Below are positions 1 to 64,000 of a stretch of 64,000 nucleotides of DNA, one piece after another. A model generated the notes under the pieces. That model ran no database searches. It was given only the letters and a program-made list of their open reading frames with translations, and was not told the origin of the DNA. The translations under genes were made by a program, and so were the position numbers. Within the stretch, counting starts at the first letter, position 1; every line of letters begins with the position of its first letter. Origin of the DNA: Empedobacter falsenii (GTDB lineage: Bacteria > Bacteroidota > Bacteroidia > Flavobacteriales > Weeksellaceae). Location of the stretch: contig NZ_CP040908.1 of the NCBI RefSeq assembly GCF_013488205.1, positions 905,876-969,875 of the forward strand. Reading direction: 5' to 3'.

Positions 1-1249
1 ATTAGATGTTTATGAACCAGGATATGAGTGGTTAAATCACTCGATGTATGCAGGAAAAATCAAACATGCTGATGATCCACGTGTAAAAGTTGGTGGAAGC
101 GAATGTAAACAACCTTATTTAGCAAGTTTATTAAACATTTCTGCAATGTCTTTCGGTTCGTTAAGTGAAAATGCTGTATTAGCAATGAACAAAGGAGCCA
201 AATTAGGAAACTTTGCGCACAATACAGGTGAAGGGGGAATTTCTCCATATCACTTACAGCCAGGTGGAGATTTGATTTGGCAAATTGGTACAGGATATTT
301 TGGATGTCGTGCAGCTGATGGTGGTTTCGATCCAGATAAGTATGTAGAGCGTGCTACTTTACCAAATGTAAAAATGATTGAGTTGAAAATTTCTCAAGGT
401 GCAAAACCAGGTCACGGAGGAATTTTACCAGCAAATAAAAATACTCCAGAAATCGCTAAGATTCGTGCTGTAGAACCATATACAACTGTTGATTCTCCTC
501 CATCTCACTCAGCTTTCTCTGATGCAGAAGGAATGTTACATTTCATCAAACAATTAAGAGAATTATCAGGTGGAAAACCAGTTGGTTTCAAATTGTGTAT
601 TGGGATTAAACGCGAGTTTATTGAGATTTGTGAAGCAATGATCAAAACTGGTATAAAACCAGATTATATCGCAATTGACGGTGGTGAAGGTGGAACTGGA
701 GCTGCTCCTGTAGAGTTCTCTAACTCTCTAGGTATGCCTTTGTTAGATGGTTTAGCTTTCGCTGTTGATACTTTACGTGGTTATGGTCTTAAAAAAGATA
801 TTCGTGTTGTAGCTTCTGGAAAAATTATTTCTTCTTTCCACATTGCTCGTGCAATGGCTATTGGTGCGGATTTAGTTTATTCGGCTCGTGCTATGATGAT
901 GGCTGTAGGATGTATCCAAGCTTTACAATGTAATACAAATACATGTCCAGTTGGTGTTGCGACCCAAGATCGTGAATTGATGAAAGGATTAGATGTAGAA
1001 GATAAAGCAACTCGTATGTATAATTTCCACAAGAAAACAATGCATATTTTATCTGAATTAATTTCTGCAACAGGTGTTAAATCTCATAGAGATTTCAATC
1101 GTTCTCACGTAAATTTACGTATCGACAATACGCGTATTATGTCTTATGATCAATTGTACCCAATTGTAGAAGAAGGTGCATATGTAGGAATGTCTGTAGA
1201 AGATGTTTTACAAGAAATTAGAGTTCGTACATTAAGTAAAGTGAATTAA
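1..1249 (+). CDS. FMN-binding glutamate synthase family protein (GltB domain-2-like), 5'-truncated by window edge
   Basis: ORF reads open from position 2 with no upstream stop. TIM-barrel FMN/Fe-S glutamate synthase motifs are present (GEGG, KISQGAKPGHGG, DGGEGGTGAAP, C-x-N-x-C cluster). Confidence 0.8.
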   Translation, partial: LDVYEPGYEWLNHSMYAGKIKHADDPRVKVGGSECKQPYLASLLNISAMSFGSLSENAVLAMNKGAKLGNFAHNTGEGGISPYHLQPGGDLIWQIGTGYFGCRAADGGFDPDKYVERATLPNVKMIELKISQGAKPGHGGILPANKNTPEIAKIRAVEPYTTVDSPPSHSAFSDAEGMLHFIKQLRELSGGKPVGFKLCIGIKREFIEICEAMIKTGIKPDYIAIDGGEGGTGAAPVEFSNSLGMPLLDGLAFAVDTLRGYGLKKDIRVVASGKIISSFHIARAMAIGADLVYSARAMMMAVGCIQALQCNTNTCPVGVATQDRELMKGLDVEDKATRMYNFHKKTMHILSELISATGVKSHRDFNRSHVNLRIDNTRIMSYDQLYPIVEEGAYVGMSVEDVLQEIRVRTLSKVN

Positions 1250-1272
1250 TCAATTTGATATAATAATAAAAA

Positions 1273-1299
1273 AAGCAATCCAATTGGATTGCTTTTTTT
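1273..1299. terminator. bidirectional intrinsic terminator hairpin between convergent genes
   Basis: AAGCAATCC-AATT-GGATTGCTT palindrome, flanked by an A-run on one side and a T-run on the other. Confidence 0.7.
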
Positions 1300-2881
1300 A
1301 TTTAATAATATTCCGTAAATATTGAGACGGTCGAAAACCTGTATGTTCCAAGAATGCATCCGAAAAAGTCTTTCTCGAATTAAAACCTGTTTCTTCTGCT
1401 AAAGCATCAATTGTATATTTTTTGAGATTTGGTTCATCTGCAAATCGTTTCAAAAGATGATTAATTCTTAATTCGTTGATATATTGGTTAAAATTTTTCG
1501 ATCTCGAACGATTAATATAATTTGACACAATTGTTCGATTGGCGTTCAATTCTAGAACCAAGTCATTCAACGAAAATTTTGGATTTAGAAACAACTTTTG
1601 TTCTTCAAACAATTGCAAACTTTGCTCGAAATCTTCATCAATTTCAACTTCAAATTTTGTTTTTTCTACTTGATTTTCTTCCATAATATCTGCTTCAATT
1701 ATTGAAATTTCATCAAGACATTTTTGTAAATAATTCTTCTTTTTTTGATGTTTTTGATTCATTTTATAAAAAACAATTCCACCAAAAATTAGAATTGCAA
1801 CCAAACCAAAAAAAGAAGCTCTTTTGAAGTTTTGATTCTTTTCTTTCAATAAATTTCGTTCTGTTTTCAAGAATGTATTTTCGTATTTCTCAAGATTTGG
1901 TTTCAAAATAGTATGATCAGCCACATAAAATAAACTGTCAAAAGACAATAAATTATTTACAGATAATAATTTATCTCGATTATTTCCATACTTCTCATTA
2001 TATTCAACCACTCGTTCATAGGAAAGTCGCAGTTCTTCATCAAGAATTTTATATTGTTTTGAGAATTCTACAACATTTTCAAAATATTGGATTGCTTCTT
2101 TATTTCGCTTTTGTTGATATAAAATTTCACCTAAAAATTGCTCTGAAATCACATACCATTTAATATCATTTTGCTTCCAGAAAGCTTGTTGTGCTTTTTT
2201 CAATGTATTAAATGCCGAATTATAATCTTTTTTGTAAAAATCAATAATTCCTTTATTCTTCAAAGCATATTGATAATTTGATGTATCAACCGTTTCAGAC
2301 AACTCAATTTTGTTGTAATAATCGCTTTTGTTCAGATGATTTGTTTTACTATACAAATAAGACAATTTCCCAAGAATAGAAAGGTAAATACTAAACGATT
2401 TTGACTGATGTTTATATTTCTCGAAATATGGTAAAGAAGCTTCATACAATTCTATAGATTCCTTTATTTCATACAGATTTTCCTTTGTTTTTGCTATTCC
2501 AACAAGAGAAGAATAAAATGTATAATCATCTTTTATTTCTGTTGAAAGTTGTTTCGAAATCGTGAAATTTTTCAATGCATTATTGTAATTACGTTGCTCC
2601 AAAAAATAATTTCCTTTTTCGATATAAGCTTCACTCAAAACAACTTTATCATTCAATCGATAAGCTGTTGAAATCGTAGAATCAATAATTCGAAGATTTT
2701 CTTCAACCAAATCATTATTTTTTTTTCGTAAAAATTCAGCTTTATCATTTTGTGTTTTTCCAAACATATTTATTGAACTGAATATGAATAAAATAATTAA
2801 GATAAATTTAAGAAATCTATTTCCTGAAATTATAAAACGTAACATACTGTATTTGTTTAATTTGAATAACATTGTAAACAA
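1298..2881 (-). CDS. AraC-family transcriptional regulator with N-terminal signal/TM region and TPR-like repeats
   Basis: C-terminal AraC HTH signature (TIDALAEETGFNSRKTFSDAFLEHTGFRPSQY). There is an internal TM segment and a long helical repeat region. Confidence 0.75.
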   Translation of the reverse strand: MFTMLFKLNKYSMLRFIISGNRFLKFILIILFIFSSINMFGKTQNDKAEFLRKKNNDLVEENLRIIDSTISTAYRLNDKVVLSEAYIEKGNYFLEQRNYNNALKNFTISKQLSTEIKDDYTFYSSLVGIAKTKENLYEIKESIELYEASLPYFEKYKHQSKSFSIYLSILGKLSYLYSKTNHLNKSDYYNKIELSETVDTSNYQYALKNKGIIDFYKKDYNSAFNTLKKAQQAFWKQNDIKWYVISEQFLGEILYQQKRNKEAIQYFENVVEFSKQYKILDEELRLSYERVVEYNEKYGNNRDKLLSVNNLLSFDSLFYVADHTILKPNLEKYENTFLKTERNLLKEKNQNFKRASFFGLVAILIFGGIVFYKMNQKHQKKKNYLQKCLDEISIIEADIMEENQVEKTKFEVEIDEDFEQSLQLFEEQKLFLNPKFSLNDLVLELNANRTIVSNYINRSRSKNFNQYINELRINHLLKRFADEPNLKKYTIDALAEETGFNSRKTFSDAFLEHTGFRPSQYLRNIIK

Positions 2882-2996
2882 TTATCATTTGACACCAAGT
2901 TCATGAAAAACATTTAAAAATATAAATTAAAATTGTTCAAACAAAAATTTTACTTCCTCTAAATGTAAGTAAAACAATAATCAACACAATTTTATT

Positions 2997-5309
2997 ATGA
3001 AATTTTTACAATTAATTCTCATTTTGATTAGTTCTTTTGCTTTTGCACAAGAAAAATATTCGATTACAGGAAATATTTCATCAAAAAATGAGTCAAAAAC
3101 AATTCAAGCAAAAGTTATTTTACACGATGAATTTCAAAATGTTATTCAAACAATTGAAACTGAAAACTCTAAATTTAACTTTGAAAATTTAGAACAAAAA
3201 ATATATTCAATTTCAGTTATTTATGATAATAAAATTCAAGATGAAGAACCTTTTTATTTGAACGAAAATAAAACATTTCACTTAAATATTGATGAAACTG
3301 TACAAATTAATGAAGTTGTAATCAATGGAAAAAAGGAAACTTTCAAAATAGAAAATGGCAATTATAATATTGATGTAGCTAATTCAAATTTTAATAAACT
3401 TGCTACAACCAAAGAATTATTTTCAAAATTACCAAGCGTCATGTTGGGAGCAGATCAAGAAACATTGACAATTATTGGAAAAGGAAATCCTTTGTTGTAT
3501 TTGGACGATCAACAAGTTGATTTTTCTACCATTTCGAGTTTAGCAATTGAGGACATAAAATCGATTGAAATTATTAAAAATCCATCTGCAAAATATGAAG
3601 CAAATGGAAGATCTGTCGTAAAAATTAACCTTAAAAAAAGTAAAAAAGAAGGTTTAAAATTCTCTTTACAGGAAACATTATCGTTCAAAAGAAAGTTCAA
3701 TAATTATTTCAATTCGACTTTTCAAATTCGTAAAAACAAAAGTGAATTTAAATTGAATGCATCTTATAATCAACTAAATCCTTGGGAAGGAAATGGATTC
3801 GATTATCGAGTAAAAGATAAAAATATTCAGTCCAATTATTTCATAAAATCGCAAACAAAGCGTCCGCATTTTATTGTAAATACAAGCTTTTTTCAAGAAT
3901 TAAATGAATCTGGAGATTATCTTTCATTTGCTATTAATTCGAATTTCAGAAAAGATAAAGGTTTGATTGATACCAAAACAGAATATTCAGAAAACAATGA
4001 AAATCAATCTATTTTAACCTTAAATGATAATGAAAATCATCGAAATTTTGTGAATACCTTGATGAATTACAATAAAAATATTCAATCAATTGACGTAAGT
4101 ATTTTAACAGGTTTGCAATACACGATTTATAATACAGGAACGACATACGATTTTTACAATAAGATAAATGAAAATGATATCGAATACAATCAATCGCGCT
4201 ATCAAAAATATCGTCTTAAGGTTTTTGCAGGGAAATTTGATGTAGAGAAAAAGTTTGAATCTGATCAAAAAATTGAATTTGGAGGACGTTTTACACATGC
4301 AAAATCAGAAACAACTAATCAAACGTTTTTTTCTCAAAAATCATCAGAAGAATTTCTTTATAATTTCAAAGAGCTGAATCTTTCCGCTTATTTGCAATAC
4401 ACAAAAAATTATGAAAAATGGAATTATAAAGCCGGATTAAGAACAGAAGCAACTAATTCTAAAGGTTTTGATGAAATAAAACAACTTTCGGATATTGATA
4501 AAAAATACATTGATTGGTTTCCGAATGCAGAAATTAATTACACTTTTGAGAATAAAGATGCGTTGACAATTTATTACAAACGTACAATTGATAGACCGAA
4601 TTACAGCACCCTTTCTTCTGGGAATTTGTACGGAAGTCCTTATATCGAATACAGCGGAAATTTTAATATTTTACCTACTTACACCGATACGTTTTCTGCG
4701 AATTATTCATTGAAAAAATGGAACATGAATGTGACGTATTATCAAAGTAAAAATCCGATGAATTATACGTTGATTTATGATGATGTGAGAAATATTTCAA
4801 CATTTACAACGGTTAATTTTGAAAAAGAAAAAAATATTTCTGTTGGTTTAGATGTTCCGTTCGAATATAAATTTTGGTCAACACAAATTAGTTTATCTAT
4901 GATTTATAGTAAAATAATTGATAAAAAAGCTGTGCTTAAAAAATCTGTTCCGTATATCTATTTATACTCTAATCATAATTTCAAATTGGGAAAAGATTTT
5001 AATTTTATGCTTGATGGATATTGGCTAAGAAAACGAACAGAAGGAATTTATGATCGAAATTCTCAAGTTATCGTTAACCTTGGATTGACCAAATCATACA
5101 AAAACCTTGATTTTTCTATTCGTTTCAATGATTTATTTAAACAAATGAAATTTAGCGAAACATTGAATTATGATAAAATAAGTTCTAAAAACCTATTTTT
5201 AGTCGATTATCAAGAACTATCTGTTGGTGTTAAATATAATTTTGGCCGATTAAATAAAACCATCTCGAAAGAGAATAAAGTAAATGAAGAGGAAGGGAGA
5301 ATTAGGTAA
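2997..5309 (+). CDS. TonB-dependent receptor-like outer-membrane beta-barrel protein
   Basis: Signal peptide, then a carboxypeptidase-regulatory-like N-domain, a plug-like region and a long beta-barrel with a C-terminal aromatic residue. Confidence 0.7.
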   Translation: MKFLQLILILISSFAFAQEKYSITGNISSKNESKTIQAKVILHDEFQNVIQTIETENSKFNFENLEQKIYSISVIYDNKIQDEEPFYLNENKTFHLNIDETVQINEVVINGKKETFKIENGNYNIDVANSNFNKLATTKELFSKLPSVMLGADQETLTIIGKGNPLLYLDDQQVDFSTISSLAIEDIKSIEIIKNPSAKYEANGRSVVKINLKKSKKEGLKFSLQETLSFKRKFNNYFNSTFQIRKNKSEFKLNASYNQLNPWEGNGFDYRVKDKNIQSNYFIKSQTKRPHFIVNTSFFQELNESGDYLSFAINSNFRKDKGLIDTKTEYSENNENQSILTLNDNENHRNFVNTLMNYNKNIQSIDVSILTGLQYTIYNTGTTYDFYNKINENDIEYNQSRYQKYRLKVFAGKFDVEKKFESDQKIEFGGRFTHAKSETTNQTFFSQKSSEEFLYNFKELNLSAYLQYTKNYEKWNYKAGLRTEATNSKGFDEIKQLSDIDKKYIDWFPNAEINYTFENKDALTIYYKRTIDRPNYSTLSSGNLYGSPYIEYSGNFNILPTYTDTFSANYSLKKWNMNVTYYQSKNPMNYTLIYDDVRNISTFTTVNFEKEKNISVGLDVPFEYKFWSTQISLSMIYSKIIDKKAVLKKSVPYIYLYSNHNFKLGKDFNFMLDGYWLRKRTEGIYDRNSQVIVNLGLTKSYKNLDFSIRFNDLFKQMKFSETLNYDKISSKNLFLVDYQELSVGVKYNFGRLNKTISKENKVNEEEGRIR

Positions 5310-5370
5310 TACTTTTATTTCCAAAATTCAATAAATCGTATAACTTTGCTTTCAAATTTAAAGAAATAAA

Positions 5371-6042
5371 ATGTTTAAATTTATTCGTAAGGTTATACTT
5401 TATCTTTTTGTAGCTCATCTTGTATACATTGTTGTGTTAAAGTGGATTAATCCGCCGTTCACGATTACGCAAGTTCAGCAAGGTTTTGAACAAGGAAAAT
5501 TTAAGCGCGATTATATTTCCTATGACGAAATGGGACGAAATATAAAATTGGCTGTAATTGGTTCTGAAGATCAAAAATTTCCTGTGCACAATGGATTTGA
5601 TATGGATGGAATACAGGAAGCGATTGAAAAGAATAAAGAAGGTAAAAAACTTCGTGGAGGTTCTACGATTTCTCAACAAGTCGCGAAAAATGTGTTTTTG
5701 TGGCAAGGTCGTTCTTGGTTGAGAAAAGGATTAGAAGTTTATTTTACGTTTATGATCGAAAAAATTTGGGGCAAACAACGTATTTTAGAAATGTATCTGA
5801 ATACTTCTGAAATGGGAATTGGTGTTTTTGGTGTTGAAGCTGCTTCTGAATATTATTTCAATAAACCAGCTAAAGATTTAACCAAAAATGAAGCGGCTCG
5901 TATTGCAGCAGCTTTGCCATTGCCACGAAAATATAATGTGAATCCGCCTTCGTCTTTTATCAGTAGACGCGCCAGTCATATCGAGCGACAAATGCGAAAT
6001 ATACAAGGAAGCGCTGATTTGGAAAAGGTTTTAGGAGAATAA
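5371..6042 (+). CDS. mtgA: monofunctional biosynthetic peptidoglycan transglycosylase
   Basis: GT51 motifs: EDQKF, GGSTISQQVAKN, RKxxE, and an N-terminal TM anchor. Confidence 0.85.
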   Translation: MFKFIRKVILYLFVAHLVYIVVLKWINPPFTITQVQQGFEQGKFKRDYISYDEMGRNIKLAVIGSEDQKFPVHNGFDMDGIQEAIEKNKEGKKLRGGSTISQQVAKNVFLWQGRSWLRKGLEVYFTFMIEKIWGKQRILEMYLNTSEMGIGVFGVEAASEYYFNKPAKDLTKNEAARIAAALPLPRKYNVNPPSSFISRRASHIERQMRNIQGSADLEKVLGE

Positions 6043-6085
6043 AATAGAAAAGAGAAGTTAATAAGCTTCTCTTTTTTTATTTTTA

Positions 6086-6568
6086 TTACTCTCTCCAATT
6101 AATTTTAACTGCAGAAATTTTCTCTAATTCCAAACGAGTTTCAGGAAGTAAATTGAAGTCATTTTTCATATAAAAAGCTAACGGAGAACGATAAGGCTCT
6201 CCATTCGCTTTTGTATCTTTTTCATGATCGATTACCCAACCATTTAGTTCTGTCGAAAATGTTTTTAATCGATTAAGAATTTTACGTCCCAAACCAATTT
6301 GATGCAATTCGCTATCTACAATTAATGCAAACCATTTCTCATAATCTCTTTCGAAAATCACCGCCCAAGCTCGCATTTGATTGTTTTCATCTACAGCAAA
6401 AAAATGTTTAGCTTCAATCAAACTATTCAAATAATTTTCGGTATCTTGTAAACTTTCAAAAGCTAGATTAATAGGATATTCATTGTTCCAAATTTTAAAA
6501 ATATAGTCTTTATGAATTTGGTTTAACGTTGTAAATGAATAGATTTCTAATGAGTTAAGTTGAGGCAT
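6086..6568 (-). CDS. GNAT family N-acetyltransferase
   Basis: 160 aa. Acetyl-CoA binding motif Q-x-x-G-x-G (HQIGLGRKILNRL). Confidence 0.7.
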   Translation of the reverse strand: MPQLNSLEIYSFTTLNQIHKDYIFKIWNNEYPINLAFESLQDTENYLNSLIEAKHFFAVDENNQMRAWAVIFERDYEKWFALIVDSELHQIGLGRKILNRLKTFSTELNGWVIDHEKDTKANGEPYRSPLAFYMKNDFNLLPETRLELEKISAVKINWRE

Positions 6569-6601
6569 AAAATGATTTCTTATTTTGCTAAATATACTAA
6601 A

Positions 6602-7357
6602 TTATTTAGTCAAAATTTCTTTTAAAATCAAAGGTTTGTCGGTTGTAATGTAATCCACTTTTAGATCAATCATTTCTTGCATCACTTTTGGGTCGTTAAC
6701 CGTCCAAACATTCACCAATAAACCCAAATCTTTCGCTTCTTTTACCCAAGTCGGATTTTTCTGAAATACTTTATAATTATAGTCAATTCCGTTCCAATTT
6801 CTCGCTTTTACATCTTTTGGAGACAAATCGCCATTCAAATAAGAAACGTGAAATTTAGGTGCTAATTTCTTGAATTCATCACAAATATTTTGACTAAATG
6901 AAATGATTTCAACTTGTTTTTCTACTTTATGTTTTTTGATGATTTCAATTGCTTTTTTTACTGCACGATTTTCGTTTTCTTTTGATGAATGAGGTTTTAA
7001 TTCGAAAATTAATTTAACTTTCTTATTCTTTTTTCCTTGTTCAAAATATTCTTCTAAAGTTGGCATGTTTTCGTTGTTAGCCAATTTCAACGTTTTTAAA
7101 AGAGAAGAATTAGTCATTTCGATTGCATGACCTTGAAAATTATCATCATGATTTACCATCAAAACATCATCAGCGCTAATTAATACGTCAAATTCAGAAC
7201 CATAAGCACCAATTTCTTGTGCAGATTTTAAAGATTTGATCGAATTTTTTGCATTATTCTCGGTGTCCCAATAACCGCGATGAGCAATAATTTTTTGAGC
7301 ATTTGCCATATTCGTAAGCATAAAAGTTGTTAAGGCAGTAAATATAAATTTTTTCAT
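6602..7357 (-). CDS. glycerophosphodiester phosphodiesterase
   Basis: Signal peptide. GDPD motifs IIAHRGY and E-x-D. 251 aa. Confidence 0.8.
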   Translation of the reverse strand: MKKFIFTALTTFMLTNMANAQKIIAHRGYWDTENNAKNSIKSLKSAQEIGAYGSEFDVLISADDVLMVNHDDNFQGHAIEMTNSSLLKTLKLANNENMPTLEEYFEQGKKNKKVKLIFELKPHSSKENENRAVKKAIEIIKKHKVEKQVEIISFSQNICDEFKKLAPKFHVSYLNGDLSPKDVKARNWNGIDYNYKVFQKNPTWVKEAKDLGLLVNVWTVNDPKVMQEMIDLKVDYITTDKPLILKEILTK

Positions 7358-7526
7358 GATGAATTGTTTTTTCGAAGTAAAATTATTTTGTTTAAAGGAT
7401 TTTGACGTTACCTAAAGATTAAGAAGTTGAATTTATAAAAGAATCTGTCGAAAAGCAGTAAATTTTGACTGGAATAAAATTGCGATTGCGCCGAATTTCA
7501 CTTAATTTTGCACAAAGACAAACACA

Positions 7527-9059
7527 ATGACGCAAGGAATTATTATTTTAGATTTTGGCTCGCAATACAATCAATTAATCGCGCGCCGAATTCGAGAATT
7601 TGGAGTTTACACAGAAATTATTCCCTACAACACTTCGATCGAAGAAATCAAAAAACACAATCCAAAAGGAATTATTTTATCAGGAGGACCTTCTTCAGTT
7701 TTTGGAGATGAAGCCGCTTTGGTAGATAAAGAATTATTCGAAATGGGCGTTCCTGTTTTAGGAATTTGCTACGGAATGCAATTGATTTCGCACTTATTAG
7801 GCGGAGAAGTTAAGAAAGGTGAAAAAGGTGAATATGGAAAATCTGAATTAACAGTTTTAGCTCAAAACAGTTTATTTGCAGGTGTTCCAGAACAATCTAC
7901 AGTTTGGATGAGCCATTTCGACGAAGTAATGACAGCGCCAACTGGATTTACAATTTCAGGAAAATCAAACATAGATATTGCGGCAATCGCAAATGAAGAT
8001 AAAAAGATTTTTGCAGTACAATTTCACCCAGAAGTAACGCATTCAGAATATGGTTCAACAATGTTAGAAAACTTTGTTTTCAATATTTGTCAGGCTGAAA
8101 AGAATTGGGTTTTAAAAGATTTTATCGAAACAGAAATTGCTCGTATAAAAGAAGTAGTTGGTGATAAAAAAGTAATTTTAGGACTTTCTGGAGGTGTTGA
8201 TTCTTCTGTTGCTGCGGTTTTGATTCATCGTGCAATTGGCGATCAATTAACATGTATTTTTGTTGATACTGGTTTATTGAGAAAAGATGAAGGAAAAAAA
8301 GTAATGGAAAATTACGGAAAACACTTCAACATGAACATTAAAATGGTAGATGCTTCAGAACGTTTCTTAACAAACTTGAAAGGTATTGACGAACCAGAAG
8401 CAAAACGTAAATCAATTGGTAAAGATTTCGTGGCTGTTTTTGATGAAGAATCAAATAAATTTGAAGATGCAGCATTCTTAGCGCAAGGAACTATTTATCC
8501 TGATGTAATCGAATCGCAATCTGTAAAAGGACCTTCTGCAACTATCAAATCTCACCACAATGTTGGTGGATTACCAGAAGATATGAAACTTCAATTATTA
8601 GAACCATTACGCGAATTATTCAAAGATGAAGTACGTAAAGTTGGAGTAGAATTAGGAATTCCTCGTGAATTAGTTTACCGTCATCCTTTCCCAGGACCAG
8701 GTTTAGGAATTCGTGTTTTAGGAGAAGTTGACGAAGAAAAAGTACGTATTTTACAAGAAGCAGATCAAATTTTTATCGACGAGCTTTATGCACATAATTT
8801 ATACGACGAAGTTTCTCAAGCTTTCGTGGTGTTATTACCTGTAAAATCTGTTGGAGTAATGGGAGACGAGCGTACATACGAATATACGGCGGTTGTTCGT
8901 TCAGCAAATACGATCGATTTTATGACAGCAACTTGGTCTAAATTACCTTACGAATTCTTAGAATTAGTTTCGAACAGAATTATCAATGAGGTAAAAGGAA
9001 TTAACCGTGTAGCCTACGATATCAGCTCAAAACCACCAGCAACAATCGAGTGGGAATAA
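7527..9059 (+). CDS. guaA: GMP synthase (glutamine-hydrolysing)
   Basis: N-terminal GATase (ILDFGSQY, GICYGMQL catalytic Cys) followed by the ATP-PPase motif SGGVDSSV. 510 aa. Confidence 0.95.
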   Translation: MTQGIIILDFGSQYNQLIARRIREFGVYTEIIPYNTSIEEIKKHNPKGIILSGGPSSVFGDEAALVDKELFEMGVPVLGICYGMQLISHLLGGEVKKGEKGEYGKSELTVLAQNSLFAGVPEQSTVWMSHFDEVMTAPTGFTISGKSNIDIAAIANEDKKIFAVQFHPEVTHSEYGSTMLENFVFNICQAEKNWVLKDFIETEIARIKEVVGDKKVILGLSGGVDSSVAAVLIHRAIGDQLTCIFVDTGLLRKDEGKKVMENYGKHFNMNIKMVDASERFLTNLKGIDEPEAKRKSIGKDFVAVFDEESNKFEDAAFLAQGTIYPDVIESQSVKGPSATIKSHHNVGGLPEDMKLQLLEPLRELFKDEVRKVGVELGIPRELVYRHPFPGPGLGIRVLGEVDEEKVRILQEADQIFIDELYAHNLYDEVSQAFVVLLPVKSVGVMGDERTYEYTAVVRSANTIDFMTATWSKLPYEFLELVSNRIINEVKGINRVAYDISSKPPATIEWE

Positions 9060-9075
9060 GCTAAAAAATATATCA

Positions 9076-9102
9076 AAGCCAGCCAATGTGCTGGCTTTTT
9101 TT
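9076..9102 (+). terminator. intrinsic terminator after guaA
   Basis: AAAGCCAGCC-AATGT-GCTGGCTTT followed by a T7 run. Confidence 0.75.
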
Positions 9103-9132
9103 CTATGTAAACTTTAAAAAACTAAATATTAA

Positions 9133-9702
9133 ATGGAACTTTTAAAAGAAAGAATTCTGAAGGATGGAAAAAGTTTCGATGGTGGCATTCTAAAAGTTGA
9201 TAGTTTTATCAACCACCAAATGGACCCTGTTCTGATGAAAGCAATAGCGTCGGAATTTGTCCAGCGATTTTCGGATTTAAACATTAATAAAATCATTACA
9301 ATCGAAGCGAGCGGAATTGCACCAGCGATTATGGTTGGATTAGAATTGAATTTGCCTGTTGTTTTTGTGAAAAAAGCTAAACCTAAAACAATGGCAGATT
9401 TTTATGCGTCGCAAGTATATTCATTCACGAAAGACCGAACGTACGATGTTTGCGTAAGTAGCCAATTTCTGAATGAAAATGATAATGTTATTTTTATTGA
9501 TGATTTTTTAGCGAACGGAAATGCAGCGTTGGGTGTTGAAGATTTGATAAAACAATCTGGCGCAAACCTTTTGGGAATGGGCTTTATAATTGAGAAATCA
9601 TTTCAAGAAGGTCGTGATCGTTTACTGAATGAAAACATCAGAGTTGAATCATTAGTAAGATTAAAATCTTTAGGAGACAACTCGATTATTTTTGAAGAAT
9701 AA
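9133..9702 (+). CDS. xpt: xanthine phosphoribosyltransferase
   Basis: 189 aa. PRTase fold with the PRPP-binding motif [10 protein letters not shown]; the N-terminus matches XPRT. Confidence 0.8.
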
Positions 9703-9715
9703 AAAATATCAACCA

Positions 9716-9743
9716 AAAGCCAATTTATATTGGCTTTCTTTTT
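9716..9743 (+). terminator. intrinsic terminator after xpt
   Basis: AAAGCCAAT-TTATA-TTGGCTTT followed by a T-rich run. Confidence 0.7.
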
Positions 9744-9776
9744 ACTTTTAAAAAACAAAAAACTTACCTTGATAAT

Positions 9777-10949
9777 ATGAAAATAAAATTACTTGCTTTA
9801 ACGCTCTCTTTACTATTCTTTACAAATTGTAATTCGTACAAATCGGCGAATTCTGCATTGGTTTCTGGTAATTTTCAGCAAGCTTTTGAGCAATCTACAC
9901 AAGCCTATTTCAAAAACCCATCGGAGAAAAATGGAATCAAATATGTCCCATTAATTTTTGAAGCGTATAACAAAGGACAGCAAGAAGATGAAAATAGATT
10001 AAAACAAATTGAAACGTTGACTAATCCTTCTAAATATCAGGAAGCGTATCAAATTATTAATCGTTTGCAAGAAAGACAAAAAACGATTGCAGGAATTGAT
10101 GGAAGATCGATTAGTGGGAAAACGTATAATTTCAAAACCAAAGATTATTCAGCAGCTTATAAAACGATTCAAGAAAAATATGCGCAATTTTTATATGATG
10201 AAGGAAAATCTTTTTTAAATCAAGGAGGAAAATTGAATGCGCAAACGGCCTATCAAAAGTTTCAAGTTTTAGAAAGTGTTTATTCTAATTATAAAGATAC
10301 TCGTAGTTTGATGAATACCGCTCGTACAAACGGAATGTATAAAGTTTTGGTGCAATTGGTGAACAACACAGAAGTTGTTATTCCTAAACTACTAGAGAAA
10401 GATTTGTTAGATTTTAACTCATATGGATTGGATTCTAATTGGACTGAATTTTACACAGGAAAACTAAATAGCTCGTATGATTATGTGATTCAATTAAGTT
10501 TTGAGACAATAAATGTTTCGCCTGAAAGAGAAAAAATTGAGGTACATAATTTTGAGAAAAAAATTGTGGATGGTAAAGAAGAATTGGTGCAAAATGGAGT
10601 AGTGGTAAAGGATAAAGACGGAAAACCAGTGATGGTAGATCGTTATATTACGGTAAAAAGTAGATTCGAAGAAGTACAACGCATCAAAGAAGCTGCAATT
10701 ACAGCGAGATATTATTTGATCGATAATCAAAAAGAGCAAGCCATTGATTCTAAAAACTTAGCAAGTCAGTTTATTTTTAGAGATTCTTACGGAACTTACA
10801 AAGGAGATCGACGTTCTTTGGATCGAGATTACATAAATATGATTGGTAGAAGACCAGCTCCATTTCCATCAAATGAACAAATGATTTTTGATTGTGGACA
10901 AGATTTGAAACGTAAATTCAAGAACGAAATCATCCGTATGAAGCTTTGA
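9777..10949 (+). CDS. hypothetical lipoprotein
   Basis: Lipobox signal peptide (LLFFTNC). No recognisable catalytic motifs. Confidence 0.5.
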   Translation: MKIKLLALTLSLLFFTNCNSYKSANSALVSGNFQQAFEQSTQAYFKNPSEKNGIKYVPLIFEAYNKGQQEDENRLKQIETLTNPSKYQEAYQIINRLQERQKTIAGIDGRSISGKTYNFKTKDYSAAYKTIQEKYAQFLYDEGKSFLNQGGKLNAQTAYQKFQVLESVYSNYKDTRSLMNTARTNGMYKVLVQLVNNTEVVIPKLLEKDLLDFNSYGLDSNWTEFYTGKLNSSYDYVIQLSFETINVSPEREKIEVHNFEKKIVDGKEELVQNGVVVKDKDGKPVMVDRYITVKSRFEEVQRIKEAAITARYYLIDNQKEQAIDSKNLASQFIFRDSYGTYKGDRRSLDRDYINMIGRRPAPFPSNEQMIFDCGQDLKRKFKNEIIRMKL

Positions 10950-11045
10950 TAAAAAAAATGTAAAAAATTTAATCATTTTTTAAAATTCATTTTCAATAGC
11001 TTATCACATAAAACGTCTGTTTTAGCTAAAAACTTGTAAAATTAG

Positions 11046-11078
11046 TTTTGGTGAATTAAAAAACCTTTCTATATTTGC
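11046..11078 (+). promoter_or_regulatory. candidate Bacteroidota sigma-A promoter for the tRNA-Gln array (-33 TTTG / -7 TATATTTG)
   Basis: TATATTTG matches TAnnTTTG exactly and ends 17 nt before the first tRNA. A TTTG motif lies about 21 nt upstream. Confidence 0.45.
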
Positions 11079-11094
11079 ACAGCAATTAAGACAT

Positions 11095-11165
11095 AGACCC
11101 ATGGTGTAACGGTAGCACATCGGTTTTTGGTGCCGCTAGTTGGGGTTCGAATCCCTGTGGGTCTA
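11095..11165 (+). tRNA. tRNA-Gln (anticodon UUG), copy 1
   Basis: Hand-folded cloverleaf. 7-bp acceptor stem AGACCCA/TGGGTCT, U8, D-loop AACGGTA with A14 and G18G19, anticodon loop UUUUGGU (U33, UUG, G37), T-loop TTCGAAT. CCA is not encoded. Confidence 0.85.
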
Positions 11166-11175
11166 CAAAAGTCTT

Positions 11176-11207
11176 ATGCCTCGATAAGCAATTGTTGAGG
11201 CATTTTT
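11176..11207 (+). terminator. hairpin plus T-run after tRNA-Gln copy 1
   Basis: ATGCCTC-14 nt loop-GAGGCAT followed by TTTT. Confidence 0.5.
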
Positions 11208-11257
11208 ATCTAACTTAGTTAAGAGAAAAGTTGCAAAAATTGAAATAAAATTTAGTC

Positions 11258-11328
11258 AGACCCATGGTGTAACGGTAGCACATCGGTTTTTGGTGCCGCT
11301 AGTTGGGGTTCGAATCCCTGTGGGTCTA
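11258..11328 (+). tRNA. tRNA-Gln (UUG), copy 2, identical to copy 1
   Basis: Exact 71-nt repeat of copy 1. Confidence 0.85.
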
Positions 11329-11368
11329 CAATTTTTTCTTTTCAATTTTTAACATAATAATCATGGAC

Positions 11369-11439
11369 AGACCCATGGTGTAACGGTAGCACATCGGTTT
11401 TTGGTGCCGCTAGTTGGGGTTCGAATCCCTGTGGGTCTA
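11369..11439 (+). tRNA. tRNA-Gln (UUG), copy 3, identical to copy 1
   Basis: Exact 71-nt repeat of copy 1. Confidence 0.85.
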
Positions 11440-11447
11440 CAGATTTT

Positions 11448-11478
11448 AAGCTTCAATAATTTTATTGAAGCTTTTTTT
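11448..11478 (+). terminator. intrinsic terminator after the tRNA array
   Basis: AAGCTTCAATAA-TT-TTATTGAAGCTT followed by a T6 run. Confidence 0.7.
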
Positions 11479-11520
11479 ATACTATAAATTTTGTTATATT
11501 TATCATAATTGATTTAGTAA

Positions 11521-12063
11521 ATGACATTAGAAAACATAATTTTAGAAGCTAAAAAAGGGAAACGAAATGCTCAGAACGCAGTGATAGAGGTTTTGTGGAA
11601 CAAAGTTTATCATTATGTTTTTTCTAAAATCAGAAACGAAGAAGAAGCCGAAGACATCGCTATCGAAACGTTTACAAAGGTTTTTACAAAATTAAAATTA
11701 TATAACGAAGATTTTGACTTTACAACTTGGGTGATTTCTATCGCACATAATACGATGATTGATCATATCAGAAAATCTCCAAAACTGAATATTTCTCTTG
11801 ATGATGAAACAAAATTTTTAGAAATTTTAGAAGATCATCCCTCACCAGAAGAGCATTTGATTTTAAAACAAGATAATGACACGCTAATAAAGGCTATTGC
11901 AAAATTGAGAGAACCTTATCAAAAAATTATCGAACTGCGTTATATCGAAGATAAAACATATAAAGAGATTGCTGAAGAACTCAATTTAACCTTGCCAAAT
12001 GTTAAAGTTCGACTTTTAAGAGCCAAACAATTGTTAACAGAGGTGATGCAAGATAATATTTAG
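11521..12063 (+). CDS. RNA polymerase ECF-type sigma-70 factor
   Basis: 180 aa. Region 2 (FTTWVISIAHNTMIDHIRK) and region 4 HTH (KTYKEIAEELNLTLPNVKVRL). Confidence 0.85.
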   Translation: MTLENIILEAKKGKRNAQNAVIEVLWNKVYHYVFSKIRNEEEAEDIAIETFTKVFTKLKLYNEDFDFTTWVISIAHNTMIDHIRKSPKLNISLDDETKFLEILEDHPSPEEHLILKQDNDTLIKAIAKLREPYQKIIELRYIEDKTYKEIAEELNLTLPNVKVRLLRAKQLLTEVMQDNI

Positions 12064-12083
12064 TAAATTTATTCGTTGAAAAT

Positions 12084-12665
12084 TTGTTGAAGAAAACCGA
12101 ACCGAAAATGAAGAAGCACATATACCTTACAACAATTATTATCGCAAGTTTATTTTTGACGTCTTGTGGAAGTAGCAAAGTAACTTCGTATAAAAAAACT
12201 GGTTCTAAAAAAGTGTATACTTCGACCAAAAAAACAGAATCTACAGAGGTTTTTCGTTCTAAAAATGCTGATGATAGTGCGCCTCGTGATGTAAATAGAA
12301 TTCTAAAAACGGCAAAATCTTACTTAGGAACACCTTATAAATATGGCGGAATTACGAAAACAGGCTTCGATTGTTCGGGATTGGTATATATAAGTTTCAA
12401 GGAAATGAATTTAGAATTGCCTCGTCGTTCGAGTGATCAGGCAGAATATGGAAAAGAAATTACGATTGAAAATGTAAAGATTGGAGATTTGATATTTTTT
12501 AATACTTCGGGGAATTCAATTTCTCATGTAGGTATTGTAGAAAGTATTAATCATGATGGTTCAATCAGTTTTGTGCATTCATCTACTTCAAAAGGTGTTA
12601 TCATTTCTTCCCTTGACGAAAATTATTGGAAAACTAGATTTGTAAAAGCGGTTAGACTTTTATAA
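12084..12665 (+). CDS. C40 (NlpC/P60) family peptidase lipoprotein
   Basis: Lipobox LTSC. Catalytic Cys in GFDCSGLV and a downstream His (SHVGIV). Confidence 0.8.
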   Translation: MLKKTEPKMKKHIYLTTIIIASLFLTSCGSSKVTSYKKTGSKKVYTSTKKTESTEVFRSKNADDSAPRDVNRILKTAKSYLGTPYKYGGITKTGFDCSGLVYISFKEMNLELPRRSSDQAEYGKEITIENVKIGDLIFFNTSGNSISHVGIVESINHDGSISFVHSSTSKGVIISSLDENYWKTRFVKAVRLL

Positions 12666-12673
12666 CTTGACGT

Positions 12674-14500
12674 GTGCTTAAAAAAAGAACTATATTATTA
12701 ACTTTTCTAGGATTACTATTTTTTAGTTTATCCATAGTTGTTAATGCTCAAGAAGATAGTGTAAAAATTGATACTGTTAGAATTGAGAATAAAAATCATT
12801 CTAAGTTTAGAAAATTTTATCAAAAATTATTATTTAAGAAAAAACCAACGAGTTTTCCTATTCAGCCCAATAATGATGTGGATGATGGAAAATATCAAGG
12901 TAAAATCATTCGAAATATTTACTACAAAACACAAGATCCGTTTGGATATTCTTTGCAGGATACGACAAAAAAACCGACAAGATGGATTGAAAGAGCTGGA
13001 AATACATTGCATGGAAAATCCAAAAAATTTGTGTTGCGCCAAAATATGTTGTTAAAGCCTGGAGATAGATATGATTCTGTTAAGGCAGCGGAATCCGAGC
13101 GTTTGATTCGTACCAATCGTTCTATTCGTCGAGTAGAGATTAAGGAAGAAGCTGTGGGAAATGATTCGGTTGATTTGTATGTTAATTCAATTGATTCTTG
13201 GAGTATGTTTATTACAGGTTCGGTTTCGAGTTCGAAAGCTGGGATTCGCGTTAGAGAGCGAAATTTTTTAGGTTTAGGACATGTGTTTGATAATCGTTAT
13301 CGTCACAATTACAAAACAGGAAATTCGTTATATCAATTTAATTATACGGTTCCAAATATTGCTCAAACTCGAATTATTGGGAATGTACGTTATTTCAAAA
13401 ATGAAGACAATCATTATACAAAATCAATCAGTTTTGTACGACCTTTTTATTCGCCATTAGCGCATTATGCGGGTGGAGTTTCAGTTGGACAAGTGTATTT
13501 TAAAGATTCATTAGACTTCGAAAAACCTATTTTGGTTGATAATCATTTCAAATATAATTACCAAGATTATTGGTTGGCAAGAGCGTTTAGAATTGATGAT
13601 GGTCATTCAGAAAATATTACCAATTTTATTGTCTCAGGGAGATTTTATGATCGATCTTATACCGAAACACCAACTCCGGAAAACGATCCTGTGAACTTTT
13701 TTTCTGACCAAACGAATTATTTAGTAGGGATAGGAATTTCTTCGAAACGATATATCAAAACAAAATATATTTTCAATTATGATATTGAAGAAGATATTGC
13801 GATAGGAAAATCATTGGGAATTATAGGAGGTATTCAAAATATTCGCCAAACTGATCGTTATTATCTTGGCGGAAAAGCTTCTGCTGGAGGTTTCTTAAAT
13901 ACTGGTTTTTGGGGATTTGGAGTAGAGTTTGGAGGATTTTTTAATAAAGGAAAATTTGAACAAAAAACGCTATCAGTAGAATTACAATATATGGCAAAAT
14001 TGATAAGTTGGGGAAAATGGAAGTTCAGAAACTTCATGAAAACTAATTATCTTTTGGGACATGATCGTTTAGATTCTCCTGCAGATCAACTTTCGCTTCA
14101 TGAACATGATTATTTGGGAATGGCAGGTTTCAAATCGGATAGAGGATTAACAGGTCAACAGAAATTAATGTTCGAGTATCAATTGCAATCCTATACACCT
14201 TACGAGTTTTTAGGATTTCGTATTTCGCCATTTTTCAATGCGATGGTTGCGGCAATTGGAGATAACAAAAAATTTATACTGAATAATAACCCAATTTATT
14301 CGCGTTTTAGTTTGGGGGTGATGTTGACAAATGATTATTTTGTGTTTAATAATATCAGGTTTTCATTGTCGTATTATCCTTCAATTCCTGGACAAGGTGA
14401 TAATCTAATCAAGACAAATTTGATTGATAATAGAGATTATCAAATGATGGATTTCGACTTCTCAAAACCAAATTATATTCGTTGGAATAGGTGGGATTAA
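12674..14500 (+). CDS. Omp85/BamA-TamA-like outer-membrane protein (POTRA plus surface-antigen barrel)
   Basis: Signal peptide, a POTRA-like segment, and an RERNFLGLGH-type barrel motif. 608 aa. Confidence 0.5.
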   Translation: MLKKRTILLTFLGLLFFSLSIVVNAQEDSVKIDTVRIENKNHSKFRKFYQKLLFKKKPTSFPIQPNNDVDDGKYQGKIIRNIYYKTQDPFGYSLQDTTKKPTRWIERAGNTLHGKSKKFVLRQNMLLKPGDRYDSVKAAESERLIRTNRSIRRVEIKEEAVGNDSVDLYVNSIDSWSMFITGSVSSSKAGIRVRERNFLGLGHVFDNRYRHNYKTGNSLYQFNYTVPNIAQTRIIGNVRYFKNEDNHYTKSISFVRPFYSPLAHYAGGVSVGQVYFKDSLDFEKPILVDNHFKYNYQDYWLARAFRIDDGHSENITNFIVSGRFYDRSYTETPTPENDPVNFFSDQTNYLVGIGISSKRYIKTKYIFNYDIEEDIAIGKSLGIIGGIQNIRQTDRYYLGGKASAGGFLNTGFWGFGVEFGGFFNKGKFEQKTLSVELQYMAKLISWGKWKFRNFMKTNYLLGHDRLDSPADQLSLHEHDYLGMAGFKSDRGLTGQQKLMFEYQLQSYTPYEFLGFRISPFFNAMVAAIGDNKKFILNNNPIYSRFSLGVMLTNDYFVFNNIRFSLSYYPSIPGQGDNLIKTNLIDNRDYQMMDFDFSKPNYIRWNRWD

Positions 14501-14544
14501 GACATAAAAAAAGCTTGAAGATTTCTTCAAGCTTTTTTTATGTC
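14501..14544. terminator. perfect 44-nt palindrome, bidirectional terminator between convergent genes
   Basis: GACATAAAAAAAGCTTGAAGA-TTTC-TTCAAGCTTTTTTTATGTC. Confidence 0.8.
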
Positions 14545-14552
14545 TTATATTT

Positions 14553-15737
14553 TTATTTCACTTGTCTGGAAACGATCCAAGAAACCAAGCTTCCCAGACC
14601 TAAAACAGTCACTATAACTGCAACAAAGTTTTCGACAGAAAAGATAAATGGAAACGGAACAGTTGGCGAAGCCATAACCAAACCAAAATCTATTTGTAAT
14701 AATCCAATAACAGAGGCGATTAATAAACCTGTTGTCATCGCAATAAAGGTGATAATAAAACCAGTTTGGAAGAAAATATTACGAATGTTTTTTCGTGATA
14801 ATCCAAAACTATACATCGTCTGAATTTCTTTCTTTTTATCCAAAATCAAGATAATAATTGTTCCTGCCAAATTGAAACATGCAATAATAATGACTAACGT
14901 GAAAATCAAATAACTGATTAAATTTTCCATATTCATTACTTTCAAGAAAGCTGAATCTAAATCTTGTCTGGTTTCGATTTTATAATGAGAACCCAATGCT
15001 TTTTGAAGTTGAATTTTCACTTCGTTAAACGATTTTTTTCCAGTCGTTTTTACTTCAATCGAATAACACTGATTTTCGTTTAACAACAATAATTCTTGCG
15101 CCAAACCTAAAGTTGTAAAGACGTGTTTGTCGTATTGTTCGTTCAAAATAAACACGCCAACGCTATATGCATCTTTGCGAGTAAAAGCATCGCTTTCTTG
15201 TTTTATTAAACCTGTTCCAGCTTTTGGCATCATCAAATCTGCTGGCGTTATCGGATCGATATAAAGTTGTAAACGCTCTGCAATTCCATTCGAAACAATA
15301 AAATTATCATCGCGATTAAAATCTAAATATTGTCCACCATAAATCACCGTATCTAAACGCGTAACTTTGGTAAAGTTTTCGTCAACACCTTTCAAATAGG
15401 CAATATCTTGCTTTCCTTTGTAATCGATGTAGACTTTTTCTTCGATGATTTTAGAAAAAGCTTTGACGTCTTTTTGTTGCTTTAATTGATCCACAACAAA
15501 AGTTAAACTATCTAATACTTTTCCTTTCGAAGGAGAAATTTTAATTTCAGGATTTACATTGCTATAATACTTTAAATTCATTTTTTCTAATCCCGAAAAA
15601 ACGGATAAAATAATAAACAAAGCCGCTGTAGCTACCAAAATAGCACCAACAGCAATCGATGTAATAATGTTTACAGCGTTTGTATTCGTTTTCGAAAAAA
15701 TGTAGCGTTTCGCAATGTAAAGTGAAATGTTTCTCAT
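14553..15737 (-). CDS. FtsX-like ABC transporter permease (LolE-type)
   Basis: 394 aa. N-terminal TM helix, a large periplasmic loop and three C-terminal TM helices, the typical FtsX/LolCE layout. Confidence 0.75.
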   Translation of the reverse strand: MRNISLYIAKRYIFSKTNTNAVNIITSIAVGAILVATAALFIILSVFSGLEKMNLKYYSNVNPEIKISPSKGKVLDSLTFVVDQLKQQKDVKAFSKIIEEKVYIDYKGKQDIAYLKGVDENFTKVTRLDTVIYGGQYLDFNRDDNFIVSNGIAERLQLYIDPITPADLMMPKAGTGLIKQESDAFTRKDAYSVGVFILNEQYDKHVFTTLGLAQELLLLNENQCYSIEVKTTGKKSFNEVKIQLQKALGSHYKIETRQDLDSAFLKVMNMENLISYLIFTLVIIIACFNLAGTIIILILDKKKEIQTMYSFGLSRKNIRNIFFQTGFIITFIAMTTGLLIASVIGLLQIDFGLVMASPTVPFPFIFSVENFVAVIVTVLGLGSLVSWIVSRQVK

Positions 15738-16096
15738 TATAAGATTGGATTATTTCCTTCTCCTCTTAGCGCTTTGTCGATTTTATCCATTTCGTCTAAC
15801 GAATTATCTAAAATGAAAATTAATTCTGGTGTAATACGCATTTGTTTAGAAGCACTTTTTGATAAAATTCCTCTAAATAATGGTGTATTAACTCTAATTT
15901 CTTTAAAAATTTCGTCTTTTTGAGTACTTGGAAAAATACTTACATAGATTTTAGAAACGCTCAAATCTGGTGTTACTTTTACTTCTGTAACACTAATCAA
16001 ATTTCCAGGGAATTCCTTTACAGCCCATTTTCTAAAAGCTTCTGCTAATTCTTCTTGAAATAATTTACTTACTTTTTGTTGTCTATTGCTATCCAA
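15737..16096 (-). CDS. rbfA: ribosome-binding factor A
   Basis: 119 aa KH-like fold with RbfA N-terminal signature (RQQKVSKLFQEELAE). Confidence 0.85.
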   Translation of the reverse strand: MDSNRQQKVSKLFQEELAEAFRKWAVKEFPGNLISVTEVKVTPDLSVSKIYVSIFPSTQKDEIFKEIRVNTPLFRGILSKSASKQMRITPELIFILDNSLDEMDKIDKALRGEGNNPIL

Positions 16097-16190
16097 TTCT
16101 ATTCATTTTTATGAGACCGTAAAATTACTGCATTTTTTCGTGATTAAAAACATTGATGAATTGAATTAAGTTCTTTGTAAATTTGTTTTA

Positions 16191-16589
16191 ATGAAAAAAG
16201 ATATCGAAACTTCAGAAGATGTTGCTTTATTGGTAAATACGTTTTATGATAAAGTGCAAAAAGATGACGTAATTGGTTACTTTTTTTCGGAAGTTGCAAA
16301 GGTAAATTGGGACGAACATTTGCCACATATGATTCAGTTTTGGGAAACTGTTTTGTTAGGAAAAGCAACTTTTGAAGGCTGGCCAATGCGAACACATTTG
16401 GTTTTGAGTCAAAAGGAGAAATTAAAACCACACCATTTCGAGCGTTGGATTGAATTATGGTACGGAATAATTGACGAAAATTTTGAAGGAGAAATAGCAA
16501 ATGAAGCAAAAAATCGAGCAAAAATTATGCGTGATTTAATTCTTTTCAAAATTGACCAAATGGAACAAAAACAAGGATTTATTCAATAA
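16191..16589 (+). CDS. group III truncated haemoglobin (Ctb-like globin)
   Basis: 132 aa. Its pattern (FYDKVQKD...W..H...FW...LLG...G.P...H) closely parallels Campylobacter Ctb. Confidence 0.65.
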   Translation: MKKDIETSEDVALLVNTFYDKVQKDDVIGYFFSEVAKVNWDEHLPHMIQFWETVLLGKATFEGWPMRTHLVLSQKEKLKPHHFERWIELWYGIIDENFEGEIANEAKNRAKIMRDLILFKIDQMEQKQGFIQ

Positions 16590-16622
16590 AAAAATGCAAC
16601 TTCATAAAAGTTGCATTTTTTT
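16589..16622. terminator. bidirectional intrinsic terminator
   Basis: AATGCAACTT-CATAA-AAGTTGCATT, with an A-run upstream and a T-run downstream. Confidence 0.75.
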
Positions 16623-16645
16623 ATTATTAAGATATGATTGAAAAA

Positions 16646-18019
16646 TTATTTCGCAATCATGATTAATTTTTTATTGATAAATTCCATAATTCCAGCTTTA
16701 GAAAGCTCTCGTCCGTAACCTGAATGTTTAACACCTCCGAAAGGTAAATCTGGGCTTGATGAAACTTGTTTGTTTACGTAAACCATTCCCGAATCTATTC
16801 TACGAGCGATTTTCTCCGCATTCGGAACATCTTCTGTGTAAATAGAAGCACCTAATCCATAAGGCGTGTCATTCGCAATTTTGATTGCTTCTTCTACATC
16901 TTTCACTTTCCAAATACAAACCACAGGTCCAAAAACTTCTTCGTCATAAGCCTTCATTCCAGGTTTTAAATCTGTCAAAATTGTTGGTTGTAAAAAGAAA
17001 CCATCACGATTAATACGTTTTCCTCCTGAAACAATTGTTGCTCCTTTATTAGCTGAATCATTAATTTGATCCAATAATTTTTCTAATGCACTTTCCGAAC
17101 TTACAGGTCCCATGTTGGTATCTGTCTGTGTAGGATCACCAACTTTCATTCCGTTTACATAATCCGTAATTTTTTTCAAATATTCGTCGTAAATACCTTC
17201 TTGTACAATAATACGTTTCGAAGAAGTACACGCTTGTCCAGCATTACGTAAACGACCATTAATTGTTCCGTTCATCACTTTTTCGATATCCGCATCATTC
17301 AAAACAATCATTGGATCAGAACCACCAAGTTCTAAAACCGAAGGTTTTACATTTTTACCAGCGATACTTGCAACCTCTGCACCAGCGGCTTCGGAACCAG
17401 TTAAAGAAACACCAACAATTTTTGGATTATTGATAATTGTATCTGTGTCTTTTCCTGACATCAACAAGTTTTTATACAAACCTTTTGGAGCGCCAGCAGC
17501 TGTAAACATTTCTTCGAAAGCGATTCCACATTGCGGAATATTAGAAGCCGTTTTCAAAACAACTGTGTTACCAGCCATAATGTGAGGTCCAGCAAAACGC
17601 GCAATTTGAGAAAAAGGAAAATTCCAAGGCATAACACCTAACAACACACCAATTGGTTCTGAAACCACATAAGCGTCACCTTTTTCTGTTTGTAAAGGAA
17701 CATTTGCTAAGAATTCTTCTGCATTATCAGCGTAATATTCGATAATATTTGCACTGTAATCAATCTCGATTTCGCTCTCATACAATGGTTTTCCCATTTC
17801 TGTTGTAATCAAAGCAGCTAATCGAGTTTTTTGCTTGCGCATTTCGTTTGCGACACGTTTCATTACAGCTTTTCTTTCTTCGAAAGATTCGAATCGCCAT
17901 GTTTGATATAATTCGTTTGCGTCGTCTATATATTGATTGATTTCTTCGCTTGTGTAGGCTTGAAATTCTTTTTCTATTTTACCTGTAGCAGGATTTAATG
18001 TTCTGATTGAACTTGCCAT
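16646..18019 (-). CDS. gabD: NAD(P)-dependent succinate-semialdehyde / aldehyde dehydrogenase
   Basis: ALDH family. Catalytic Cys in QACTSSKR, the Glu motif LELGG, and a GxxxxG NAD-binding motif. 457 aa. Confidence 0.8.
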   Translation of the reverse strand: MASSIRTLNPATGKIEKEFQAYTSEEINQYIDDANELYQTWRFESFEERKAVMKRVANEMRKQKTRLAALITTEMGKPLYESEIEIDYSANIIEYYADNAEEFLANVPLQTEKGDAYVVSEPIGVLLGVMPWNFPFSQIARFAGPHIMAGNTVVLKTASNIPQCGIAFEEMFTAAGAPKGLYKNLLMSGKDTDTIINNPKIVGVSLTGSEAAGAEVASIAGKNVKPSVLELGGSDPMIVLNDADIEKVMNGTINGRLRNAGQACTSSKRIIVQEGIYDEYLKKITDYVNGMKVGDPTQTDTNMGPVSSESALEKLLDQINDSANKGATIVSGGKRINRDGFFLQPTILTDLKPGMKAYDEEVFGPVVCIWKVKDVEEAIKIANDTPYGLGASIYTEDVPNAEKIARRIDSGMVYVNKQVSSSPDLPFGGVKHSGYGRELSKAGIMEFINKKLIMIAK

Positions 18020-18253
18020 TTCACTCTTTATTTAATGTATACAAAGTTGTAGCAATTCTCGTTCCTAACAAAACTTTTAGGATAAATAAAACTGATAGTT
18101 TGTTGAATAAAACTAAATGTAGTTGATTGTTTAGTTTTTATATTAATTTGAGCTAGATGATTGTTTGCTGAATTAAGAAATTTCTATTTTCGAAATGCTT
18201 AAGGTTTTAGATTCCTTGACAAATTTGATAAAACAATTAATTGTAGCAGAAAC

Positions 18254-18280
18254 CATTCTGAACTCGTTTCAGAATCACAT
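18254..18280. repeat. small palindromic element, copy A (CATTCTGAAC-TCG-TTTCAGAATCACAT)
   Basis: Near-identical to the sequence at 47271-47297 (25 of 27 nt). Confidence 0.5.
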
Positions 18281-18427
18281 ATATAATTAATAAAATAAAT
18301 TTAAAAAATAACGATTTCTACATCTAGTTTGTTGATTATCGTTAAATTATCTATTATAAAAAAATATAATGATCTCAAGCTGAAATAAATTCAGCTTGAG
18401 ATAATATTTATTAATGAAAATTATTTT

Positions 18428-19987
18428 CTAAAACGGTAAATTATCGTCGTCGTTGTTCATTGAACTTGTGAATTCTCCGCCAAAATCTCCAAAAGCATCA
18501 GAAGGATCAATAGCAGATAAATTCATTGCACTTCCCATTTCTTGAGAACCATCATTCATCGAACTTTGAATTTCGAAATCTCCACCAAATGAAGTTTCTA
18601 AATCGGTAAATTTAGCTTGTTCATTAATGAATCGTAAACGTACATTTTCTAACGCACCATTACGGTGTTTTGCAATGATAAACTCAGCTTGCCCAGCACA
18701 AGGTTCACTTTCATCATCCCAATATTCCAATTTATAATATTCGGGACGATAAATAAAAGAAACGATATCGGCATCTTGCTCAATCGCTCCAGATTCACGT
18801 AAATCCGAAAGTAAAGGGCGTTTACTCCCTCCACGAGTTTCTACCGAACGAGACAACTGCGAAAGTGCAATAACAGGAATACTTAATTCTTTCGCAATCG
18901 CTTTTAAGGAACGCGAAATCATCGAAATCTCTTGCTCACGGTTTCCATTTGCTTTTCCACCAGCAGTCATCAACTGCAAGTAGTCAATCAAAATCATTTT
19001 TACACCATGTTGAGAAACCAAACGACGTGCTTTTGCTCTTAAATCGAAAATCGAAAGGGCAGGGGTGTCGTCAATATATAAAGGAGCATTTTCAAGACCT
19101 TTTACTTTTGTATATAATTGTTTCCATTCGTGATCGGCTAATTTTGCTTTACGCAATTTTTCACCCGAAATTCCAGTTTCACCTGAAATCATACGTGTAA
19201 TCAACTGAACAGAAGACATCTCTAATGAAAAAACAGCAACTGGAATATTTTTGTCCACCGTCATATTTTTCGCCATCGAAAGGATAAAAGCGGTTTTCCC
19301 CATACCAGGACGAGCGGCTAAGATAATCAAATCCGATTCTTGCCAACCCGAAGTAATTTTATCAATTTCTGTAAATCCAGAAGATAAACCAGACATTCCT
19401 TCTTTGGTAGATTGGGCTTTAATTTTGTCAATCGCTTCTGTAACTAAATCTCTTGCTTCCGAATAACTACGCTTGATTCCACCTTCTGTAATTTCGAATA
19501 ATTTCGATTCAGAATAATCCAGTAAATCAAATACATCGGCAGTATCATCGTATGATTTTTCAATGACTTGATTCGAAATTTCAATTAAACGACGAAGAAT
19601 ATATTTTTCTTGAATGACACGAGCATAATACTCCACGTGTGCAGAAGAAGAAACTTTTTGCGTTAATTGAATCAAATAATAATCACCTCCAACACGATCT
19701 AATTTGCCTTCACTTTTCAACTCATTCGAAACCGTTAATAAATCAATAGGTTCTGAATCGTTAAATAATTTTTGAATGACAGCATAAATCGCTTGATGCT
19801 CTGGACGATAAAAAACTTGCGGTGTAAGAATGTCAATGACTTCATCCAACCCTTTTTTATCAATCATCATCGCACCAAGTACAGCTTGCTCTAAATCAAC
19901 AGCTTGTGGAGGAAGTTTACCTTTCTCTAAACCAATGACATTGTGCTTGTTAGCTGGTATTTCGGGATTATAATTTGCTTGTTCCAT
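18428..19987 (-). CDS. dnaB: replicative DNA helicase
   Basis: Walker A GMGKTAF, Walker B ILIDYLQLM, and an N-terminal primase-interaction domain. A hairpin terminator at 18373-18401 is followed by a T-run on the minus strand. Confidence 0.95.
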   Translation of the reverse strand: MEQANYNPEIPANKHNVIGLEKGKLPPQAVDLEQAVLGAMMIDKKGLDEVIDILTPQVFYRPEHQAIYAVIQKLFNDSEPIDLLTVSNELKSEGKLDRVGGDYYLIQLTQKVSSSAHVEYYARVIQEKYILRRLIEISNQVIEKSYDDTADVFDLLDYSESKLFEITEGGIKRSYSEARDLVTEAIDKIKAQSTKEGMSGLSSGFTEIDKITSGWQESDLIILAARPGMGKTAFILSMAKNMTVDKNIPVAVFSLEMSSVQLITRMISGETGISGEKLRKAKLADHEWKQLYTKVKGLENAPLYIDDTPALSIFDLRAKARRLVSQHGVKMILIDYLQLMTAGGKANGNREQEISMISRSLKAIAKELSIPVIALSQLSRSVETRGGSKRPLLSDLRESGAIEQDADIVSFIYRPEYYKLEYWDDESEPCAGQAEFIIAKHRNGALENVRLRFINEQAKFTDLETSFGGDFEIQSSMNDGSQEMGSAMNLSAIDPSDAFGDFGGEFTSSMNNDDDNLPF

Positions 19988-20086
19988 AAGAGTTTCAAAA
20001 TTAAATAAAAAAACGAGATATAACTAATTTTATATCTCGTTTTAAAATTGTATATTCTACAATAAGTATTATTGTAAAACAATATT

Positions 20087-21058
20087 TTATCCTGAAAATT
20101 CTCCGAATTTGATGTAACGTTCTTGACGTTGTTGTTGTAATTCTTTTGGAGAAAGTTTTTTCAATTCGTTGTAAGTGTCTAAAACTTTATTTTTCAAGTT
20201 TGTGTACGCAACTTCTGGTTTGTAGTGTGCTCCACCAAGCGGTTCTTGAATGATATCTTCAATTAATCCTAATTCTAACATATCAGGACCAGTTAATTTC
20301 ATTTGCGAAGCAGCTTGCTCTTTGTAATCCCAACTTCTCCATAAAATTGTAGAACAGTTTTCTGGTGAAATTACAGAATACCAAGTGTTTTCTAACATGA
20401 AAACTTTGTTTCCAACTCCAATTCCTAATGCTCCACCTGAAGCTCCTTCACCAATTACAATTGTAATGATAGGAACTGTAAGTTTCAACATTTCGTAGAT
20501 GTTTTTAGCGATAGCTTCACCTTGACCTCTTTCTTCAGCTTCTAAACCAGGATATGCACCAGGAGTGTCAACTAAAGTCAAGACAGGAATATTAAACTTT
20601 TCTGCTAACTTCATCAATCGTAAAGCTTTGCGGTAACCATCTGGATTAGACATTCCGAAACGACGATATTGTCTTTCTTTGGTATTTTTCCCTTTTTGTT
20701 GACCAATAATCATAAAAGTTTGACCATTGATTTTTCCCATACCACCAACCATTGCTTTGTCGTCAGCAAAAGTTCTATCTCCGTGAATCTCGATAAACGT
20801 GTTATCTGTAATCGCGTAAGCGTAGTCTAAAGTATAAGGGCGAGAAGGATGACGAGACAATTGTACACGTTGCCATGGTGTTAAATTCCCATAGATTTCC
20901 TTCTTTTTATTTTCAATTGCAATTTCAATTTCAACGCAAGCCTGTTTGATGTTAACACCGCTTCCTTCGCCGACGATTTGACAGCTTTGTAACTGTTCTT
21001 CTAAATCTTTGATAGGTTGTTCAAATTCTAAATATTCCATACAAAAGTGTTTGTTCAA
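20087..21058 (-). CDS. accA: acetyl-CoA carboxylase carboxyltransferase subunit alpha
   Basis: 323 aa. Crotonase fold with the GGAxxG motif ([12 protein letters not shown]). Confidence 0.9.
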
Positions 21059-21197
21059 TCCAACAAATATAGAAAAGGTTTTTAAGCCAATTATAATAAA
21101 TGTCGAATGTTTTTCAGATTTTTTACAAGTATTTTAATTTCAAAAGATAAAAAAGCGTCTACAGATTAGACGCTTTCATCGTGTATTTGATCTAAAA

Positions 21198-22376
21198 TTA
21201 AATTTTTTCGATAATCATTGCAGAAGCTCCACCGCCGCCATTACAGATAGCTGCACCTCCAATTTTTCCTCCGTTTTGCTCTAAAACGCTTAATAATGTA
21301 ACCAAAATTCTTGATCCGGAATTTCCAAGTGGATGACCGATAGAAACCGCACCACCATTTACATTAACTTTAGAAGCATCAAGATTTAATAATTTAGTAT
21401 TTGCAATTCCAACAACTGAAAAAGCTTCGTTAAATTCCCAGAAATCAACATCAGTAGCTTTCATATTTGCTTTTTTCAATAATTTTTCAACCGCTTTAGC
21501 TGGCGCAGTTGTAAATTTTGAAGGTTCTTGAGAAGCATCAGCATAAGCAATAACTTTTGCAAGAGGTTTTAATCCTAATTCGTTTGCTTTATCCAAAGAC
21601 ATTAATACTAAAGCAGAAGCTCCATCATTGATTGTAGATGCATTTGCAGCAGTTACAGTTCCGTCTTTAGAGAAAACTGCACGTAAACCTGGAACTTTAT
21701 CAAAGTTTACATTTTTATATTCTTCATCTTCTTTAAAAATAACTGGTTCTCCTTTGCGTTGAGGAATTTCTACAGGAACAACTTCGTTGTTAAATTTTCC
21801 AGCAGCCCAAGCTGCAGCAGATTTTTTGTAAGAATTGATTGCAAATTCATCTTGTTCTTCACGAGAAATATTGAACTCAGTTGCACAAGTATCTCCAAAA
21901 AGTCCCATCATTTCTTTGCTGTAGTAATCTTGCAAACCATCGTTCACAATTCCATCTAACAAAACCGTATTTCCGTATTTATTTCCAGTTCTTGCATTTG
22001 GCGAATAAAAAGGAACCATTGACATGTTTTCCATTCCTCCAGCAACTACAACATCTGCATCACCCAAACGAATTGCTTGCGTAGCAAACATCACAGCTTT
22101 CATACCAGAAGCACAAACTTTGTTTACCGTTGTTGCAGGAATCGTATTTGGTAAACCTGCTTTTATCATTGCTTGCTTAGCAGGCGCTTGTCCTTCACCA
22201 GCTTGCAATACATTTCCCATATATACTTCATCAACCAAAGATCCATCTAAGTTGATTTTATCTAAAGCTCCTTTAATAGCTGTTGCGCCTAAATCTGTAG
22301 CTGGAACGTTAGATAAACTTCCCAAAAAAGATCCCATTGCTGTACGAACAGCTGAAACGATTACGACTTCTTTCAT
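21198..22376 (-). CDS. acetyl-CoA C-acetyltransferase (thiolase II)
   Basis: Active-site Cys in VNKVCASGMKA, a C-terminal CNGGGGA motif, and the catalytic His GHPLGNSG. Confidence 0.9.
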   Translation of the reverse strand: MKEVVIVSAVRTAMGSFLGSLSNVPATDLGATAIKGALDKINLDGSLVDEVYMGNVLQAGEGQAPAKQAMIKAGLPNTIPATTVNKVCASGMKAVMFATQAIRLGDADVVVAGGMENMSMVPFYSPNARTGNKYGNTVLLDGIVNDGLQDYYSKEMMGLFGDTCATEFNISREEQDEFAINSYKKSAAAWAAGKFNNEVVPVEIPQRKGEPVIFKEDEEYKNVNFDKVPGLRAVFSKDGTVTAANASTINDGASALVLMSLDKANELGLKPLAKVIAYADASQEPSKFTTAPAKAVEKLLKKANMKATDVDFWEFNEAFSVVGIANTKLLNLDASKVNVNGGAVSIGHPLGNSGSRILVTLLSVLEQNGGKIGGAAICNGGGGASAMIIEKI

Positions 22377-22547
22377 TTAATTGTGATTTGTTGTTTTTAT
22401 TATGATAACTTAATAATGCAAGATATAAAATTTATAGTAGTATTAATTTGATTTACTTTTTAAAGATTTTTTAAATTTGTTGTTGACTTAATACAGATAA
22501 TTGATTTTTTTTGTTAAAATGATAATTATCTTAGAATAGAATATTTT

Positions 22548-23873
22548 TTGGATGATAAAATGATTAAAATGCTGAAGATAAAAATGATATTATTTGGTTT
22601 GATTTCGTGTTTTGCAATTGCAATCGGAAATGCGCAAACCTTTGATCAAAAATATTTTAAAACAATTTTAGATTCACTTACGTCAAATTCGTTTGCTGGT
22701 AGAGGTTATGTAGAAAATGGAATGACAAATGCTGGAATTTATTTACAAAACGAATTTCAAAAAAATGAATTGAAATCTTTTTCTAGTAATTATAATCAAA
22801 TGTTTACTTTTCCGATTAATGTTATTAAAGATGCAAAACTGAAAATTAATGGAAAAGAATTGAAATATGGAATAGATTTTATTGTAAAACCAAGTTCTAA
22901 ATCAATTTCGAAAACGAATTTACCTTTTTATATTTTTGACACAAAAGCCTATATCGAATCTTTTCAATCGAAAGATAAAACGAGAGATTTTATTGTGAAA
23001 GATGATGAATTGCAAAAAGGGAAACATATTATTTTGCCGCCTTTAGTGACTTCTGTGGATTCTATTCAGAAATATTACAAACAATGGGCGAATATTTATG
23101 AGAAAGATGAGAATCAAAATCGGGCGATTTTTAGATTTACTTCAGATAAATTAACATCAAGTCTTAGTCAGCGACAATCTTCGATTTCAGAATTTATTAT
23201 TTCAGATAAATTTTATTCTAAAAATTTAAAAATAAACGATTATTCTATTGATTCAGAATTGAATAATTCATTCGAGGCAAATAATATAATTGGTTATATT
23301 GACGGAAAAAATAATGATAGCTTAATTGTGATTTCGGCTCATTATGATCATTTAGGGAAAGTTGGACAAACTATTTTTCCTGGAGCGAGTGATAATGCGA
23401 GCGGAACAGCGATGATGATGACACTGATGAAGTATTATTCGAAACATCAACCTAATTACAGAACGGTTTTTACGGCTTTTGCTGGTGAAGAAGCGGGAAT
23501 TTTAGGTGCAGATTATTATGTCAATCATCCACTTTTTCCATTAAGTCAAATCAAATTTCTTGTAAACCTAGATATTATGGGAGCTGGAGATCAGGGAATT
23601 CAGGTTGTGAATGGTAAAGTTTTTAAAAATCAATTTGAAAAATTAGTTGAATTAAATCTAACAAATAAATATCTAAAAGAAGTTAAAACTCGAGGAGAAT
23701 CATGTAATTCTGATCATTGCCCGTTTTATCTAAAAGGAGTTCCGTCGTTTTTTATTTACACATTAGGAGGAAAAGGATTTTATCATGATCCCAATGATAC
23801 AGCTGAAAGTTTGGATTTGAGTTACTCCGAAAAAGTATATAATTTGTTGAAAGATTTTATAAATAAGCTATAA
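22548..23873 (+). CDS. M28 family zinc aminopeptidase
   Basis: Signal peptide. Zn-ligand motifs HYDHLG, the DNASG region, and EEAG. Confidence 0.8.
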   Translation: MDDKMIKMLKIKMILFGLISCFAIAIGNAQTFDQKYFKTILDSLTSNSFAGRGYVENGMTNAGIYLQNEFQKNELKSFSSNYNQMFTFPINVIKDAKLKINGKELKYGIDFIVKPSSKSISKTNLPFYIFDTKAYIESFQSKDKTRDFIVKDDELQKGKHIILPPLVTSVDSIQKYYKQWANIYEKDENQNRAIFRFTSDKLTSSLSQRQSSISEFIISDKFYSKNLKINDYSIDSELNNSFEANNIIGYIDGKNNDSLIVISAHYDHLGKVGQTIFPGASDNASGTAMMMTLMKYYSKHQPNYRTVFTAFAGEEAGILGADYYVNHPLFPLSQIKFLVNLDIMGAGDQGIQVVNGKVFKNQFEKLVELNLTNKYLKEVKTRGESCNSDHCPFYLKGVPSFFIYTLGGKGFYHDPNDTAESLDLSYSEKVYNLLKDFINKL

Positions 23874-24336
23874 AAAAATAATCCGTTCAAAGTGAACGGA
23901 TTACTAACCAACCTAAACTACTATAAAAAACTCTAAAAAGTAAAAAGAGTGCGAGTAATTTCAAACTTCATAAATCAATTTCGTTATACTCGTTGCTACT
24001 CTTTGTCTTACTATCTATGAATAAATTATTTGACACTGCAAATGTCTAACTTTTATGTCTTATTTGGAGAAATTGTAAAAGATTTTATTTATAATAGATA
24101 TAGAAAATATTTATATAAATCGTTTGTTGTCGGATATTAAACTTTATATTAACCCATTAAAAATAAACAATAATAGTTAAAGTGTAATTGTATGAAAGCG
24201 TACTTTAACACCTTTTTAACTATTTGTTTACGAAAATATGATGAAATGATAAGATTTGAAATCTTTTCAACTAAATTTGATTTTTGAATCGTAAAGACTT
24301 CATAAATTTAAACAAATTTTAAACCAAAACGCCAAA

Positions 24337-24909
24337 ATGAGACTTTTTTTATTGGTTTTTTCCTTACATATTGTGTTATTTGTTGATGCGCAAAATGTTA
24401 ACCCAAATCAAATTCGAACAAAAATTTACGATACTATTTTACAAGATATCCAAAAACAAAGTTTAGAATTTCCGAACAAAAAAATTGTGGTAGATCCTAC
24501 GATTAATAAGTTTGAAGATTATAAAATGGACGAATTTGGGCTGAAATTAGATTCGGCGAAATATCTACAAGACACTTCAATTTGTTCTAAATTAACAACC
24601 TATAAATGCGTTTCGAAATTTGAGATTGATAATTATTCGATTGCCAATGTTTACAAAGATGAAGAAGATGCGCTATATCCTGACTTTTATGGAATTTATG
24701 CACCAATTGATTCGTGGTACAATTTGATTTATTATGCGGCTGTTAATCATTTTGAGAAGGATAGAGAATTTCAATTTAACGTCTTAATTCCAGTTCGAAA
24801 TGTGCAAATGAAAAATAAAACGATGAAGGAAAAAATGTTCTTTTATAACGTTTTGTTTGATGAGCAATTTAAGATTCTAAAATTTGAAAAATTATTATTA
24901 AAACATTAA
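24337..24909 (+). CDS. hypothetical secreted protein
   Basis: Signal peptide. No recognisable motifs. Confidence 0.4.
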   Translation: MRLFLLVFSLHIVLFVDAQNVNPNQIRTKIYDTILQDIQKQSLEFPNKKIVVDPTINKFEDYKMDEFGLKLDSAKYLQDTSICSKLTTYKCVSKFEIDNYSIANVYKDEEDALYPDFYGIYAPIDSWYNLIYYAAVNHFEKDREFQFNVLIPVRNVQMKNKTMKEKMFFYNVLFDEQFKILKFEKLLLKH

Positions 24910-24954
24910 AATTCAATCAGAAAAGTTGTAAATTAGCAAGACTCAAATTTTTAA

Positions 24955-25473
24955 TTGATGTTAAACGTTAGCGCTTATATAGACGAGCTTTTGCAGTTAT
25001 CAAAAGGCAATTTACGGATTTGCCGTATGAATTGGTGGCTTTTAAAATACGAAGATGAATTTGAGAAAGCAATAGAACAAACGTCTTGTAAAAAGTGGCA
25101 AAGATGGCTTTATAATGGAGAACATCCATATCCATGTGTTTGTCCAAAGCGCGAAAAATTATGCGTTTTTATCGATTTATATCGTGAATTGGATCGTTTG
25201 ACACAAGTGCAACGTTTAGAGAATTTTTTTCACGAATATTTTCAAAAATTTGAGTTGATTAAAGATTCAAAAGAATCTTTAAAAAATTGGATGAATGATA
25301 TTCGTCCAACGATTTCCTCTATTTATTTATTATTGGATAAGAATGATAATCTAAAAATTAGATTTTATAATTCGGATCCAGTTTTGGAAGTGAATATCAA
25401 TAAAAATGATTATAAATACACTTTGTTGTGTTTGGATATTTTTAACTACAACATGTATGTAAGAGGCATGTAA
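24955..25473 (+). CDS. hypothetical protein (Cys-rich N-terminal half)
   Basis: 172-aa ORF with no homology I can place. Confidence 0.35.
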   Translation: MMLNVSAYIDELLQLSKGNLRICRMNWWLLKYEDEFEKAIEQTSCKKWQRWLYNGEHPYPCVCPKREKLCVFIDLYRELDRLTQVQRLENFFHEYFQKFELIKDSKESLKNWMNDIRPTISSIYLLLDKNDNLKIRFYNSDPVLEVNINKNDYKYTLLCLDIFNYNMYVRGM

Positions 25474-25476
25474 ATG

Positions 25477-25509
25477 AAAAGAGAGTTGACAAAATCAACT
25501 CTCTTTTTT
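25477..25509. terminator. bidirectional intrinsic terminator
   Basis: AAAAGAGAGTTGA-CAAAA-TCAACTCTCTTTTTT. Confidence 0.75.
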
Positions 25510-25533
25510 ATGAAATAATAGATTAAATATGGC

Positions 25534-26487
25534 TTATTTAATTAAACCAATTTCTCTTAAACGCTGAGTCAAGAAATCTCCAGCTGTAATATCTTCAAAT
25601 TGTTTTGGATTTTCTTCTGTTACACAATCTTCTAAAACAGATAAATCCATTTCAGAAACTGGATGCATAAAGAATGGAATAGAAAAACGAGATGTTCCCC
25701 ATAATTCTTTCTCTGGATTAACCACTTGGTGAATTGTTGATTTTAATCTGTTGTTTGTGTGACGAGATAACATATCACCAACATTAATCACCAATTCGTC
25801 GTCAGCAGCAATAGCATCAACCCAAGTTCCATCGTGACGTTGCACTTGTAATCCACGACCTTGCGCTCCCATTAACAATGTAATCAGGTTAATATCACCG
25901 TGGGCACCAGCACGAACTGCATCTTTAGGCTCTTCTGTGATAGGAGGATAGTGAATTGCTCTCAAAATAGAGTTTCCGTTTTTTACTTTATCATCAAAGT
26001 AAAACTCGTCTAAACCTAAGAATAAAGCCAAAGCACGTAAAACGTAAACTCCTGTTTTTTCTAATTGTTTGTATGTTTCTTCACCATAAGTGTTAAAACC
26101 TGGAACTTCATTTACATCAACATTTTCTGGATAGTTGTATTTCGCTTTATCTTCTTCAGATAAATACTGTCCAAAATGCCAAAATTCTTTCAAGTCACCA
26201 ACAGTTCTACCTTTTGCATGTTCGTTACCGAAAGCTGTATAACCGCGTTGACCACCAATTCCTTCAACTACATAACTTTGTTTTGTTTCTGTAGGTAAAG
26301 CGTAAAATTCGCGAACGCTTTTATATAAATTTTCAACTAATTCGTCAGATAAAAAATGTCCTTTCAAAGCAACGAATCCTATTTCTTCGTATGCTTTACC
26401 AATTTCGTTGACAAATTTTTGTTTTCTTGCAGGATCATCAGATAAAAAGTCTGCTAAATTAACCGATGGAATTCCGTTTTGTGACAT
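25534..26487 (-). CDS. 2OG-Fe(II) oxygenase / isopenicillin-N-synthase family oxidoreductase
   Basis: H-x-D...H facial triad (HGDINLITLL ... HQV) and the C-terminal RFSIPFF motif. Confidence 0.75.
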   Translation of the reverse strand: MSQNGIPSVNLADFLSDDPARKQKFVNEIGKAYEEIGFVALKGHFLSDELVENLYKSVREFYALPTETKQSYVVEGIGGQRGYTAFGNEHAKGRTVGDLKEFWHFGQYLSEEDKAKYNYPENVDVNEVPGFNTYGEETYKQLEKTGVYVLRALALFLGLDEFYFDDKVKNGNSILRAIHYPPITEEPKDAVRAGAHGDINLITLLMGAQGRGLQVQRHDGTWVDAIAADDELVINVGDMLSRHTNNRLKSTIHQVVNPEKELWGTSRFSIPFFMHPVSEMDLSVLEDCVTEENPKQFEDITAGDFLTQRLREIGLIK

Positions 26488-26762
26488 TTATATTTTGTTT
26501 TATAAAATTTCTTCAGCAAAGGTATAGAAAGATTTCTTTTGTGAATAATATTGTTAATAACTTTTTTAATCAACTGTTGGTTTGATGCAAAACTAAGTCG
26601 TTTAAATGGTTCTAATTGTTTAAAATATTAATTATAAGTAAAATATGATTTTAAACATAGGTTTTGATAATTTCTATCTTGATAAATATAATTTATTAAA
26701 ATTACATTATAAATAGTTATTAATAATAGTTGTTTTAAATAATATGAATTAATTTTAAGAAT

Positions 26763-27203
26763 ATGAAGAAATATTTATTTGTATTTTTTGTTTGTATTAG
26801 CATAATGTTGTTTTCACAAGAGTCTATAAAAACTCCTTTGATATATCTAAGTTGTAAAAAAGTTGAACAGAAGGGAAATGAGGAGTTGAATAAATGTTTT
26901 AAACAAAATTTTAGAAAAGATTTTTATAAAATGGTAAGCATGGAATTAAGGTCGAGAAACTTAATTACGAATTACCTTCTTAAAGCTAAATTCAATTTTA
27001 TTTTTGATGAAAATGGTATAATTTCTATTTCTGATTTTGAAGGAAGTGAGGACACGAAAGATATTGTAGAAAAGTCTTTATTTAGGTTAAATGAGAGAAT
27101 TAAAGGAGGTAAATATAAAATTATTCCAGCAAAGAATAATGAAGGAGAATATATAGAAACCACTATAAAAATTCCATTTCAATATGCATTTGTGAGAAGT
27201 TAA
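26763..27203 (+). CDS. hypothetical secreted protein
   Basis: Signal peptide. 146 aa. Confidence 0.4.
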   Translation: MKKYLFVFFVCISIMLFSQESIKTPLIYLSCKKVEQKGNEELNKCFKQNFRKDFYKMVSMELRSRNLITNYLLKAKFNFIFDENGIISISDFEGSEDTKDIVEKSLFRLNERIKGGKYKIIPAKNNEGEYIETTIKIPFQYAFVRS

Positions 27204-27257
27204 TTATTAATCTTCTTTCGAATCGTTATCAATCATTCTATATTTGCAAAAATATTT

Positions 27258-28163
27258 ATGATGAAAGATCAATTTTTTCAATATATACAAGACTTACAAA
27301 ATAAAATTATTGCCAAACTTGAAGAAGTTGATGGTAAAGCCAAATTTCTACGAGATAATTGGGAACGCGAAGAAGGCGGCGGAGGTCTTTCTTGTGTTTT
27401 AACAGACGGAGCTGTTTTTGAGAAAGCTGGCGTTAATATCTCGAAAGTTTATGGAGAATTACCAGAAACAATGCAAAAAGCGTTGAATGTTTCATCGGGT
27501 AAATTTTTTGCTTGCGGATTGAGTTTGGTTATTCATCCAACAAGTCCACATATTCCGACGACTCATGCGAATTGGAGGTATTTCGAAATGTATGACAAAG
27601 AAGGAAATATTGTCGATCAATGGTTTGGAGGAGGTCAAGATTTGACGCCATATTATTTGGATGAAAAAGATGTGATGCATTGGCATACGATCTGTAAAAA
27701 AAGTTGTGATGCGCATGATGCGGCTTTTTATTTGAAGTATAAAGAAGAATGTGATAAATATTTTTGGAATACGCATCGAGAAGAAGCGCGTGGAATAGGA
27801 GGTTTGTTCTTTGATTACTTGAAACCAACTTCAGAAAAAACAGTTGAACAATGGTATGATTTCGTAACAGAAGTAGGAAACTCATTTTTGGAGGCGTATA
27901 TTCCGATTGTTGAAAAACATAAAAATGATGAATTTTCTGCTGAACAAAAGGAATGGCAAGAAATTAGACGAGGTCGTTATGTGGAATTTAATTTAATTCA
28001 TGATAGAGGAACTTTGTTTGGTTTGAAAACTAATGGTCGAATTGAATCTATTTTGATGAGTTTGCCAAAACATGTGCAATGGCATTATAATCATCAGCCA
28101 GAAGAAGGTTCGGAAGAATATAAATTAGTCGATGTTTTGAAACATCCAAAAGATTGGATTTAA
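27258..28163 (+). CDS. hemF: oxygen-dependent coproporphyrinogen III oxidase
   Basis: 301 aa. HemF signatures (WEREEGGGG, HPTSPHIPTTHANWRYFE, RRGRYVEFNL). Confidence 0.9.
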   Translation: MMKDQFFQYIQDLQNKIIAKLEEVDGKAKFLRDNWEREEGGGGLSCVLTDGAVFEKAGVNISKVYGELPETMQKALNVSSGKFFACGLSLVIHPTSPHIPTTHANWRYFEMYDKEGNIVDQWFGGGQDLTPYYLDEKDVMHWHTICKKSCDAHDAAFYLKYKEECDKYFWNTHREEARGIGGLFFDYLKPTSEKTVEQWYDFVTEVGNSFLEAYIPIVEKHKNDEFSAEQKEWQEIRRGRYVEFNLIHDRGTLFGLKTNGRIESILMSLPKHVQWHYNHQPEEGSEEYKLVDVLKHPKDWI

Positions 28164-28176
28164 TCTATAATATATA

Positions 28177-28208
28177 AAATGCCTGAACAATTGTTCAGGC
28201 ATTTTTTT
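28177..28208. terminator. bidirectional terminator shared by hemF and rtcB
   Basis: AAATGCCTGAACAA-TTGTTCAGGCATTT followed by a T-run. Confidence 0.75.
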
Positions 28209-29652
28209 AATCTTCTCTCGATCCGTCATCGGCCATTCTGACCATTTTAGGTGTAAAAGTAGCCACAACATCTACTAAATCTTGTTGCGCAGCCATTACT
28301 TCGTGAATATCTTTATATGCCATTGGCGCTTCATCCTTTCCACCACCAATTAATGTAATTCCAAAATAATTCAAATAATCGTTTATCTTATTTTGAGATA
28401 ATGATTTAATCGCTTGTGTTCGGCTCATTTGTCGACCAGCTCCATGCGAAGCAGAATGAATCGAATTTTCTTCACCTTTTCCTCGAACCAAAAATCCTGG
28501 CGCAGTCATAGAACCTGGAATAATTCCCATTATATCTTTAGAAGCTGGCGTTGCACCTTTTCGATGAACAATGACTTCTTCGCCATTGTAAATTTCTTTC
28601 CAAGCAAAATTATGATGATTTTCTACTTTCGCTAAAACTTCAGCACCAATTGATTTTGCAATTTTTTGATGAATAATTTCGTGACAAGCTGAAGCATATT
28701 CACCCGCCAAATTCATCGCAATCCAATATTCTTGACCTTCGGCTGAATCTAAATCTAAATAAGCCAAATTCTGTGCTTTGTACGGAAGTTTACAAATTTC
28801 TTTTGCAATTTTTGTATAATGTCCAGCGATTGTAGCGCCAAAACCTCTCGATCCAGAGTGCGTTAGCAAAGCCAAATATGAACCTTTTTTGATGTTCAGT
28901 TTTTCATCATCTTCCTTGAAATCAATCAAACCAAATTCTACAAAATGATTTCCTCCACCAGAAGAACCCAATTGCGACCACGCTTTATCTTTTAAATTTT
29001 GAATAAATGAATTCGTCTCGAATTTTGCATCATCTAAAATCTGATGTTCAGCTTTGTATTGACCATGAAAACCATGTCCTGCACCAAATTTTGTATTTTT
29101 GATCAAAGTTTCTTTTAATGAATCGTGATGTTCAAAATAATGAGAAGCAGGTAAATCATAAATCGATAAAGCCATTCTACATCCAATATCAACGCCGACA
29201 CCATAAGGAATAATCGCATTTTTGGTTGCTAAAACTCCGCCAATTGGTAATCCATAACCTTGATGCGCATCAGGCATAATTGCGCCAGCAACGGTAACAG
29301 GAAGTTTCATGGCGACTTTCATTTGTTCTAAAGCGCCGTCCTCAATTTTTTCCGCACCATAAATTTTGAAATCGGTTGGATTTTCATTCAATTCAATCAA
29401 GTTTTCATCTTGATTTGGTAAATGAATTCCATCGATAAAGCCTTTTGCAAGCGTTTTGAAAATTTTATCTTCTAAAAAATCTTGTGGCGAAGAAAAAACT
29501 TGCGCATATTTATCAAGCATTTCGGCTTTTGTGTAACCATTTCTTTTTTTGTTGATTTTTAAGGCAATTCCTAAAATTTCGTTTTCAGGATAACCCAAGG
29601 CAATCAAATCGTTTCCATTGATCGGTTTATTTTGTTGTTCAGTTGTTTTCAT
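28207..29652 (-). CDS. rtcB: RtcB family RNA 3'-phosphate/2',3'-cyclic-phosphate--5'-OH ligase (481-aa archaeal/eukaryal-length form)
   Basis: Motifs MPDAHQGYG, GSSGGGNHF, NHHNF and SASHGAGR (metal, GTP and His-GMP sites). Its start overlaps the upstream gene by 14 nt. Confidence 0.95.
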   Translation of the reverse strand: MKTTEQQNKPINGNDLIALGYPENEILGIALKINKKRNGYTKAEMLDKYAQVFSSPQDFLEDKIFKTLAKGFIDGIHLPNQDENLIELNENPTDFKIYGAEKIEDGALEQMKVAMKLPVTVAGAIMPDAHQGYGLPIGGVLATKNAIIPYGVGVDIGCRMALSIYDLPASHYFEHHDSLKETLIKNTKFGAGHGFHGQYKAEHQILDDAKFETNSFIQNLKDKAWSQLGSSGGGNHFVEFGLIDFKEDDEKLNIKKGSYLALLTHSGSRGFGATIAGHYTKIAKEICKLPYKAQNLAYLDLDSAEGQEYWIAMNLAGEYASACHEIIHQKIAKSIGAEVLAKVENHHNFAWKEIYNGEEVIVHRKGATPASKDIMGIIPGSMTAPGFLVRGKGEENSIHSASHGAGRQMSRTQAIKSLSQNKINDYLNYFGITLIGGGKDEAPMAYKDIHEVMAAQQDLVDVVATFTPKMVRMADDGSRED

Positions 29653-30706
29653 ATAATTTGGTTCTAAGGTTGATTAAAAATTCTTCCATTTTCGAAGAGT
29701 TTATTTCGGTTGGAAGAAAATTTAGTTTAGATTTTTCTTCAATTTCTCGTTGTAAATTTTCAGCTTTTTCGATTACTTCTTCATAAGAAAAATCTCCGTT
29801 TTTTATCGCTAATAATTCGTCACGATCTTCTGTTCGTTTTACATTTAGGTTTCCTGTTTCCACTAATTCTTTCGCAACTTTTAACAAACGAATCGTGTGC
29901 ATCATATTTTTACTATCGTAATTTTTTTCATGCGCAATGTTTGTTGTGTAACGATCTTCATTTCGCAATTTCATCCAATCCCAATATTCTTTGTATTGCT
30001 TGCAATAAGTGGAATATTCATCTTTTTGGAAAATGAAATAGGCAATTGGTTTTTCATTTTTAGGAATTTCACTCAAACGAATATCATCATTATTTTTATC
30101 TTTTACGATTCCTTTATAATTCGATTTTTCGTTGTAATAAAGCGCAAATAAATCTTTCGAATGATTGATTTTACTTAGTCCGCAAAACGCTTGTTTGTAA
30201 GAATTTGAATTCATCCAATCAACAAAAGAAATGGTTTTGTTATCATCAATAATATAACAAAAATCAAGAACGGTTTTTCTGATTTCATCTATTGGATTTA
30301 GAAATTTCTTGTTCAATCCTTTTGCTTTTTTGATTTGACTCAAGGCGTATCCAACAAATGTTTTCTCAACTTCTGATGTGATAAACTCTTTATAATTTAA
30401 TTCATCTAACAAAGGCGATTTATACAGAACAAATTCTTCTGGAGTTGCTAGGATTTCTAAACAACTCGGATTATTTTTCAATAATAATTCAATGAATCGA
30501 CCAATTTCATAATATACAATATCATTGGTTTCGTTGCTCACTTGCGTTTGATATTCGAAACCATAAAATTCATTTTTAGGTAAATAAAAAATGCCACGAA
30601 TATCAGTGTCTGAATTTTTAGTTGCCAAATTATAGGCTTTGCTTCCGCTTATACATTCAAATAGAATTAAATTTTGACTTTTTAGATCTTCTATTGTTAG
30701 TTTCAT
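29639..30706 (-). CDS. Pol-beta superfamily nucleotidyltransferase (long paralog, 355 aa)
   Basis: N-terminal GS-x(9)-DxD motif (ISGSKAYNLATKNSDTDIRG). ATGA overlap with the upstream gene. Confidence 0.7.
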   Translation of the reverse strand: MKLTIEDLKSQNLILFECISGSKAYNLATKNSDTDIRGIFYLPKNEFYGFEYQTQVSNETNDIVYYEIGRFIELLLKNNPSCLEILATPEEFVLYKSPLLDELNYKEFITSEVEKTFVGYALSQIKKAKGLNKKFLNPIDEIRKTVLDFCYIIDDNKTISFVDWMNSNSYKQAFCGLSKINHSKDLFALYYNEKSNYKGIVKDKNNDDIRLSEIPKNEKPIAYFIFQKDEYSTYCKQYKEYWDWMKLRNEDRYTTNIAHEKNYDSKNMMHTIRLLKVAKELVETGNLNVKRTEDRDELLAIKNGDFSYEEVIEKAENLQREIEEKSKLNFLPTEINSSKMEEFLINLRTKLYENN

Positions 30707-31458
30707 TTTGTTACGGTTTTAATGAAAAATACATTGATTTTGTTTTTATCAAATTCAATTTTTGGTAATTTTTCGGTTTCGATTTTTAATTCATTTTTCA
30801 AATTAATTAACCAATCGAAAAGTTCATCATTTTTCGAAATTCTAAAACTTTCATCAACATTTGCTTTGATTTCAAGATATTTATCCACTCGGTTTTCGAT
30901 TGTTTTATCTCCGATTAAATGTTTTAATTTTTCAAATTCCATCGGAGGAATTGTTTTATTTTCTACAATCCATTTCGCTGAAAGAACCGAACGTAAAGTA
31001 TAAAACAAACTTTTGAGTTTAATTTCGTTTTGATGTTCCATTTCAATCAATCGCTTTGTTGTAATTCCCAAATAATGCATGGTAACTTTTTGAGAATTGA
31101 ATTGTGAAGCAGCTAAATTGAACAATTCTTTTTCGAAAATTTCATCAGAAATATAATGAATCGGAGATTGTAAATATTCGTTAATACTCGAATTTGATTT
31201 CAACATTAAGCGCAAAACTTTTTGAATATCCCAACCTTTAAAATCCAGTTCATCTATAATTTCTAAATCAATAAAATCATCAATTGGGTCAATTTTTAGA
31301 TAATCTTCAATTTTTCGTTTGTAAATAAATCGAACATCGTAATCGCTGTCAGTAGAAGGGAAGCCCCAAGCGCGGCTCCCAGATTCTATAGCAAAAAGAA
31401 TTTTGACGTTATATTTATCTTCTATTTCTTTTAATTTATTTATAATGATTGGTTTCAT
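30703..31458 (-). CDS. Pol-beta superfamily nucleotidyltransferase (short paralog, 251 aa; Nuc-transf-like)
   Basis: GS-x(9)-DxD motif (ESGSRAWGFPSTDSDYDVRF). ATGA overlaps at both ends. Confidence 0.7.
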   Translation of the reverse strand: MKPIIINKLKEIEDKYNVKILFAIESGSRAWGFPSTDSDYDVRFIYKRKIEDYLKIDPIDDFIDLEIIDELDFKGWDIQKVLRLMLKSNSSINEYLQSPIHYISDEIFEKELFNLAASQFNSQKVTMHYLGITTKRLIEMEHQNEIKLKSLFYTLRSVLSAKWIVENKTIPPMEFEKLKHLIGDKTIENRVDKYLEIKANVDESFRISKNDELFDWLINLKNELKIETEKLPKIEFDKNKINVFFIKTVTK

Positions 31459-32546
31459 TTCGTAAACATTGTTTTTAGTTCATTTAACACATTCGATCCG
31501 CCAGAAATTGAGATTTCTCCCACTTTATCAGCAATTTTTTCGATGTATTCCATTTCTTTCAATTTCCATAACGTTTCGTTTTCTTCCATCAATTTCGCAG
31601 TGTTCAACAAGCTTCTTGTCGAAGCAGTTTCCTCACGACGCGTAATCGAATTGGCTTGAGCCGTTTTTTCGGCAATCAAAACGCGGTTCATAATTTCTCT
31701 TATTTCTCCTGGAAGAATAATGTCTTTCATACCTGCGTCAATCAATTTTAGACCAATTTCTTGGAATTGAGCTTGATATTTTTGAATGATATAATTCGTT
31801 ACCGAATTTTTATCCGACATCAAATCATCAAAATTCATGTTTCCAATAAATTCTCTCAAACCTAATTGAATCGCTTGATAAATCATTTTTTCGAAATCTT
31901 TGTTCGATTGATAAGCGTTTAACAAATCAGTAATTTGATAATTTACCATAAAATTGATTCGCAATTGCGCTTTATCTTTTGTCAAAATTTCTTGTCCCGA
32001 AATTTCAATTGTTTGCGGACGCATATCAAAAGAAACCATCGAAATTTTTGTTTCGTTGTTGTAAAATTGGTATTCACCAGCTTTTAAAACCGAATCAAAT
32101 TCATTGTCTTTGAATAAAATTCCTTCGAAATATGGCGCAACAGAAATGATACGAATAGCTCCAGCTTTTCTCAAAATATCAATTTCTCTTTTTGTTAAAT
32201 TTTTAATTTCTTCAGTAGAATTCAACTCAAATTTTACAGCTTTTAATTGAGTTGAATTTTTCCAAATCATCACGTTTTTATTGTAAAATGAATTATAGAT
32301 TTGATTGTTTTTACATATAATTAACACTTCATTGTGTAATACTTCGATAAAATCTACCATCGATTTCAAAGTTTCATTTTCTAAAAACATTGTGTGGTAT
32401 TTTTCATCAATTATTTCGTTGATGTTTAATTTTTCGATGTTTTTATTGAATAAAATCCAATAGTTTCCTTTTGTGTAAACTTTTTCGATTTCGTTGTTTT
32501 TGATATAGATTCCAATTTCTTGGTTGTTAATTGCTAATTTTTTCAT
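31455..32546 (-). CDS. SPFH/band-7 (stomatin-like) domain protein, first gene of the rtcB operon
   Basis: SPFH-like core (QLRINFMVNYQITD ... AEKTAQANSITRREETAS) and a C-terminal coiled region. No TM helix is evident. Confidence 0.55.
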   Translation of the reverse strand: MKKLAINNQEIGIYIKNNEIEKVYTKGNYWILFNKNIEKLNINEIIDEKYHTMFLENETLKSMVDFIEVLHNEVLIICKNNQIYNSFYNKNVMIWKNSTQLKAVKFELNSTEEIKNLTKREIDILRKAGAIRIISVAPYFEGILFKDNEFDSVLKAGEYQFYNNETKISMVSFDMRPQTIEISGQEILTKDKAQLRINFMVNYQITDLLNAYQSNKDFEKMIYQAIQLGLREFIGNMNFDDLMSDKNSVTNYIIQKYQAQFQEIGLKLIDAGMKDIILPGEIREIMNRVLIAEKTAQANSITRREETASTRSLLNTAKLMEENETLWKLKEMEYIEKIADKVGEISISGGSNVLNELKTMFTK

Positions 32547-32867
32547 TTTATTATTTTTTTATAGGTTTTTACTATTTTATATTTCTCCTTTGTCGAAGAA
32601 TCTTTTTCTTAAAATTTTAATTAAAAAAGCTAAATCATTTTCCTTTTTCAAAACGGAATTTGAAGTTTGAGCAGCTTATTTTGATTTCTTGTTTTAATCA
32701 TTTCTTTCAAATCATTTTGACTTGATATTTTAGTTTAAACTTTAAATCAATCATCAACTAAAGTTTCAAATTCAGGTTTTAAACAAGTTTTTGATCTTAT
32801 TTCCAATTCATTTCTATGAAATAAACTCTCTATTCGAAAAGAAAACTTTTTAGCTTTTTTGTTTCCA

Positions 32868-33090
32868 ATGGTACCCTTTCGGGCGATAAAAACAGATTAA
32901 AAGTCTGATTTTAATGATTACTCTACCAACTGAGTTATTTCAGTTTCCTGAAAGTAGGAATCGAACCTACGACCCATCATTAATGATTGCTATACCGCTC
33001 AGCTATTTCAACCTCAGTTGAAAATGGGATTCGAACCCATGTGCATCATTGGGATTTTAATTATTCAGAATAGAAGTGATGAAACATTTT
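32868..33090 (-). ncRNA. candidate Y-RNA-like (YrlA-type) ncRNA carrying two tandem circularly permuted tRNA-like modules, upstream of the rtcB operon
   Basis: Minus-strand order in each module is T-arm, acceptor 3' strand, tetraloop, acceptor 5' strand, TA, D-arm, all closed by an AATGAT/ATCATT stem. T-loops are TTCGAAT and TTCGATT; D-loops contain GG. The 3' flank has a GCCC-GAAA-GGGT hairpin and ends in ACCA. Confidence 0.6.
32913..33050 (-). repeat. two tandem 69-nt units (32913-32981 and 32982-33050) forming the tRNA-like modules
   Basis: The units align end to end and show compensatory stem changes: TTTCAG/CTGAAA versus TTTCAAC/GTTGAAA, GTAGG/CCTAC versus ATGGG/CCCAT, ACTC/GAGT versus GCT/AGC. 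Confidence 0.7.
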
Positions 33091-33346
33091 CTACTACAAT
33101 GCTATACTGAAACATTTGTCAAGGAACAATTAAAATCGTTTGGTTGTTAAACCTTTGACAAAGTTGGAGTAGAAGTGTGCGAATGAATTGCGCAATAAAA
33201 TATTTTTTCAAAATAATTTATAAACTATTATGAATAGAGGGTTTTGTATTGAAAATATTTTGAATAAAAGTTGAAATAAAAATTTCTACGCAAATAGATT
33301 GCGTACTTTGATTTGAAATTTGTAGTATTGAACAAAGAAATCAACC

Positions 33347-34366
33347 ATGGCAACCAATAAAATTGCATTAATACGTTATCAAACGATCGATAAATGTCTT
33401 CAAAATCATTTTAGAAAATGGACATTAGAAGATTTGATAGAAAAAGTTTCGGAAGCATTGTATGAATATGAAGGAATAACTTCTGGTGTTTCGAAACGTA
33501 CAATTCAGGGCGATATACAAGTGATGCGCAGTGATAAATTGGGTTATAATGCGCCAATTGTTGTTCGAGAAAAAAAGTTTTATGAATACGAAGATCGTGA
33601 TTATTCGATTCATAATTCGCCTGTTTCGTCTGCTGATTTAGACAAAATGAAAGAAGTGATTTCGGTGATGAAACAATTGAATGGTTTTAATTATTTTGAT
33701 GATATGAACGAGATTATTACGCGTCTCGAAAATAATTTATCCAAACAAACTCATCAACAACCAAATTATATTCAGTTTGAGGAAAATCCTTTATTAAAAG
33801 GTTTGGAGCATTTGAATCGGTTGTATCAAGCAATTGTGAAGAAGCAACCTTTGTTGATTTCGTATCAATCATTCAAGGCAAAAAATCAAGAGCCAAAACA
33901 ACAAGTTTATTATCCGTATTTGTTGAAAGAATATCGTAATCGTTGGTTTTTATTGGCAAAATCGAGAAAAGATAAAAATTTGTATACGTTGGCTTTGGAC
34001 AGAATAGTTGAATTTTATGAGTTGGCAAATGAACCTTTTGTGGATGAGCAAGAGATTAATTTTGATACGTATTACAACAATGCGATTGGTGTAACGAAAA
34101 GTGTGAAAGAAAGAGAGCAACGTGTTGTTTTTCGTGTGAATAAAAAATTGGCGCCTTATGTGGTGACAAAACCAATTCATGCGACGCAAAAAGTATTGGA
34201 AGTGACGGATGAAGGAACTTTATTTTCGATAGAAGTTGTACATAATTTTGAGTTGGAACGAGAGCTTTTAGGATTTGGAGAAGAAATAGAAGTTCTTGCG
34301 CCGAGATTAGTGAAAAAAAGAATTAAAACACGATTAGAAAAAGCATTAGAAAAATATAAAAAATAG
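33347..34366 (+). CDS. HTH plus WYL-domain transcriptional regulator, divergent from the rtcB operon
   Basis: N-terminal wHTH followed by a WYL motif region (YYPYLLKEYRNRWFLLAKSR ... YTLALDRIV) and a C-terminal WCX-like extension. 339 aa. Confidence 0.8.
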   Translation: MATNKIALIRYQTIDKCLQNHFRKWTLEDLIEKVSEALYEYEGITSGVSKRTIQGDIQVMRSDKLGYNAPIVVREKKFYEYEDRDYSIHNSPVSSADLDKMKEVISVMKQLNGFNYFDDMNEIITRLENNLSKQTHQQPNYIQFEENPLLKGLEHLNRLYQAIVKKQPLLISYQSFKAKNQEPKQQVYYPYLLKEYRNRWFLLAKSRKDKNLYTLALDRIVEFYELANEPFVDEQEINFDTYYNNAIGVTKSVKEREQRVVFRVNKKLAPYVVTKPIHATQKVLEVTDEGTLFSIEVVHNFELERELLGFGEEIEVLAPRLVKKRIKTRLEKALEKYKK

Positions 34367-34406
34367 AATTTCTTTCATACATTTAATTCATTAAAAACTA
34401 CCTTAA

Positions 34407-35156
34407 ATGATATGGAATAAAAAATTGATGACACTTTTGAGTGTTTTTTTATTAAGCTTTTCTACAAGTTTGTTTGCGCAGAAAACGAGTAATTCTGTGA
34501 AGAAATACATCTATTTAACTTTTGATGATGGACCTTTGAATGGAAGTGAAAATATTGATGAGGTTTTCAAAAATGAGAAGTTAAAAGTGACTGTTTTTCT
34601 TGTAGGAGAACATGTGGAGAAAAATAAAACAATGACGGATTATTTTAAATATTACGAAGATAACCCGTATATCGAAGAATGTAATCACAGTTGGACACAT
34701 GCGAATGATCAGTACAAAAAGTTTTATAGTAACGAGCAAACGTCGGTTGCGGATATTTTGAAAAATCAATCGACCTTAAAATTACAAGATAAAATTGTTC
34801 GTTTACCCGGAAGAAACATGTGGAGATTGGATGGGAAATCGAAGAATGATGGAGCTTCAGGAGTGCAAACGGCTGATGGTTTAGCAAAGTTGGGTTATAA
34901 GGTTATTGGCTGGGATTTGGAATGGGCTCATCATGCAAAAGATGGAACGCCGGTGCAATCTGTTCAAGCGATTTATAAACAAATTGTTAATCAATTAGAA
35001 TCGAATAAAACCTTTACAAAGAATAATATAGTTGTGTTGATTCATGATGAAATGTTTCAGAATAAATGGGAAGAGTCCGAATTGAAACAATTGGTTGATC
35101 TTCTTAGAAAACATTATAATTATATTTTTGAGCAAATAAAATTTTATCCTCAATAA
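34407..35156 (+). CDS. polysaccharide deacetylase (NodB-homology) family protein
   Basis: Signal peptide. YLTFDDGP motif and His-rich motifs (HSWTH). Confidence 0.8.
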   Translation: MIWNKKLMTLLSVFLLSFSTSLFAQKTSNSVKKYIYLTFDDGPLNGSENIDEVFKNEKLKVTVFLVGEHVEKNKTMTDYFKYYEDNPYIEECNHSWTHANDQYKKFYSNEQTSVADILKNQSTLKLQDKIVRLPGRNMWRLDGKSKNDGASGVQTADGLAKLGYKVIGWDLEWAHHAKDGTPVQSVQAIYKQIVNQLESNKTFTKNNIVVLIHDEMFQNKWEESELKQLVDLLRKHYNYIFEQIKFYPQ

Positions 35157-35171
35157 ACCTTTATAAAATAC

Positions 35172-35199
35172 AAAAGCTGTCCAAATTGGACAGCTTTTT
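35172..35199. terminator. bidirectional intrinsic terminator
   Basis: AAAAGCTGTCCAA-ATTGGACAGCTTTTT. Confidence 0.75.
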
Positions 35200-35220
35200 A
35201 TATGTAATAATTTGTGTAAA

Positions 35221-35562
35221 TTAGTCTCCCATCATTCCTCCAACTAAAGAATTGACAACCGCTAAAACAATACCAAATAATAATGCGTACCAGAATCCGT
35301 CAACATGGAAACTATCTCCCATAATTGCGCTTGCTAATAAGATAATAATTGCTGTAATCACAAAAGAAAATAATCCTAATGTTAAGATTGTTACAGGTAA
35401 ACTAATAAAGTTTAAAACTGGTTTTACAATAGCGTTTAAAAGTCCAATAACAATTGCAACGATAATTGCAGAACCATACCCTTTTACAGATACTCCAGGT
35501 AAAATGTTAGCAAGTCCGAAAACAACTAATGCTGATACCAGAAGATTAATAATAAAGCCCAT
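35221..35562 (-). CDS. phage-holin-4-like family small membrane protein (four TM helices)
   Basis: 113 aa and strongly hydrophobic. Resembles the chromosomal 'phage holin family' proteins that occur outside prophages. Confidence 0.6.
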   Translation of the reverse strand: MGFIINLLVSALVVFGLANILPGVSVKGYGSAIIVAIVIGLLNAIVKPVLNFISLPVTILTLGLFSFVITAIIILLASAIMGDSFHVDGFWYALLFGIVLAVVNSLVGGMMGD

Positions 35563-35695
35563 AATTTGTATTTTTTAGATTAATATTTCCAATTAAAATC
35601 AAAAGCTTTGCCAAATTGTTAAAAATTTTAATAAAAATAAAAAAAGCTCAGAAATTTCTGAGCTTTGATCTTATTGTATTGAGAAAATATTCTTT

Positions 35696-37231
35696 TTATA
35701 ATTGTTCAAAAAGATATTTCATGTTCACTTCTTTGTCGATAATTTGAGCTAACTCATCAATATTAACACGTTTTTGTTCCATTGTATCACGGTAACGTAA
35801 AGTAACAGAATTGTCGTTTAACGAATCATGGTCAACAGTGATACAGAAAGGAGTTCCAATCGCATCCATACGACGATAGCGTTTCCCGATTGTATCTTTT
35901 TCTTCGTACATTACGTTGTAATCTAAACGTAATTTTTTCAAAATTTCTTTCGCTAATTCAGGTAAACCATCTTTTTTAACTAATGGTAAAACAGCCGCTT
36001 TAATTGGCGCTAATGCAGCTGGTAAAGACAATACTACACGTTCTGATCCATCTTCTAAAACTTCTTCTTTCAATGAATTTGAGAAAACTGCTAAGAACAT
36101 ACGATCCAAACCTACAGAAGTTTCTACCACGTAAGGTGTGTACGATTCGTTTGTTTCGTTATCGAAATATTGAATTTTTTTACCTGAATGTTGTTCGTGA
36201 GCTTTCAAATCGAAATCTGTACGAGAGTGAATTCCTTCTAATTCTTTGAATCCGAATGGGAATTTAAACTCAATATCAGCAGCAGCATTTGCATAGTGCG
36301 CTAACTTTTCGTGGTCGTGGAAACGGTAATTATCATTTCCTAAACCTAATGTTTGGTGCCAACGTAAACGTGTTTCTTTCCATTTTTCGTACCAATCTAA
36401 CTCAGTTCCTGGTTTTACGAAAAATTGCATTTCCATTTGTTCAAACTCACGTTGACGGAAAATAAATTGACGTGCAACAATCTCATTACGGAAAGCTTTA
36501 CCAATCTGAGCAATTCCGAAAGGTAATTTCATACGTCCAGATTTTTGTACGTTCAAGTAATTTAAGAAAATACCTTGAGCCGTTTCTGGGCGCAAATATA
36601 AATCCATTGCCTGATCAGCTGTTGCACCTAATTTTGTTCCGAACATCAAGTTGAATTGACGAACTTCTGTCCAGTTTTTAGAACCAGTTACAGGATCAGC
36701 AATTTCTAATTCTTCAATCAAAGCTTTTACATCATCTAAATCTTCGTTTTCCAAAGATTTTCCCATGCGCGCTAAAATTGTATTGATTTGATTTTGATAT
36801 TCTACAACACGAGGATTTGTCGCAACAAATTGATCTTTATCAAAAGCATCTCCGAAACGTTTTGCAGCTTTTGCAACTTCTTTCTCGATTTTACCTTCAA
36901 TTTTTGCACAATGATCTTCAATTAAAACATCGGCACGGTAACGTTTTTTAGAATCTTTGTTATCAATCAAAGGATCATTAAACGCATCAACATGGCCCGA
37001 AGCTTTCCAAGTAGTAGGGTGCATAAAAATAGCAGAATCAATGCCGACAATGTTTTCGTGCATTTGTACCATTGCTTTCCACCAATATTGTTTGATGTTA
37101 TTTTTTAGCTCAGCTCCGTTTTGACCATAATCGTAAACGGCTGATAATCCATCATAAATCTCACTCGATTGAAAAATGAAACCATATTCTTTCGCATGAG
37201 AAACTACTTTCTTGAAAATATCTTCTGACAT
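35696..37231 (-). CDS. glyQS: glycine--tRNA ligase (dimeric class II type)
   Basis: Class II aaRS motifs (FRNE, GLDR) and a C-terminal anticodon-binding domain. 511 aa. Confidence 0.9.
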   Translation of the reverse strand: MSEDIFKKVVSHAKEYGFIFQSSEIYDGLSAVYDYGQNGAELKNNIKQYWWKAMVQMHENIVGIDSAIFMHPTTWKASGHVDAFNDPLIDNKDSKKRYRADVLIEDHCAKIEGKIEKEVAKAAKRFGDAFDKDQFVATNPRVVEYQNQINTILARMGKSLENEDLDDVKALIEELEIADPVTGSKNWTEVRQFNLMFGTKLGATADQAMDLYLRPETAQGIFLNYLNVQKSGRMKLPFGIAQIGKAFRNEIVARQFIFRQREFEQMEMQFFVKPGTELDWYEKWKETRLRWHQTLGLGNDNYRFHDHEKLAHYANAAADIEFKFPFGFKELEGIHSRTDFDLKAHEQHSGKKIQYFDNETNESYTPYVVETSVGLDRMFLAVFSNSLKEEVLEDGSERVVLSLPAALAPIKAAVLPLVKKDGLPELAKEILKKLRLDYNVMYEEKDTIGKRYRRMDAIGTPFCITVDHDSLNDNSVTLRYRDTMEQKRVNIDELAQIIDKEVNMKYLFEQL

Positions 37232-37369
37232 AATTAATTGTGTGTTCTTATTTAAAGTGCAATTTTAGTGATTTTTGATGACTATTGAGGTATATTTTGA
37301 TAAAATCATAAAGCTTTAATCACTTGATAAAAAAATAAATTCAAATTGTTAGGCTAGTAAGAAAAATAA

Positions 37370-38125
37370 TTATTCAACTAATTTATTAAAATCTTCTTGG
37401 TTTCCATTGAAAACATTCAAATCAACATAAGTATTTATCCCTTTTATGTGCGCTCTATTTGCAAATTGCCAAAAATCCCAATGTCTATTATCCTTAATAG
37501 TTGGTTTTTTATATATATCCCTAAACCATATCATATTTTCCTCAAATTGACCTATTAAATAATCATTATAAAATTCTTCAGTTACATAAAGAATAGGCTT
37601 TTTGTTGTAATGTGAATGAATAATATTTTCAAATATCTTGATTTCAGAAATCAATTCATTTTTCGATTTTACAAGTTTACAATTTCCACCATATTCCAAA
37701 TCAATTACAGGGGGCAAATTATTTTGTTCAATAGGAACTGTTTCTATAAAATTATTAGCCTGCTCTTCACCTGTTTTGCAAAAAGTAAAAAAATGATATG
37801 CGCCAACAAAAAAACGATTTTTTTTAGCGTTTTTCCAATTATAATCGAAACGTTTATCTTTAAAATCTCCTCCTTCTGTAGCTTTTATATATACAAAATG
37901 AATTTTAGTTTTGTCTATTTTTTCCCATTCAATTAAATTTTGATGATTAGAAACATCAATTCCTTGTATAGGATATTTTTTAGATGATGGATAATTAAAT
38001 CTCAAAATTCCTATATAAAATAAAATACCAATTAATAAGATTAATGTAAATGGTAAAAGTTTGATATATTTTTTTCTACTTGAATGCATGCCATTATAAT
38101 AAAATATTTTATCTAAATTAATCAT
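37370..38125 (-). CDS. GH25 family lysozyme/muramidase with N-terminal TM anchor
   Basis: GH25 signature (GIDVSNHQ ... YIKATEG ... D) and an N-terminal TM helix. Confidence 0.75.
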   Translation of the reverse strand: MINLDKIFYYNGMHSSRKKYIKLLPFTLILLIGILFYIGILRFNYPSSKKYPIQGIDVSNHQNLIEWEKIDKTKIHFVYIKATEGGDFKDKRFDYNWKNAKKNRFFVGAYHFFTFCKTGEEQANNFIETVPIEQNNLPPVIDLEYGGNCKLVKSKNELISEIKIFENIIHSHYNKKPILYVTEEFYNDYLIGQFEENMIWFRDIYKKPTIKDNRHWDFWQFANRAHIKGINTYVDLNVFNGNQEDFNKLVE

Positions 38126-38180
38126 TTATATTTCAATCAAAAAAACATACTTTTAAATCATAAAAAAAAATGATAATCTT

Positions 38181-38699
38181 ATGAAAAAGTTTATTCTTCC
38201 TGTTATATTATTAAGTTTTGTTACAAGTTGTAATTCTAATAATTCATCTAGTTCATCAACGGAAAATAAAGTTGAAAATGAAGTGAAAGATTCAGTTAAA
38301 CCATCAGATGTTAATTATAATGTTGCGCTTGATTTTATGAATAATTATGTCGATTATATTATGGATACAATTGGTAAAATAAATCAAGATGAGTATAATA
38401 AACAAAACGAATTATTGACGCAAAGTTTTAAAGATCGATACAAATTTGTGCAAGATTCTGCTTATAAAGTTGAGCCAGAAGTTGGTTTGGATTTTGATCC
38501 GATTGTCGATGGGCAAGATTTTCCGGATAAAGGATTTAAAATAAAATCGATTGATAAGGCAACAGGTTTAGTGACTTTGCAAGGAATAGATTGGCAAGAT
38601 TTTGAAGTCATTTTGAAAGTTGTTAACGAGAATAATAAATCGCTAGTAAATGGTTCTGGGATTATTAATATTCCGACGGACAAACAGGCAAAAAGATAA
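38181..38699 (+). CDS. hypothetical lipoprotein
   Basis: Lipobox VTSC followed by a Ser-rich linker. Confidence 0.45.
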   Translation: MKKFILPVILLSFVTSCNSNNSSSSSTENKVENEVKDSVKPSDVNYNVALDFMNNYVDYIMDTIGKINQDEYNKQNELLTQSFKDRYKFVQDSAYKVEPEVGLDFDPIVDGQDFPDKGFKIKSIDKATGLVTLQGIDWQDFEVILKVVNENNKSLVNGSGIINIPTDKQAKR

Positions 38700-38784
38700 A
38701 GTGATGAAAACTGAAAATTCTATAATAAACTTGGAAAATGATATAAATTTTCAGTTTGTTTTGATTTGAATTTTTTGTTTATTT

Positions 38785-39246
38785 TTGTCCAACATGAAAA
38801 TGCAACATTACATAAAGTATGTTTTGTCGGTGGTTTTGATTTTCTCAAATCTTAACTACGCATTTTCTATGCATTTTTGTCAAGGAGAAATGGAGCAAGT
38901 GAAGTTGAATCATTTGGATAATAATTCGTGCGAAATGGAAGTTTCTACTTCGTGCTGCCCTCCAAAAACAGAAAAAAAACATTGCGAATTACCAGAAAAC
39001 AATAAATCTAAAAAAGACGATTGTTGCAAAGATATTTCATATTCGGATAAGTTTGTGGAAAAGCAAATTGTCAAAATTCAGAAACTTGTTCCAATTAGTT
39101 TTATAGCTTCTGAAATTCTTCAAATTAGAATTCCGATTCAAGATGAAGAGGTAAGTAATCAATCAAATTTTCTTGACTTTTATGTTGCGTCAAATGCGCC
39201 GCCAAATTATATACTCAATTCTCAATTAACATTTTACGAAGGATAA
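38785..39246 (+). CDS. HYC_CC_PP family protein (Cys-rich, putative metal-binding), upstream of a TonB-dependent receptor
   Basis: HFC ... SCCPP ... DCCKD motifs plus a signal peptide. Sits immediately upstream of the receptor gene. Confidence 0.55.
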   Translation: MSNMKMQHYIKYVLSVVLIFSNLNYAFSMHFCQGEMEQVKLNHLDNNSCEMEVSTSCCPPKTEKKHCELPENNKSKKDDCCKDISYSDKFVEKQIVKIQKLVPISFIASEILQIRIPIQDEEVSNQSNFLDFYVASNAPPNYILNSQLTFYEG

Positions 39247-39372
39247 TAACCGTTGTTTTTGATTAAATCAATCAGAAAACAATAAGCTATTATCTAAATA
39301 TTAAAGTATTTGTTAAAAATTTAATCAACAAGTACACAATAATAAATAGGCATTGAGCCTTAAATCGTAAAA

Positions 39373-41622
39373 ATGAAAAAAATATTCACTTCAGTATTTA
39401 TACTAAGTGCTGCGTTATCTTACGCGCAATCTACATTAAAGGGAAAAATTACAGATCAAAATAAACAACCAATCGTTGGAGCAGAAGTGTTTTGGCAATC
39501 GTCAGATATTTCAGTTATTACAGATGAAAAAGGAAATTTTGAGATCGAAAATTATCAACCAACTTCAATTTTAGGTGTTTTTTATGACAATGAGACGACA
39601 ACTTTTAAGGAATTAAAAGACGAATTTCAGAATATCACTATCAATGTAAAAGATCATTTTGGGGATACTTCGTTGAATGAAGTTGTGGTTCGTGATACAA
39701 GTAGTTCGCTTAAAAAATCGAAGTTTGCAACCAATATGACGACAATGACTGGAAAAGAATTGTTGAAAGCAGCATGTTGTAATTTAGCTGAATCTTTCGA
39801 GACAAATCCTTCTATTGATGTCAATTTTTCGGATGCTGTGACAGGAAATAAGCAAATTAAAATGTTAGGTTTAACCTCTCCTTATATTTTGATTGCAGAA
39901 GAAAATATACCAAATGTTCGTGGAGCTTCTCAAGCTTTTGGGCTTAGTTTTACGCCAGGAACTTGGGTAGAAAGTATTCAGGTGACGAAAGGTGCTGGAA
40001 CGGTGATTAATGGTTACGAAAGTATTTCTGGGCAGATTAATACAGAATTAATAAAACCTTCAAATGATATTCCGTTGTTTGTGAATCTTTATGGTTCGAC
40101 AGATTCTCGTTTTGAAGGAAATGTGCATTTGAACAAAAAATTGAATGATAAATGGAGTACTTCTTTGTTTATGCATGGAAATGCACGTGTTTCGAAAAAT
40201 GACATGAACGATGATGGATTTTTAGATAATCCGCTTGGACATCAAGTTAATGTGATGAATCGTTGGCAATATCAAAACTTAGAAAAAGGTTGGGTTGGAT
40301 TTTTATCAGCACGTTATTTGAATGATACAAAACAAGCAGGACAAGTTGATTTTGATAAAGATCGCGATAAATTAACAACAAATTATTGGGGATCAGAAAT
40401 CAATACAAATCGTGTGGATGTTTCGTCAAAAATTGGGTATGTTTTTCCAGAAATGCCTTATCAAAGTATGGGATTACAAACGGCGTTTAGCTATCATAAA
40501 CAAGATTCTTACTTTGGATTGAATCAATATGATATCGAACAACAAAGTTTTTATGCCAATTATATTTTTAGTTCGATTATTAGCAATACAAAAAATAAAT
40601 TCTCTACAGGAGCTAGTTTTACATACGATAAATTCAAGGAATTTGTAGCGCTTCCAACGGATGCGAATTATGATCGAATTGATAATTCTGCAGGAGCATT
40701 TTTCGAATATACGTTTGATAATATGAAGAATTTCAATATGATTGCTGGGCTTCGTGGAGATTATCATAATCGAATGGGCTTTTTCTTGACACCGCGTTTG
40801 CATACGCGTTATATGCCAGTAAAAGGAACAACAATAAAAGCGTCGGTTGGTCGCGGAAAACGAATCAATAATATATTTGCAGAAAATCAGAATTTATTTG
40901 CATCTTCAAGACAATTTAATATTCTGGGCGATGGAAATGGAAAAATATATGGTTTAGATCCAGAAATTGCATGGAATTATGGATTTAGCGTAACACAAGA
41001 ATTTAAATTATTTGGTAAAAATGCAGATGTTACAGCAGATTTTTATCGAACAGATTTTCAAAATCAAATCGTAACTGATATCGATTATTTGGCTCGTCAA
41101 GTAAGATTTTATAATTTAGAAGGAGATTCGTATGCAAATTCGTTCCAATTTGATTTTAATTATAATCCATTCACAAATTTCAAAATTAGAGCATCTTATA
41201 AATATTACGATATCGCAACAGATTATGAAAAAGGAAAATTAGAACGTCCGTTGCAAGCGAAACATCGTTTCTTTACAAATTTAGAATACGAAACACGCGA
41301 AAGAAATGGTAAAAATTGGCGTTTTGATGCAACGTATAATTGGATTGGAAAACAGCGTTTACCAAATACATCAGATAATTTACCAGAAAATCAGTTGAAT
41401 GAATATTCGAATCCATTTGGGACAATTAATTTCCAGATTACACGTGTTTTTTCAAAACGTTTTGAAGTATATATTGGAGGAGAAAATGTAACGAATTATC
41501 AACAACATCGCGTAATTTTAGGAGCAGATAATCCTTTTGGTTCAAATTTCGATAGTTCGATTGTTTATGCGCCAATTTTTGGACAAATGTATTACGCTGG
41601 ATTAAGATTTAGTTTAAAATAA
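39373..41622 (+). CDS. TonB-dependent receptor (CarboxypepD_reg N-domain, plug, barrel)
   Basis: Signal peptide, an N-terminal carboxypeptidase-regulatory-like domain, and a C-terminal barrel ending in an aromatic-rich strand (GLRFSLK). Confidence 0.8.
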   Translation: MKKIFTSVFILSAALSYAQSTLKGKITDQNKQPIVGAEVFWQSSDISVITDEKGNFEIENYQPTSILGVFYDNETTTFKELKDEFQNITINVKDHFGDTSLNEVVVRDTSSSLKKSKFATNMTTMTGKELLKAACCNLAESFETNPSIDVNFSDAVTGNKQIKMLGLTSPYILIAEENIPNVRGASQAFGLSFTPGTWVESIQVTKGAGTVINGYESISGQINTELIKPSNDIPLFVNLYGSTDSRFEGNVHLNKKLNDKWSTSLFMHGNARVSKNDMNDDGFLDNPLGHQVNVMNRWQYQNLEKGWVGFLSARYLNDTKQAGQVDFDKDRDKLTTNYWGSEINTNRVDVSSKIGYVFPEMPYQSMGLQTAFSYHKQDSYFGLNQYDIEQQSFYANYIFSSIISNTKNKFSTGASFTYDKFKEFVALPTDANYDRIDNSAGAFFEYTFDNMKNFNMIAGLRGDYHNRMGFFLTPRLHTRYMPVKGTTIKASVGRGKRINNIFAENQNLFASSRQFNILGDGNGKIYGLDPEIAWNYGFSVTQEFKLFGKNADVTADFYRTDFQNQIVTDIDYLARQVRFYNLEGDSYANSFQFDFNYNPFTNFKIRASYKYYDIATDYEKGKLERPLQAKHRFFTNLEYETRERNGKNWRFDATYNWIGKQRLPNTSDNLPENQLNEYSNPFGTINFQITRVFSKRFEVYIGGENVTNYQQHRVILGADNPFGSNFDSSIVYAPIFGQMYYAGLRFSLK

Positions 41623-41644
41623 AAATCATAAAAAATATAAAATA

Positions 41645-42010
41645 ATGAAAAAATTATTAGCCTTTGCTTTGGTTGCGACTTTAGGAATTAGCGCACAAGC
41701 ACAAAATAAAAATGCAAAACACGATTTACACGTTAAAGGAAATTGTAGGCAATGCAAAGATCGTATAGAAAAAGCAGCTTATGGTGTAAAAGGTGTAAAA
41801 TCTGCTGAATGGGATAGTAATACGCAAAATTTACATATTATATTGAATGAGAAAAAGAGTAAAGTGGATGATGTAGAAAACGCTGTAGTAGCGGTTGGTC
41901 ACGATACTGATAATAAACGTGCAGAAGAAAAAGTGTACGGAAATTTACCTTCTTGTTGTTCATATGATCGTGAAGGTTCAGCTGGGGAAGCTAACACGCA
42001 TAGTCATTAA
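41645..42010 (+). CDS. heavy-metal-associated (HMA) domain periplasmic protein with Cys/His-rich tail
   Basis: HMA-like VKGNCRQCKDRIE motif. C-terminal SCCSYD ... HSH tail. Signal peptide. Confidence 0.6.
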   Translation: MKKLLAFALVATLGISAQAQNKNAKHDLHVKGNCRQCKDRIEKAAYGVKGVKSAEWDSNTQNLHIILNEKKSKVDDVENAVVAVGHDTDNKRAEEKVYGNLPSCCSYDREGSAGEANTHSH

Positions 42011-42025
42011 AAGATTTTAAAATAC

Positions 42026-42058
42026 AAAAAAGGGATTTCAATTAGAAATCCCTTTTTT
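42026..42058 (+). terminator. intrinsic terminator
   Basis: AAAAAGGGATTTC-AATTA-GAAATCCCTTTTTT. Confidence 0.75.
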
Positions 42059-42130
42059 GTTTATAAGATGTTAATAGTTTAAAAATGAAAATTTTATTTT
42101 TAACTTTTAGTTAACATTAACATTCTATCT

Positions 42131-42703
42131 TTGTTGTCTTTCCTTTTTTGGAAAGGAGCAAATAAATTAATTGAAGTGAAAATAGGTCAAATTGTAGAGA
42201 TTCCAAAAAATTCTTCTATTTATAATAAAGAAAAACCATCTTTTCGATCAAAAGAAGAAGAACTTTCGTGGAAGGTAAGCCAAAGAAGTTATTCTTTGTT
42301 TGATGGTTTTATTGTAGGAGAACATACTGGAATAGATAAATTTGAAATAGGACAACGAAAAGGTTTAAATGTTAGCGGAAAAGAATTTCCGGTTTATGTG
42401 ATTGGAATTGATAAACGCGAGAACAGAATTTTTGTAGGACAAGGAAAAAATCATCCAGGTCTTTTTACAGATGTATTCTCTTTTGAAGAACAAAATATAA
42501 GTTGGTTAGAAAAACCATTTTTAATAGATGAGATAGAAGTGAATGTTACTTCTATACATTTGAAAGAAGAAATAAATGCGAGATTTTATCAATTTGGAAA
42601 AATCTATTTTTTGGAGTTTGAAAAACAAATTCCTTTGATAATGAAAAATTACACATTAAGGCTTTCTTATGAAAACAAGGAAGTTATACTATTAAATAAA
42701 TAA
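42131..42703 (+). CDS. hypothetical protein (start uncertain; the listed ORF begins at a TTG)
   Basis: ORF only. The first codon is TTG and lies inside a CTTTCC-TTTTTT-GGAAAG hairpin. Confidence 0.3.
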   Translation: MLSFLFWKGANKLIEVKIGQIVEIPKNSSIYNKEKPSFRSKEEELSWKVSQRSYSLFDGFIVGEHTGIDKFEIGQRKGLNVSGKEFPVYVIGIDKRENRIFVGQGKNHPGLFTDVFSFEEQNISWLEKPFLIDEIEVNVTSIHLKEEINARFYQFGKIYFLEFEKQIPLIMKNYTLRLSYENKEVILLNK

Positions 42704-42714
42704 TTGTTATAAAA

Positions 42715-44499
42715 ATGAAATTGAAATTTACTTTTTTATCATTTGCTTTAGCATTATTCGCACAAGCTCAAAAAGCACCTGCGTATTACTCGAGCATTAA
42801 TTTTAGCAAGACGAAGAATGAGTTGAAAAATGATTTTGCTAAATTAATTACAGATACACATAAACAAAATGTATCTTATTCAGAAGGTTTGAAAAATCTA
42901 TTTCAAACAAGTGATGCCGATCCTCAAAATCCATCTAACTTATTGTTGATTTATGGATCTCAAAGTTCAGGTACACATCAAAGAAGTCGTGCTTTTTCAG
43001 GATCTTGGAATAGAGAGCATGTTTATGCAAAATCTAAAGGAACGCCAAATTTAGGAACTTCTGGACCTGGATCAGACGGACATCATTTACGTCCTGCTGA
43101 TGTTACATTGAATAGTACTCGTGGAAGTTTGCTTTTTGATGATGGAGTAGGAGTAATGGCAATGAAAACGAGCCGTGGTGGTTGGTATCCAGGTGATGAA
43201 TGGAAAGGAGATGTTGCGAGAATTTTAATGTATATGTATGTACGTTATGACAAACGAACTTTACCTCTTAATATTACTTTTGGACCAAGTACGTATTCGT
43301 CAGATTTCCCTGATATTCTTTTGAAGTGGAATGTAGAAGATCCTGTTTCACAATTTGAAATTCAAAGAAATAACGTTGTAGCGAATGTTCAAGGAAATAG
43401 AAATCCGTTTATTGATAATCCATATTTAGCAACTGTTATTTGGGGAGGTCCTAAAGCGCAAAACAATTGGCCAGAATCTTTTGGTGAAGGCGGAGGTTCT
43501 GAAGAGGATACTGAAAAACCTACTGCACCAACAAATTTAGCTTCAACAACGATTACATCTTCAAGTGTGTCGTTAACTTGGACGGCTTCTACAGATAATG
43601 TAGGTGTTAATAGATATGATATTTATGTAGATAACACTTATAATACAACTGTTTATAGTAATAACGGAACAGTTTCTGGATTAAATCCTTCAACAACTTA
43701 TTCTTTTTATGTTGTTGCAAAAGATGCAGCTGGAAATAAATCGGATAATAGTACAGCAATTCAAGTAACAACAAAAGAATCTAATACAGGAGGAGGTTCA
43801 GGAGAAGGAACAAGCTGTGGAACAGAGGATTTTGAAAATATTCCATCTACAGGAAGTACGCCTCCAGCATCATCTTATACAGATAGAACTTGGTCGAATA
43901 GAGGAATTGTGTGGACTGCAACAAATGCAAGAACAGACAAGCAAATTTATATCGATGGAGATAGTAATAAAGCAATTTGTATTAGAAAAGGAAATTTAAA
44001 ATCATCTACAATTTCTGGAGGAATAGGATCTTTATCAGTAAAAACATATCTTCCTTTTGCAGATTCTGATGGATTTTATACATTAAAAATTAATGGAGAA
44101 GTAAAAGGACAAATACCTTATTCTAAAACAGCTAAAACAACAAAAATTGATAATATTAATGTTGAAGGAGATGTTGTAATTGAGTTGATTGATGAAACTT
44201 CAAATAATCGTGTTTCTTTCGATAATTTATCATGGACTTGTTACGAAAAATTAGCAACAGATGAGGTTAAAAAACAAAATAATAAATTAGTTATTTATCC
44301 TAATCCAGTTAAAAATCATGAATTTGTTGTCAATGGAATTGAAAATAAAGAAACAATTCAAATTTTTACTATCAATGGACAATTGGTTCAAACGATTCAA
44401 AATGTAACAAATAATTCTAAAGTTAGATTAAATAAACTACCTAAAGGAGTTTATATCGTTAAAACGAAAAATCAATCTAATAAAATTATTGTTGATTAA
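42715..44499 (+). CDS. secreted endonuclease I family nuclease with FN3 domain and T9SS C-terminal sorting domain
   Basis: Signal peptide. EndA/NucM-like core (RSRAFSGSWNREHVYA, GHHLRPAD), an FN3-like segment, and a C-terminal T9SS CTD (YPNPVKN ... GVYIVK). Confidence 0.75.
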   Translation: MKLKFTFLSFALALFAQAQKAPAYYSSINFSKTKNELKNDFAKLITDTHKQNVSYSEGLKNLFQTSDADPQNPSNLLLIYGSQSSGTHQRSRAFSGSWNREHVYAKSKGTPNLGTSGPGSDGHHLRPADVTLNSTRGSLLFDDGVGVMAMKTSRGGWYPGDEWKGDVARILMYMYVRYDKRTLPLNITFGPSTYSSDFPDILLKWNVEDPVSQFEIQRNNVVANVQGNRNPFIDNPYLATVIWGGPKAQNNWPESFGEGGGSEEDTEKPTAPTNLASTTITSSSVSLTWTASTDNVGVNRYDIYVDNTYNTTVYSNNGTVSGLNPSTTYSFYVVAKDAAGNKSDNSTAIQVTTKESNTGGGSGEGTSCGTEDFENIPSTGSTPPASSYTDRTWSNRGIVWTATNARTDKQIYIDGDSNKAICIRKGNLKSSTISGGIGSLSVKTYLPFADSDGFYTLKINGEVKGQIPYSKTAKTTKIDNINVEGDVVIELIDETSNNRVSFDNLSWTCYEKLATDEVKKQNNKLVIYPNPVKNHEFVVNGIENKETIQIFTINGQLVQTIQNVTNNSKVRLNKLPKGVYIVKTKNQSNKIIVD

Positions 44500-44806
44500 T
44501 AAGTATCAAAATTCTAGTCTTGAAAAATAGACATATATTTGCCATGATTAGAAATATACAAATTAAACAGTAGTAGCTAACAAGTTGCTACTGTTTTTTA
44601 GGTTTAATAATTGCCATCAGATTATTACGATAACATTTGTTGAGAAAGATTAATTATAAAAGCGATTAAAAAAGCTAAATCAACTCATTAATAATTAGAG
44701 TAAACACTCAGTAACGGACATTTATATATTGAACTGAATTAATAAATAGTTAATTTTTTAAATAAAAGATAATTGTAGAGGAAAAATACAATTGAAATAT
44801 TAACCA

Positions 44807-45199
44807 CTAATTATATATCACTAACCAATCTATACTATCTAATTGCTCTTCCGTGAATTTTAACATTTTAATATTATCAATTTGTTTTTTCATTATAGAA
44901 TCTGTATTGTTCCAAAATTCTTCTCTTTTATTACAGGGAAGAAAATAAATATACAGAATTCCATTATATTTTTCATTATTAATTTTACTTCGGATAGAAG
45001 TCTTAACAATAGGAGATTTTATTTGTTCTGTAGCTAGTTTATCACTAGCTGGACCTAAATAATACATACTATCTTTTATATTAAAGATTACAGTCTCATA
45101 ACATAAAGAAGAACTCGAATTGTTAAGAATCTTTAACTCATCATTTTTATAATGACATGAAGTTAAAACGATTATTGATAAATAAATTATTTTTTTCAT
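44807..45199 (-). CDS. hypothetical lipoprotein
   Basis: Lipobox LTSC. 130 aa. Confidence 0.4.
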   Translation of the reverse strand: MKKIIYLSIIVLTSCHYKNDELKILNNSSSSLCYETVIFNIKDSMYYLGPASDKLATEQIKSPIVKTSIRSKINNEKYNGILYIYFLPCNKREEFWNNTDSIMKKQIDNIKMLKFTEEQLDSIDWLVIYN

Positions 45200-45373
45200 A
45201 TAAGTATATGTTTGTCATATTCGATGGTGTTTAATTCTACAATCAAAGATATCATATTTTTCAATTAAGTTGATACTATGCTTCGGCCAGTATAAAATCG
45301 GATTAGCTTATACAAATCATAATAAAAAATCCATCTCATTTGAGATGGATTTTTTTTGATATATATTTTTCAA

Positions 45374-46498
45374 TTACTGAAACATATCTTTTACACGTTC
45401 AAAGAATGATTTTTCATTTTTCGAAGGTTCTGGTGAGAAATGATCATCGTCTCTCATTTTTTCAAAATACGCTTCTTGGTCTTTCGATAAATGAGTTGGT
45501 GTCCAAATGTTAACATGCACAAATAAATCACCTTTTCCGTAACCATTCAAATCTGGTAAACCTTGGCCTTTTAAACGTAATACTTTTCCTGATTGAGTTC
45601 CTTTGTCAACTTTAATTTTTACTTTTCCATTAACAGTCGGAATTTCTTTTGAAGCACCTAAAACAGCATCCGGAATAGAAACATACAAATCAAAATGTAA
45701 GTTGTTTCCATCACGTTTTAATGTGTCGTGTTCTTCTTCTTCAATCAAAACAAGTAAATCACCAGGAATACCATCAAAAGGCGCATCGTTACCTTTTCCG
45801 CGAACTTGCAATTGAATTCCTTCTCTTGCTCCAGCTGGAATTTTAAGGTCGATTGTTTCCTCAACTTTGATTAATCCTTGATTATTTGCTCCTGAAGGAA
45901 TTTTATCTGCAACTTTTCCTACTCCTTGACATGTTCCACAAGTTGTAGCCGTTTGCATTTGTCCTAAAAATGTGTTGGTAACACGAACTTGTTGTCCAGA
46001 ACCGCCACAAGATGGACATGTTTTAGATGTAACGCCATCTGCTTGTTTGAAACGTTTAACTTTTACTTTCTTTTCGCAACCGTTCACCATTTCTTCTAAG
46101 TTCAATTTTACGCGAATACGCAAATCAGAACCTTTCATTCGACGTGGACCACGAGATTGACCTCCAAATCCACCACCGAATCCTCCGCCTCCAAAGATAT
46201 CGCCGAAATGAGAGAAAATATCCTCCATATTCATTCCGCCGCCACCGCCGAATCCTCCGCCAGCAGCTCCGCCCATTCCTGCATGTCCGAATTGGTCGTA
46301 ACGTGCACGTTTGTTGTCGTCGCTTAAAACTTCGTAAGCTTCTGCAGCTTCTTTAAATTTATCTTCTGCCTCTTTGTCACCAGGATTTTTGTCAGGGTGA
46401 TATTTGATGGCAAGTTTACGATAAGCTTTCTTGATATGCTCTGATGTTGCAGATTTTTCGACCTGCAATATTTCGTAATAATCTCTTTTTGATGACAT
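45374..46498 (-). CDS. dnaJ: molecular chaperone DnaJ
   Basis: J-domain HPD motif, a G/F-rich region, and four CxxCxGxG zinc-finger repeats. Confidence 0.95.
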
Positions 46499-46512
46499 TT
46501 TCTTAATCTAAA

Positions 46513-47124
46513 TTATAATCCAACAACAACTTTCGCGTAGCGAACTACTACATCATTTAATAAATATCCTGTTTCTACCACGTCTACAATTTTACCTTTC
46601 AAATCCTCTGTTGGAGCAGGAATTTGAGTAATTGCTTCGTGTAAATCTGTGTTGAAATCGTCTCCAGGTTTTACTTCCATTTCTTTCAAACCTTTTGCAC
46701 GTAACGTTTCTACTAATTTATTATTGATCAATTCAACTCCTTGAAGTAAGTTGTCGTCTCCAGATTTTTCAATTTGATTGATTGCGCGTCCAAAATCATC
46801 TAAAACAGGCAATAATGAAGTAATCACCTCTTTGTTTGCTGTCTTGAAAATATCCATGCGTTCGCGCGAAGTACGTTTTTTGAAGTTATCAAACTCTGCA
46901 AATAAACGTAAATATTGGTCTTTTTCTTTTGCTAATTGTTCCTTAACAATTTCTAATTCTGACTTTCCAGCAGTTTCTTCTTGTGGTTGTTCTACAGTGT
47001 TATCACTTTCTTGAACGTTTTCTTGAAGATTCTCGTTCTCTAATTCTTCGTGTATATTTTGGTCAGACATATTCTTATTAGTTTTTTTGTTTCTGATTGA
47101 ATCAAATAGTTTGCCAATGCCCAT
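46513..47124 (-). CDS. grpE: nucleotide exchange factor GrpE
   Basis: 203 aa. Coiled-coil N-terminus with GrpE C-terminal signature. Lies upstream of dnaJ on the same strand. Confidence 0.9.
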   Translation of the reverse strand: MGIGKLFDSIRNKKTNKNMSDQNIHEELENENLQENVQESDNTVEQPQEETAGKSELEIVKEQLAKEKDQYLRLFAEFDNFKKRTSRERMDIFKTANKEVITSLLPVLDDFGRAINQIEKSGDDNLLQGVELINNKLVETLRAKGLKEMEVKPGDDFNTDLHEAITQIPAPTEDLKGKIVDVVETGYLLNDVVVRYAKVVVGL

Positions 47125-47270
47125 TATGTGTCGTTTTGTCAGATTTTAAATAAAAAAGAAGCACTTCTGTCGCGAGAAGTGCTTCGGTAAATGTATAAAG
47201 TTTTTTTGATTTGAGGTTCGATAGATTATATTAATAGTTTAACAACTATCTTTTTTATGTTTCTAAGTGT

Positions 47271-47297
47271 CATTCTGAACTTGTTTCAGAAACACAT
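47271..47297. repeat. small palindromic element, copy B (CATTCTGAAC-TTG-TTTCAGAAACACAT)
   Basis: Near-identical to 18254-18280. Flanked by GTGT, giving a 13-bp imperfect inverted repeat. Confidence 0.5.
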
Positions 47298-47365
47298 CTT
47301 GTTAGCTTTACTGAGGATGCGAAGTTGAAATGAATTCAACTTGACATAGGGTTTTAAAAATTATA

Positions 47366-49804
47366 TTAAAACTTAAAATTAATTTTTCCATTCAAGAAAC
47401 GTCCTGTCAAATAATTTGGCATCGTATAAACTGCACTCGAATTTACATCACGAATCCATGAATTACTGATTTCATTTTTGATATCAAACACATTGAATAC
47501 ATCTACACCAATCGAAATTTCTTTGAAATTACTCCAAAATGTTCCTTTTGATGGTTTCAATTCTTTTTGATTAATCAATTCTTTCACAAAACCAATATCT
47601 ACACGTTTGTAATCTGTCAGCGTTGTTTGATAATTATATGGATCTGCAAATTGTGGTGCTCCGTTTGGTAAACCAGAAGCATAAATTAAATTCACATTCA
47701 CCTTGAAGGAAGGTAAAAACTCCATATAATCTTGGAAAAATGCCGATAATTTGAAACGTGGATCTGTCGGTAATGGAATATTTCCTTTATCATCAATATT
47801 TTGATAAGCACGCGCATATGAAGCCGAGAACCAAGAATCAATACCAGGAACAAACTGCCCAAATAAACGCATGTCAAGTCCATATGCGTAACCTTTCGAG
47901 TTGTTATCTGCTGTATAACGAATTCTCACATTGTCCACATAATACGGATTCAAATCATTTAAGATTTTGTAATAAACCTCAGTTGTTAATTTGAACGGAC
48001 GATCCATCCATTTAAATTCGTAATCGTTTCCAAAAATAAAGTGTATAGATTGTTGCGATTTTACTTTATCATTTAACGAACCATCTAAACGACGAATCTC
48101 GCGATAGAAAGGAGGTTGATAATAAACACCTGTCGAAAAACGGAACAACATATCGCTTTCCCAATCTGGTTTGATCGCGATTTGAGCACGAGGCGAAACG
48201 GTTGTTTCTTCATTAAAATCCCAATAAGCCGCACGTACACCAGCATTGAACATCACTTTCGCATCATTCCACATAAATTTGCTCGTGTATTGCGCATAAC
48301 CAGAAATACGATTAGTTTTTAAATTATTTTTAGAATTCACATAATAACTTAAATTCAGACCATTATTAGGATTTGGATTCACAACATATCCTGTCGAATC
48401 AATCGCTTGCCATTCACCCAATAAATCACGAATATCTTCTTGTTGAAATTTTGCACCCCACTCAATATCATTGTTTCCGTTGATTTTGTATTTTCCTTTG
48501 TGTTGAATTCCGGCAACTAATGCATCAAAATTATTTCGTGCATGATCGATTTGCGAACCAACATCATTCGTAGAAGTTGCAAAGCCTTTTTCGTCTACTT
48601 CGGAAATGAAATAAGAACCTTGAATATCAAAATATTCGCGCTCTTTCGAATGATAAGCAAAAACATCTAACCCTAAATCTACTTTAGAATTTGGTTGATA
48701 CGTAAACGATAAACTTCCTGTTTCTGTCGCAAATTTATCATCTTCTTTTCCGTCATAAAAAACAGTTAGCAACAAGGGAGTATCCATTGTATTGATATAA
48801 GTTTCACGTTTTATAGGGAACATTTCGTAGCGCGAACGCGACATTGTTCCCAAAAATGCAACATTCCATTTATCATTTAATTTATAATTGATATTGGCTT
48901 GCACATCGTAATATTCAGGATTGAAATTGGTATCACCTTTTAAGGTATTTAATACTAAATTTCTGTTTTGATAACGCGCTCCAACAATTGCCGAAAGTTT
49001 TTTGTCTTTAGAACCTCCGCCTAATGTCAAGCTTCCGCCCATTAAACTAGCTTCTAATTGACCTTCAAATTTTGTTGGACGTTTGTAGGTAACATCTAAA
49101 ACAGAAGACATTTTGTCGCCATATTTGGCTTCCCAACCACCAGCAGAAAAGTTGATAAATTGCGTCATCGCAGGATTTACAAAGCCTAAACCTTCTTGTT
49201 CACCAGAACGAATCAATTGAGGTTTGTAAACTTCGATTCCGTTAACGTAAATTAAATTTTCGTCATAATTTCCTCCGCGAACCATGTATTGCGAACTCAA
49301 TTCTGTATTCGAATTTACGAAAGGTAATGTTTTTAATAAATCGGCAACTCCGCCAGTTAAACTTGGTCCTTGTTGCATTTGCGCAGCACTCAAAACGGTA
49401 CTTTGCAAAGGTTTATTTTTATTGGATTGAAAAGAAATTGTTGCTTCACCTAATTCTATCGCATTGGTTTGATCAGGAACTAATTGAACAAAAATTTCTT
49501 TTTTGTTTTTATCTTTTAGCGTAAACGTTTGTGCAAACGAATGATAACCATTATTGTTAAAAGTTACGGTAACGGAAGAATTTGATGGAATATCAATTTT
49601 GAAATTACCATTTTGATCTGTAAAATAAGATTGATCGTTGACAATAATCTCAGCTTCACTAATTGGAATTCTATTTTCGTCGACAACTTTACCATTAATT
49701 TGCGCTGTTTGAGCAAATAAAATTCCACCCAAAAGAGATAAACTTATGGTACTAAGAAATCTTTTTGAATGTTGTAGAGTACGTTGCTGTGTTGTTTTTT
49801 TCAT
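47366..49804 (-). CDS. TonB-dependent receptor
   Basis: Signal peptide, CarboxypepD_reg-like N-domain, plug, and a barrel with terminal aromatic residues. Confidence 0.8.
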   Translation of the reverse strand: MKKTTQQRTLQHSKRFLSTISLSLLGGILFAQTAQINGKVVDENRIPISEAEIIVNDQSYFTDQNGNFKIDIPSNSSVTVTFNNNGYHSFAQTFTLKDKNKKEIFVQLVPDQTNAIELGEATISFQSNKNKPLQSTVLSAAQMQQGPSLTGGVADLLKTLPFVNSNTELSSQYMVRGGNYDENLIYVNGIEVYKPQLIRSGEQEGLGFVNPAMTQFINFSAGGWEAKYGDKMSSVLDVTYKRPTKFEGQLEASLMGGSLTLGGGSKDKKLSAIVGARYQNRNLVLNTLKGDTNFNPEYYDVQANINYKLNDKWNVAFLGTMSRSRYEMFPIKRETYINTMDTPLLLTVFYDGKEDDKFATETGSLSFTYQPNSKVDLGLDVFAYHSKEREYFDIQGSYFISEVDEKGFATSTNDVGSQIDHARNNFDALVAGIQHKGKYKINGNNDIEWGAKFQQEDIRDLLGEWQAIDSTGYVVNPNPNNGLNLSYYVNSKNNLKTNRISGYAQYTSKFMWNDAKVMFNAGVRAAYWDFNEETTVSPRAQIAIKPDWESDMLFRFSTGVYYQPPFYREIRRLDGSLNDKVKSQQSIHFIFGNDYEFKWMDRPFKLTTEVYYKILNDLNPYYVDNVRIRYTADNNSKGYAYGLDMRLFGQFVPGIDSWFSASYARAYQNIDDKGNIPLPTDPRFKLSAFFQDYMEFLPSFKVNVNLIYASGLPNGAPQFADPYNYQTTLTDYKRVDIGFVKELINQKELKPSKGTFWSNFKEISIGVDVFNVFDIKNEISNSWIRDVNSSAVYTMPNYLTGRFLNGKINFKF

Positions 49805-51443
49805 CTTTCACGTTTAATTCTAATTGATGGTCACCAACCGAAATCTGTTCTTTGTTCAAATTAATTGATAATCGTTTAATTTTTTGATCATATTCGGCTA
49901 AAACCCACTTACCATCGATATAAGCTTTATAGTCTTTTATCCCAGATTGTGCATCATCAATTGTAAATTTGATAATAGCATTAGCTTGAGTAAATTGACT
50001 ATCTGATTTGATATTTAACGGAGTAATTGTCGGTTTAGTATTGTCAATTAAAATAGAAAAAACGCCAAAATCTTTTGGATTCGCAACAAGCTTCCCATTT
50101 TTGAGGTCTGTTGTTAAATAATCTTTTTTCCAAGCGCCTCTTTTTTGATATTCTCGCACAATAACAGCTTTGTCCAATTGTGCAGTAGGAATATCAGCAG
50201 TTGGCTCTATCGCTAACGTGTAAGTTTGATGAACTGGCATATAATAATCGCCAACCCAATGTTTACCATTCGAGAATTTATAAGCTAAATCAAAATCTTC
50301 ATAGAAGATATTTTTAGGGAAAAATATTTCGATTCCATCAGATTTGAAATGATTTTCTTTGTTCCACAACATTGGATTTGTTTCAGGAAGTTTCGCAGAA
50401 TCTACAAATGCTTTTCCATTAACAGTAAACGATTGCGAAGATAAATTGCCAGCATAATCAGAAACATCAATTTTTACTTTGTACGATTTTCCGTCTTCAA
50501 GCTCTAAAATTCCATTGTTTTTTAGGTTAGAATACATTCTGACAGGATTTCCATCTTTTACAAAACCTTGATACACCCAACTATTATTTTTCTGAATATC
50601 GGCATAATCGCAAACTGTATTTATAGCTCGCGCTTCATCAAACGAAAAACGATTAGAAGTAAACGTATAAATCGGGTCATCATTTACATAAATATTTATT
50701 TGATGAATACCATTGTTGTTTTCAACTCCATTCAGTTTGTCATATGCTTTTACACCAAAACCTATTGCGCCAGAAGCAGAAATTGTTCCGCCATTTGCTA
50801 CAACAATTCTATTTGTTTTTTGATTCACATCACCATAAATTGGATAAGCGTACAAACCTAAAATAGATGGTTTTCGTGTGTCAGGTAAATCAAAACCAAA
50901 ATAAAAAGGATTAATTGGTTCTTCCGTTTTGGTATCACGAATTTCGAAATGTAAATGTGGACCTCCAGAACCTCCAGAATTCCCTGAAAGCGCAATCAAA
51001 TCACCTATTTTAACAGGAAGTTCGTTTGGTTTTGGATGTAATTCGATCTTAAACGTTTCATTCGCATATTGTTGTTTACGGACATATTCCTGCAATTCTG
51101 GCGTAAATTCTCTCAAATGCGCATAAACAGAAGTATATCCATTTGGATGATCGATATAAAGTGCATTTCCGTAACCAGTTGGCGAAATATTAATACGAGA
51201 TATATAACCATCTCCAACCGCTTTTACTTTCAGACCTTCGCGTTGTTGAGTTTTGATATCAAGCCCAGCGTGGAAATGATTGGCACGTAATTCTCCAAAA
51301 TTTCCAGCCAAATAATTGGTAATTTCTAAAGGATTTTGGAAGATATTTTTTGGATATGTTTCAGATTTTGGTTGTTCAGTTCGTTGTCCAAAAACAACAG
51401 AACTTAGTAATAAGTTTAGTAAAATTGGCTTAATCACTTTCAT
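49752..51443 (-). CDS. M23 family metallopeptidase (LytM-like) with C-terminal beta-rich domains
   Basis: HxxxD (HFHAGLDIK) and HxH (GPHLHFEIR) Zn motifs. Signal peptide. Confidence 0.8.
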   Translation of the reverse strand: MKVIKPILLNLLLSSVVFGQRTEQPKSETYPKNIFQNPLEITNYLAGNFGELRANHFHAGLDIKTQQREGLKVKAVGDGYISRINISPTGYGNALYIDHPNGYTSVYAHLREFTPELQEYVRKQQYANETFKIELHPKPNELPVKIGDLIALSGNSGGSGGPHLHFEIRDTKTEEPINPFYFGFDLPDTRKPSILGLYAYPIYGDVNQKTNRIVVANGGTISASGAIGFGVKAYDKLNGVENNNGIHQINIYVNDDPIYTFTSNRFSFDEARAINTVCDYADIQKNNSWVYQGFVKDGNPVRMYSNLKNNGILELEDGKSYKVKIDVSDYAGNLSSQSFTVNGKAFVDSAKLPETNPMLWNKENHFKSDGIEIFFPKNIFYEDFDLAYKFSNGKHWVGDYYMPVHQTYTLAIEPTADIPTAQLDKAVIVREYQKRGAWKKDYLTTDLKNGKLVANPKDFGVFSILIDNTKPTITPLNIKSDSQFTQANAIIKFTIDDAQSGIKDYKAYIDGKWVLAEYDQKIKRLSINLNKEQISVGDHQLELNVKDEKNNTATYSTTFKKIS

Positions 51444-51680
51444 TTTTTCTTTTCAATAATTAACAAATCAGTTAAAAGTAAACTAATTCTTTTACAAACA
51501 TCTTTAATCTTTTGAATTTCTGAAAATTATTTGAAGATAAATCTTTGTAAAATAAAATTAAATAATTGATTATAAGTATTTTGTATTTGTAAAATAATAA
51601 ACAAGTAAAAGAAAAGGATTTTGGTGAATGATTGAAAAATGATGCAACTAATTTTAAATCAAACATTAAAAAACATCATT

Positions 51681-52505
51681 ATGAGAAAAATTATTTTAGC
51701 ACTTTTTATAGTTGCTTCTATCACAAGTTGTAAACAATACAAGAGTTCGGAAAGTAATGCAGAATTGGCTGCGGATGCGAAAGAAGAAGTTGCAGTTTCT
51801 AATGCCGCAAATCCAGAAGTAGAAGGGAAGACTTTCAAATCGAATGCGTTGATTGAAATGAAAGTAAAAGATGCGATGAAAGATGCGGTTCAAATTGAAG
51901 AAAATGCGATTGCACTGAATGGTTTTGTGTTGAATAGCGAAATGAATAATCAAATTTTAGATTCGGATAAAATTGAATTATCGGAAGAAAGTGTTAAGAA
52001 AATAGATAAAATTCAACGTTCTTATTTGATTGAATTAAAAGTTCCGTCAAATAAATTGCGCGAGCATGTCAAATTTGCAGTAGAGAAAGGAATTATTATC
52101 GATCATATTTTAATTAATAATGAAGAAATGACCTTCGAGAAATATGAGAATGAGTTGAAAAATGAAAACAATAAAGCAGTTAAAATTTCGCAACAAATCG
52201 AAAATAAAGTCAACAAAGCGTTGATAAATGATGCGACTTCTTATGCGACTATTGCGTATCAATTATCAGAAGAACCACGAGTTGTAACGAATATTTTACC
52301 ACAAACCGATCTGAAAGCTTATAGAGAAATCAACTTAGGATATGAGTTAAAACAAAGTTGGAAAGATGGAATGTATTATTTCAAATCAATTTTGATTATT
52401 TTCTGTCAATTTCTGCCAACTATTCTTTCGGTATTGTTTTTGTTTTTTAGTATCAAGTATGTTGTGAAAGTAGTGAAGAATAGAGAAACGAAACAAAAAA
52501 TATAA
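51681..52505 (+). CDS. hypothetical lipoprotein with C-terminal TM helix
   Basis: Probable start at MRKIIL with lipobox ITSC. The listed ORF begins 42 nt earlier. Confidence 0.4.
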   Translation: MRKIILALFIVASITSCKQYKSSESNAELAADAKEEVAVSNAANPEVEGKTFKSNALIEMKVKDAMKDAVQIEENAIALNGFVLNSEMNNQILDSDKIELSEESVKKIDKIQRSYLIELKVPSNKLREHVKFAVEKGIIIDHILINNEEMTFEKYENELKNENNKAVKISQQIENKVNKALINDATSYATIAYQLSEEPRVVTNILPQTDLKAYREINLGYELKQSWKDGMYYFKSILIIFCQFLPTILSVLFLFFSIKYVVKVVKNRETKQKI

Positions 52506-52626
52506 GTAAATCTCTATTTGTCAAATGAATAAGAAAAAACTGATAATATTTAGGTTTTTGTATTGATTAGAAGTAAAAAAATACTATTTTTGCAATAGAA
52601 GCTAGAATAATTGAAATTCTCAGGAG

Positions 52627-52971
52627 ATGGAAAAAATGGTAAAATTTAATGAACTTGAAAACAAAGTTTTAAGTGTTTTAGGCCAACTTGGGAATTATAA
52701 AGATATATTGAAGGGCGCTGAAAACTCGATACAAGAATTGGAAAAATTGCAAAATGAAATCAATTCTCTAAAAGAAGAAAATGCCCGATTGAAAAATAAA
52801 TTGAGAGATTCGCAAGCGAATAACTTAAATTTAAATGAGGAGGTAAAACGATTAAAAGTCGTTAATGCAATGAGCGGAAATCAGGAGTACAAACAAATGA
52901 TGAAGCAAAGAATGAACAAATTAATAAAAGAAGTCGATACGTGCATCGCTCAAATTAAAACTAATAATTAA
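52627..52971 (+). CDS. coiled-coil protein (possible ZapB-like division protein)
   Basis: 114 aa, entirely heptad-like. Immediately upstream of zapA. Confidence 0.4.
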   Translation: MEKMVKFNELENKVLSVLGQLGNYKDILKGAENSIQELEKLQNEINSLKEENARLKNKLRDSQANNLNLNEEVKRLKVVNAMSGNQEYKQMMKQRMNKLIKEVDTCIAQIKTNN

Positions 52972-52979
52972 TAAAAAGA

Positions 52980-53270
52980 ATGTCAACTCAACGAATTGAG
53001 ATAAAAATTGCTTCACGTCATTATCCAATGACGATTAATTCTGACGAGGAAGAAATGTTACTTTCTTGTGCAGAAGAAATAAATGGTATTTTGAAACAAT
53101 TTGAACAAAAGTACGCTGTTTCTGACAAACAAGACGCGCTTGCAATGGTGACAATTCAGTTAGCTTTACGCGAAGCAAAGCTGAAAAAGCAAGTGAAAGA
53201 TAACGAAGAAATGACTACAGAGCGCATTTCGAAGTTATTAGAATTGATTGATCAGTCAATCGCAAAATAA
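52980..53270 (+). CDS. zapA: cell division protein ZapA
   Basis: 96 aa. The N-terminal pattern (IKIASRHYPMT) is typical of ZapA. Confidence 0.65.
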   Translation: MSTQRIEIKIASRHYPMTINSDEEEMLLSCAEEINGILKQFEQKYAVSDKQDALAMVTIQLALREAKLKKQVKDNEEMTTERISKLLELIDQSIAK

Positions 53271-53312
53271 GAGAAGTTCTGACAGTTGTGAAACTGTCCA
53301 CTAAACAATATT

Positions 53313-53492
53313 CCTACATTAGTTCTAGCTATTTTGGTTAACTCAACACTAGTTTTGTTACCGAGTGAACACCGTTCGGAAAGCGGGCCGCAACCTTTTA
53401 GGTTCATTTATTTGACAGCGGATACTTGATTGACGGACTAACTCAAATCCTGTTTACAGGAGTTAACTCAAAACATACTTTACTAATGTAGG
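53313..53492 (+). ncRNA. ssrS: candidate 6S RNA (ssrS)
   Basis: About 180 nt with perfect 11-bp terminal pairing (CCTACATTAGT/ACTAATGTAGG) and a second stem (GTTAACTC/GAGTTAAC). GC-rich internal hairpins sit in an AT-rich genome, and a T7 tract follows. Located right after zapA, as in the E. coli zapA-ssrS arrangement. Confidence 0.55.
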
Positions 53493-53521
53493 TTTTTTTA
53501 TATATAAACATTACATAATCT

Positions 53522-55096
53522 ATGGACCCAATTATGACAATAATTATTGCAATTGTTACATTAATCATAGGTGCAGCGGTGGGATATTTCTTATCAAAAA
53601 AATCAGTTGATAAACAGAATCAAGAACTGATTGACGAAGCAACTCGCAAAGCACAAAATTTGATTAATGATGCTGAGAAAGATGGTGAAGCCATTAAAAA
53701 AGAGAAAATTTTTCAAGCCAAAGAGAAATTTTTAGAATTAAAATCTAAACACGAAGAAGTTGTTAATCAACGTGAAAGAAAAGTAGCTGATGCTGAGCTT
53801 AAAGTAAAAGAACGTGAAGAGAGAATCAAAACGGACTTAGCAGAAATTCAGAAACAAAAAGATCAGATTAAATCTGAGAAAGGAAATATACAAGCACGTA
53901 CAGAAAAGCTTAATATTAAGCAAAAAGAAGTGGATACGATGCACAAAAAACAAGTAGAAATCCTTGAAAAAATTTCGAATTATTCTGCTGATGAAGCACG
54001 TGCCGAACTGATTGAAGTCTTAAAAGACGAAGCAAGAACTAAAGCACAAGCTCATATCCAAGAAATTATGGAAGAGGCTGAATTAGATGCGAAAAGCGAA
54101 GCGCGTAAAATTGTGATTTCTTCTATTCAACGTATTGGTACAGAGCAAGCTATTGAGAATGCGGTTTCTGTATTTAATATTGAGTCTGACGAAATTAAAG
54201 GACGTATCATTGGTCGTGAAGGACGTAACATTCGTGCAATTGAGGCTGCGACTGGAGTTGAGGTGATTGTTGATGATACGCCAGAAGCGATTATCCTTTC
54301 TTGTTTCGACCCTGTTCGTCGTGAAATTGCTCGTTTGTCTTTGCATCGCTTAGTAACGGACGGACGTATTCACCCAGCACGTATTGAGGAAGTTGTTGCG
54401 AAAACAACAAAACAAATCGAGGACGAAATTATCGAAGTTGGTAAGAAAACAATTTTAGATTTAGGAATTCATGGTTTACACAAAGATTTGGTTCGTATCG
54501 TTGGACGAATGAAATATCGTTCTTCTTATGGTCAAAACTTATTGCAACACTCTCGCGAGGTGGCAAACTTAGCAGGAACGTTGGCTGCGGAATTAGGATT
54601 GAATCCTAAGTTAGCGAAACGTGCAGGTTTATTACACGATATTGGTAAAGTTCCGGAGCAAGAATCTGAATTGCCTCACGCAATTTTGGGTATGCAATGG
54701 GCAGAAAAATATGGGGAACATCCAGATGTAATTAACGCGATTGGAGCTCACCACGACGAAATTGAGATGACTTCTTTAATTTCACCACTTGTACAAGTAG
54801 CCGATGCAATTTCTGGTGCTCGTCCAGGTGCTCGTCGTCAAGTTGTGGAATCGTATATGCAACGTTTAAAAGATTTAGAAGCTACGGCTCTTAACTTTGA
54901 TGGTGTAGAAAAAGCATACGCGATTCAAGCTGGTCGTGAGTTGCGTGTGATTGTAGAAAGTGATAAAGTTGATGATACAAAAGCAGCTGAATTATCGTTC
55001 TTAATTTCAGATAAAATTCAAAACGAAATGACTTATCCAGGTCAAGTTCGTGTAACTGTAATTCGTGAAACGCGTGCAGTAAATATTGCAAGATAA
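53522..55096 (+). CDS. rny: ribonuclease Y
   Basis: N-terminal TM helix, a coiled-coil, a KH domain and an HD domain (HD ... GK motif). Confidence 0.9.
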
Positions 55097-55120
55097 AATT
55101 TAGAATTTAATCATATTCTT

Positions 55121-55155
55121 TAGGCAAGTCTACAACAAGGCTTGCCTATTTTTTT
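55121..55155 (+). terminator. intrinsic terminator after rny
   Basis: AGGCAAG-loop-CTTGCCT followed by a T7 run. Confidence 0.7.
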
Positions 55156-55479
55156 GTGTTAAATTATAGAAAATTAATCCAAGTTATAGTTGTTATTTTG
55201 ATAAAAATTATTAAATTATAACGAATAAAAATATGAAAATAATCGATTAATAATCAGGTAATTAACAACTTGTTGATAACCTTTTTAATTTTTAAGATTA
55301 CAAAATTTTTAATTGTAAAATCTTATCTTAATTTTGAAAGAATCGATGAGTAATTGAAACGAAAATGTAACCCTATTGAGGTTCAAATTTCTAAATAAAA
55401 TAAAAGAACCAACTTTAATTTATTTGGAAGAAAAAATCGTTTTTACCAAAGTTTATTAATCTAAAAAGTCCAAAAAACT

Positions 55480-56439
55480 ATGTCTATTTTTGATAAAAGG
55501 GTAAATTATAAACCATTTGAATATCCTGAAATTTTAACCTTTACAGAAGCAATCCAAAAAGCATATTGGGTACATGGAGAAGTAGATTTTACTTCGGATA
55601 TCCAAGATTATCATGCTAATTTAGATGATGCGAAACGCGAAATTCACAAACGTTCTATTTTATCAATTGCGCAAGTTGAGGTAACGGTAAAAGGATTTTG
55701 GGGAGATTTGTATCACTATTTTCCAAAACCAGAATTGAATGGATTAGGTGCTACTTTTGCAGAATGTGAGTTTAGACACAGTGAAGCATATTCGCGTATT
55801 TTGGAGGTAAATGGTTATTTGGATGAGTTTAATGTAGCCTTACAAAATCCAATTTTCAAAAGCTATAATACGTTTGTTGGCGAAATTATGCGCGACGAGA
55901 GCAAATCAATTGTAGAGAAATTATTGTTCTTTGCATTGGTGATCGAAGATAGTTCGTTGTTCTCGAAATTTGCAAATATTTTGGCATTTACACGTTTTGA
56001 CGGTTTAATGAAAAATACAGCAAACATCATTGCTTGGACATCTACAGATGAGCAAATTCACGCAAATGCTGGGATTTATTTGATTAATAAAATTCGTGAA
56101 GAAGGTTTATTACCAGAAGAGTTAGATCAAAACTGGGTAGAAACTGCTGTTCGTGGTTATATCGATCAAGAAGAAATGATGTTGGATTGGATTTTCGAGA
56201 AAGGAGAATTTGGTTATTACTCAAAAGCAGATTTATTAAACTATATGAAATACCGTATTGATGAAGCGATTGCTAAAATTGGATATAAAAAAATATTTCA
56301 TATTTCACAAGAACAATATAAACAGATGGCTTGGTTTGAGGAAGAAGTTTTTGCAAGTAGCTTGGACGATTTCTTCGCAAAAAGACCAGTAGATTATACT
56401 AAACACGACAAAAGTATTTCAGCAGACGATTTATTTTAA
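55480..56439 (+). CDS. nrdB: class I ribonucleotide reductase beta subunit
   Basis: Ferritin-like di-metal site motifs (ECEFRHSEAY; E-x-x-H). 319 aa. No ATP cone. Confidence 0.85.
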   Translation: MSIFDKRVNYKPFEYPEILTFTEAIQKAYWVHGEVDFTSDIQDYHANLDDAKREIHKRSILSIAQVEVTVKGFWGDLYHYFPKPELNGLGATFAECEFRHSEAYSRILEVNGYLDEFNVALQNPIFKSYNTFVGEIMRDESKSIVEKLLFFALVIEDSSLFSKFANILAFTRFDGLMKNTANIIAWTSTDEQIHANAGIYLINKIREEGLLPEELDQNWVETAVRGYIDQEEMMLDWIFEKGEFGYYSKADLLNYMKYRIDEAIAKIGYKKIFHISQEQYKQMAWFEEEVFASSLDDFFAKRPVDYTKHDKSISADDLF

Positions 56440-56518
56440 ACCGCCGAAACTTTTCATCAAAAACACAACTATAAATAAAATTATTTAACAATATCACATC
56501 ATTATAAATTCTAAAGCT

Positions 56519-58219
56519 ATGGAGAATCCAATACCACACGACGACATTCAAAACATATTTTTTGACGGTGAAGCACCAAAATTATGGTGGAAAAACTCTG
56601 AATCTGAACAAATTTTGAATAGAGGTTATTTATTGAAAGGAGAAACAGTTGAAGGAGCTATAGATCGTATTACAGCTGCGGCTGCAAAGCGTTTATACAA
56701 ACCAGAATTGCAAGAATCTTTCAAAGAAATGATAGAAAGAGGTTGGATGAGTTTATCATCTCCAATTTGGGCAAACATGGGAACAGAGCGTGGTTTACCA
56801 ATTTCTTGTTTCAATGTTCATATTCCAGATAGTATCGAGGGAATTACGCATAAATTAGGAGAAGTTATCATGCAAACTAAAATCGGTGGTGGTACTTCTG
56901 GTTATTTTGGTGAATTGCGTGAGCGTGGAGCAGCAATTACAGATAACGGAAAGAGTAGTGGTGCTGTTTCGTTTATGGAATTGTTCAATTCGGCGATGAA
57001 TGTGGTTTCTCAAGGTTCTACACGTCGTGGAGCTTTTGCTGCTTATTTAGATATTGACCATGATGATATCGAAGAATTTTTGAAAATTAAATCGATCGGA
57101 AGTTCAATTCAGAATTTATTTTATGGTGTTTGTGTGCCAGATTATTGGATGCAAGAAATGATTGATGGAGATGCGGATAAACGTCAAATTTGGGCGAAAG
57201 TTTTAGAGTCTCGTCAAGAAAAAGGATTACCATATTTATTCTTTACAGATAATGTAAATAAAAATAAACCACAGGTTTACAAAGATTTAGGAATGTCAAT
57301 TAATGCTTCTAATCTTTGTTCAGAAATTATGTTGCCTTCATCTGCGGACGAATCATTTATTTGTTGTTTATCTTCTATGAATTTAGAATTATACGACGAA
57401 TGGAAAGATACAGAAGCAGTACGTTTAGCAATTTTCTTCTTGGATGCAGTTTTACAAGAATTCATTGAAAAAACAGAAGGAAATCATTATTTAGAGTCTG
57501 CTAATCGTTTTGCAAAACGTCACCGTGCATTAGGTTTAGGTGTATTAGGATGGCACTCTTATTTACAACGCAACATGATTCCTTTCGAAGGAATGGAAGC
57601 GAAATTACGTACAACAGAAATTTTCAAGCATATTCAATCTAAAGCAGATAAAGCTTCGGAAGAATTAGCACGTATTTATGGCGAACCAGAAGTTTTAAAA
57701 GGTTACGGACGTCGTAACACAACAACTTGTGCAATTGCGCCAACTACATCTTCTTCTGCAATTTTAGGACAAACTTCTCCAGGAATTGAGCCGTTTGCTT
57801 CTAATTATTACAAAGCAGGTTTATCGAAAGGTAACTTTATGCGTAAGAATAAATATTTGACTAGATTATTACGTGAAAAAGGAATCGATAACGAGGATAT
57901 TTGGCGCGAAATCATGTTGAATGGAGGATCTGTGCAACATTTAGAGCAATTGACAAAAGAGGAAAAAGATGTATTCAAAACATTCAAAGAAATTTCTCAA
58001 TTAGAAATTGTTCAACAAGCAGCGATTCGTCAAAAATATGTAGATCAATCGCAATCATTAAACTTAAATATTCCACCAGATTTACCTGTGAAGGAAGTTA
58101 ACCGTTTGATGATCGAAGCTTGGCAATTAGGAGTTAAAACATTGTACTATCAACGTTCACAATCAGTTTCTAAGGAATTAGTTGCAAACTTAGTTTCTTG
58201 TTCTTCTTGTGAGGCTTAA
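56519..58219 (+). CDS. nrdA: class I ribonucleotide reductase alpha subunit, short form (566 aa) lacking N-terminal ATP-cone
   Basis: Active-site NLCSEI motif and a C-terminal Cys pair (SCSSCEA). No ATP-cone sequence at the N-terminus. Confidence 0.85.
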   Translation: MENPIPHDDIQNIFFDGEAPKLWWKNSESEQILNRGYLLKGETVEGAIDRITAAAAKRLYKPELQESFKEMIERGWMSLSSPIWANMGTERGLPISCFNVHIPDSIEGITHKLGEVIMQTKIGGGTSGYFGELRERGAAITDNGKSSGAVSFMELFNSAMNVVSQGSTRRGAFAAYLDIDHDDIEEFLKIKSIGSSIQNLFYGVCVPDYWMQEMIDGDADKRQIWAKVLESRQEKGLPYLFFTDNVNKNKPQVYKDLGMSINASNLCSEIMLPSSADESFICCLSSMNLELYDEWKDTEAVRLAIFFLDAVLQEFIEKTEGNHYLESANRFAKRHRALGLGVLGWHSYLQRNMIPFEGMEAKLRTTEIFKHIQSKADKASEELARIYGEPEVLKGYGRRNTTTCAIAPTTSSSAILGQTSPGIEPFASNYYKAGLSKGNFMRKNKYLTRLLREKGIDNEDIWREIMLNGGSVQHLEQLTKEEKDVFKTFKEISQLEIVQQAAIRQKYVDQSQSLNLNIPPDLPVKEVNRLMIEAWQLGVKTLYYQRSQSVSKELVANLVSCSSCEA

Positions 58220-58242
58220 TAGGAAATGATATATGTTATTAC

Positions 58243-58281
58243 AAATCTAAAAATCCGCTCATTGAGCGGATTTTTAGATTT
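58243..58281. terminator. perfect 39-nt palindrome, terminator after nrdA
   Basis: AAATCTAAAAATCCGCTCA-TTGAGCGGATTTTTAGATTT. Confidence 0.75.
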
Positions 58282-58332
58282 TATGAATTTTTAGATTTAA
58301 TTATTATCGAACAAAAATTTACTGATTTAAAG

Positions 58333-59004
58333 TTGTTGAGAAGAACAGCTTTATTAATTAATATTATTGGATGCATTTTAGGTTTGAGTACATTCGTTTC
58401 TCAGCTTTTCAATGAAATTTTAATTTATTTATCTTTTGTTTATCCTATTTTTTGCATCATTTTAGTTAGATATTATCGAGGTTTGATCTCAATCGAGCCT
58501 GAAATTAGACCAAATCTTCCAACAATTTCTATAGGTTTTATGTGCTCTTGTTTTGGGTTAATCATTAGAACCGCTATAGATTTTAATGTTTTAGATTATA
58601 AAAATGTATGGATTCCTTCCATTGTTATCGCGTTATTAATTTTAACAATCTATTATTTAAATCAATTTAAAATATTGATTTGCAACAAGAAAATTTTCGT
58701 TTATAATGTTTTTATCATAATATTAATCGAAGTATTTTCTTTTTATTCTGTCATATTCATTAATTGTAAGTATGATAGATCGGCTCCTCAAATTTATGAA
58801 ACTCAAATTTTGAAAAAAAAAGAATATAGAGTAAAAGGAGGAACAAACTATTATTTAATTATTGAAGATTGGAACAATACATTTATAGAAAAAGAGATTA
58901 AAGTAGATTATAGAAAATATTACTCAAGTTTTGAAGGAGAAAGGCTTAAAGTAGCAGAAAGACGAGGAAGATTTGATATAGCCTGGTCTTATTTTATAGA
59001 GTAA
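58333..59004 (+). CDS. hypothetical integral membrane protein
   Basis: Several hydrophobic helices. No recognisable motifs. Confidence 0.4.
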   Translation: MLRRTALLINIIGCILGLSTFVSQLFNEILIYLSFVYPIFCIILVRYYRGLISIEPEIRPNLPTISIGFMCSCFGLIIRTAIDFNVLDYKNVWIPSIVIALLILTIYYLNQFKILICNKKIFVYNVFIIILIEVFSFYSVIFINCKYDRSAPQIYETQILKKKEYRVKGGTNYYLIIEDWNNTFIEKEIKVDYRKYYSSFEGERLKVAERRGRFDIAWSYFIE

Positions 59005-59038
59005 TTAGTAAGCTATTTTTAATAAAGTTATTGATTCA

Positions 59039-59377
59039 TCAATAAAAATAATACATTTTACTTTTGTTTCGCCATCCAGCTTGGCTTTCATATTTCACAA
59101 AGTATACTTTTACATCTGCTTGACTGGCTAAATCTACAAAATAGATGTTGAATTTTGCTTGACTTTCATATTTTGTGAAAAACAATTTTCCGTTGTTACT
59201 GTCTGCTTTGGAAGAAGAATTTAATTTGAAAACTTTCAAATCTGCTTGTGCTTCTGTCTTTACCACAAATACTTTTACATCAGCCTTACTTTTTAGATTT
59301 ACACTAAAGACGGTTTGTGCATTTGTTTGTGCAGAAAAAAGTAGAAATGTTATTAAAAGACTTAGTGAAATTTTCAT
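59039..59377 (-). CDS. hypothetical secreted protein with internal (S/A)QAD(V/L)KV(F/Y)xVK repeats
   Basis: Signal peptide followed by about four imperfect repeats of a roughly 20-aa unit. Confidence 0.4.
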   Translation of the reverse strand: MKISLSLLITFLLFSAQTNAQTVFSVNLKSKADVKVFVVKTEAQADLKVFKLNSSSKADSNNGKLFFTKYESQAKFNIYFVDLASQADVKVYFVKYESQAGWRNKSKMYYFY

Positions 59378-59489
59378 ATAATTAAGTGTAAATCAAGTTA
59401 ACTAAGATAAACTATTTCAGAACAAAAATTAAAAAGAATTACCATTAAATAGAAAATCGATTACATAAGTTTTCGTTATTTCTTAAAAT

Positions 59490-60152
59490 CTAAAACGGAT
59501 TATTAATCGTCAATCCAATCATCAAATGATCGGTATGCGATGTTTTCTGACTTTGAAGCATATAACCAGCTTCCAAACTAAAAGTTGGCGAAATAACGTA
59601 TCCAAAGCTTAAACCAAGTCGATTTCTATCAAACGTTTTGTCTTTTACAGCTTGTAAAAAAATTTCGTCATACGCTTTCAAATACCAAGTATTTTCGATT
59701 AATTTTGCATTATTTAGCGGAACAGTTGCAGTCAATTGATAACGAAATCTAAATTGTGTATCATTTTCTAAAAAGCGTTCTTCAACACGAAATCGATGCG
59801 CAAAATTAAAACGTTGTAACGCATGTTTTGTATTAAATTGTTGATACAAACGATGTTCGTGACTATGAGCATAATCATCTGTAGCAGTAGGAGTTCTGTT
59901 TTGAATGTAGGCGTAACCAGCTAAAATTGTATTGTTATTTTCGGTTAAATTGTATCCTATTCCTCCTCGAATCAAAAGTTGTTGTAATTGATCTAAATCT
60001 TCGTACGAACGATATTGTATATCCGATTGAAAATTAAAATCTTTATTGATTTTTTGATTGATATTTAAGGTACTCCAAGTCCTAAAATTACTTTCTTGCG
60101 CCTGTACACCGAAGTTGGCTAAAACAATAAAACTGGCTAATATTTTCTTCAT
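59490..60152 (-). CDS. DUF2490-like outer-membrane protein
   Basis: Signal peptide. Beta-rich, with alternating aromatic residues. 220 aa. Confidence 0.45.
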   Translation of the reverse strand: MKKILASFIVLANFGVQAQESNFRTWSTLNINQKINKDFNFQSDIQYRSYEDLDQLQQLLIRGGIGYNLTENNNTILAGYAYIQNRTPTATDDYAHSHEHRLYQQFNTKHALQRFNFAHRFRVEERFLENDTQFRFRYQLTATVPLNNAKLIENTWYLKAYDEIFLQAVKDKTFDRNRLGLSFGYVISPTFSLEAGYMLQSQKTSHTDHLMIGLTINNPF

Positions 60153-60222
60153 TCATTCAATTTTAACGAAAATAAAAAAAGACACGAAAACGATTCGTGT
60201 CTTTTGTCAGTATATTTAAAAT

Positions 60223-61254
60223 TTATTTTGTTGCCTCTTTAACTTTTGGTAAAATATCTTTCCCAAAAATTTCGATAGATTTCATCATATCCAAATGATT
60301 TGGTGCTCCAACATCCATATGAGCAGAAAAGCGAGTTAAACCAAACATTTCTTGATATTTCAAAATACGATCAACCGCTAAAGAAGCGTCTCCAACAATC
60401 AAATGTCCATTCGTAGAACGTCCATAGTCAAACTGTGGTTTTGTATATTTTGGCCAACCTCTACTTGCTCCAATTCTATTCATTTGTGCACCATAAATTG
60501 GAAAATATTCTTCAGCAACTTTTTCGCTATCCTCTCCAAAAAAAGAGTGCATGTGAACGCCAATTTGCATCGTTTTAATATCATGACCATTTTCGATATA
60601 AACTTGTTTATAAATTTCGAACAGATAGTTAAAATCGGCTGGATTGCCTCCAATAATCGCAAAAATAATAGGTAAACCTAATGTTGCAGCACGTACAATT
60701 GATGATTTTGTTCCGCCAACAGCAATCCAAATAGGTAGTTTTTCTTGCACAGGTTTTGGATAAACACTTTGATTAATAATTGGCATTCTAAAATTTCCGC
60801 GCCAATTGATTACTTCGTTATTATTTAAATCTAAAAGTAAACGAAGTTTTTCATCAAAAAGAGCATCGTAATCGTTTAAATCATAACCGAAAAGAGGGAA
60901 AGATTCGATGAATGAACCGCGTCCAGCCATAATTTCAGCACGACCATTCGATAAATTGTCAACACTTGCAAAATCTTGATATAACTTTACAGGATCTGTA
61001 GAACTGATGACAGAAACGGCACTTCCCAACTTAATATTTTTTGTAACTGTAGACAAAGCAGCCAAAATAATTTCTGGAGATGAAACTGCATAATCAGGAC
61101 GATGATGCTCTCCAATTCCAAAGAAATCTAATCCAATTTCGTCCATCAATTTTACTTCTTCTATAATCTCGCTCATACGTTGTTGAGGAGTTTGCGTATA
61201 ACCAGTTTTAGAATCAATATGTAGATCGCCAAACATTCCTATTCCTAATTCCAT
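60223..61254 (-). CDS. LLM-class flavin-dependent (luciferase-like) oxidoreductase
   Basis: TIM-barrel LLM pattern (GIGMFGD ... FGIGEHH). 343 aa. Confidence 0.75.
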   Translation of the reverse strand: MELGIGMFGDLHIDSKTGYTQTPQQRMSEIIEEVKLMDEIGLDFFGIGEHHRPDYAVSSPEIILAALSTVTKNIKLGSAVSVISSTDPVKLYQDFASVDNLSNGRAEIMAGRGSFIESFPLFGYDLNDYDALFDEKLRLLLDLNNNEVINWRGNFRMPIINQSVYPKPVQEKLPIWIAVGGTKSSIVRAATLGLPIIFAIIGGNPADFNYLFEIYKQVYIENGHDIKTMQIGVHMHSFFGEDSEKVAEEYFPIYGAQMNRIGASRGWPKYTKPQFDYGRSTNGHLIVGDASLAVDRILKYQEMFGLTRFSAHMDVGAPNHLDMMKSIEIFGKDILPKVKEATK

Positions 61255-61363
61255 ACTATTTTAGATTTAGTCAAATTTACGTATAGAATTTTAGATTTAA
61301 ATTGATGTAGGATAGTTAATAAAATATCAAATTTGTATATTTAATTAATGTATATATTCTGTT

Positions 61364-62008
61364 ATGGAAGAATTTTTAGCAAAATCGGTTCAAAATGATT
61401 TGATTTTAATTTGTATATCGATTATAATTGGCGTTTTGATCGGTACGGAAAGAGAATATCGCAACAAATCTGCCGGATTAAGAACATTCATTTTAGTTAG
61501 TTTTGGATCTTGTTTGTTTACAATTCTTTCGATCCGAATTGGAGTAGGAAACCCAGATCGATTAGCAGCAAATATTATTACGGGAATTGGATTTTTAGGA
61601 GCCGGAGTAATTTTTAAGGACGATAATAAAGTTGCAGGAATTACGACCGCAACTACTATTTGGGCGACCGCGTCGTTGGGAATGTGTATTGGCGCGGGTT
61701 ATGTCTATTTAGGTTTATTGGGAAGTGTTATCGTTTTGATTATTTTGGTTGGATTAACTTATCTTCAAAATTATATTGATGATTACCATAAAATTAAAAA
61801 TTATACAATTCTCACAAAGTCGAAAGAGGAATATGAATATTGCCAAACATTATTTAAAAAATTTGATTTAAAATTTTCGGTTGCTAAGCAACATGCTACA
61901 GATGGAAATGTTTCTACAACTTGGTTGGTTAGAGGTAAAAGTAAACAACATAAAATGTTGATGAAACAATTATTAGATGATAAAATTATAAAAACCTATC
62001 AATTTTAA
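61364..62008 (+). CDS. mgtC: MgtC/SapB family membrane protein
   Basis: N-terminal MgtC domain (four or five TM helices; GIGFLGAG, TTATTIWATA) and a C-terminal ACT-like domain. Confidence 0.75.
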   Translation: MEEFLAKSVQNDLILICISIIIGVLIGTEREYRNKSAGLRTFILVSFGSCLFTILSIRIGVGNPDRLAANIITGIGFLGAGVIFKDDNKVAGITTATTIWATASLGMCIGAGYVYLGLLGSVIVLIILVGLTYLQNYIDDYHKIKNYTILTKSKEEYEYCQTLFKKFDLKFSVAKQHATDGNVSTTWLVRGKSKQHKMLMKQLLDDKIIKTYQF

Positions 62009-62013
62009 TTAGA

Positions 62014-62394
62014 ATGATAAACCTAACAGATGACAAAAATATTTGGTTAGATGAACCAGAAGACCACGATTTTCCTGCTGCGCAAGATTATTTGGAGTTA
62101 ATTTTTAAGCCTGAAATAGCTGCTTCACTTGCTCAAAAATTATCGGAAGCCGAAACAATCATAAAAAAATCCAAAGATATTTTCAGAGCGAGTAAATTGA
62201 GTTTACTTCCTTTGGAGAATAGGCATGTTCAAGAGAATTTCAAAAAAATAAAAGCAAATAAAAAGCTTTCTCCAATTTTATTGGTGCGATCTGCAAACGA
62301 ATTAATCATTGCAGATGGTTATCATCGCTTGTGTTGTAGTTATTATTTGACGGAAGATTTGGACGTTCCTTGTCGATTGATTTATGTCGAATAA
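62014..62394 (+). CDS. small ParB/Srx-fold-like protein (DGxHR-type motif)
   Basis: PILLVRSANELIIADGYHRLCC resembles the ParB N-terminal / DGQHR motif region. Confidence 0.35.
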   Translation: MINLTDDKNIWLDEPEDHDFPAAQDYLELIFKPEIAASLAQKLSEAETIIKKSKDIFRASKLSLLPLENRHVQENFKKIKANKKLSPILLVRSANELIIADGYHRLCCSYYLTEDLDVPCRLIYVE

Positions 62395-62436
62395 AAAAGT
62401 GAAATCAAACCTTGATTTCACTTTTTTATCTAAATT

Positions 62437-63018
62437 CTATCCGTGTATTGCTTCTTTATTTCCGTAAGATTGAATCAAATTTCCTTCAAAATCCAACCAT
62501 TCTTTCCAACGTTTGTCCACATCAACATCAGTGGAAAGTTTTCGAGCAAAATTTAAGAAAGTTGTGTAGTGATTTGCTTCCGAAACCATCAAATCATAGT
62601 AAAATTTTGCTAATTCTTCGTCATTAATATTTTGAGATAATGTTCTGAAACGTTCACAACTCCTGGCTTCAATCATCGCTGCAAATAACAAACGATCCAC
62701 AAAAGCCATATTACGAGAACCATCTTTTTTACAAAATTTCATCAACTGACCAACGTAATCATCTTTGCGCTCGCGACCTAATTTGTATCCACGACGCTCG
62801 ATAATTTCTACAACCATTTTGAAATGTTGCATTTCTTCGATGGCAATATCTGACATTTCTTGAATAAATTCGTCATGTTCAGAATTATACGCAATCATTG
62901 TAATCGCGTTTGTTGCCGCTTTTTGCTCACACCACGCATGATCTGTTAAAATTTCTTCTAAATTTCTTTCCGCAATATCAGCCCAACGTGGGTCTGTCAA
63001 AAGTTTTAATCCAAGCAT
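62437..63018 (-). CDS. miaE: tRNA-(ms2io6A37)-hydroxylase
   Basis: Ferritin-like di-iron protein. The N-terminus matches MiaE (LTDPRWADIAERNLEEILTDHAWCEQKAA). Confidence 0.8.
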   Translation of the reverse strand: MLGLKLLTDPRWADIAERNLEEILTDHAWCEQKAATNAITMIAYNSEHDEFIQEMSDIAIEEMQHFKMVVEIIERRGYKLGRERKDDYVGQLMKFCKKDGSRNMAFVDRLLFAAMIEARSCERFRTLSQNINDEELAKFYYDLMVSEANHYTTFLNFARKLSTDVDVDKRWKEWLDFEGNLIQSYGNKEAIHG

Positions 63019-63088
63019 TTTTCGAAAAATATTAAGTCCAAATTTACGAAATTATATTGTTTAAAGATTGAATGTGAAAAATCGTCTA

Positions 63089-63532
63089 TTAAATGATTTT
63101 CTTTTCAATCATTTCTAACATCACATCCGATGCATGTTTGAAAGTTGGTGCTTGTTCCGTTAAACTTGCTGCATTTTTTTTGTTCACTTTAAAAATCAAA
63201 TCTTTTTCAGTTGTAAATAATAAAGCGTTTGTAAATGGATTTTTGATGTAAGAACTCAAAATTAAAAAAGTCTGGTCAACACTATGAAATTGCTCAACTT
63301 CTTCAGTTTTATAACGAAAAGTGAAGGCAAAATTGTACTCATTATTTTCTAAAAGATGTAAACGAACAAAAATATTTTTAAGATCAGTATCTCCAATAGT
63401 TTTGGCCATTGTCAATTTTGCAAAAGTTCCTTCTTTGATACTTGATTTTACTTGCTCGAAAAATTCTTCAAAAACAGTTTGATAAGACATTTTATATAAT
63501 TTTAGCTGCAAATTTACATTAAAATAAGCCAA
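63089..63532 (-). CDS. hypothetical protein (probable start at the internal Met, position 63490)
   Basis: ORF only. Confidence 0.35.
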   Translation of the reverse strand: MAYFNVNLQLKLYKMSYQTVFEEFFEQVKSSIKEGTFAKLTMAKTIGDTDLKNIFVRLHLLENNEYNFAFTFRYKTEEVEQFHSVDQTFLILSSYIKNPFTNALLFTTEKDLIFKVNKKNAASLTEQAPTFKHASDVMLEMIEKKII

Positions 63533-63588
63533 TTGGGCGCATAATATTTAATCTTCCGATTAACAAACAGAAAGCGTAATTTTGTGGG

Positions 63589-64000
63589 ATGAAAAAACTT
63601 TTAATCATCGGTCAAGTTTGGCCAGAACCAACTTCTTCTGCGGCAGGAACTCGAATGATTCAGTTAATTGATTGTTTCAAAAAAGCTGAGTTTGAGATAA
63701 CTTTTGCGTGCGCTGCTTCAAAATCTGATTATAGTTTTGATTTGATTTCGAAAGGTGTAAAAGAAGTTGAAATTCAGTTAAATGATGAAAGTTTTGATGA
63801 TTTTGTCAAAGAATTAAATCCCGAAATTGTTCTTTTTGATCGTTTTATGATTGAAGAACAATATGGTTGGCGCGTTTCGAAAGAATGTCCAAATGCGTTG
63901 AAAATTTTGGATACAGAAGATTTACATTTTCTACGAAATGCGCGACAAGAAGCAACCAAAAAAGGAATTGAATTTACAGAAGATATATTGTTTTCAGATT
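63589..64000 (+). CDS. glycosyltransferase-like protein, 3'-truncated by window edge
   Basis: ATG at 63589, open to the window end. N-terminal Rossmann-like GT-B pattern (KKLLIIGQVWPEPTSSAAGTRM). Confidence 0.4.
   Translation, partial: MKKLLIIGQVWPEPTSSAAGTRMIQLIDCFKKAEFEITFACAASKSDYSFDLISKGVKEVEIQLNDESFDDFVKELNPEIVLFDRFMIEEQYGWRVSKECPNALKILDTEDLHFLRNARQEATKKGIEFTEDILFSD

Follow-up and report, generated by a model that had tools for sequence, protein, structure and literature searches.

Empedobacter falsenii carries what is probably an RNA-damage-repair operon of the Band-7 (SPFH)/RlaP/RtcB type, chromosomal and under WYL control, found in a window of 64,000 nucleotides of contig NZ_CP040908.1 (all coordinates are those of the window). 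As read from the sequence, the locus forms one unit: an operator pair beside a divergent WYL gene, a leader of about 550 nucleotides, four minus-strand genes in the transcription order SPFH/Band-7, RlaP-short, RlaP-long and RtcB, and a terminator. The case is built on gene content, gene overlaps, intact active sites, tRNA mimics in the leader and linkage in relatives, while the functional steps that we propose draw on what is known of the protein families.

Organization of the operon

The open reading frame listing and the terminator prediction place the elements of the transcribed unit as follows.

31455-32546, minus strand: SPFH/Band-7 protein, soluble, 363 aa (Pfam Band_7, 2.9e-24)
30703-31458, minus strand: RlaP-short nucleotidyltransferase, 251 aa (Pfam RlaP, PF10127, 229.6 bits, 6.1e-68, full length)
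29639-30706, minus strand: RlaP-long nucleotidyltransferase, 355 aa (Pfam RlaP, 78.6 bits, 7.7e-22, residues 11-127)
28207-29652, minus strand: RtcB 3'-phosphate/5'-OH RNA ligase, 481 aa (Pfam RtcB, 282.8 bits, 7.7e-84)
28176-28205, no strand: bidirectional intrinsic terminator, 13-bp hairpin stem, 3' of the rtcB stop, closing the operon

The first two junctions are ATGA overlaps of 4 nucleotides each, and RlaP-long overlaps rtcB by 14 nucleotides (ATGAAAACAACTGA). The N-termini are kept in orthologues, so the start codons and the gene overlaps are credible. With overlaps of exactly 4, 4 and 14 nucleotides and a strong terminator at its end, the single, tightly coupled operon of the preliminary description is borne out, as is its remark that the canonical partners are missing: Pfam searches found no RtcA, archease, Ro or RtcR among the eight flanking open reading frames, which encode HemF, a 2OG oxygenase, a deacetylase, a holin-like protein, GlyRS and three products without a Pfam match. 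The locus is surrounded by housekeeping genes, shows no anomaly in sequence composition and has no tRNA array. A sigma-70 scan was uninformative (29 sites versus 26.4 expected), and the Bacteroidota TAnnTTTG promoter box was looked for at the locus and not found.

Conservation among Bacteroidota

We compared 80 related Bacteroidota loci, 64 of them with full flanks; 37 regions contain a WYL gene. At the core of these loci are the divergent WYL gene and a conserved operator, together with the tRNA-like leader RNA, SPFH and, in most cases, RtcB. Of the full-flank loci, 32 of 64 have a WYL orthologue transcribed divergently from SPFH or RtcB, 63 of 64 have at least one T-loop module upstream, and 39 of 64 have RtcB within 7 kb of SPFH. 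The RlaP pair is sporadic and always consists of one short and one long protein. When RlaP-long was taken as the starting point, a short RlaP was found just upstream in all three sampled contexts (adjacent or one small open reading frame away), with a WYL gene nearby in three of three and RtcB in two of three. RlaP adjoins RtcB in the Empedobacter locus and in loci L001-L003, L005, L010, L036, L046, L077 and L083, and lies about 5 kb from it in L081; the genomic association with an RNA ligase expected of the RlaP family is thus present.

The adjacency could in principle be incidental, SPFH and the RNA forming one unit with the RlaP pair and RtcB as independent neighbours in this lineage. This would accommodate the presence of the RlaP pair in only 9 of the 64 full-flank loci, the 25 of 64 without RtcB within 7 kb, and the exceptional Niastella locus L082, where an RlaP pair occurs without Band-7 or RtcB. 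However, the 4-, 4- and 14-nucleotide overlaps, together with one shared terminator, speak for translation of the genes together, and the order SPFH-RlaP-RlaP-RtcB is seen again in Weeksellaceae, Sphingobacterium, Pedobacter and one Flavobacteriaceae MAG. In several loci that seem to lack RtcB (L023, L028, L033), the gene in fact lies upstream of a tRNA array, and where RtcB is replaced downstream of SPFH, the replacements are other RNA-repair enzymes: Hen1, PNKP with RlaP, or a phosphoesterase with an RNase T-like exonuclease. Such substitution of one repair module for another fits a modular repair scaffold, and we regard incidental adjacency as highly improbable. The linkage to rtcB, SPFH and WYL is conserved, but the locus occurs in several forms, of which the four-gene arrangement is just one.

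In some related loci, tRNA arrays lie inside the same unit, between the regulator or RtcB and SPFH.

The RtcB ligase and the SPFH protein

Alignment of RtcB to Pyrococcus horikoshii RtcB (PH1602) places its metal-binding and guanylylation residues in register (PDAHQGYG, DIGC, GGNHF, HSGSRG and SASHGAGR), confirming a full-length enzyme with all catalytic motifs. Both the family profile and the D, C, N-H, H and H(GAGR) motifs of the class are present. The N-terminus has about 65 extra residues without a Pfam match, and the protein stays under the cut-offs of the NCBIfam RtcB models, fitting none of them at threshold.

The SPFH protein opens with three beta repeats, continues with a stomatin-type SPFH core and closes with a long helix; it has both the fold and the C-terminal oligomerization helix of the SPFH/Band-7 superfamily. 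Its close structural neighbours all form rings or cages, and only the matches to major vault protein (MVP) also cover the N-terminal beta repeats. The membrane association that had been suggested for it finds no footing, as the protein has no transmembrane segment (maximum Kyte-Doolittle value in a 19-residue window, 1.20). Assignment to the membrane-anchored slipin/stomatin/HflKC class was rejected: the N-terminus consists of beta repeats, and the protein falls below the NCBIfam HflK and HflC cut-offs.

A pair of RlaP nucleotidyltransferases

Both nucleotidyltransferases score above the Pfam RlaP cut-off of 23 bits. RlaP-long is an RlaP protein enlarged by an insertion of about 100 aa, its Pfam match lying in the N-terminal nucleotidyltransferase half; the two proteins share 26% identity over the N-terminal 158 aa, and their C-terminal helical parts align too. 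Each has the Pol-beta signature of the family (GS, DxD and a third acidic residue). In RlaP-short, ESGSRAWGF...DSDYD and the acidic residue of GWD are essentially invariant in 11 orthologues, with minor substitutions outside the catalytic residues; in RlaP-long, GS...SD.D...YYE is invariant in 12. Two paralogous Pol-beta enzymes with GS and DxD had been described from the translations, and the profile search now names them: with both matching RlaP far above threshold, membership of the ANT, MNT, CCA-adding and CD-NTase groups is ruled out. As summarized in secondary sources, Burroughs and Aravind defined RlaP as an RNA-ligase-associated nucleotidyltransferase. The family is known from several counter-RNase systems, and the Pseudomonas enzymes, the only ones for which activity has been demonstrated, add one or two NMPs to RNA 3'-OH ends, preferring mimics of cleaved tRNA (2025 preprint, PMC12776372). 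By analogy with that activity, the earlier idea of 3'-end remodelling is consistent with what these proteins may do. The caution that the biochemistry is not established still applies to the operon type as a whole, but RlaP activity is now partly established.

The preliminary description also proposed a nucleotide-signalling role, which would make the locus an anti-phage or abortive-infection defence in which the nucleotidyltransferases produce signalling nucleotides and SPFH acts as a membrane effector or scaffold. In its favour, defence systems often come with a WYL regulator (here a PADLOC WYL match), and SPFH proteins occur in some defence contexts. Against this, the enzymes belong to RlaP, which adds NMP to RNA ends, PADLOC-DB 2.0 models match the WYL regulator only and none of the four operon proteins, and the locus offers neither an effector gene nor a transmembrane segment. 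Given also the housekeeping neighbours and unremarkable composition, a signalling role finds no support and we consider a defence function very improbable.

Tandem permuted tRNA mimics in the leader

The leader contains the following elements.

33142-33167, minus strand: leader box CCAACTTTGTCAAAGGTTTAACAACC, a block conserved in L001-L005
32982-33050, minus strand: tRNA-like module 1, circularly permuted (covariation)
32913-32981, minus strand: tRNA-like module 2, same permuted topology as module 1 (covariation, partial YrlA match)
32893-32907, minus strand: anticodon-stem-loop-like hairpin CAGA-CUUUUAA-UCUG (7-nucleotide loop, U33, purine 37, UUU triplet)
32623-32860, minus strand: 3' leader domain, a 12-bp long-range helix AAAAAAGCTAAA / TTTAGCTTTTTT, then a U-rich run

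The first part of the leader box, CCAACTTTGT, is invariant across all six aligned sequences, and distant loci carry a similar box, CAACTTGATTTGGAGGTTT; it may act in the promoter or, alternatively, be 5' sequence of the leader RNA. Judged by strong covariation, what looked like an upstream 'tRNA' consists of two circularly permuted tRNA mimics in tandem. Module 1 runs AATGAT, variable loop, T arm, a closed acceptor hairpin (TTTCAAC-TGAG-GTTGAAA), TA, D arm and ATCATT; module 2 likewise runs from AATGAT through the T arm, TTTCAG-GAAA-CTGAAA and the D arm to ATCATT. Over 56 loci, 93.2% of cells in the permuted modules are paired, with a covariation score of 0.663 versus 0.228 when shuffled (0/500). 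The hairpins that compete with the canonical acceptor pairing reach 94% and 75% pairing, and many of their changes are compensatory.

A canonical tRNA gene was considered and rejected. The Rfam RF00005 match at 32946-33012 straddles modules 1 and 2, its acceptor pairing (53.8% paired versus 51.7% shuffled) has no covariation support, and the anticodon loop is shrunk to about 1-4 nucleotides rather than 7; neither this match nor the ARAGORN 'tRNA-Pyl' at 33016-33100 qualifies. The Rfam YrlA model (RF02553) has the same topology as the modules and partially matches 32915-32978, at 36.1 bits versus a gathering score of 69. This sub-threshold score does not establish membership of the YrlA Y RNAs, only model positions 23-86, the tRNA-like domain, being matched.

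Downstream of module 2, the anticodon-loop-like hairpin is kept in L001-L003, with an equivalent in 36 of 57 sequences. Its triplet depends on lineage (UUU in 10, CAA in 10, GAA in 3, UAG in 3, and others). The long-range helix of the 3' domain is present in the minimum free energy fold, for which z = -3.5 over the whole leader; both strands are kept in relatives, and in L005 a change on one strand is, as judged by eye, compensated on the other (GCTGAAA / TTTCAGC). This domain is a possible non-coding RNA 3' end or attenuator.

Permuted tRNA genes occur in red algae, and on that model the leader RNA would itself be the substrate: the modules would be cut in the acceptor-closing loop, RtcB would religate them and the RlaPs would extend the 3' end (CC-adding and A-adding), yielding stress-inducible functional or decoy tRNAs. 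The real covariation behind the permuted topology speaks for this, as do the complete anticodon arm on module 2 in many loci (U33, purine 37, lineage-specific triplets), the tRNA arrays held in the same unit by related loci, and the ligase and two nucleotidyltransferases of a family that adds one or two nucleotides encoded downstream. Yet in both Empedobacter modules the flanking strands close the anticodon-like stem, leaving no anticodon loop. The acceptor-closing loops are just 3-8 nucleotides long, without CCA, no processing enzyme is encoded, and YrlA, the closest known RNA, acts as an uncleaved tRNA mimic. We therefore find this substrate role very improbable.

WYL regulator and operators

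Upstream of the leader are the regulator gene and two candidate binding sites.

33347-34366, plus strand: WYL-WCX transcription regulator, 339 aa, divergent (Pfam WYL 3.7e-11, WCX 5.5e-13; PADLOC WYL 8.8e-26)
33287-33305, no strand: predicted operator 1, inverted repeat TACGCAA-TCTAT-TTGCGTA, 41 nucleotides from the WYL start codon
33176-33195, no strand: operator-like site 2, TTGCGCAA-TTCAT-TCGCACA, second half degenerate, about 110 nucleotides from operator 1

The motif TRCGCAR-N5-YTGCGYA was found in most of the 37 WYL-containing regions, mostly 37-85 nucleotides from the WYL start and about 200-230 nucleotides in a few loci; the 6-mer TACGCA occurs in 31 of the 37, versus 3 of 37 controls. 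Operator 1 is kept in close relatives. A second copy recurs in many loci about 100-135 nucleotides from the first, and site 2 is kept in relatives. The conserved operator, the covariation in the leader and the linkage in relatives support the original view that the WYL gene and the tRNA-like RNA are part of the unit.

Comparison with known systems

The preliminary description called the cassette non-canonical, but it is not a new type: RlaP was already known as ligase-associated, and bioRxiv 10.1101/312249 credits the association of Band-7, RtcB and a tRNA-like RNA (b7a-tRNA) to Burroughs and Aravind (NAR 2016, doi 10.1093/nar/gkw722). By the definition given in that secondary source, the Empedobacter locus belongs to this system, with Band-7 beside RtcB, an upstream tRNA-like RNA and RlaP in the neighbourhood. 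The same preprint states that b7a-tRNA 'strongly resembles an authentic tRNA'; as far as that account goes, the Empedobacter leader differs in failing the canonical reading while the YrlA-like permuted reading holds. Since the class was, according to this account, predicted by comparative genomics in 2016, the operon will not surprise specialists.

The Salmonella rsr-yrlBA-rtcBA operon, comprising Ro60, Y RNAs, RtcB and RtcA and activated by RtcR/CARF on tRNA fragments, likewise combines RtcB with a ring-forming RNA-binding scaffold, a permuted tRNA-mimic RNA and a ligand-sensing regulator, and is damage-induced. Here, however, SPFH stands in place of Ro60, RtcA is absent, and regulation falls to a WYL protein, not to a CARF-domain sigma-54 activator; the RNA consists of tandem modules with no Ro-binding stem detected and the sub-threshold YrlA score given above. 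With no RtcA or RtcR adjacent and a WYL-WCX regulator, the locus was not assigned to the rtcBA/RtcR operon class.

Pseudomonas rtcB-rlaP-rtcA operons, from which PfRlaP and PaRlaP have been characterized, also unite RlaP, RtcB and an SPFH gene in one locus (PaFlo8 sits in the P. aeruginosa rtc locus), but have one RlaP instead of a short and long pair, and include the RtcA and RtcR lacking here. In Anabaena, the TrcR regulon, induced by translational stress, co-regulates rtcB, the slipin alr0740 (likened to our protein by family) and spare tRNA genes, the 26-gene trn array, which parallels the Bacteroidota loci with tRNA arrays; its genes, unlike those here, are dispersed and under an RHH repressor instead of WYL, and the Empedobacter locus has no array. 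The eukaryotic vault, built of MVP and vault RNA, resembles the present system in its beta-repeat domains, SPFH 'shoulder', long helix and small non-coding RNA partner.

Proposed function and implications

In the RNA-damage-repair reading, which we prefer, WYL control would be lifted when RNA is broken by ribotoxins or anticodon nucleases or through translational stress. In cut tRNA or rRNA, RtcB would rejoin 2',3'-cyclic phosphate or 3'-phosphate ends to 5'-OH ends, and the RlaP pair, probably a heteromer, would restore one or two nucleotides to trimmed 3'-OH ends, at the break or the CCA end. The soluble SPFH protein would oligomerize into a ring or cage and, with the tRNA-like leader RNA, might serve as a scaffold or decoy, by analogy with Ro60 and YrlA in rsr-yrlBA-rtcBA. 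RlaP leaves a 3'-OH, whereas RtcB needs a 3'-phosphate or 2',3'-cyclic phosphate, and no kinase, phosphatase or cyclase is encoded here, so the two activities are not connected chemically, a mismatch acknowledged by the RlaP authors.

A more elaborate combination of these elements, which we think unlikely as a whole, is a Ro- or vault-like RNP of leader RNA and SPFH. Its anticodon-loop-like hairpin, with a triplet that varies by lineage (UUU here), would attract anticodon nucleases as a bait or decoy. The short and long RlaPs, an obligate pair, would assemble into a heteromeric 3'-end rebuilder and, working with RtcB, would bridge the gap between a 3'-OH product and the need for a 3'-phosphate. 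Sister lineages would use this regulated unit to supply arrays of spare, atypical tRNAs as well.

The Empedobacter operon is a real, new example of an already predicted kind of system. New details are the two tandem permuted tRNA mimics, an SPFH protein with beta repeats and without a membrane segment, and the tRNA arrays in related loci. Bacterial RtcB systems are widespread, but little is understood of what they naturally act on and which accessory factors they use. With a defined operator, a covariation-supported RNA structure and the paired-RlaP rule as experimental handles, this compact operon without RtcA or RtcR offers a clean genetic setting for three questions on RNA repair: the route from the 3'-OH product of RlaP to the 3'-phosphate substrate of RtcB, the role of a soluble SPFH assembly with a tRNA-mimic RNA, and the signal that a WYL regulator reads in RNA damage.

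Operon architecture and protein families

The four minus-strand open reading frames lie exactly where the preliminary description placed them, overlapping by 4, 4 and 14 nucleotides, with the junction sequences AAATGAAACC, AAATGAAACT and ATGAAAACAACTGA in gene order. Their start codons are credible because the N-termini are kept among orthologues, and a 13-bp hairpin with a T run (28176-28205) lies directly past the rtcB stop.

Genes of the operon, in order of transcription
31455-32546, minus strand: SPFH/Band-7 gene, 363 amino acids; Pfam Band_7, 2.9e-24
30703-31458, minus strand: RlaP-short gene, 251 amino acids; Pfam RlaP, 6.1e-68, full length
29639-30706, minus strand: RlaP-long gene, 355 amino acids; Pfam RlaP, 7.7e-22, N-terminal half
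28207-29652, minus strand: RtcB gene, 481 amino acids; Pfam RtcB, 7.7e-84

The neighbors are housekeeping genes (HemF, 2OG oxygenase, polysaccharide deacetylase and GlyRS), and base composition around the operon is not unusual. Elsewhere in the window, at a distance of 22 kb, three tandem tRNA-Gln(UUG) genes (11095-11440, plus strand; 55.5 bits each) appear to encode normal housekeeping tRNAs. Three small plus-strand ORFs of 190, 172 and 146 amino acids (24337-25473 and 26763-27203) have no Pfam match, and two of the three have signal-peptide-like N-termini.

Both nucleotidyltransferases belong to Pfam RlaP and are not of the ANT or MNT type. By sequence they are paralogues, with 26% identity over the N-terminal 158 residues and C-terminal helical parts that can also be aligned; RlaP-long is extended, relative to RlaP-short, by an insertion of about 100 residues. 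The GS...DxD motif and a third acidic residue are invariant in both across 11-12 orthologues, so neither resembles a dead copy. RtcB, aligned to the P. horikoshii enzyme, has every metal-binding residue and the guanylyl-histidine, plus about 65 additional N-terminal residues. Pfam searches at E <= 10 gave nothing credible for this extension, the C-terminal half of RlaP-long or the N-terminal repeats of the SPFH protein. NCBIfam had no model for either RlaP or the WYL protein, and SPFH and RtcB both scored under every curated cut-off, RtcB models included. A PDB sequence search with both RlaPs returned no matches, and a Foldseek comparison of the RlaP-long AF2 model (pLDDT 74; below 50 in the catalytic region) with the PDB gave nothing under E = 0.05.

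The family PF10127 was named RlaP because Burroughs and Aravind (2016) found it beside RNA ligases. As quoted in bioRxiv 10.1101/312249, they also described RtcB adjoining a Band-7 protein and a predicted 'b7a-tRNA'. According to a December 2025 preprint (PMC12776372), each of two RlaPs from Pseudomonas extends RNA 3'-OH ends by one or two NMPs and acts preferentially where a cleaved-tRNA mimic is broken. A crystal structure of PfRlaP has also been reported. The biochemistry, described earlier as not established, is thus now published for one component. Nucleotide signaling, the other role first suggested for the two enzymes, finds no support: PADLOC defense-system models match none of the four operon proteins, and we consider a nucleotide-signaling defense system very improbable.

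A tandem permuted tRNA mimic in the leader

The region upstream of the SPFH gene drew an Rfam 'tRNA' call (32946-33012, 43 bits) and an ARAGORN 'tRNA-Pyl' call (33016-33100). The sequence consists of two tandem units of about 69 nucleotides, each reading, in order, AATGAT, variable loop, T arm, tetraloop-closed acceptor stem, UA, D arm and ATCATT. YrlA shows this circularly permuted tRNA-mimic topology as well, and its Rfam model matches the leader partially (36.1 bits, under the threshold of 69). Pairs of T-loop motifs spaced 58-78 nucleotides apart lie 300-650 nucleotides upstream of SPFH in most of 80 related Bacteroidota loci. In a MAFFT alignment of 56 regions having such pairs, the permuted structure is 93.2% paired, with 431 double-sided changes and a covariation score of 0.663, versus 0.228 for shuffles (0/500) and 0.08-0.17 for slid registers. 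A canonical tRNA reading was rejected on covariation counts, its acceptor pairing reaching 53.8% versus 51.7% by chance. With canonical acceptor pairing at chance and the permuted structure covarying, the two 'tRNA' calls are therefore mis-parses.

Following the last module is a hairpin (32893-32907) with a 7-nucleotide loop, U33, a purine at 37 and the triplet UUU. This anticodon-stem-loop mimic has equivalents in 36 of 57 sequences, U33 and purine 37 being kept; the triplet differs by lineage (UUU, CAA, GAA, UAG, ACG, GUU, GUA and others), a sequence pattern that suggests selection on the choice of tRNA anticodon loop mimicked. Module number also varies: there are two in the window (32913-33050) and in the related locus L002, three in some Sphingobacterium and Bacteroidia loci, and a single one in the close relatives E. 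sedimenti, E. brevis, Faecalibacter and a Weeksellaceae genome, as compared at about 6500-6700 in loci L001, L003, L004 and L005. The remainder of the leader is kept among close relatives as far as the SPFH start codon. Within this stretch a 12-bp long-range helix (32860-32849 with 32634-32623; AAAAAAGCUAAA / UUUAGCUUUUUU), showing a compensatory change in L005, encloses a structured domain of about 215 nucleotides; a U run comes after it, about 75 nucleotides before the SPFH start. Helix and U run could be the 3' end of a non-coding RNA or a conditional terminator. That this tRNA-like leader is itself the substrate of the encoded enzymes appears improbable.

A predicted WYL operator

An inverted repeat, TRCGCAR-N5-YTGCGYA, is present in most of 37 WYL-gene regions, mostly 37-85 nucleotides from the WYL start codon (about 200-230 in a few), often with a second copy about 100-135 nucleotides beyond the first. 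TACGCA occurs in 31 of the 37 regions versus 3 of 37 controls. Two sites are predicted in the window:

33287-33305: predicted operator site
About 33176-33195: predicted operator site

These patterns provide strong comparative evidence for a predicted WYL operator governing both divergent transcription units. A sigma-70 promoter scan returned 29 sites versus 26.4 expected, and the Bacteroidota TAnnTTTG motif was absent from the intergenic region.

Conservation and variation across Bacteroidota

To survey the system we used an SPFH-homologue alignment as query, with one genome per species, and recovered the 80 Bacteroidota loci, 64 of them with full flanks. Among these 64, at least one T-loop module was found in 63, RtcB within 7 kb in 39, a divergent WYL gene in 32 and the RlaP short and long pair in nine. 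The exact order SPFH-RlaP-RlaP-RtcB occurs in Empedobacter, Faecalibacter, a Flavobacteriales MAG, Sphingobacterium cavernae, Pedobacter caeni and a Flavobacteriaceae MAG. Starting instead from RlaP-long, the three contexts sampled (Chryseobacterium, Niastella and a Cytophagaceae strain) all had a short RlaP gene just upstream, adjacent or with one small ORF between, and a WYL gene close by, and RtcB was present in two.

SPFH loci without a following RtcB carry other RNA-repair enzymes instead. In three of them (L050:8397-9791, L072:8116-10093 and L012:8418-10987) the SPFH and tRNA-like RNA unit stands without RlaP-RlaP-RtcB, the replacements being, respectively, Hen1, RlaP with PNKP, and a set comprising an unknown 167-amino-acid protein, a metallophosphoesterase, an RNase T-like exonuclease and a bpX4-domain protein. 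The linkage is thus conserved, in a modular system that has the four-gene arrangement as one of its variants. Gene adjacency that is merely incidental is given very little probability. Since the nucleotidyltransferases are not ANT or MNT enzymes and the linkage holds among relatives, the proposed RNA-repair association survives the attempts at refutation that it invited.

The Niastella locus (L082, 3715-10059), reached from RlaP-long, encodes WYL, an unannotated 742-amino-acid protein, a small S24-like protein and the RlaP pair; RtcB and Band-7 are absent, and it may be a separate variant, either ligase-less or with a novel ligase.

Arrays of 3-14 tRNA genes on the SPFH strand were seen in 25 of the 80 loci, including L009, L012, L013, L015, L018, L019, L021, L023-L026, L028, L029 (14 tRNAs at 1864-3545), L031 (14), L033, L043, L044, L048, L049, L056 and L057 (8 at 3576-4376); the window's own locus has none. 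The arrays have the WYL gene or RtcB on one side and the permuted RNA on the other, and therefore form part of the apparent regulated unit. Most frequent among them are Asp-GUC (19), Pro-UGG (15), His-GUG (14), Leu-UAG (12), Phe-GAA (12) and Lys-UUU (11); no Gly, Val or Thr type occurs, and Ala and Ile were each seen no more than twice. Many depart from the norm (U37 in Asp tRNAs, unusual D arms, CCA not encoded, Rfam 30-74 bits), and they may be the 'b7a-tRNAs' of Burroughs and Aravind (2016). They parallel the trn array of Anabaena, where TrcR represses an array of 26 tRNA genes together with rtcB and a slipin gene, all of them induced by translational stress. In P. aeruginosa, an SPFH gene lies within the rtc locus.

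Probable function

RNA repair was the right general reading, and a damage-induced RNA-repair operon is the most likely account, one we hold to be probable as to overall class. Operon anatomy, active sites, gene linkage, operator and RNA structure are demonstrated by the present analysis. RtcB would seal RNA breaks, the RlaP pair, possibly as a heteromer, would put back nucleotides lost from 3' ends, and an SPFH assembly contacting the tRNA-mimic leader RNA would serve as scaffold or decoy, as supposed for Ro60 and YrlA; the inducing signal, the oligomeric state and the order of reactions in this scheme are likewise conjectural. The preprint openly states that the RlaP product is incompatible with RtcB (PMC12776372), and no end-healing enzyme to bridge this chemical gap is encoded here. 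A membrane role, suggested earlier from the SPFH protein, was not supported.

Comparative genomics had already defined the system class to which the cassette belongs. Four features may extend beyond the accessible literature, namely the tandem arrangement of the permuted RNA, the obligate pairing of short and long RlaPs, the WYL operator and the tRNA arrays of sister loci.

Follow-up and report, generated by a model that had tools for sequence, protein, structure and literature searches.

What does a tRNA-like module do when it stands at the head of an RNA-repair operon that has no Ro protein? The locus described here presents a Ro-free version of the module known from the bacterial Y RNAs, in a compact operon. 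RlaP and RtcB, which are encoded alongside, have defined activities on broken tRNAs, so the question becomes directly testable. On one side of the RNA is a divergently transcribed WYL-WCX gene, on the other a Band-7/SPFH-RlaP-RlaP-RtcB operon, all within the window, by which we mean the whole 64-kb stretch of DNA that was analysed.

Two permuted tRNA-like modules ahead of an RtcB operon

Pfam matches to the neighbouring genes (Table 1) confirm the original prediction in placing the RNA at the head of an rtcB operon, its end lying about 75-370 nt upstream of the Band-7 ORF. The divergent WYL-WCX arrangement is common to all syntenic loci, and the WYL-WCX protein is the presumed regulator of both the RNA and the operon. 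No membrane segment is predicted in the Band-7 protein (maximum 19-residue Kyte-Doolittle mean 1.2), its N-terminal region contains no recognised RNA-binding domain, and PADLOC assigns none of the four operon proteins to a known defence system. A tblastn search of the 64-kb window with the TROVE protein of L091 found no Ro/TROVE gene at E below 1e-5, bearing out the earlier statement that Ro/Rsr is missing here.

Table 1. Positions in the window of the RNA elements and of the genes on either side
Feature	Position	Strand	Basis or detail
WYL-WCX transcription regulator, 339 aa	33347..34366	+	Pfam WYL and WCX; PADLOC WYL models
Conserved 5' domain	33051..33166	-	Alignment and RNAalifold, 9 Weeksellaceae leaders
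Unit 1, 69-nt circularly permuted tRNA-like module	33050-32982	-	Sequence and model R2
Unit 2, 69-nt permuted tRNA-like module, the conserved one	32981-32913	-	Rfam YrlA and model R2
Anticodon-arm-like hairpin CAGA-CUUUUAA-UCUG	32893..32907	-	Alignment with relatives
GNRA hairpin GCCC-GAAA-GGGU and ACCA	32869..32884	-	Hairpin 32884-32873, ACCA 32872-32869
Structured 3' domain	32621..32861	-	RNAalifold, alignment A3
Band-7/SPFH protein, 363 aa, first gene of the operon	31455..32546	-	Pfam PF01145, E 2.9e-24
RlaP nucleotidyltransferase, 251 aa	30703..31458	-	Pfam PF10127, E 6e-68
Second RlaP-family protein, 355 aa	29639..30706	-	Pfam PF10127, E 7.7e-22, N-terminal half only
RtcB RNA ligase, 481 aa	28207..29652	-	Pfam PF01139, E 7.7e-84

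The two abutting 69-nt permuted modules that had been proposed for the minus strand are supported by the sequence itself, by a covariance model and by covariation. Each consists of a T-arm, a loop-closed acceptor stem and a D-arm, with the 5' and 3' ends leaving through the anticodon stem. In unit 1, the closing stem AAUGAU/AUCAUU surrounds a 4-nt variable loop (GCAC), the T-arm AUGGG-UUCGAAU-CCCAU, the acceptor hairpin UUUCAAC-UGAG-GUUGAAA, the dinucleotide UA, the D-arm GCUG-AGCGGUA-UAGC and a single A. Unit 2 has the same closing stem around the variable loop GGGUC, the T-arm GUAGG-UUCGAUU-CCUAC, the acceptor hairpin UUUCAG-GAAA-CUGAAA, UA, the D-arm ACUC-AGUUGGUA-GAGU (loop AGTTGGTA in the DNA) and A. 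The nucleotides that make tertiary contacts in tRNA (U8, A14, G15/C48, G18G19, T54-Psi55-C56 and A58) are kept in both units, and the minimum-free-energy fold of unit 2 reproduces the permuted cloverleaf exactly. Taken by itself, folding energy falls short of significance (z-scores -0.8 to -2.4), and since these thermodynamic scores are too weak as evidence, the support for the modules is comparative.

A covariance model built from 22 homologous modules of other genomes, with the window sequence excluded (R2), scored unit 2 at 83.7 bits (E 7e-22) and unit 1 at 65.1 bits (E 3e-16), against control scores of 22 bits for the window's own tRNA-Gln array and at most 46 bits for true tandem tRNA genes. 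R1/R2 matches in L065, L044, parts of L141, L123 and others were rejected as true tandem tRNA genes, a class of false positives flagged by Chen et al. 2014 (PMC4201824). Across 26 modules, 95.3% of helix cells are paired and 20 of 22 pairs covary, with pairing at 35-48% when the structure was slid by 1-3 columns as a control; across 148 distinct modules, the cells of the four helices are 90.6% paired and 21 of 22 pairs covary. The permuted topology itself is upheld by the loop-closed acceptor hairpin, in which all 7 pairs covary and pairing reaches 96% in the 26 modules and 89% in the 148. Between units 1 and 2 there are five double compensatory changes and no disruptive ones, all in the T, acceptor and D helices. 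The claim that every helix differs between the copies and yet still pairs holds for these three and fails for the closing helix, AATGAT/ATCATT, which is identical in both, so that there is no covariation between the copies there.

Could the modules be parts of a permuted or split gene for a working tRNA, rejoined by RtcB? Genes of this kind, reportedly described by Soma et al. in 2007, are said to occur in the red alga Cyanidioschyzon merolae in the order 3' half, linker, 5' half and to be matured by an RtcB-type ligase. Their products are real tRNAs, which have an anticodon loop and a processed acceptor end. The window modules share that gene order, and RtcB next door recalls the same pathway. 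A domain-swapped fold is also possible: the closing and acceptor helices are nearly the same in both units, which would let a normal-topology tRNA-like centre form, and on this junction-spanning reading the Rfam tRNA model scores 43.2 bits at 33012-32946 (minus strand). That match, however, is a chimera of the 5' half of unit 1 and the 3' half of unit 2, and in the Rfam alignment a single nucleotide, between ATCATT and ATGAT, takes the place of the anticodon loop. Unlike the C. merolae genes, the modules have no loop between their closing strands, and their acceptor stems (6 bp in unit 2) are closed by 4-nt loops that carry neither a discriminator base nor CCA and leave no space for processing by RNase P/Z; the free acceptor ends, discriminator and 7-nt anticodon loop of a canonical tRNA gene are thus all missing. 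In most other two-module homologues, the cross-pairing between modules that a normal acceptor stem would require reaches 3-4 of 6 pairs versus 5-7 within a module (L012, L020, L036, L037 and L090), the exceptions being L025 and L087, which reach 5, and a junction-spanning tRNA cannot form in sister species with a single module. We regard a working tRNA from this site as very improbable.

Unit 2 shares 82-86% identity with the modules of L081, L082, L086, L088 and L089 and is the ortholog of the single module of sister species. Unit 1 aligns as an insertion relative to L081 and L082 and is absent from E. falsenii and E. brevis; the closest sister species have one module only, and unit 1 is a lineage-specific extra copy in this Empedobacter lineage. 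In 10 other assemblies unit 1 is identical and the same 800-nt leader recurs with 0-1 differences over readable sequence; it is therefore no assembly artefact.

A structured leader around the modules

The modules form the core of a structured leader of ~0.55 kb on the minus strand, which runs from a 5' domain through the modules, a tRNA-Lys-type anticodon hairpin (CUUUUAA) and a GNRA hairpin to a 240-nt 3' domain. Within the 5' domain are a GGUU/AACC hairpin and the long-range helix GAUUUUA/UAAAAUC, which encloses 2 hairpins, P1 (ACA-A-AUG/CAUUGU, loop UUUCAGUAUAG) and P2 (AGUAGAA/UUCUAUU), both of which covary across 14 Bacteroidota loci. An nhmmer profile of this domain, which matches 33122-33065 in the window, detected every Bacteroidota Band-7 locus of the set searched and none of the TROVE loci. 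Among 80 Band-7 loci from metagenomes it matched 43, each time immediately ahead of the first module. A scan for sigma-70 promoters and terminators, the sigma-70 part of which is uninformative for Bacteroidota, returned only the palindrome TACGCAA-N5-TTGCGTA. A reading of CAACTTTG (33166-33159) as a Bacteroidetes -7 box was withdrawn because Flavobacterium-type homologues have a similar motif, CAACTTGACTTGAAGGTTT, within the RNA itself and downstream of the 5' core.

Downstream of unit 2, the anticodon-arm-like hairpin carries a 7-nt loop identical to the anticodon loop of tRNA-Lys(UUU), and CUUUUAA is also found in genuine tRNA-Lys genes of related loci. In 9 relatives the stem is invariant and the loop always has 7 nt with U at position 2, while at wider distance the stem covaries (UGGA/UCCA, UAGU/ACUA, CUACA/UGUAG) and the loops follow YU-NNN. 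In the window the stem has 4 bp, and the closing strand and a linker separate the hairpin from the tRNA body. A pure scaffold model gives an intact anticodon-like loop no obvious task.

The GNRA hairpin and the ACCA after it, both noted in the original prediction, are present in the window. The hairpin is kept in relatives with GAAA, GCAA or UUCG loops; (A)CCA is kept in L081, L082, L087 and L089, is CCCA in L086 and is absent from L088 and L084. The idea that ACCA mimics a tRNA 3' end was rejected, as it is conserved in close relatives only. ACCA may instead be part of an outer helix, with CAUUGG (32870-32865) able to pair with CCAAUG (33052-33047) in the window, UCCAGCGG with CCAUUGGA in L081 and AUAAAUC with GAUUUAU in L084, a helix that is not consistently conserved and that shifts register between genomes. 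A pairing proposed by RNAalifold between GGGU of the variable loop and GCCC of the GNRA hairpin was judged spurious.

The 3' domain is closed by a helix between AAAAAAGCUAAA (32860-32849) and UUUAGCUUUUUU (32634-32623), and its helices show compensatory changes in RNAalifold analysis of alignment A3, for example GCUGAAA/UUUCAGC in L086. It has no Rfam match, and its nhmmer profile matched Weeksellaceae loci only, with no counterpart found outside that family by sequence profile. A terminator-like U-run follows it, ~75 nt before the Band-7 start codon; this U-run fits a cis-regulatory leader as well as it fits a cofactor RNA.

A cis-regulatory leader would use the ~0.55-kb structure to control read-through into Band-7-RlaP-RtcB, the AAAAAAGCUAAA/UUUAGCUUUUUU helix and the U-run serving as a conditional terminator and the modules as protein- or RNA-binding sensors, not as a trans-acting cofactor. 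The RNA does lie directly between the regulator gene and the first ORF, where a second promoter is not obvious; the helix that closes the 3' domain covaries and leads into the U-run; and a second, upstream copy of AAAAUAAGCU could compete for the same 3' strand. Yet a simple terminator scan does not call the U-run site, the 3' domain is confined to Weeksellaceae whereas the modules and the 5' domain are family-wide, and the equivalent RNAs in Ro-type sister operons are discrete Y RNAs (see also PMC4201824). Cis control of the operon by this leader strikes us as decidedly unlikely.

Distribution and relationship to YrlA and Band-7-associated RNAs

Synteny around the RNA is kept in Empedobacter, Chishuiella, Faecalibacter and Flavobacterium. 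Of the 9 Band-7 loci in the genomic sample of RlaP loci, 7 have the module upstream, and an independent set of metagenome Band-7 loci has a same-strand upstream module in 62 of the 64 with enough upstream sequence. A second module match adjoins the first in 38 of these 62, and in 13 more the single match is directly followed by a T-arm; two modules per RNA are usual in Band-7 loci. The extra unit in this Empedobacter lineage restores the two-module layout that is the norm across the wider family.

These data bear on whether the modules are two truncated, functionless pseudogenes left by an integrase insertion or by tRNA decay. The pieces do resemble tRNA, and ARAGORN makes a single call here, a spurious 'tRNA-Pyl' at 33016-33100. 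Such remnants, however, would have to be reconciled with the five compensatory and zero disruptive changes between the units, the strong covariation over 148 modules, a position upstream of Band-7 that is fixed in all but 2 of 64 independent loci, and flanking housekeeping genes in conserved synteny with no integrase among them. Decay is effectively refuted by these comparisons, and we give it next to no credence. Conservation of the module at the syntenic site across genera and phyla supports the earlier view that this is a functional RNA and not tRNA debris.

The resemblance to the tRNA-like domain of YrlA that had been pointed out was recovered as a partial Rfam match: the YrlA model (RF02553) aligns to unit 2 at 32915-32978 (minus strand) over model positions 23-86 of 114, with 36.1 bits and E 3e-6, a score that falls below the Rfam gathering score of 69 bits and is not a full-length match. 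The alignment covers exactly the helices of the YrlA effector module, namely the T-arm, the loop-closed acceptor and the D-arm. Model positions 1-22 and 87-114, which make up the long Ro60-binding stem, are unmatched, and the window has no Ro60/Rsr (TROVE) gene within about 4 kb of the RNA, the distance that Chen et al. 2014 used as a criterion for YrlA (PMC4201824). Lacking the Ro-binding stem and scoring below the gathering threshold, the leader RNA is not a YrlA in the strict sense. It is like YrlA (RF02553; PMC4201824; 10.1101/312249) in having the same permuted tRNA-like module with RtcB RNA-repair genes alongside, and unlike it in that the module occurs here twice in tandem, with a Band-7-specific 5' domain on one side and an anticodon-like hairpin on the other. 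In sister operons, Ro/TROVE and module-bearing Y RNAs occupy the same slot; L091, L076 and L078, whose WYL/RlaP/ligase surroundings are otherwise similar, carry TROVE together with Y RNAs that contain this module, and in L076 a bona fide YrlA (69.8 bits) lies between TROVE and RtcB.

A closer precedent is the work of Burroughs and Aravind (2016), who, as relayed in 10.1101/312249, predicted a Band-7-associated tRNA-like RNA as a repair cofactor, proposed it to be interchangeable with Ro and YrlA, and noted that YrlA occasionally adjoins Band-7. The same source describes this b7a-tRNA class as 'strongly resembling an authentic tRNA' and as still unvalidated in 2018. The class is absent from Rfam 15. 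The window has a tRNA-like ncRNA adjoining a Band-7/SPFH gene in an RtcB repair operon, and so matches the class predicted in 2016 as far as a second-hand description allows comparison; relative to that description, it adds permuted modules, loop-closed acceptors, a 5' domain and, usually, two modules per RNA. The comparative data turn what was a loose prediction into a defined RNA family and a candidate for Rfam, with a 5' domain, 1-2 permuted tRNA bodies, an anticodon-arm mimic, frequent tRNA arrays nearby and a near-obligate linkage to a soluble Band-7 protein. A defined family would also stop annotation from calling pseudo-tRNAs at such sites.

The Salmonella rsr-yrlBA-rtcBA operon (PMC7790460) is likewise a repair operon with its own tRNA-like ncRNAs, and its regulator has a nucleic-acid-sensing domain: RtcR is switched on by 5' tRNA halves that end in a cyclic phosphate (Hughes et al. 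2020, PMC7790460). The window differs in having WYL-WCX in place of a CARF/sigma-54 activator, Band-7 in place of Ro60, and two RlaP proteins in place of the RtcA cyclase.

Candidate roles in tRNA repair

We lean, by a modest degree, towards the view that the region is the tRNA-mimic core of a Band-7-associated counterpart of YrlA, a tRNA-shaped cofactor RNA for a repair complex. The RNA would be co-transcribed with the operon under WYL control, and its 5' domain may anchor it to the soluble Band-7 protein, which is encoded immediately downstream and is an obvious candidate for the different protein partner suggested in the original prediction. An RNA paired with Band-7 is also what Burroughs and Aravind predicted, as relayed in 10.1101/312249. 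Shaped like tRNA, the modules could then act as handles or mimics, bringing in or positioning RlaP and RtcB, repair enzymes directed at tRNA, in parallel with the way YrlA is proposed to act on Ro60. On damaged RNA, RlaP extends 3'-OH ends by 1-2 NMP; cleaved tRNA mimics are among its substrates, and it prefers nicked-tRNA mimics (PMC12776372).

The domain-swapped fold that the window allows and the want of a recognised RNA-binding domain in Band-7 both sit awkwardly with a cofactor.

The anticodon-arm mimic suggests another role, in which a tRNA body with an exposed anticodon loop, of tRNA-Lys type here, is a sentinel or decoy that baits anticodon nucleases. Cleavage would leave 2',3'-cyclic-phosphate and 5'-OH ends, with one or more of three consequences: the RNA may soak up the toxin, its ends may be the ligand that switches WYL-WCX and induces the operon, and resealing by RlaP/RtcB may reset the sensor. 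The shape of the mimic is conserved (7-nt loop, Y at position 1, U at position 2) with a lineage-variable triplet, and CUUUUAA is the loop of real tRNA-Lys genes. The preference of RlaP for nicked-tRNA mimics (PMC12776372) and the activation of Salmonella RtcR by cyclic-phosphate-ended tRNA halves (PMC7790460) are likewise consistent with bait of this kind. The argument is nevertheless purely inferential, module 1-type units, including both units of the window, have no anticodon loop at all, and the hairpin in the window is detached from the tRNA body on a stem of only 4 bp. To our knowledge, moreover, known WYL ligands are mostly single-stranded DNA or RNA and not tRNA halves, which counts against a sentinel. 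We hold a sentinel or decoy to be unlikely. A built-in sentinel tRNA in which the cut RNA is both the inducer of WYL-WCX and the substrate resealed by RlaP/RtcB, making a self-contained damage sensor and decoy, is a decidedly unlikely version.

The neighbouring tRNA genes also fit bait for nucleases. Genuine tRNA genes occur in 28 of 80 Band-7 loci, as arrays of 3-23 in 14 of the 80; tRNAs for Phe, Lys, Asn, Asp, Arg, Gln and Tyr abound among them, and several of these are targets classically attacked by anticodon nucleases. If a sentinel were at work, these spare-tRNA arrays would belong to the same counter-defence island, and the varying 'anticodon' of the hairpin would be the trace of an arms race with toxins that target tRNA. 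The triplet differs by lineage (UUU 9, CAA 6, GUU 6, UAG 4 and others), and all 114 tRNAs of the Band-7 loci lie on the operon strand.

Two abutting permuted tRNA-like modules

The leader RNA contains two tandem units (see table below) with the same order of parts: AATGAT, a variable loop of 4-5 nt, a T-arm, an acceptor hairpin, TA, a D-arm, A and ATCATT. The T-stem is 5 bp and encloses TTCGAAT or TTCGATT, the acceptor helix is 7 or 6 bp with a TGAG or GAAA loop, and the D-stem is 4 bp with GG in its loop. The tRNA elbow and core nucleotides (U8, A14, G15/C48, G18G19, T54-Psi55-C56, A58) form a complete set in both units. About 20 columns differ between the units. Ten of these account for five double compensatory changes (T-stem two, acceptor stem one, D-stem two), and no difference between the units breaks a pair. 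The original prediction had every helix differing between the copies; the closing helix AATGAT/ATCATT is in fact identical in both.

Features of the tRNA-like leader locus in the window and at comparison loci (L numbers; positions there are those of the locus)
Feature	Position	Strand	Remarks
Unit 1	33050-32982	minus	69 nt; abuts unit 2
Unit 2	32981-32913	minus	69 nt; abuts unit 1
Hairpin CAGA-CUUUUAA-UCUG	32907-32893	minus	3' of units
GNRA hairpin GCCC-GAAA-GGGU	32884-32873	minus	3' of units
ACCA	32872-32869	minus	after GNRA hairpin
Band-7/SPFH protein gene	32546-31455	minus	first gene 3' of RNA
RlaP nucleotidyltransferase gene	31458-30703	minus	second gene
Second RlaP-family protein gene	30706-29639	minus	third gene
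RtcB gene	29652-28207	minus	fourth gene
WYL-WCX regulator gene	33347-34366	plus	divergent from RNA and operon
Example tRNA arrays	L141 815-1912, 3983-5200; L165 228-1748; L123 701-1507; L163 194-771
T-arm minihelix RNA	L047 3390-3445 (Morganella); L058 3325-3385 (Providencia)		upstream of Band-7-RtcB-RlaP
Chryseobacterium tRNA-like RNA	L056 ~1230-1370; L057 602-711; L061 3509-3618
110-aa open reading frame	L084 5763-6095; L085 5760-6092; L087 5966-6298	opposite

In 26 modules, from syntenic loci and from less closely related Bacteroidota, 95.3% of cells are paired, with compensatory change at 20 of the 22 pairs; sliding the structure by 1-3 columns in the same modules leaves 35-48% paired. In an independent metagenome sample of 148 distinct modules, 90.6% are paired and 21/22 pairs covary. 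Covariation extends to each of the seven pairs in the loop-closed acceptor hairpin, which is direct evidence for the permuted topology that had been proposed from the sequence. A normal tRNA could instead be built from the 5' acceptor strand of unit 1 and the 3' strand of unit 2, and this is possible in the window (6/7 pairs), where the acceptor helices of the two units resemble each other. For most of the other two-module homologues (L012, L020, L036, L037, L090), cross-module pairing reaches just 3-4 of 6 pairs, with 5/6 in L025 and L087; within-module pairing in two-module homologues reaches 5-7 pairs, and the cross-module form cannot arise in single-module species.

A covariance model based on 22 homologous modules found in other genomes, with the window excluded, scored unit 2 at 83.7 bits (E 7e-22) and unit 1 at 65.1 bits (E 3e-16), compared with 22 bits (E 0.0028) for the window's real tRNA-Gln array and 46 bits or less (E 2.2e-10 or weaker) for true tandem tRNA genes elsewhere. 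Folding energy by itself is unremarkable (z −0.8 to −2.4), but for unit 2 the minimum-free-energy structure coincides exactly with the permuted cloverleaf. The tandem units are confirmed, and the interpretation originally given to them is supported. Both decayed tRNA debris and a real permuted tRNA gene are effectively excluded. The 800-nt intergenic region is identical in 10 further assemblies, which also encode an identical Band-7 protein, so the tandem is real and fixed in this lineage.

At the gathering threshold the sole Rfam report was "tRNA" at 33012-32946 (43.2 bits), a chimera of the unit 1 5' half and unit 2 3' half without an anticodon loop; the same model calls junction-spanning chimeras in L087, L012 and L075. 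The ARAGORN "tRNA-Pyl" (cta) at 33016-33100 (minus strand) is likewise spurious, joining the 5' domain to the first T-arm, and similar false calls occur at L086 3503-3590 and L088 3270-3359, with labels including "tRNA-Asn att". Annotation pipelines will probably mislabel such loci. Three identical tandem tRNA-Gln(UUG) genes at 11095-11440 on the plus strand, 21 kb from the units, are apparently unrelated to them.

Module number, the anticodon-like hairpin and neighbouring tRNA genes

Just one module is present in the closest sister species (L081, L082), and it is the orthologue of unit 2 (84-86% identity). Unit 1 is an insertion on its 5' side and has its nearest relative in its own genome's unit 2 (72%). 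One Chishuiella locus (L087) has its own tandem, in which both closing stems (TGTAA/TTACA) match each other, and its congener has one module. In an independent metagenome sample, 64 Band-7 loci have 700 nt or more of upstream sequence; of these, a module lies on the same strand within 1 kb in 62, an adjacent second module matches in 38, and in 13 more a T-arm directly follows a single module match. Two modules are the rule in the wider family. The typical second module has a different permutation point, comprising a T-arm, a loop-closed acceptor, a D-arm and a complete anticodon arm (for example, CUACA-CUUUUAA-UGUAG), so the layout in the window, two first-type modules plus a detached anticodon-like hairpin, is a lineage-specific variant.

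In relatives the loop of this hairpin is always 7 nt and begins with a pyrimidine followed by U, and the hairpin's stem covaries at larger evolutionary distances. The middle triplet is variable (UUU 9, CAA 6, GUU 6, UAG 4, others), and the window's loop, CUUUUAA, is that of every real tRNA-Lys(UUU) gene examined in related loci. Genuine tRNA genes occur at 28 of the 80 metagenomic Band-7 loci (L102-L181), with arrays of 3-23 at 14, which adjoin or enclose the locus. All 114 tRNAs lie on the operon strand, most commonly Phe(GAA) 17, Lys(UUU) 10, Asn 9, Asp 9, Arg(ACG) 7, Gln 7 and Tyr 7; a few of ARAGORN's calls may be chimeras on tRNA-like modules. The arrays may be spare-tRNA sets tied to the repair system.

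The main rival to the function proposed below is a sentinel or decoy RNA, which we consider unlikely. It would fit an anticodon loop that is exposed and evolutionarily variable, the unexpected operon-strand tRNA arrays, and the precedent of RtcR, through which 5' tRNA halves with cyclic phosphate ends switch on Salmonella rsr-yrlBA-rtcBA (PMC7790460).

The leader RNA and its operon

In an alignment of nine Weeksellaceae leaders, conservation is unbroken from ~33170 down to 32621, and RNAalifold predicts 91 pairs, 23 with compensatory changes. The predicted order is a 5' domain of two hairpins enclosed by a long-range helix, the module(s), the anticodon-like hairpin, the tetraloop hairpin and a 240-nt 3' domain with closing helix AAAAAAGCUAAA/UUUAGCUUUUUU and then a U-run. 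Neither terminal domain has an Rfam family. The 5' core (P1 with loop GUUUCUGUAUAGC, AGUA, P2, UAUNCUG) covaries across 14 Bacteroidota loci, and matches to its sequence profile are confined to Band-7 loci (all genome-derived and 43/80 metagenome ones, in the latter every time immediately 5' of the first module); the profile has no match at TROVE loci. The 3' domain is restricted to Weeksellaceae, and ~75 nt separate it and its U-run from the start codon of Band-7. That the leader is purely cis-regulatory is improbable.

The syntenic order, a WYL-WCX gene, a ~700-nt leader and Band-7-RlaP-RlaP-RtcB, is seen in Empedobacter falsenii, E. brevis, Chishuiella, Faecalibacter, one Flavobacterium and metagenomic relatives. 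RlaP homologues at 88-100% identity are named Empedobacter. Band-7 lacks a membrane segment, and PADLOC defence models did not match the four operon proteins. A perfect palindrome, TACGCAA-TCTAT-TTGCGTA (33287-33305), immediately precedes the WYL-WCX gene, and another element, TTGCGCAA-N-TTCGCA (33188-33195), lies closer to the RNA; both are kept in all syntenic relatives and are candidate operators for the regulator. Of the assemblies with an identical Band-7 protein and an identical leader (L096 3593-3610, L099 3435-4206), one lacks both RlaP genes, Band-7 being followed directly by RtcB, and another has the first RlaP split into two open reading frames, so some strains seem to do without the RlaP genes or to be losing them. 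Chishuiella has a 110-aa open reading frame without a Pfam match between its RlaP genes, and L087 two hits to Flavo-1 RNA (RF01705; 1852-1923, 5872-5940).

Relation to Ro-associated Y RNAs

The predicted likeness to YrlA was recovered at a relaxed threshold, the Rfam YrlA model matching unit 2 with 36.1 bits (E 3e-6), solely through its positions 23-86, the tRNA-like domain. As had also been noted, a TROVE (Ro) gene is not detectable within the 64-kb window. At L091 the slot from the WYL gene to the two RlaP genes holds a TROVE gene and, between it and RlaP (3686-4662), four or five Y-RNA-like repeats, each starting TGTCGTAGAAAAGAGTTACTTCG and ending GTCTTTTTTCG. Two contain a permuted module of the window's type, and all of the repeats score below the Rfam gathering threshold for YrlA. 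L076 and L078 combine TROVE, a YrlA-type RNA (69.8 bits in L076) and RtcB. The leader has a 5' domain specific to Band-7 and shares its module with Ro-associated Y RNAs. Nine of the RlaP loci sampled from genomes have this Band-7 clade, and seven have a module upstream, including a betaproteobacterial locus whose tRNA-like RNA has normal topology, an anticodon stem capped by GAAA and an extra T-arm; the other two, enterobacterial, have just a T-arm inside a GGTGAT/ATCACC helix. The leader is a conserved, structured, tRNA-shaped RNA with a near-constant link to a soluble Band-7 protein and tRNA-repair enzymes.

As summarised by Wang et al. (10.1101/312249), Burroughs and Aravind (2016) predicted a "band 7-associated tRNA" beside Band-7 and RtcB, observed that YrlA occasionally adjoins Band-7, and proposed both RNAs as repair cofactors, predictions described there as still without validation. 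Our literature search turned up no later work on this RNA. RlaP extends the 3'-OH ends of damaged RNA by one or two nucleotides and prefers nicked-tRNA mimics (PMC12776372). We lean, with modest confidence, towards an RNA made together with the operon from the WYL-controlled divergent promoter region, in which the 5' domain would anchor the RNA to Band-7 and RlaP and RtcB would use the tRNA bodies as handles or as mimics, so that RNA and Band-7 might form an analogue of Ro-YrlA. The element is not categorically new, since its class was predicted in 2016, and strictly it does not belong to YrlA. The best classification is as a variant of the Band-7-associated tRNA-like RNA as Wang et al. describe that class, new in its tandem of first-type modules and detached Lys-type anticodon hairpin. 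This family, unvalidated and absent from Rfam, is a tractable route to the role of tRNA-like Y-RNA modules.

In L047 and L058 the T-arm minihelix is preceded by GGUGCAGA...UCUGUAUUCYG, an element reminiscent of the 5' core in Bacteroidota. Chryseobacterium RlaP/RtcB/WYL loci, where no Band-7 homologue was detected (L056, L057, L061), have a normal-topology tRNA-like RNA (Rfam tRNA 48-50 bits) with its anticodon loop replaced by a ~45-nt insert, followed by several repeats of a ~45-nt motif (ACTTTTCGC...GGCAAAGNNAGTTCCTA).

Follow-up and report, generated by a model that had tools for sequence, protein, structure and literature searches.

To our knowledge, the only regulator of RtcB-type RNA repair that has been studied is RtcR, a CARF/sigma54 activator (CARF, sigma54 AAA+ and HTH in this order) that serves the rsr-yrlBA-rtcBA operon of Salmonella and the rtcBA operon of E. 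coli, and we know of no description of how this repair is induced outside the Proteobacteria. The type of ligand-sensing domain found in RtcR has been predicted to read fragments of nucleic acids (PMC7790460, PMC4012209).

A different set of regulators, built of a winged helix-turn-helix, a WYL and a WCX domain (wHTH-WYL-WCX), is also relevant here. DriD, an activator of Caulobacter crescentus (PDB 8tp8, 7tzv, 9pfq), is a homodimer that sits on a 20-bp palindrome and activates its own gene and recA, and its site, which keeps a constant spacing to the -10, overlaps the place where a -35 element is missing (PMC13004042). PafBC, the actinobacterial activator of the DNA-damage response, has the same modules, counts recA in its regulon and also activates promoters devoid of a -35 element from a site near the -10. 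CapW and BrxR are repressors of CBASS and BREX, respectively, with the same architecture, a palindromic site of ~20 bp, divergent or bidirectional promoters and autoregulation, and the WYL domain of CapW binds ssDNA. We know of no characterised WYL transcription factor that senses anything other than ssDNA or c-di-GMP. WYL factors have been predicted by comparative genomics to be sensors of cyclic-ended RNA fragments that control RNA-repair pathways (Burroughs and Aravind, 2016, NAR 44:8525, as cited in PMC9503650). The link between WYL and RNA repair has already been noted computationally, and the locus described here belongs to a known kind, of which it represents a regulatory variant. In the literature searched, in which Burroughs and Aravind (2016) is represented by its citation in PMC9503650, we found neither a description of the operator or regulon reported below nor any experimental work on WYL regulators of rtcB or on WYL regulators of Bacteroidota in general.

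The regulator and the RNA-repair unit that it faces

The window, i.e., the whole stretch of 64,000 nucleotides of Empedobacter falsenii that was analysed, contains a regulator gene (33347..34366, plus strand, ATG start, 339 aa) that faces a minus-strand unit made of a tRNA-like RNA and an operon ending in rtcB, as an earlier note on this DNA had described. The same note had taken the product for an HTH-WYL protein and not a CARF-sigma54 activator, and this is borne out. Pfam matched only WYL (PF13280, residues 154-222, E 3.7e-11; score 43.3 bits, cutoff 21.8) and WCX (PF25583, residues 258-334, E 5.5e-13; score 49.5 bits, cutoff 23.9), with no CARF or AAA+ domain. No HTH model of Pfam or NCBIfam matched the N-terminus, so that the wHTH was settled by structure prediction; in the AlphaFold2 model (mean pLDDT 80.8) residues 5-81 form a winged helix of three helices and a beta-wing with pLDDT values of ~80-89. 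The domains can be delimited as a winged HTH at residues ~1-92, a three-helix linker at ~95-164, the WYL at 154-225 and the WCX at 258-334.

When searched with Foldseek, the whole chain matched regulators of the wHTH-WYL-WCX type, DriD in the first place (8tp8, E 3.5e-14) and then PafBC, BrxR and CapW, in alignments of ~350 columns that included the wHTH of DriD, BrxR and CapW. Over full-length chains DriD and PafBC gave E values of 1e-14 to 1e-10 against 4e-8 to 4e-6 for BrxR and CapW, and a profile search separated the two pairs in the same way (1e-6 against 1.7e-3). DriD is the best full-length match in both sequence and fold, although the identity to the regulator is only ~16-21%. Among orthologues of 41-83% identity, the best conserved part is the recognition-helix region of the wHTH, VS(K/R)RT.Q.D...MRSD.LGYNAPI, and the RNRWFL motif of the WYL domain is largely kept, with N198, R199, W200 and F201 invariant in 12 orthologues. 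Two residues that contact ssDNA in DriD, near the sugar of the ligand, are different here: Tyr240 aligns with Thr250 (Thr in 11 of the 12 orthologues and Ser in the other) and Arg288 with Phe301 (Phe in 10/12), in an alignment that is only moderately reliable because of the low overall identity. We conclude that the 339-aa product is probably a transcription factor of the wHTH-WYL-WCX type that acts as a dimer and represents a family found throughout the Bacteroidota.

The divergent unit starts with a non-coding RNA resembling Y RNAs and tRNAs (minus strand, predicted extent 32850..33156), in which a hairpin at the 5' end precedes two permuted tRNA-like modules, each consisting of a T-arm, an acceptor-like hairpin and a D-arm. 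Rfam detected a tRNA-like element with a truncated anticodon loop at 32946-33012 on the minus strand (43.2 bits, gathering score 29) and a partial match to the Y RNA-like YrlA at 32915-32978 on the same strand (36.1 bits, under the gathering score of 69). The fold energy z-score is -2.9, and the RNA is kept across genera with one or two modules. ARAGORN called an aberrant 'tRNA-Pyl' at 33016-33100 (minus strand); such calls were dropped as evidence, the same element being read as Asn, Pyl or nothing at all across related loci. Then come, all on the minus strand, a Band-7/SPFH protein as first coding gene (31455..32546, Pfam Band_7 E 2.9e-24), an RlaP nucleotidyltransferase of the RNA-ligase-associated Pol-beta family (30703..31458, Pfam RlaP E 6.1e-68; for its function see PMC12776372), a second and divergent RlaP-like nucleotidyltransferase (29639..30706, Pfam RlaP E 7.7e-22 over the N-terminal half only) and, as last gene, the RtcB RNA ligase (28207..29652, Pfam PF01139 E 7.7e-84). 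Start and stop codons of successive genes overlap by 4, 4 and 14 nt. PADLOC found no defence system nearby: the regulator matched generic WYL models alone, and the four operon proteins matched nothing.

The divergent layout and the proposed role are those of RtcR, with which the regulator shares no homology, having neither CARF nor AAA+ nor a sigma54 promoter. The operon is also different, since Pfam detected neither RtcA nor Ro60 (Rsr/TROVE) in that of the window, and Band-7 and two RlaP genes are found instead. The resemblance to rtcR and rsr-yrlBA-rtcBA that the earlier note had pointed out becomes literal in a Flavobacterium locus (L029), where an orthologue of 61% identity faces Ro60/TROVE, two YrlA-like RNAs and RtcB, in keeping with the Ro60 and YrlA-type tRNA-like RNAs that RtcR-type operons can hold. 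The regulator appears to be the Bacteroidota counterpart of the enterobacterial RtcR, with an RtcR-like role and without membership in the RtcR family.

A conserved palindrome at a fixed distance from predicted -7 boxes

The region between the two transcription units contains two copies of a 19-bp palindrome with the consensus TRCGCAA-N5-TTGCGYA. Box A (33287..33305, TACGCAA-ATAGA-TTGCGTA) is perfect, the sole match without mismatches in the window, and is the predicted operator of the regulator's own promoter. Box B (33176..33194, minus strand, TGCGCAA-TTCAT-TCGCACA), the predicted operator of the RNA-repair unit, is imperfect, with an intact distal half-site and two mismatches in the promoter-proximal half; its register was fixed by alignment against a related locus (L012). 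Each palindrome is followed after 9 nt by an nAnnTTTG sequence that resembles the -7 box of Bacteroidota (TAnnTTTG, at -12 to -5; PMC9723704). That of the regulator gene is GAAATTTG (33315..33322, plus strand), with its G 17 nt past Box A, and is conserved in Weeksellaceae relatives; that of the RNA/Band-7/RlaP/RtcB unit is CAACTTTG (33159..33166, minus strand), with its G 17 nt past Box B, and its TTTG core and 17-nt spacing are kept in close relatives. Transcription is predicted to start near 33327 on the plus strand and near 33154 on the minus strand. Both predicted promoters lack a TTTG at -33, and both have -7 boxes near the consensus and A/T-rich tracts upstream. A scan with the sigma-70 consensus, a model that does not fit Bacteroidota promoters, gave 10 sites against 10.1 expected, i.e., no enrichment. 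The RNA-repair unit and the regulator gene are the only operator targets within the window; two near-matches with one mismatch each, at 9559 and 17836, were discarded as chance, as neither has a -7 box and the latter is inside an ORF. The earlier note had placed candidate promoter elements on both strands of 33090-33346 and had proposed a search there for conserved inverted repeats; both are borne out, in the form of the two palindromes with their predicted -7 boxes.

We have looked for the same arrangement at orthologous loci. RNA-repair genes were located within 8 kb of the regulator in all 28 evaluable genome loci, which cover six classes of Bacteroidota with regulator identities of 41-99% and varying gene content and order, and RtcB itself in 26 of them, so that the orthologues are syntenic with rtcB well beyond this genus; many of these loci are phylogenetically related and the counts are therefore not independent. 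In most orthologous loci, down to 41% protein identity, the palindrome is found ~59 nt 5' of the regulator ATG, among them loci of Weeksellaceae, Flavobacteriaceae, Saprospiraceae, Chitinophagaceae and Barnesiella; a Sphingobacteriia locus (L027) has it at -81, and the Flavobacterium locus with Ro60 (L029) has a weak match only, at -192. In three loci (L012, L026, L030) the equivalent of Box B, at ~-170, scores better. The distance from the start of Box A to that of Box B, 111 bp here, is 109-113 bp in six further loci (L006, L008, L012, L026, L028, L030). Over the 521 kb examined, CGCAA-N5-TTGCG with at most one mismatch occurs 49 times, against 2-11 (mean ~6) in shuffled sequences. From Weeksellaceae to Barnesiella it is the very sequence of the half-sites that is kept, not their pairing by compensatory change, and the 5 nt between them vary freely, which is what a protein site would show.

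The palindrome stays by the WYL gene while the neighbours vary among RtcB alone, Band-7 with RtcB, Ro60 with Y RNA and RtcB, and a 741-aa protein with two RlaP. Extra copies are located kilobases away from the regulator in seven loci (L013-L015, L017, L018, L021, L028), and those with identified neighbours are directly 5' of RtcB or of a tRNA-like/Band-7 unit; in another locus (L025) a copy lies between the stop codon of the regulator and RtcB. When detection was based on the palindrome only, the distance from the end of the operator to the TTTG was 17 nt at non-orthologous promoters, and 18 nt in Chitinophagaceae and in L022. Autoregulation is less clear in the loci of Flavobacteriaceae, Saprospiraceae and Barnesiella, where the good -7 box of the site adjoining the regulator is on the other strand.

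Genes that follow the motif in metagenomes

A search of metagenomes with the operator plus -7 box as pattern yielded 120 stretches with 125 occurrences of the motif. The pattern itself imposed the spacing, which makes any argument from spacing partly circular in this set; the 30 genome loci alone are free of this bias. Homologues of WYL, RtcB, RlaP, Ro60 or the 741-aa protein were present in 81/120 stretches, and a WYL gene in 63. The first ORF 3' of the motif was most often RtcB (45 of the 125 occurrences), then WYL (14, and a further divergent WYL protein recognised by Pfam) and the 741-aa protein (7); Ro60, RlaP, a T4-type RNA ligase, RecA and a PIF1 helicase followed with 2 each, and Hen1 with 1. 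Operators with canonical geometry preceded recA in two diverged contigs, genes for PIF1-like helicases in two, and a gene resembling GyrB/ParE in one.

Mode of action and nature of the signal

The reading that we favour, with a probability of about 0.5, is that the regulator binds the 19-bp operators at its own and at the divergent RNA-repair promoter and acts by ligand-dependent activation in the manner of DriD. Binding itself is suggested by the co-occurrence of gene and palindrome. The winged-helix domains of a dimer would recognise TRCGCAA-N5-TTGCGYA, with Box A spanning ~-40 to -22 of the predicted promoter of the regulator and the weaker Box B the same positions of the divergent one, which would drive the tRNA-like RNA and the translationally coupled Band-7, RlaP, RlaP-like and RtcB genes. 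With an operator at both divergent promoters, the regulator would thus control its own level, by positive autoregulation through the stronger Box A, as well as the RNA-repair unit. The WYL/WCX module would be the sensor and, by analogy with DriD, PafBC and CapW, its most likely ligand would be short single-stranded fragments resulting from damage, namely ssDNA or RNA, the latter perhaps ending in a 2',3'-cyclic phosphate. Once bound, the ligand would change the state of the factor for binding DNA or for recruiting RNA polymerase, and the ligand-bound factor would activate by standing where the -33 element is missing, at a constant spacing from the -7 box. In DriD the position of the site is similar, the operator ending here 17-18 nt from the TTTG of predicted start sites that have no TTTG at -33. 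However, the sequence of the DriD operator is unrelated, its regulon is the DNA-damage response and not RNA repair, and driD has not been described as adjoining its targets. PafBC is also different, being a heterodimer or a two-module fusion in which one wHTH only binds, to a non-palindromic motif.

It is the fixed spacing together with the missing -33 element that makes us favour activation over the de-repression suggested in the earlier note, and the geometry of the promoters is at least as close to that of the activator DriD as to those of the repressors CapW and BrxR. The same factor, operators and regulon could also work the other way round, as in CapW and BrxR, with a ligand-free dimer on Box A and Box B that occludes the -33 regions and keeps regulator and operon low until a ligand bound to the WYL domain releases the DNA, a reading that we regard as a real, if tentative, possibility. 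A dimer at ~-40 to -22 could exclude RNA polymerase, a divergent regulator and target that share an intergenic region with an autoregulatory site is the arrangement of CapW, and the good nAnnTTTG boxes and A/T-rich tracts may belong to intrinsically active promoters that would need repression. The two mismatches in the proximal half of Box B in this window count against the favoured reading as a whole. On the other hand, simple occlusion needs no rigid spacing of 17-18 nt at non-orthologous promoters, and although the fold matches of BrxR and CapW are significant, the activators DriD and PafBC are clearly closer in both fold and sequence; besides, BrxR and CapW are shorter (chains of ~266-290 residues) and control phage defence, and no defence system adjoins the locus according to PADLOC. 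It is very improbable that the palindrome is the site of another factor, or an RNA hairpin or terminator, and that the WYL protein is beside rtcB by inheritance while regulating unrelated genes. Box A does look like a terminator on both strands, with a 7-bp stem and then a T-run, and many of the loci are related, so that synteny counts are not independent, but no gene is transcribed into Box A from either side and this, with the conserved half-sites and the free spacer, ruled out an intrinsic terminator. Against another factor speak the conservation of the half-sites as far as Barnesiella, the permanence of the palindrome by the WYL gene while the repair neighbours are shuffled, and the WYL genes in more than half of the stretches found from the motif.

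Whatever the sign of the regulation, the signal could be DNA damage in place of the RNA damage proposed in the earlier note, with the factor primarily a sensor of ssDNA analogous to PafBC or DriD and RtcB repair as one branch of a general nucleic-acid-damage regulon. The operators 5' of recA, PIF1-like and GyrB/ParE-like genes hint in this direction, and so do the structurally characterised relatives, which all bind ssDNA; for DriD ssRNA is the poorer ligand, and CapW shows no binding of poly-U RNA. Genes for a LexA-like S24 peptidase and an RNase_T exonuclease are also present in related operons. Nevertheless RNA repair accounts for far more of the direct targets than DNA repair (45 for RtcB, 2 each for RecA and PIF1), the targets in this window are the RNA-repair unit and the regulator alone, and the Tyr240 and Arg288 of DriD, said to clash with the 2'-OH of RNA, are the residues that align with Thr250 and Phe301, all of which makes a primarily DNA-directed sensor rather unlikely in our view.

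The locus provides a testable alternative to RtcR for a whole phylum, human-gut Bacteroidales included, and its parts are defined, from the regulator and the 19-bp operator to the predicted promoters and a list of regulon members that ties RNA repair to recA in some lineages. Such a system would test whether a WYL domain can read RNA damage, ssDNA and c-di-GMP being the only ligands demonstrated so far, and would show whether the activation geometry of DriD works with the unusual sigma-A promoter of Bacteroidota. If true, the sensing of RNA fragments would make this the first RNA-sensing WYL transcription factor.

A broader and doubtful interpretation is that the family could be the master regulator of a nucleic-acid damage regulon extending over the Bacteroidota, an RNA-fragment-sensing WYL protein that replaces RtcR without homology to it. 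Its RNA arm would comprise RtcB, T4-type RNA ligase, Hen1, Ro60/Y RNA, RlaP, Band-7 and the 741-aa protein, and its DNA arm RecA and the PIF1 helicase, both arms being joined by one 19-bp operator.

A WYL regulator beside RNA-repair genes

The earlier note had described a WYL-domain regulator divergent from a unit containing a tRNA-like RNA and rtcB, and this layout was confirmed. The open reading frame at 33347..34366 on the plus strand codes for 339 aa with the Pfam WYL and WCX domains, and it faces a minus-strand unit in which the Band-7/SPFH, RlaP, RlaP-like and RtcB genes have start/stop overlaps of 4, 4 and 14 nt. RlaP enzymes extend damaged 3' ends of RNA by one or two nucleotides (PMC12776372). 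The DNA belongs to an Empedobacter-like bacterium of the Weeksellaceae (Flavobacteriales), its regulator being 98-99% identical to the counterparts in E. sedimenti, E. tilapiae and E. falsenii. Neither Pfam nor NCBIfam gave an HTH profile match in it. In an AlphaFold2 model from 45 homologues (mean pLDDT 80.8), residues 5-81 form a winged helix, followed by a three-helix linker, WYL and WCX. Foldseek with this model found full-chain matches to DriD (E 3.5e-14), PafBC, BrxR and CapW, and the top match of a sequence search was again DriD. The protein is outside the RtcR family, yet stands in the place of RtcR, the enterobacterial regulator of the RtcB operon. We read the locus as an RNA-repair system of the Rtc type that a WYL regulator governs.

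We inspected 30 genome loci with regulator orthologues, two of which were cut at the regulator. RNA-repair genes were found within 8 kb of the regulator in all 28 evaluable loci, so that the lack of synteny with rtcB which the earlier note would have counted against its idea was not seen. The combinations differ: RtcB alone, Band-7 with RtcB, Band-7 with two RlaP and RtcB, Ro60 with two YrlA-like RNAs and RtcB (the Flavobacterium locus L029), or a 741-aa protein, sometimes an S24 peptidase, two RlaP and either RtcB or a T4-type RNA ligase replacing it. The persistence of the link between regulator and repair genes across so many rearrangements argues for a functional tie.

The predicted operator and its copies

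The alignment of 360 nt 5' of the regulator from 12 Weeksellaceae loci revealed two conserved boxes amid variable AT-rich DNA. Box A (33287-33305, a palindrome without strand) is the perfect TACGCAA-ATAGA-TTGCGTA. Box B (33176-33194), read on the minus strand, is TGCGCAA-TTCAT-TCGCACA, with a perfect distal half-site and a degenerate promoter-proximal half. The same TRCGCAA-N5-TTGCGYA appears ca. 59 nt 5' of the regulator ATG in Chitinophagaceae, with regulators 61-63% identical, and in Flavobacteriaceae, Saprospiraceae and Barnesiella, at 41-52% identity. The exceptions were a Sphingobacteriia locus (L027), with the palindrome at -81, and L029, with a weak match alone, at -192. Conserved inverted repeats, for which the earlier note had proposed a search of the intergenic region, are present in the two boxes. 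CGCAA-N5-TTGCG, allowing at most one mismatch, occurred 49 times in the 521 kb searched, versus 2-11 times in shuffles. Across loci the half-site sequence is kept while the spacer varies, the signature of a protein-binding site rather than of an RNA hairpin, and the recognition-helix region of the regulator is near-invariant among orthologues, mirroring this conservation.

In L013-L015, L017, L018, L021 and L028 the repair genes are 2-6 kb from the regulator and extra palindromes are found there; those with identified neighbours immediately precede either RtcB or the tRNA-like/Band-7 unit. The Barnesiella locus has a copy in the gap from the regulator stop codon to RtcB. We put at about nine in ten the probability that the regulator controls the RtcB unit through these predicted sites.

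For an independent check we searched metagenome contigs with the operator and the -7 promoter box, leaving protein information unused, and obtained at least 120 stretches. Among the matches listed, 81 of 120 contained homologues of the regulator, RtcB, RlaP, Ro60 or the 741-aa protein. For 125 motif occurrences among the matches listed we identified the first ORF on the 3' side: RtcB accounted for 45, the WYL regulator for 14, the 741-aa protein for 7, and Ro60 and RlaP for 2 each, while in 14 the contig ended before any ORF. Twenty of the remaining 41 first ORFs among the matches listed were scanned against Pfam; among them were T4-type RNA ligase (2), Hen1 (1), RecA (2) and PIF1-like helicase (2), and also DUF3127, a GyrB/ParE-like protein and a WYL protein of divergent sequence. 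Both RecA contigs had diverged, and the operator was conserved in them. The sites 5' of recA (L087:~215-250 and L126:~564-599), of PIF1-like helicase genes (L064:1935-1970 and L084:216-251) and of the GyrB/ParE-like gene (L076:1488-1523) suggest that the regulon seems to include DNA-repair genes in some Bacteroidota.

Promoter geometry, direction of control and signal

Sigma-A promoters of Bacteroidota have a -7 box TAnnTTTG at -12 to -5 (PMC9723704). Sites were found by the palindrome alone, and only then was the distance measured between the end of the operator and the G of nAnnTTTG. Most sites had 17 nt, those of Chitinophagaceae and L022 had 18 nt, and this spacing is common to promoters that are not orthologous, namely those of RtcB, of the tRNA-like/Band-7 unit, of the 741-aa gene and of the Weeksellaceae regulator gene. 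Given this distance, the operator would cover approximately -40 to -22. A TTTG near -33 is usual in promoters of this class, and at the operator-bearing ones TTTG at -33 was absent. In the window the predicted -7 boxes are at 33315-33322 (plus strand, regulator gene, Box A) and 33166-33159 (minus strand, repair unit, Box B). Box A and Box B are 111 bp apart, start to start, or about ten and a half helical turns, and 109-113 bp apart in L006, L008, L012, L026, L028 and L030, a separation that may reflect back-to-back promoters, cooperative binding or looping.

At promoters activated by DriD a palindrome lies over a missing -35, at constant distance to the -10, and recA and the driD gene itself are also among the genes that DriD activates (PMC13004042, PMC9186387). 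The predicted sites described here are alike in lying at a missing upstream element and at a fixed promoter distance. A CapW-like repressor acting on the same operators would fit almost as well, since the divergent layout (PMC11662680) and the good -7 boxes agree with it, but the fold and sequence of the regulator are closer to DriD and PafBC. Because of this resemblance and of the DriD-like geometry, we lean somewhat towards ligand-dependent activation rather than de-repression.

Characterised WYL factors bind ssDNA (DriD, PafBC, CapW) or c-di-GMP. Aravind and colleagues have proposed WYL and CARF factors as sensors of RNAs with cyclic-phosphate ends that control RNA-repair pathways (PMC9503650, citing Burroughs & Aravind 2016). 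The general idea of WYL control of RNA repair is already in the literature. The ligand here may be RNA or ssDNA. For RNA speak the predominance of RNA-repair genes in the regulon and the alignment of DriD Tyr240 and Arg288, with their reported clash with the RNA 2'-OH, to Thr250 and Phe301 (among 12 orthologues, the first position is Thr in 11 and Ser in the other, and the second is Phe in 10). For ssDNA speak the operators at RecA and PIF1 promoters in some lineages and the LexA-like S24 peptidase and RNase_T genes of related operons. Our literature search, with Burroughs & Aravind 2016 outside its scope, found no experimental work on this regulator family, operator or regulon; what is added here is a predicted operator and a promoter architecture, both defined, together with a candidate regulon that would span the phylum and touches DNA repair.

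The tRNA-like RNA and variants of the locus

The ca. 600 nt 5' of Band-7 contain a conserved structured RNA (fold energy z-score -2.9). On the minus strand, Rfam gave 43.2 bits to a tRNA-like element at 32946-33012, whose anticodon loop is truncated, and 36.1 bits, under the gathering score, to a partial match with YrlA at 32915-32978, which aligned in the permuted order T-arm, acceptor-like hairpin, D-arm. Comparing the window with L001, L003, L005, L006 and L008, we found one or two tRNA-like modules per close relative. An extra module of ca. 75 nt (32967-33041, minus strand) is present in the window and E. falsenii and missing in E. sedimenti and E. brevis, and L006 and L008 have an additional one at a different position. 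Conserved complementary stretches, AAAAAGCUAA and UUAGCUUUUUU, at ~32851-32860 and ~32623-32633 of the minus strand, enclose ca. 220 nt of conserved non-coding DNA between the tRNA-like modules and Band-7; by pairing they could give rise to a long-range helix, to another structured RNA or to a terminator. In two Flavobacteriaceae loci ARAGORN predicted apparently normal tRNAs, tRNA-Tyr(GTA) at L015:5157-5323 (-) and tRNA-Pro(TGG) at L013:1924-2006 (-), immediately 3' of an operator and 5' of Band-7, either genuine tRNAs or decoys.

Empedobacter brevis MIP2405 (L004:7032-9011) has RtcB cut to 326 aligned residues and abutting the regulator start. It lacks Band-7, the two RlaP genes, the tRNA-like RNA and the two operators, so that the regulated unit seems to have undergone a natural deletion of ca. 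5 kb. The regulator gene of Faecalibacter macacae (L011:8001-9004) contains 13 frame-1 stop codons beside intact Band-7 and RtcB; it is probably frameshifted or a pseudogene, since tblastn aligned only residues 1-245 in one frame. At L014:8001-9722 the regulator ORF runs without a stop into a C-terminal PhyH-type 2OG-Fe(II) dioxygenase domain of 239 aa (573 aa in total, PhyH E 7.3e-11), which could be a real WYL factor-oxygenase fusion or a missed stop codon; the same extension is likely in Psychroserpens (L017).

The conserved protein of ca. 741-744 aa (L026:5492-7717, L028:5227-7461, L030:5302-7533, and 18 of 120 metagenome stretches among the matches listed) had no significant Pfam domain, with Prok-RING_4 below threshold (E 0.005). 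In many loci its gene is the first 3' of the operator, and genes for S24 peptidase, RlaP, RlaP and RtcB or T4-type RNA ligase come after it; the protein is a putative uncharacterised component of WYL-controlled repair operons. The S24 (LexA/UmuD-like) peptidase is small and lies inside the Chitinophagaceae operons (L028:2359-3230, L030:4903-5247), that of L028 also including an RNase_T-family exonuclease. A DUF434/DUF5616 protein adjoins RtcB in several loci of the regulon (L014:922-1632 (-), L072 and L082).
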